11,530 bases of DNA, taken from contig JBIIGV010000091.1 in the NCBI GenBank assembly GCA_044236265.1, forward strand, positions 1 through 11,530. Reading direction: 5' to 3'. Source of the DNA: Oligoflexales bacterium. GTDB taxonomy: Bacteria; Bdellovibrionota_B; Oligoflexia; Oligoflexales; RGVZ01. The first letter of the stretch is position 1, and each line of letters begins with the position of its first letter. The notes beneath the pieces were generated by a model, which had not been told where the DNA came from, did not search any database, and worked only from the letters and a program-made list of their open reading frames with translations. Below are positions 1 through 11,530 of this stretch, in pieces. The translations under genes and the position numbers were made by a program.

Positions 1-1256
1 TCACCGTCAAAGAATGTAATGCTAGAGGCAGTATAGGTTGGTGCTGTGTTGCCACTTCCGCCGCCAGTTCCGCTGCCTGAAGGTTCTCCCGTAGGAGAGT
101 CGTCAGATGGAGGGGGTGGGGAGCTAGGTGGTGGATCGGATGGTGCCGTCGGTGGAGTGTAATTGGAACTGTAACAAGCGGTACCCGCAAGTGCTGCGCT
201 AGATACGCAATCAGCGTAAACGGTGTCATATCGAGACTCAATCGTTGATTGTTGTTGGGCCGCGATGCTCGGACTTTCCGCCTGGCGATATAAAGTCGAC
301 TGAATTTGGTAGGCGGCGTACGTAGGTGCAAAGGAGGTGTCTGTTTCAGCCGCCTTTTTCAGGACATTGTTACCAATTTCATAGGGAGTTGAGGTCTCAA
401 TGCCGTGATTCACGCGGTAAGCTAAAACCGAAATGGGAATAGACTCGGCATAAGTACTGAACATTGATGAAGACTCAGCTTGTGCCACCTGTTCCACAAC
501 GACCGATGGCGATTTGCCTTGAGCAACCAGTGTGCTCAAAGCTTTGTTCGACTCTTGAGTCATTTGACGGGTTAGGCTGGTTAGATTGATGGAATTAGCT
601 TTTATGTTTTCCTCTTTTTGTTTTTGTACGGTGAGGTAAACGCTACTTGCCACTTGCATAAGATCGGCGATGCGGAATGCTGAGACGGCAAAAGCCTTCG
701 TTGAGTCTGCATCACCAGCGACGGCTTTCGCCGATGCAATCTCCATCATTTTTGCGGCTATGGAGGATGTTCCGTCGATAATCGTCTTGGCTGTCAGGTC
801 CTTGAAAATCGCGGGTAGCACCGTTGCGAATAGTTTGCCGTCAGAGCGCGAGAGTTTTAAAACTAAATAAGACCCTTTGGGCGCATTTACTTTGAGGCTA
901 AATTGATTTGTTGACGCGGTGGCGGAGCCTACAAGTGTTTGCGTTCCATTTTTTTCCAAAGCATATGCGTTAATAGTATAAGTCAATGTCGTTGCAAGGT
1001 TTACGCCGCCAATCTGCACGGACTCATCTGCTTGAGTAAAGTCAGTTGGATCGTCTTCTTTGACTGTACCGGTGACCTCGACGCTCTTGCTGGAAGCACC
1101 AGCTGAGGCAGAAGGTCCGGTGGCATTTTTGCGACAACCAAATTGAATTGATGTCATCAAAAGTACTAGTGCCCAAATGCTGGTCAGGCGTGATGACATT
1201 TGAGTTAATTTAATTCTCGGAAAGACTGATAAAGTCAAAACGATCTCCCTCTCCAT
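1..1256 (-). CDS. Putative secreted lipoprotein of unknown function, 3'-truncated by the window edge
   Basis: Manual translation shows an uninterrupted minus-strand frame from ATG 1256 (upstream in-frame TAA at 1280-1278) through base 3 with no stop (418 codons), so it is missing from the ORF track. Alternative starts are TTG 1238 (preceded by GAGAGGGAG, SD-like) and ATG 1199. From 1199 it reads MSSRLTSIWALVLLMTSIQFG-C-RKNATG, a hydrophobic signal with an imperfect lipobox (Cys 1136-1134). The visible end is C-x10-C followed by YTPPTAPSDPPPSSPPPPSDDSPTGEPSGSGTGGGSGNTAP. Confidence 0.85.
   Translation of the reverse strand, partial: MEREIVLTLSVFPRIKLTQMSSRLTSIWALVLLMTSIQFGCRKNATGPSASAGASSKSVEVTGTVKEDDPTDFTQADESVQIGGVNLATTLTYTINAYALEKNGTQTLVGSATASTNQFSLKVNAPKGSYLVLKLSRSDGKLFATVLPAIFKDLTAKTIIDGTSSIAAKMMEIASAKAVAGDADSTKAFAVSAFRIADLMQVASSVYLTVQKQKEENIKANSINLTSLTRQMTQESNKALSTLVAQGKSPSVVVEQVAQAESSSMFSTYAESIPISVLAYRVNHGIETSTPYEIGNNVLKKAAETDTSFAPTYAAYQIQSTLYRQAESPSIAAQQQSTIESRYDTVYADCVSSAALAGTACYSSNYTPPTAPSDPPPSSPPPPSDDSPTGEPSGSGTGGGSGNTAPTYTASSITFFDG
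39..161 (-). repeat. Low-complexity Pro-rich then Gly/Ser-rich interdomain linker
   Basis: Translates to YTPPTAPSDPPPSSPPPPSDDSPTGEPSGSGTGGGSGNTAP; seen as GGT/GGA-rich tracts on the + strand. Confidence 0.8.
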
Positions 1257-1267
1257 TAGTAGAGTGG

Positions 1268-1295
1268 TATTCGGATGTTATCGGTTATCTCTTTA
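1268..1295 (-). promoter_or_regulatory. Candidate sigma-28 (FliA)-type promoter for the left lipoprotein gene
   Basis: Minus strand reads TAAAG(1295-1291)-N15-TCCGAATA(1275-1268), similar to the FliA consensus TAAA-N15-GCCGATAA with one extra spacer base. A second -10-like ACCGATAA (1285-1278) lies inside the spacer. The same geometry recurs at 7101-7128. Confidence 0.55.
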
Positions 1296-1472
1296 ACTCA
1301 AATTTCAACTCGCCATTGCTCAGCAGAAAAAGTGTGCAGAATTCCATGCTAGGGGCCTGAATTCTAAGCCTTTTTACCGGTCAATTTGGCGGATTTAAAT
1401 TGCGGGCCAACGGGGCAATTGAATATCCTCTCGGCCACGAAATGGGCTGGATTTAGATTTGGCGGGATTGGG

Positions 1473-2663
1473 ATGACTAAAGAGCCGTTTTTTTGGACGT
1501 GGACGAAGCAGACTTCGGATGCAGCTTACGCATTAGCCTCAACAAATTCTTGCCGCCTACAAATACTAAATGAAAGCTCGGTTTTCGATGGTATGTCCAG
1601 CAACTTTCAAGCTGGCTTTGGTCACAGCTGTGCTCCCATCAAGAATGCAATCAAGCGTCAGCTTGACGAGTTCCCGGTCGCAAGCCCAAAGTTTTCATTT
1701 GATCTGAAGGCGCGAGTCAGTTGTGGCCTGATCAATTTGGTCAACTGTGGTGATGCGCGCATCTTTTATACCCTGTCTGGTGCTGAGTCTATTGAAAACG
1801 CATTGAAGATGGCTCGTCAAATTTCTGGCAAAACGATTATTTGTGCGCGCCGAAAGAGCTATCATGGTGCGACACTTGGCGCCATGTCAGTGACGGGAGA
1901 TTGGCGAGGGCAGGGACACTTTGGAGTGTCTGAATGCACAATGCGTATTCCTGAGCCGTCGGAAGATCCTGATTTAGCCAAGACTCGCACACTGATCCAG
2001 TCGGTGGGCCCTGAAAATATTGCGGCATTTTGCCTTGAGACAATATCAGGAATGAATGGAGTCATAATTCCCCCTAAAACCTGGTGGGAGGGCATATCAT
2101 CCATTTGCAAAGAGTTTGGAATTTTTTTGATCATTGATGAGGTCAGTTGCGGATTTGGGCGGACCGGTCCAGCATTTGCACTTCACCATTATAATATCGA
2201 TCCTGATTTTGTTTGTATGGCAAAAGCGATCACCGGAGGTTATGTCCCGTTTGGAGCTCTGTGGGTCAAGGAATCAGTGTCCCAATTTTATGATCACCAT
2301 GTTCTGAGTGCTGGCTTAACGGCTTATGCCCATCCGCTGGGACTTGCAGCAACGGAGGCTGTGCTTGAGATTTGGTGTGATCCTAAGTTTCAAGATAATA
2401 AGCGACTGCTTGAACAAGCGTTTGCAGAGGGTTCTAGTAATTTGAAAAAAAATCAAGCGGTGAAGGACGTGAGATCTATCGGATTGATTGCTGCCATAGA
2501 GCTCACAGATGGACTCACATTATCTTGGCAGCATTTTATTAAAGCAGGTGTTCATCTGGCGGTTAAAGAAAATACAATCGTAGTGGCGCCGCCCATGGTG
2601 ATGAGCCCCGACGAATGCGAAGAGATGTTTGCCTTAGTCGGTGAAGCAATCCAGAGACGATGA
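1473..2663 (+). CDS. Class-III PLP-dependent aminotransferase (omega/beta-amino acid transaminase, taurine/beta-alanine transaminase-like)
   Basis: Motifs SGAESIENALKMAR, SYHGAT, TGDWR, ETISG, IIDEVSCGFGRTG, PLP lysine in AKAITGGYVP (AAA 2223-2225) and GLTAYAHPL. The ORF track opens at TTG 1386, but ATG 1473 (MTKEPFFWTWTKQ, after GGCGGGA/GGG) fits the usual F-x-[ST]-W-x-x-Q N-terminus better. Confidence 0.9.
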   Translation: MTKEPFFWTWTKQTSDAAYALASTNSCRLQILNESSVFDGMSSNFQAGFGHSCAPIKNAIKRQLDEFPVASPKFSFDLKARVSCGLINLVNCGDARIFYTLSGAESIENALKMARQISGKTIICARRKSYHGATLGAMSVTGDWRGQGHFGVSECTMRIPEPSEDPDLAKTRTLIQSVGPENIAAFCLETISGMNGVIIPPKTWWEGISSICKEFGIFLIIDEVSCGFGRTGPAFALHHYNIDPDFVCMAKAITGGYVPFGALWVKESVSQFYDHHVLSAGLTAYAHPLGLAATEAVLEIWCDPKFQDNKRLLEQAFAEGSSNLKKNQAVKDVRSIGLIAAIELTDGLTLSWQHFIKAGVHLAVKENTIVVAPPMVMSPDECEEMFALVGEAIQRR

Positions 2664-3409
2664 GGAATTTTCCAATGGATCAGCCAACAAAAAAAAGCCG
2701 TAAGTTATTCGCTAATGCCAAAGATGCACTCTTTGATTTTAGGTCAGGTGTCACACTTATGAGCGGTGGATTTGGTCTCTGTGGTATTGCAGAAAACTCG
2801 ATCGCAGCGATTGCTGAGATGCCCGTTAAAGACTTGACGGTTATCTCTAACAATATTGGAAACTCTGGTCGCGGCCTGGTTGCGTTGCTGAGAGCTCGTC
2901 AAATAAGCAAAGCCTACTGTAGTTACGTAGGCGGAAACCCAGATCTTGAACAGCAGATGATGGCTAGTGAAATCGAAGTGGAGCTGGTGCCGCAAGGTAC
3001 GCTTTGTGAGCGGATTCGTGCAGCTGGGCTCGGAATTCGTGGGTTTTACACGCCAACTGGCTATGGGACCCCCATCGCTGAGGGCAAGGAAACCAGAGTC
3101 TTTGACAAACCATGCGTTTTGGAACTCCCTCTCCATGCCGACTTTGCCATCATCAAAGCGCAACGGGGGGATACATACGGAAATCTTTGGTTTAAGGAGT
3201 CAGCCCGTAACTTTTCACCACTAATGGCCATGGCTGCCAAGGTGACCATTGTTGAGGTCGAAGAGTTAGTGCCTATGGGAGAGATTGCTCCGGAGGATGT
3301 TCATCTACCCGGAGTGTTTGTGCAGCGGATTTTTCAAGGCTCAGGCTATCGCAACGATATCGAGATATTAAAATTAGATGCGAGATCTTCTGGGGAGGCT
3401 AGGTCATGA
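2660..3409 (+). CDS. scoA: 3-oxoacid CoA-transferase subunit A (family I, ScoA/PcaI/AtoD-like)
   Basis: GGFGLCG glycine motif, ISNN, SYVGGN, PQGTLCERIRAAGLG, YTPTGYGT, GNL, ARNFSPLMA, VHLPGVFV. ATGA overlap with the upstream stop (alternative start ATG 2675). Substrate not established; the symbol reflects family resemblance. Confidence 0.9.
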   Translation: MRNFPMDQPTKKSRKLFANAKDALFDFRSGVTLMSGGFGLCGIAENSIAAIAEMPVKDLTVISNNIGNSGRGLVALLRARQISKAYCSYVGGNPDLEQQMMASEIEVELVPQGTLCERIRAAGLGIRGFYTPTGYGTPIAEGKETRVFDKPCVLELPLHADFAIIKAQRGDTYGNLWFKESARNFSPLMAMAAKVTIVEVEELVPMGEIAPEDVHLPGVFVQRIFQGSGYRNDIEILKLDARSSGEARS

Positions 3410-4071
3410 GTCGCGGTGCGGATTACGGCAGGGGATGGACAAAAGAGGAGATGCTCCAGGAAGTGATTGCACTGTTCACAGATGGTTGCAGTGTTAATCT
3501 TGGAATCGGCCTTCCAACTGCAATTGCAGAGATGCTTCCTCAGGATCTAGATGTTTTTATTCAGTCCGAAAATGGAGTGTTAGGTGTGGCTGGTCGTCCG
3601 ACCAAAGACACGGTTTCGCCCACGCTTATTAACGCCGGTAAGGAAACTATCACTATTCGCCCCGGTGCCAGTTTTTTTGATAGCGGTTTAAGTTTTGGCA
3701 TGATCCGCGGCGGGCATATTGATTTTTGCGTGCTTGGCGGCATGGAAGTTGATAGCGAGGGTAGCCTGGCGAATTGGATCGTGCCCGGTCAGAAAATCAC
3801 TGGAATGGGTGGCGCTATGGATTTGGTGCATGGGGCCCGCCAAGTGATCGTTGTGATGACCCATTTCAACAAAGTGGGAGAGCCGAAGTTAAAGGAGATC
3901 TGCACGCTGCCTCTTACCGGGAAACATGTGGTGGATCTCGTTTTAACTGAGCTGGGTATTTTTGCTCCTAAGAATGGTCGATTTCATGTCCGAAAGTTAG
4001 CCCCCGGTGTTTCATTTGAAGATCTGAAGATTCCCATGAGTTTAATCAAGGCCAAAGAGGTTCTGGCGTGA
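3406..4071 (+). CDS. scoB: 3-oxoacid CoA-transferase subunit B (family I, ScoB/PcaJ/AtoA-like)
   Basis: VNLGIGLPT, catalytic Glu in QSENG (GAA 3568-3570), LINAGK, SFGMIRGGHID, LANW, GMGGAMDLV, CTLPLTG. ATGA overlap with subunit A and a GGAGG SD upstream. Confidence 0.92.
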   Translation: MSRGADYGRGWTKEEMLQEVIALFTDGCSVNLGIGLPTAIAEMLPQDLDVFIQSENGVLGVAGRPTKDTVSPTLINAGKETITIRPGASFFDSGLSFGMIRGGHIDFCVLGGMEVDSEGSLANWIVPGQKITGMGGAMDLVHGARQVIVVMTHFNKVGEPKLKEICTLPLTGKHVVDLVLTELGIFAPKNGRFHVRKLAPGVSFEDLKIPMSLIKAKEVLA

Positions 4072-5237
4072 CTAGCTTTAAAAATACGAATGATGGTCGA
4101 CCAGTGTTTTTTGCCGGACTTCGGACCCCGTTTACAACCGCTCACCGCGGCGGTTTCAAAGAAATCAGGCCTGATGATCTTTTAGTTACGCTTATGCGTG
4201 AGCATAGGGCACGATTCACATCAATTTATGACTCTGAGATTGACGACGTGATCGTTGGCTGCGCCTATCCTGAGGGAGAGCAGGGGTACAATGTTGCTCG
4301 GCAAGCAAGTCTTGGGGCAGGGCTATCAGCCTCCGGCGTGACGGTGAATCGTCTTTGTGGATCGTCGCTGGAGGCTTTATCCATTGCGTCAGCCCAAATT
4401 GCAGCAGGTCGAGGTGCGTGTTACCTAGTGGCCGGCATTGAATCCATGAGTCGCATACCACGGCGAGGTGCTAATTTTTCGGAGTCACTGGCGATTCGCG
4501 CGGCGTCTCCCGATGCCTACGTGACTATGGGTGAAACGGCCGAGAATGTTGCGAGGAAGTATCCTCACCTTAGTCGCGGGATACAGGAAGAGTTCTCTGC
4601 GCGGAGCCATGAGCTTGCGTACAAAGCATGGACATCGGGGTTTTATAATAACGATGTGATGGCAGTTCAAAATTTGAGGTTGGACGAGGCCGTTCGGTTT
4701 CCAGTTAATCTTGAAAAAATGGCAAATCTTCCTCCCGCATTTAACACGGCCGGTGTGGTCACAGCGGCCACAAGTTCGCCGATGAGTGATGGCGCTACTT
4801 GTGGTTTTGTAACGTCCATAAGTTTTGCCAAAGAGATTGGCGTCCAGGTCGCTTTGGAAGTCCTTGATATCCAGACGGCTCACGTGCCACCCGAAATCAT
4901 GGGTCTTGGTCCTGTCCCTGCTGTACAAAAGATTCTAAAGCGTCACGATTTGAAGACATCCGAAATCTCGGCGGTTGAAATGAATGAAGCATTCGCCATT
5001 CAGGTCATGGCATGCATGGATGAGTTGGACTTACGACCCGAGCAGATGAATGCATGGGGTGGAGCCTTGGCTTTGGGTCACCCATTGGGGGCTACAGGTA
5101 TACGACTGATGATGACTCTGCAGGCTAGAATGATGCATGCAGGTTTTACAAACGGCCTTGGCATAGCATCGTTGTGCGTGGGTGGTGGTCAAGGCATGGC
5201 AGTCCTCGGTCGACTAATTGATGTTTCAAAAGGATAA
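4068..5237 (+). CDS. fadA: Thiolase (acetyl-CoA C-acyltransferase), degradative FadA-type
   Basis: RTPF, RPDDL, GCAYPEGEQG, nucleophile Cys in NRLCGS, MGETAE, NEAFA, GHPLGATG, CVGGGQG. GTG start overlaps the upstream TGA (GTGA), with AAAGAGG SD. The symbol reflects subfamily resemblance only. Confidence 0.92.
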   Translation: MTSFKNTNDGRPVFFAGLRTPFTTAHRGGFKEIRPDDLLVTLMREHRARFTSIYDSEIDDVIVGCAYPEGEQGYNVARQASLGAGLSASGVTVNRLCGSSLEALSIASAQIAAGRGACYLVAGIESMSRIPRRGANFSESLAIRAASPDAYVTMGETAENVARKYPHLSRGIQEEFSARSHELAYKAWTSGFYNNDVMAVQNLRLDEAVRFPVNLEKMANLPPAFNTAGVVTAATSSPMSDGATCGFVTSISFAKEIGVQVALEVLDIQTAHVPPEIMGLGPVPAVQKILKRHDLKTSEISAVEMNEAFAIQVMACMDELDLRPEQMNAWGGALALGHPLGATGIRLMMTLQARMMHAGFTNGLGIASLCVGGGQGMAVLGRLIDVSKG

Positions 5238-5246
5238 GAGCTTCGA

Positions 5247-6809
5247 ATGACAAATTTTAAAATCACCTATTCAACATTCTCTAATGATGAGTCTCTCCAC
5301 CAGGCGTTTGACAAGGCCATCAAAGATCACTTGCATCAGTTTGGGAGGGCCTTTCCTGCGCGAGTTGGCTACGAGCGGATAGTGGAGGCTCACTCCTATT
5401 TGACGTCGATCAATCCCTCAGATACGCGGCAATCCCTGCATCGGTTTGAGGTGATGCCTTTGGACAAAATCGCTGATGTGGTGAGTCTTGCTAAAGGGGC
5501 TCAGAAATCATGGAGCAGCTTGCCATGGCAGTCACGAGTTGCGTGTCTCCGAAAAGCTGCCACGATCATTCGCGATCGGAAAATGGAGATTGCAGCCGCT
5601 GTATGTTTGGAGGTAGGGAAAAACCGCCTTGAGTCCTTGGGCGATGTTGAGGAGTCGGCCGATCTATTTGATTACTATGCAACACAAGTTGAGGAAAACT
5701 GTGGTTATGTAAAGCCATTGATGTCGTTGCTTCCCAACGAGACAACAGCTAGTCATATGCGTCCGTATGGGGTTTTTGCCGTGATTGCTCCGTTCAATTT
5801 TCCATTTGCATTAGCCGCAGGGATGTCGGGGGCTGCGCTACTTGCAGGAAATTCTGTTGTGTTAAAGCCTAGTGAGGAGACTCCTTGGACAGGGGAACTT
5901 CTATTTGAAGTTCTGCGCGATGCGGGTTTACCTGAGGGTGTTCTTCAGATTTGTCACGGGAAAGGGGACACTGTGGGTGCGACCTTGACAAGTCATCCTG
6001 ATATTGCAGGCGTGGCTTTTACTGGAAGTGCTGCAGTTGGAAGACTGCTGTTTCATAAAATGAGCTCTGGACCATTCGTCAAGCCCTGTCTCATGGAATT
6101 AGGTGGTAAGAACGGTTGTATCGTTACCGCAACAGCAGATTTGAAGGCTGCAGCGGCTGCCTGCGCTAAGTCAGCGTTTGGATTATCTGGTCAAAAATGC
6201 TCAGCTCTTTCACGAATTATTGTTCATAATGATGTCGCAGATGAATTTATAGACCTGCTAATTCAAGAGACTAAGGCATGGAAGGTTCTGCCAGCGAGGA
6301 GTCGCGACGCCTCCTTGGGCCCAGTTATTAATAAGTCCAGTGTGACGCGCTATCATGATGCATTGACTCTGGCGCGAGAGACGGCTGAGGTTTTATTTGT
6401 TAAACAACCTGAAGATTCAGCATCAACTTTGTATGGTCACTTTGTCGGACCGGTGATTGTAAAATGTCCATCAGATCACAATTTGATGAAAGAGGAACTC
6501 TTTCTTCCGTTCGTGTGTGTCACCGCCTATGGAGCGTTTGATGAAGCCATGGCGATCCTAAACAGCGTCGACTATGGACTCACTGCCGGTATTTTTTCGG
6601 GAGATGAAAACGAACATAAAATGTTCGTCGATGATGCTGAAGCCGGAGTTCTTTACGTGAATCGTAAGGCCGGTGCAACGACCGGAGCATGGCCAGGAGT
6701 ACAGGCTTTCTGTGGTTGGAAGGCAAGTGGAGCGTCTGGCAAAGGTGGCTGTGGTCCCTATTACGTATCGCAGTTCATGAGGGAGCAGTCGCGGTCGCTT
6801 TACAAGTAA
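5247..6809 (+). CDS. Aldehyde dehydrogenase, P5C-dehydrogenase (RocA/PruA)-like subfamily, probably NAD+-dependent
   Basis: APFNFP, LKPSEETP, FTGS, catalytic Glu in ELGGKN (6096-6098), catalytic Cys in GQKCSA (6198-6200), EELFLP, YGLTAG, TTGAWPGVQAFCGWKASG. GQKCSA and the TGA...Q.F.GWK.SG ending resemble the P5CDH group. Starts 9 bp after the thiolase stop. Confidence 0.88.
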   Translation: MTNFKITYSTFSNDESLHQAFDKAIKDHLHQFGRAFPARVGYERIVEAHSYLTSINPSDTRQSLHRFEVMPLDKIADVVSLAKGAQKSWSSLPWQSRVACLRKAATIIRDRKMEIAAAVCLEVGKNRLESLGDVEESADLFDYYATQVEENCGYVKPLMSLLPNETTASHMRPYGVFAVIAPFNFPFALAAGMSGAALLAGNSVVLKPSEETPWTGELLFEVLRDAGLPEGVLQICHGKGDTVGATLTSHPDIAGVAFTGSAAVGRLLFHKMSSGPFVKPCLMELGGKNGCIVTATADLKAAAAACAKSAFGLSGQKCSALSRIIVHNDVADEFIDLLIQETKAWKVLPARSRDASLGPVINKSSVTRYHDALTLARETAEVLFVKQPEDSASTLYGHFVGPVIVKCPSDHNLMKEELFLPFVCVTAYGAFDEAMAILNSVDYGLTAGIFSGDENEHKMFVDDAEAGVLYVNRKAGATTGAWPGVQAFCGWKASGASGKGGCGPYYVSQFMREQSRSLYK

Positions 6810-6867
6810 TCTCAGTTTCAGTGGTTATGCTATTCGCTTCATTGCTGACCATTGCAATTATAATCGC

Positions 6868-7039
6868 CTAAGCTAGCTGCGTGATCGCCTCGACTAACTT
6901 TTCGAGCTGCACTGGTTTCGAAATATCTGTTGAGAAACCTCGCCTTTTTTCTGCGTTCAATGGAGGTCTATGGGGTGGGATTCCTGCGTTACTTGGATGT
7001 TGTCCTTCTGATTTTATTGGTAAATCCTCAGCGGGGCAT
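6868..7039 (-). pseudogene. Probable decayed response-regulator receiver-domain remnant
   Basis: A start-less minus-strand frame ends ...GIP...GFSTDISKPVQLEKLVEAITQLA* (TAG 6870-6868), matching the receiver beta5-KP-alpha5 pattern. An adjacent frame gives MP-R-*-GFTNKIR from 7039, resembling MPxxDG...IR. Confidence 0.4.
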
Positions 7040-7054
7040 TAAAGATTTTGGCTA

Positions 7055-7080
7055 AAAAACTCATAATATTAGGGGTTTTT
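7055..7080. promoter_or_regulatory. Imperfect 26-bp palindrome upstream of the adhesin promoter (possible operator or weak terminator)
   Basis: AAAAACTCATAATATTAGGGGTTTTT: 11 of 13 positions pair around a perfect TAATATTA core; followed by a T7 run at 7083-7089. Confidence 0.3.
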
Positions 7081-7100
7081 AGTTTTTTTGGCATAATCTC

Positions 7101-7128
7101 TAAAGAGTTTTCTGTCGACGTCCGACCA
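7101..7128 (+). promoter_or_regulatory. Candidate sigma-28 (FliA)-type promoter for the large adhesin gene
   Basis: TAAAG(7101-7105)-N15-TCCGACCA(7121-7128), about 60 bp upstream of the start codon. Shares TAAAGAG-N13-TCCGA exactly with the element at 1295-1271. Confidence 0.55.
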
Positions 7129-7185
7129 TTCAGGAGAGGAAAAAGGCCCTGATAATCCTGGTTTGGGAGCCGTTCGACGGGGTGA

Positions 7186-10100
7186 TTGTTGAAAAGATAT
7201 CCCCTGAAAATTTTACTGACTCTTGCGTTATTGAGCGCAGGTTGCGAGAGCAATATTGAAATTACGCAGGCTGGTGATGCAACGACTCTTGCAGCAAAGC
7301 GATTCGGCTTGGTGATTAAAACCCAGCCAATCGATCAGCCGTTCTCCGAATCAATAAAATTCTCCGTTGACGCAACGTCGGTAGACAATAGTTCATTGAA
7401 TTACCAGTGGCAGGTCAGTCATGACGATGGAAATTCCTTTACAGATGTGGAGGGTGCTAATGCGTCTGCTCTTGACATTGTCGGAGCAACAGTTGATGTG
7501 ATTGGCTTCCGCTACCGGGCTCAGCTTTGGTCTACTAAAGCTTCAATTAAGGTGCTGAGTTCATCGGCCGAAATTAAGGCAATATCGAATAGCGATGAAA
7601 TTAGTCTTAAGATCGCGACACATCCTCTGGCGCAGAAAGCTTCGGGTGGGGCCGCGGTTTTCCAAGCCACAGTCGAGACGAAGAATATCTCTGACGTTGC
7701 CTACCAATGGCAGGTGAGCATCGATGCGGGTGCAACGTTTAGCGACATTGTGGGAGCAACAGAAAGTACAATTAGTTTGTCGAATTTAACGAGCGCGGAG
7801 AGTGGGCGGTTATATCGCCTGAAGGCATCATCAGCAAAAAACAATTTGTCGGTCTTTAGTGACCCAGCTGCCCTGACATTGGATGAAGTGATTAATATCA
7901 TCCAGCAGCCTACTTCTCAGTCGACCAATACGTCTTCGGCATCATTCGCCGTCACCGCTTCTGCAACACCATCCGCAACACTTGCTTACCAGTGGCAGGT
8001 CAGCACCAATGGTGGCACGACATTCTCAGACATTGCAGGAGCGACAAGCAGTACGTTGACTCTTACAGGTCTGACGCCCGCAAATAGTGGCCAGGTCTAC
8101 AAAGTTAAAGTCCAGTTATCTTCTGGCAGCGGCACACCTGTTGATAGTAGCCATGCGACTTTGACGGTGACGCCACAAATCCAAATTACCACTCAGCCTC
8201 AAAATGTGACTTCGTCGGATGGTAATGCGACATTCTCAATAGTGTCCACTGCATCAGTCGGTACGTTGACATACCAATGGCAAAAAAGCACGGACGGCGG
8301 TAGCTCCTTTTCGGATATCCCTGGAAAAACCTCAGCAAGTCTTGCATTGACGGGGCTGACATCTGCAGAACATAACACGCGATATAGAGTTAATCTCGGT
8401 GTGACTGGATCAGCAGTGCAGTCCACTTCAAGTTCTGCGACATTATCAATGACTCCGACCGTTAGCATCACCCAGCAGCCTACCTCTCAAACCACCAATA
8501 CGTCTTCGGTATCATTCGCCGTCACCGCATCAGCGACATTATCAGCGGGTGTTATCTACCAATGGCAAGTTAGCTCTGATAGTGGTTCAACATTTACAGA
8601 TGTCGCAGGTGCCACAAGTAGCTCCTTAAGTCTGTCTGGTTTAACTCCGGCAAACAGCGGTCAAATCTATAAAGTCAGGGTCCAGGCTGCTTCTGGCGCA
8701 AGCACTCCAGTCTTCAGCGATAACGTCACGCTGACGGTCACGCCCTTGCTGGATATCACCAACCACCCAGAAAATAGCACATCATTAAATGGAAACGTGA
8801 CCTTTACAGTCATCGCCACCGCGTCAGTTGGAACTTTGACTTACCAATGGCAGAAAAGCACAGATGGCGGACTTAGCTTCGCCAACCTCGCTGGAAAGAC
8901 GTCGGCAAGTCTTTCATTGTCGAGCTTGACGGTTGCGGATCACGACGCAAGATTTCGAGTCAAGATTGGTGCCCTCAATGCTGTCGTGACCTTGGCCTCA
9001 TCCGCAGCAACTCTTCAGATTAAACCGGTAATCACGATTACTGAGCAGCCGGTTTCACAAACAATCACGAGTCTGAGCGCTAATTTCAGCGTAATAGCGA
9101 CTGTCAACCTAGGAGGTGTCGCATCCTATCAATGGCAAATCAGTCATGATAATGGGAGTACCTTCTCGAATATTTCTGGTGCGATAAGCTCTACACTAGC
9201 GCTTTCGAATTTGGCGCCGACGACCGTTGTTAAAAAATATCGGGTTAGGATCACCTCGAGTGGCATTGCGGATGCTGTTGATAGTGGTGAAGCATCCCTG
9301 ACGATCTCGTATACAGGTGCATTCAGTTCGGCGTTTTATATCAATAGTAATTTGGCATCTACATTGGATGTAAACGGATATGGAGACTATGGAACCTTTC
9401 ATTATTCAGCGTATCCAAGCTTATATGAAGGCCTCGACCCCAATAACGGACTGACCTATCAAAGTGGGATTGTGCTTCATGGCTTAGCAAATGGCTACTG
9501 CTACACAAATGGCGTTGCGGGAGATTCGCTGAATGATCCGTATTTAGGAATAACGGGCTATTGCAATAATCTTTACTACTATCAAGGGAATCTTGCGAAT
9601 GGTCTCATCGCAATTAGTACATCACTATTAATGAACATGGAATCAATGGCCGACAATTCGCCTAACCCGAAAACAATTAACCCAAGTGGCTCCGTGAGTA
9701 TCAGCACTCAGGAAGCGCTGTACGGCAGCTCTAGTTTAGACATTCCGTCAGGTTCCTATGATGGTCTAGCCATCGATTCAGGCGGTCATTTTGATTTTGG
9801 TAGCGGTAATTGGACGGTGGAGTTTTGGATAAAAGGTAAGGGAAATCCAGAATCCTGCGCCCGCATCTTTCAAACAGGTAATGGTGATGTGTTTACCGGT
9901 TTGGCAATTGGTAACCAGAACTGCGACAGCAATCTCAATCTTGGGATATCTTTGTGGGATGGGTCGAGCCCCAATTGGACGCAAACCAATTCAATTGGAT
10001 ATTATGACACGTCGAACTGGACTCATTTTGCAGTCGTGCGTTACGGTGATTCAATCATGGGGTTTGTCAACGGATACCTGAGCATGGCCGCAACTTTTAC

Positions 10101-11343
10101 CGGATCTTTAGCGCCTTCATCATGGCCCGCAGTCATTGGAGGGAACGTCAATTGGACTGGCCCTTCGCGCTCCATAAATGCTTATTTGGACGATATAAGG
10201 ATTGTTAAGGGAATAGCTCTCTATACGACTAGCTTCACTCCTCCTGCAAGTGCGCTAACTGCCGTTGGACTGGCATCTCCAAAATGCTTTAATCAAGGTG
10301 TCGACACGGGTTCTCTAGATGCTGCAGGAACCGGAATCTGCTCCGGCCAATACTACTACGCGGGTTCGCTCGCCAGTGGCATCGTCAATGGAGTTTTATA
10401 TGATTCATCGGGCTATCCATTCCAAGGTATCAATAACGCTGACGGAGATCGATATTATACGAACGGTGTCAGGGCCCATGGATACCTCTATGTTTACGCA
10501 CCTCCACAATCTTGGGGGATGGGCACTTACTTCATTGAAGGTCTAGCGACGAATTTGGACTACTCAGGCAATGGGCGCTGGTGCGAGAGTGTGACCACTG
10601 GCTACGAAGTTTGTAATAATTACGTCGAAGGTCAAGTTTTCAATGACGGTTGGTCAATTGTAAGGCAGACGTATTACTTATCCTCGTATTCGACAACATT
10701 GGGTAGCTCAGGAAACGGCTATTGGTGTGATTCTATGACTATGAATCCCGGTGGGTTGCCCTGTGGCTACTACTCTAATGGTTCATATGTAACTAATGGT
10801 TGGGTTGGTGATCCGTCCAACGTTTACCTTATTGACGGCCAAGTAGTGCCGTTAGATTCGAATGGTAACGGGTCTTGGTGCCCCGGGTGGACGTGGCTCA
10901 ACGGCAACTACCAGTACGTCTGTGGTTATTTTGAGGCAGGAGCGTATCTATCTAATGGTTGGTCTACATATGGAAACGTCTATGTTGTAAATGGATATTC
11001 ATCATCGCTCAACCAATACGGGGATGGTTACTGGTGCGACAGCATGTACGGTCAGTATTGCGGATACTACGCGAATGGTTCTCCATTCACCAACGGATGG
11101 ATTGCATCCATATCAAAATACATCATAGGAACCAGTGACACAGGTCTTGACTCTGGTGGAAACGGCACTTGGTGTGGGCCTGACCATCGCTACAGCTCGG
11201 GTATGGATTGGTCGTATCAGAATAGCCCTCTGGGCGGAACTTGCCATAGCTACATCATGGGCGACGTTGTGATGGGATGTACTGACACAGGCGCGACAAA
11301 TTACAATCCTCAGGCAACATACAGTGAAAATTGTCAGTATTGA
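7186..11343 (+). CDS. Large surface lipoprotein/adhesin: 7 Ig-like repeats, LamG/ConA-like domain, Trp-Cys repeats, GCTD motif
   Basis: 1385-aa ORF with TTG start (7186 or 7189) after GGGGTG. Lipoprotein signal LKRYPLKILLTLALLSAG-C (Cys 7243-7245). Domain motifs are listed in the sub-features. Confidence 0.9.
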   Translation: MLKRYPLKILLTLALLSAGCESNIEITQAGDATTLAAKRFGLVIKTQPIDQPFSESIKFSVDATSVDNSSLNYQWQVSHDDGNSFTDVEGANASALDIVGATVDVIGFRYRAQLWSTKASIKVLSSSAEIKAISNSDEISLKIATHPLAQKASGGAAVFQATVETKNISDVAYQWQVSIDAGATFSDIVGATESTISLSNLTSAESGRLYRLKASSAKNNLSVFSDPAALTLDEVINIIQQPTSQSTNTSSASFAVTASATPSATLAYQWQVSTNGGTTFSDIAGATSSTLTLTGLTPANSGQVYKVKVQLSSGSGTPVDSSHATLTVTPQIQITTQPQNVTSSDGNATFSIVSTASVGTLTYQWQKSTDGGSSFSDIPGKTSASLALTGLTSAEHNTRYRVNLGVTGSAVQSTSSSATLSMTPTVSITQQPTSQTTNTSSVSFAVTASATLSAGVIYQWQVSSDSGSTFTDVAGATSSSLSLSGLTPANSGQIYKVRVQAASGASTPVFSDNVTLTVTPLLDITNHPENSTSLNGNVTFTVIATASVGTLTYQWQKSTDGGLSFANLAGKTSASLSLSSLTVADHDARFRVKIGALNAVVTLASSAATLQIKPVITITEQPVSQTITSLSANFSVIATVNLGGVASYQWQISHDNGSTFSNISGAISSTLALSNLAPTTVVKKYRVRITSSGIADAVDSGEASLTISYTGAFSSAFYINSNLASTLDVNGYGDYGTFHYSAYPSLYEGLDPNNGLTYQSGIVLHGLANGYCYTNGVAGDSLNDPYLGITGYCNNLYYYQGNLANGLIAISTSLLMNMESMADNSPNPKTINPSGSVSISTQEALYGSSSLDIPSGSYDGLAIDSGGHFDFGSGNWTVEFWIKGKGNPESCARIFQTGNGDVFTGLAIGNQNCDSNLNLGISLWDGSSPNWTQTNSIGYYDTSNWTHFAVVRYGDSIMGFVNGYLSMAATFTGSLAPSSWPAVIGGNVNWTGPSRSINAYLDDIRIVKGIALYTTSFTPPASALTAVGLASPKCFNQGVDTGSLDAAGTGICSGQYYYAGSLASGIVNGVLYDSSGYPFQGINNADGDRYYTNGVRAHGYLYVYAPPQSWGMGTYFIEGLATNLDYSGNGRWCESVTTGYEVCNNYVEGQVFNDGWSIVRQTYYLSSYSTTLGSSGNGYWCDSMTMNPGGLPCGYYSNGSYVTNGWVGDPSNVYLIDGQVVPLDSNGNGSWCPGWTWLNGNYQYVCGYFEAGAYLSNGWSTYGNVYVVNGYSSSLNQYGDGYWCDSMYGQYCGYYANGSPFTNGWIASISKYIIGTSDTGLDSGGNGTWCGPDHRYSSGMDWSYQNSPLGGTCHSYIMGDVVMGCTDTGATNYNPQATYSENCQY
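7312..9309 (+). repeat. Seven tandem ~95-aa bacterial Ig-like repeats
   Basis: Consensus I..QP......F.V.A.....L.YQWQ.S.DGG..F.DI.GAT...L.L..LT......YR.......S..ATL. YQWQ begins at 7402, 7702, 7987, 8272, 8557, 8842 and 9127 (spacings 300, then 285 five times). Confidence 0.9.
9619..10245 (+). other. LamG-like / concanavalin A-like jelly-roll domain within the adhesin
   Basis: TSLLMN...DNS...YGSSSL...FDFGSGNWTVEFWIK...WTHFAVVR...FVNG...IGG...AYLDDIRIVKGIALYTTSFTPP. Confidence 0.8.
10528..11262 (+). repeat. Five Tyr/Gly/Asn-rich repeats Y.I.G..T.LD..GNG.WC-(loop)-C.YY..G....NGW
   Basis: WC at 10579, 10723, 10876, 11032 and 11170; partner Cys at 10612, 10762, 10921, 11059 and 11242. Confidence 0.85.
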
Positions 11344-11530
11344 CCTTGATATCTATCGTATTCAATCTCTTTGGCGAGAGCATGACCTACAGCGGCTAGA
11401 TATCTGCTGGAAGATTCGAAAAATTGGGGCCACACGACTGAATTTAAATTGATTAGTTTTGGAGTTCCGCTGATAAAGTAGACACTCAGGACGCCCTTGT
11501 TTTTGCTTCATACAATGCAGGTGACAAATA

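Follow-up and report, generated by a model that had tools for sequence, protein, structure and literature searches.

The window (the whole stretch of 11,530 nucleotides analyzed here) contains five consecutive genes for a class-III aminotransferase (AT1), the two subunits of a 3-oxoacid CoA-transferase, a thiolase, and a P5C-dehydrogenase-like ALDH (Table 1). All five genes are real and intact, and since their order was found again in other genomes, the arrangement is not a matter of chance. The observation of the operon itself is therefore confirmed, and the beta-lysine interpretation previously attached to it (the sequence-only reading) is partly supported. Judged from sequence comparisons, the chances are about even that the conserved unit is an operon for beta-lysine catabolism, leading via 3-aminoadipate to succinyl-CoA and acetyl-CoA.

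Table 1. Genes of the operon and their positions in the window
Feature	Position	Strand	Family model
AT1, class-III PLP aminotransferase, 396 aa	1473..2663	+	PF00202
3-Oxoacid CoA-transferase subunit A (ScoA/PcaI type)	2660..3409	+	TIGR02429
3-Oxoacid CoA-transferase subunit B, SENG glutamate	3406..4071	+	TIGR02428
Thiolase, cluster-specific subfamily	4068..5237	+	TIGR01930
P5C-dehydrogenase-like ALDH, distinct subfamily	5247..6809	+	best NCBIfam PRK03137

Gene arrangement and the conserved core

The translational coupling originally claimed for the entire unit holds for the first four ORFs, which are joined by stop/start overlaps of 4 nt (ATGA, ATGA, and GTGA), but not for the closely packed ALDH, whose start follows the thiolase stop after 9 nt without overlap. 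The longest open frame of AT1 begins at position 1386, and its homologs start at the ATG at 1473. Catalytic motifs are intact in AT1, CoA-transferase subunit B, the thiolase, and the ALDH, with residue roles as established for these families. As stated earlier, neither an acyl-CoA dehydrogenase nor a hydratase is encoded in the window, and the operon is flanked by the genes of two large, unrelated proteins. A scan for promoters and terminators gave counts equal to or below those of shuffled sequence, and a plasmid search returned one ALDH match in an unrelated context. In the sister genus, divergent C39 and M28 peptidase genes adjoin the operon and serve only as markers of synteny.

AT1 is a class-III PLP aminotransferase (221.7 bits with PF00202; gathering score, 30.5), and its best NCBIfam model, PRK06062, reached 248.8 bits, below the cut-off of 472, which places AT1 outside this subfamily. 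PRK06917, the YodT family model, was the 25th match (150.8 bits; cut-off, 535). Because of these scores (151 versus 249 bits), AT1 is ruled out as a YodT ortholog, and the parallel drawn with yodT fails as a statement of orthology. The nearest PDB entry, both by sequence and by fold, is the taurine aminotransferase Toa (6JIX; TM, 0.87; 28% identity). Residues W10, R145, D222, K251, and T283 are invariant among 18 aligned orthologs; D222 and K251 are the PLP aspartate and lysine, and the alignment pairs R145 with R158 of the 6JIX chain. No published source for the Toa residues was found. Phylogenetically, AT1 belongs to an unnamed, long-branched clade of 40 sequences (SH-aLRT, 100) that adjoins PRK06062/taurine:2-oxoglutarate aminotransferase. 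In 35 of the 39 other members AT1 is adjacent to a CoA-transferase gene, and in the remaining 4 the contig ends just past AT1; conservation of synteny, chosen beforehand as a check of the proposal, was thus observed. Relatives of PRK06062 outside the clade sit among genes for pyrimidine degradation, the product of which is beta-alanine. From its sequence and gene context, AT1 is proposed as a candidate beta-transaminase converting 3-aminoadipate to 3-oxoadipate.

Both CoA-transferase subunits exceed the cut-offs of models that cannot tell PcaIJ from ScoAB (subunit A, 250 bits with TIGR02429, cut-off 128.5; subunit B, 260.5 bits with TIGR02428, cut-off 243.55). Subunit B contains the SENG motif at residues 54 to 57 with the catalytic Glu E55, and the structures nearest to subunit A are those of ScoA of the acetoacetate type (3CDK and 3RRL). 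The thiolase scores above the TIGR01930 cut-off and has residues C97, H338, and C370; its 252.9 bits with the PcaF model TIGR02430 (cut-off, 597) indicate that it is not PcaF-like. It matches thiolases of related clusters at 54 to 61% and the other thiolases of the genome at no more than 40%. An in-operon thiolase is present in 12/39 AT1-clade members; no ortholog was found in the 141 Bacteriovoracia-like genomes (71 with AT1), a set lacking a positive control, and the idea of the thiolase as a universal operon member was rejected.

According to a very unlikely explanation, 3-aminobutyrate, beta-alanine, or taurine would be transaminated next to ordinary acetoacetate enzymes, and the ALDH would be an unrelated ornithine/proline gene. 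The nearest structures (taurine aminotransferase and ScoA), the automatic JGI name of AT1 homologs (taurine--2-oxoglutarate transaminase), and the fact that subunit A is the sole copy in the genome agree with such a role. However, AT1 and 6JIX share only 28% identity, a homolog of subunit A (ScoA) is absent in 12/12 other genomes of the genus, a P5CDH is already present in the genome, and two unrelated omega-aminotransferase and ALDH modules that interchange beside the core would go unexplained. Among the annotated neighbors of AT1 in the cluster representatives scanned, no sulfoacetaldehyde-handling genes are named, and in two distant loci one SDR gene lies 3' of the CoA-transferase. Families and synteny agree with the initially suggested conversion of a beta-amino acid to a 3-oxoacid, followed by CoA activation and thiolysis of the predicted substrates.

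The ALDH and the interchangeable upstream modules

The ALDH remains below the cut-offs of both PRK03137 (395 bits; cut-off, 648) and TIGR01237 (380 bits; cut-off, 660), and its nearest structures are PutA/P5CDH. Residues N184, E284, and C318 are present, and K317-C318-S319, T479-G480-A481, and F488 align with the K-C-S motif, the T-G-A anchor loop, and the second Phe of PutA/P5CDH. A 3-residue insertion ahead of the TGA anchor loop is conserved in the subfamily and falls within a stretch (residues 473 to 505) for which the AlphaFold model is unreliable. Orthologs occur in 8/130 genomes of the phylum, every one of them with the operon. Since the genome encodes a separate equivalog P5CDH (TIGR01236, contig C73), Pcd, and MMSDH, oxidation of P5C, P6C, or malonate semialdehyde does not require the ALDH of the operon. 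The semialdehyde dehydrogenase function assigned to it earlier is in line with its ALDH type, which is the one to be expected if the substrate is a cyclic imine with a five-membered ring, and it is proposed as a candidate pyrroline-5-acetate (3-aminoadipate semialdehyde) dehydrogenase.

A sixth gene, AT2 (ornithine/lysine omega-aminotransferase), is located at the operon end in the sister genus, where the order AT1, CoA-transferase A and B, thiolase, ALDH, and AT2 is found on one contig in five genomes; in the genome under study it is located on contig C54 (about positions 25305 to 26666). AT2, the ALDH, and the CoA-transferase are present with the operon, and searches of the remaining genomes of the genus detected none of them. 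The assumption of one transaminase for the whole route probably does not hold: the omega step is probably catalyzed by AT2 and not by AT1, so that the proposed route would use two transaminases. The nearest structure of AT2 is PH1423 (7VNO), whose amino donors include L-Orn and L-Lys, with ornithine accepted and 5-aminovalerate and GABA used weakly (PMC9986279).

Two upstream modules were distinguished in the AT1 clade, namely, AT2 with the P5CDH-like ALDH (8/39 members) and a set of an AstD-like ALDH, a lysine-6-aminotransferase/GNAT fusion, and a C45 hydrolase (23/39), and no member has both. The AstD model was the best for the ALDH of the second module in 4/4 cases tested, and the GNAT domain, missed by Pfam, was called from an Atlas lead and a motif. 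In the five Bacteriovoracia-like genomes tested, AstD-like ALDHs occur with or without AT1, and tracking of the two was not seen. In Chloroflexota-like genomes, the ALDH subfamily adjoins a glutaconate-type CoA-transferase in 10/20 wide loci, all 10 of which contain a lysine 2,3-aminomutase, and two loci with the same ALDH subfamily and AT2 have a YodT-like aminotransferase.

The GNAT/C45 variant has all enzyme types needed for a route via N6-acetyl-beta-lysine, which would also explain the kamA link. N6 would be acetylated, AT1 would form 3-oxo-6-acetamidohexanoate, CoA transfer and thiolysis would yield 4-acetamidobutyryl-CoA, a hydrolase would free GABA, and a second aminotransferase and an ALDH would convert GABA to succinate. 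This route is nevertheless improbable: the cluster-GNAT profile has no match in the genome under study (89% complete), whose one C45 protein is distant and unlinked; the ALDHs resemble P5CDH or AstD and not SSADH; the lysine 6-aminotransferase model outscores the GABA-transaminase models for the fused aminotransferase; and the combination of GNAT, omega-aminotransferase, and ALDH in one chain is better suited to consecutive steps.

A turnover of diamines or omega-amino acids would also make use of the modules, with putrescine, cadaverine, ornithine, or 5-aminovalerate processed by AT2 and the ALDH, AT1 serving as the transaminase for GABA or 5-aminovalerate, and the CoA-transferase activating a plain dicarboxylate (succinate or glutarate). 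The substrates of PH1423 (ornithine and, weakly, 5-aminovalerate and GABA) conform to this unlikely scheme, as do the lack of a KamA match in 30/76 ALDH-positive Chloroflexota-like genomes, the acyl-CoA dehydrogenase and ETF near two types of KamA-free Chloroflexota-like loci, and the suitability of an acetylate/oxidize/deacetylate module for N-acetyl-diamines. It leaves unexplained the 3-oxoacid type of the CoA-transferase, the in-operon thiolase (12/39), and the in-operon kamA, and it requires a second ALDH; no SSADH equivalog is found among the seven other ALDHs of the genome and no acyl-CoA dehydrogenase at any annotated AT1-clade locus.

Lysine 2,3-aminomutase and the proposed pathway

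A link to kamA, suggested earlier, is seen in relatives but not in or near the window: the gene is part of the operon in one relative and co-occurs with it in two other lineages. In this relative, a Fibrobacteria MAG, it lies between two CoA-transferase genes, and D293, D330, and K337 are kept, of which D293 and D330 presumably bind the lysine epsilon-amine (no published source for this role was found). KamA with all three residues is present in 12/13 operon carriers outside the family; a Chloroflexi MAG, in which all five genes stand in the same order, yielded no KamA match. Lysine-type KamA and AT1 co-occur in 67/141 Bacteriovoracia-like genomes (tree marker rpoB; Der/EngA scored in 12/141), with 6 discordant genomes and two nested joint absences, but mostly within one clade, which corresponds to about 3 concordant versus about 5 discordant events. 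A Fisher test on this pair (P of ~1e-32) was discarded as evidence because the genomes share ancestry.

The sole KamA-like protein of the genome under study has a His at the position of D293 and hence not the D293/D330/K337 triad. Its gene, located beside maf and unlinked to the operon, represents a family-wide type that occurs with or without the operon (10/12 operon-free genomes of the genus), and since an EpmA-like gene is also present, it probably encodes an EF-P pathway enzyme. The missing D293 and a slightly higher score on the glutamate 2,3-aminomutase model, together with the use of L-lysine by the AT2 homolog, speak for a different order, in which AT2 and the ALDH would convert L-lysine to 2-aminoadipate and an aminomutase would supply AT1 with 3-aminoadipate. 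This order is highly improbable, as the cluster-tracking KamA types retain D293 and D330, a dedicated P6C dehydrogenase is present in the genome, and the distribution of the His-type KamA does not follow that of the operon.

In the beta-lysine pathway that we propose, AT2 would remove the terminal amine of beta-lysine (step 1), and the resulting 3-aminoadipate 6-semialdehyde would cyclize to pyrroline-5-acetate, a P5C homolog with one additional carbon, from which the P5CDH-like ALDH would form 3-aminoadipate (step 2). AT1, for which family and synteny are documented, would convert the beta-amine to yield 3-oxoadipate, before or after CoA addition (step 3). The CoA-transferase would then produce 3-oxoadipyl-CoA (step 4) and the thiolase succinyl-CoA and acetyl-CoA (step 5), both with predicted substrates. 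In many relatives, steps 1 and 2 would be replaced by an N-acyl-protected set (GNAT, lysine-6-aminotransferase-like domain, AstD-like ALDH, and C45 hydrolase). Lysine 2,3-aminomutase would supply beta-lysine in most carriers; an EpmB-like enzyme or the environment may be the source in the genome under study. Against this pathway weigh the ScoA structures nearest to the CoA-transferase, the low PcaF score of the thiolase and its lack of orthologs in the Bacteriovoracia-like genomes, the His-type KamA of the genome under study, and the KamA-free Chloroflexota-like genomes.

It is conceivable, though slightly short of an even chance, that a pathway from lysine via beta-lysine and 3-aminoadipate to 3-oxoadipate was assembled on three or more occasions from components that can replace one another. 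The proposed versions are the Oligoflexales-like P5CDH/AT2 type, the Bacteriovoracia-/Myxococcota-like ALDH-aminotransferase-GNAT fusion with C45 hydrolase, and a Chloroflexota-like type with a glutaconate-type CoA-transferase and a YodT-like enzyme. Searches of a literature mostly without subscription content, pre-2000 papers, and supplements found no pairing of beta-lysine with 3-aminoadipate. With similarly thin subscription and pre-2000 coverage, no published beta-lysine catabolism matched the proposed route in titles and abstract starts, none was found for Halobacteriovorax with lysine and aminomutase, and the N6-acetyl route and 3-aminoadipate synonyms gave irrelevant matches only.

If correct, the pathway would add three activities without an assigned gene in the literature searchable here (beta-lysine 6-aminotransferase, pyrroline-5-acetate dehydrogenase, and 3-aminoadipate aminotransferase) and a non-aromatic entry to the beta-ketoadipate end pathway, an entry that would be common in predatory bacteria. 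It would explain why organisms that lack the fermentation genes carry lysine 2,3-aminomutase, reassign hundreds of proteins automatically named taurine transaminase or P5C dehydrogenase, and offer a short enzymatic path from lysine to 3-oxoadipate.

Comparison with known systems

Toa (6JIX) is closest to AT1 in sequence and fold, but the identity is 28% and AT1 belongs to its own long-branched, CoA-transferase-tied clade. The Bacillus subtilis cluster, with the gene order yodT-yodS-yodR-yodQ-yodP-kamA, likewise has a class-III aminotransferase just ahead of a CoA-transferase pair and a link to lysine 2,3-aminomutase, whereas GNAT, deacetylase, and kamA genes are absent from the window. YodT and KamA have been described, the function of YodT being given as unknown (PMC6522883). 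If correct, the proposed pathway would provide a testable hypothesis for the function of yodT-yodS-yodR.

Pseudomonas B4 reportedly degrades beta-lysine aerobically via N6-acetyl-beta-lysine (Barker; EC 2.6.1.65). Beta-transamination, CoA activation, thiolysis, and acetyl protection of the amine are shared features, but the epsilon-amine is kept there and leaves as GABA, whereas the ALDH types and the lack of a cluster-GNAT match suggest that the epsilon end would be oxidized first here. Kat, which serves lysine fermentation as an acyl-CoA beta-transaminase, is a HemL-like enzyme with CoA esters as substrates (PMC3149608). As proposed for AT1, this class-III enzyme turns the beta-amino acid of a lysine pathway into a 3-oxo compound, but AT1 is not HemL-like and no KamDE, Kdd, or Kce is found among the annotated neighbors.

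With the beta-ketoadipate end pathway (PcaIJ/CatIJ and PcaF), the operon shares a 3-oxoacid CoA-transferase A/B followed by a thiolase and the same proposed end products; it differs in that the loci are annotated without ring-cleavage genes, the thiolase falls well short of the PcaF cut-off, and the entry reaction would be a transamination of 3-aminoadipate. In ornithine and arginine catabolism, RocD and RocA proceed unprotected via P5C, and the AST pathway (AstA/C/D/E) uses N-succinyl protection. The two upstream modules mirror both strategies with their P5CDH-like and AstD-like ALDHs, but these ALDHs are below the family cut-offs, and the product would be passed on to a beta-transaminase and a CoA-transferase and not to glutamate dehydrogenase.

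Operon genes and their families

The genes, families, synteny and distribution reported here were observed directly. The window is a complete contig (C168) of a 3.25-Mb genome in 234 contigs (89% complete). The first four operon genes, encoding a class III aminotransferase (AT1), CoA-transferase subunits A and B and a thiolase, are joined by 4-nt overlaps, and the gene of the P5C-dehydrogenase-like aldehyde dehydrogenase (ALDH) starts 9 nt past the thiolase gene; the sequence-only reading had called all five translationally coupled, but the ALDH gene is closely packed and does not overlap its neighbor. All five proteins have intact catalytic motifs, and GC and GC3 equal the genome values. Curated cut-offs were passed only by the CoA-transferase subunits and a generic thiolase model, PcaF being excluded by model comparison; AT1 (best model PRK06062, 249 bits vs 472) and ALDH (best model P5C dehydrogenase PRK03137, 395 bits vs 648) stayed below theirs. 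Equivalog P5CDH, Pcd and MMSDH are all encoded separately in the same genome, which thus has no need of the operon ALDH to handle their substrates. The closest structures are PutA/P5CDH for ALDH, the taurine:2-oxoglutarate aminotransferase 6JIX for AT1 and ScoA for the CoA-transferase; a reading in which taurine or a short beta-amino acid is transaminated and acetoacetate is turned over is nevertheless improbable.

Features and their locations (L, locus; G000, genome of the window; C, its contigs)
Feature	Location	Strand	Remark
AT1, CoA-transferase A, CoA-transferase B, thiolase, ALDH	window 1473-6809	+	
1385-aa secreted-looking protein	window 7186-11343	+	about six Ig-like repeats (YQWQ motif), LamG domain, Gly/Tyr/Cys-rich repetitive tail; likely a surface adhesin
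Lipoprotein-like ORF	window 3-1256	-	cut by contig end; no match in Pfam or NCBIfam
Betaine-aldehyde-dehydrogenase-like ALDH, then methylaspartate ammonia-lyase	G000:C119:1178-3923 (L374)		lyase gene directly follows the ALDH gene
1577-aa four-domain fusion protein	G000:C54 ~17800-22530 (L040:2803-7533)		malate-synthase-like, OHCU decarboxylase, beta-lactamase-fold, allantoicase; adjoins M28/C39/AT2 genes
KamA-like radical SAM protein	G000:C195:1346-2653 (L041)		His at D293 position, PLP-lysine loop shortened; adjoins maf
Four-domain fusion, 1550-1630 aa	L109:2469-7115, L113:5059-9957, L127:3897-8558		AstD-like ALDH, lysine-6-aminotransferase-like domain, probable GNAT, degenerate second aminotransferase domain
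1020-aa fusion form without ALDH	L052:5807-8869		
Convergent CoA-transferase genes	L115:5089-6422		related locus; subunit B on the strand opposite to A, as in related L140
ALDH-AT2-CoA-transferase-YodT-like run	L428:3373-9368, L430:3710-9717		Chloroflexota-like genomes of 1.1-1.2 Mb; lysine 2,3-aminomutase encoded elsewhere in genome

The sister genus and the proposed route

A search of 39 relatives located AT1 orthologues (56-60%) in six of seven genomes of the sister genus, but in none of 12 of the own genus and none of 20 others; the seventh sister-genus genome has the operon, interrupted by a contig end. Conservation of gene order, suggested earlier as a check, was confirmed in five sister-genus genomes, where AT1, CoA-transferase A and B, thiolase, ALDH and an ornithine/lysine omega-aminotransferase (AT2) follow each other on a single contig, with one C39 and one M28 peptidase gene lying divergently upstream. 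The window's genome carries AT2 (73% to the sister-genus copy) on contig C54 beside the same two peptidase genes, which indicates that the five-gene block moved away from AT2. Of 130 genomes in the phylum, only eight carry the ALDH orthologue, namely the window's own and the seven of the sister genus. No ScoA homologue was found in the 12 congeners and no AT2 orthologue in 11 tested; the twelfth (66% complete) has AT2 and none of the remaining operon genes.

AT2 exceeds the PRK05769 cut-off, and its closest structure is PH1423, for which L-ornithine and L-lysine are tabulated as substrates (PMC9986279). In the proposed route, whose every substrate and step order we infer, AT2 would convert beta-lysine to pyrroline-5-acetate, ALDH would form 3-aminoadipate, AT1 would yield 3-oxoadipate, and CoA-transferase, followed by thiolase, would release succinyl-CoA and acetyl-CoA. 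We give this route about an even chance, and regard the broader claim that the core (AT1 and CoA-transferase) breaks down a beta-amino acid by way of the corresponding 3-oxoacid as quite probable. Turnover of diamines or omega-amino acids appears unlikely.

Two upstream modules of the AT1 clade

A distant survey covered 19 genome and 80 metagenome loci. In a quick-search tree with long branches, built from the window, two outgroups and 96 AT1-like rows with a minimum length of 340 aa, AT1 of the window falls in a clade of 40 rows (SH-aLRT 100), some of which are duplicates of one genome. CoA-transferase adjoins AT1 in 35 of the 39 other rows, the remaining four contigs stopping just past AT1, and thiolase is present in 12. 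An upstream fusion of ~1020 aa and/or a C45 hydrolase occurs in 23 of these rows and the P5CDH-like ALDH in 8, never both (0/39). The P5CDH-type rows are nested within fusion-type rows, which shows that one module took the place of the other. A sister group of PRK06062 proteins has dihydropyrimidinase and CN-hydrolase genes as neighbors, a known route to beta-alanine.

The N-terminal domain of the fusion is lysine-6-aminotransferase-like and intact; the middle part, missed by Pfam, has an Atlas match to GNAT-bearing clusters that serves as a lead only, and a second, degenerate aminotransferase domain may stand in for the dimer partner subunit. Outside the clade, GC-rich loci have a fusion of ~1550 aa that begins with ALDH (three tested), and the AstD succinylglutamate-semialdehyde model was the best, below its cut-off, for these ALDHs and a separate one at L102 (4/4). 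AstD-like ALDHs did not track with AT1 in five Bacteriovoracia-like genomes tested. At the GC-rich loci L111, L127, L129, L144 and L155, the fusion-type cluster has argB, argC and an M20 hydrolase gene as recurring close downstream neighbors; L129 additionally carries AT2 and a P5CDH-like ALDH ~5 kb downstream.

Ornithine is degraded without N-acyl protection by RocD/RocA and with it by AstA/C/D/E. By analogy, both modules would lead from a diamino acid to an amino-diacid, unprotected or protected, and the conserved core would dispose of a beta-amino diacid. A route via N6-acetyl-beta-lysine fits the fusion variant but the window's genome poorly and has a low probability.

The aminomutase link and known systems

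In a Fibrobacteria MAG (L053), a gene of the lysine 2,3-aminomutase family (KamA) separates the genes of CoA-transferase subunits A and B. Its product retains three residues of the lysine enzyme of known structure (2A5H), namely D293, D330 and K337; D293 and D330 bind the epsilon-amine of lysine in that enzyme. Among 13 carriers outside the family, ten (L053 included) have this KamA type, two the canonical type and one none. In the Bacteriovoracia-like class (141 genomes), AT1 occurs in 71, L053-type KamA in 69 and both in 67; no orthologue of the operon thiolase was found in this entire sample. An rpoB tree was built from 110 of these genomes (118 with a match, eight partial or redundant ones left out). 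In it, co-occurrence forms a single clade within which both genes are jointly missing twice (G207; G170 and G187), AT1 alone is found in G191 plus G219, G247 and G215, with canonical KamA replacing the L053 type in G219, and KamA alone in G214 and G262. The anticipated co-occurrence with kamA was hence borne out in part, but lies mostly in one clade, and ~3 concordant vs ~5 discordant events lend the link modest support.

Of 301 Chloroflexota-like genomes, at least 76 have the ALDH subfamily (a lower bound with four candidates scored per genome), 53 a lysine 2,3-aminomutase above cut-off and 46 both; 30 ALDH-bearing genomes lack any KamA match, and 56 further genomes have KamA matches below cut-off and no ALDH. 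In 20 wide loci, hand-picked from the 76, a glutaconate-type CoA-transferase pair adjoins ALDH ten times; the aminomutase is present in all ten and absent from nine of the ten others. AT2 occurs in eight loci, and a YodT-like aminotransferase is added in two. This association may represent one clade.

KamA has no match in a Chloroflexi MAG that carries the same five genes. In the family to which the window belongs, a single KamA-like gene, with His at position 293, is found in 17/20 genomes, including 10 of 12 congeners without the operon. An EpmA-like gene is present as well; to judge from these features, the product of the KamA-like gene probably serves EF-P and is probably the EpmB counterpart. 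Both points speak against the proposed route, as do the non-PcaF character of the thiolase, the lack of its orthologue in the Bacteriovoracia-like sample and the failure of AstD-like ALDHs there to track with AT1. Formation of 2-aminoadipate first, followed by a mutase, is a distinctly unlikely order.

No published description of the proposed beta-lysine route was found in literature that was thin in older and subscription papers; earlier beta-lysine work reportedly exists for Pseudomonas. The drawn parallel to yodT of B. subtilis failed at the level of orthology, AT1 being ruled out as a YodT orthologue by model scores, and according to PMC6522883 YodT is uncharacterized and the role of KamA in B. 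subtilis unknown. Kat of lysine fermentation uses CoA esters (PMC3149608), and all parts of the operon fall in known enzyme families.
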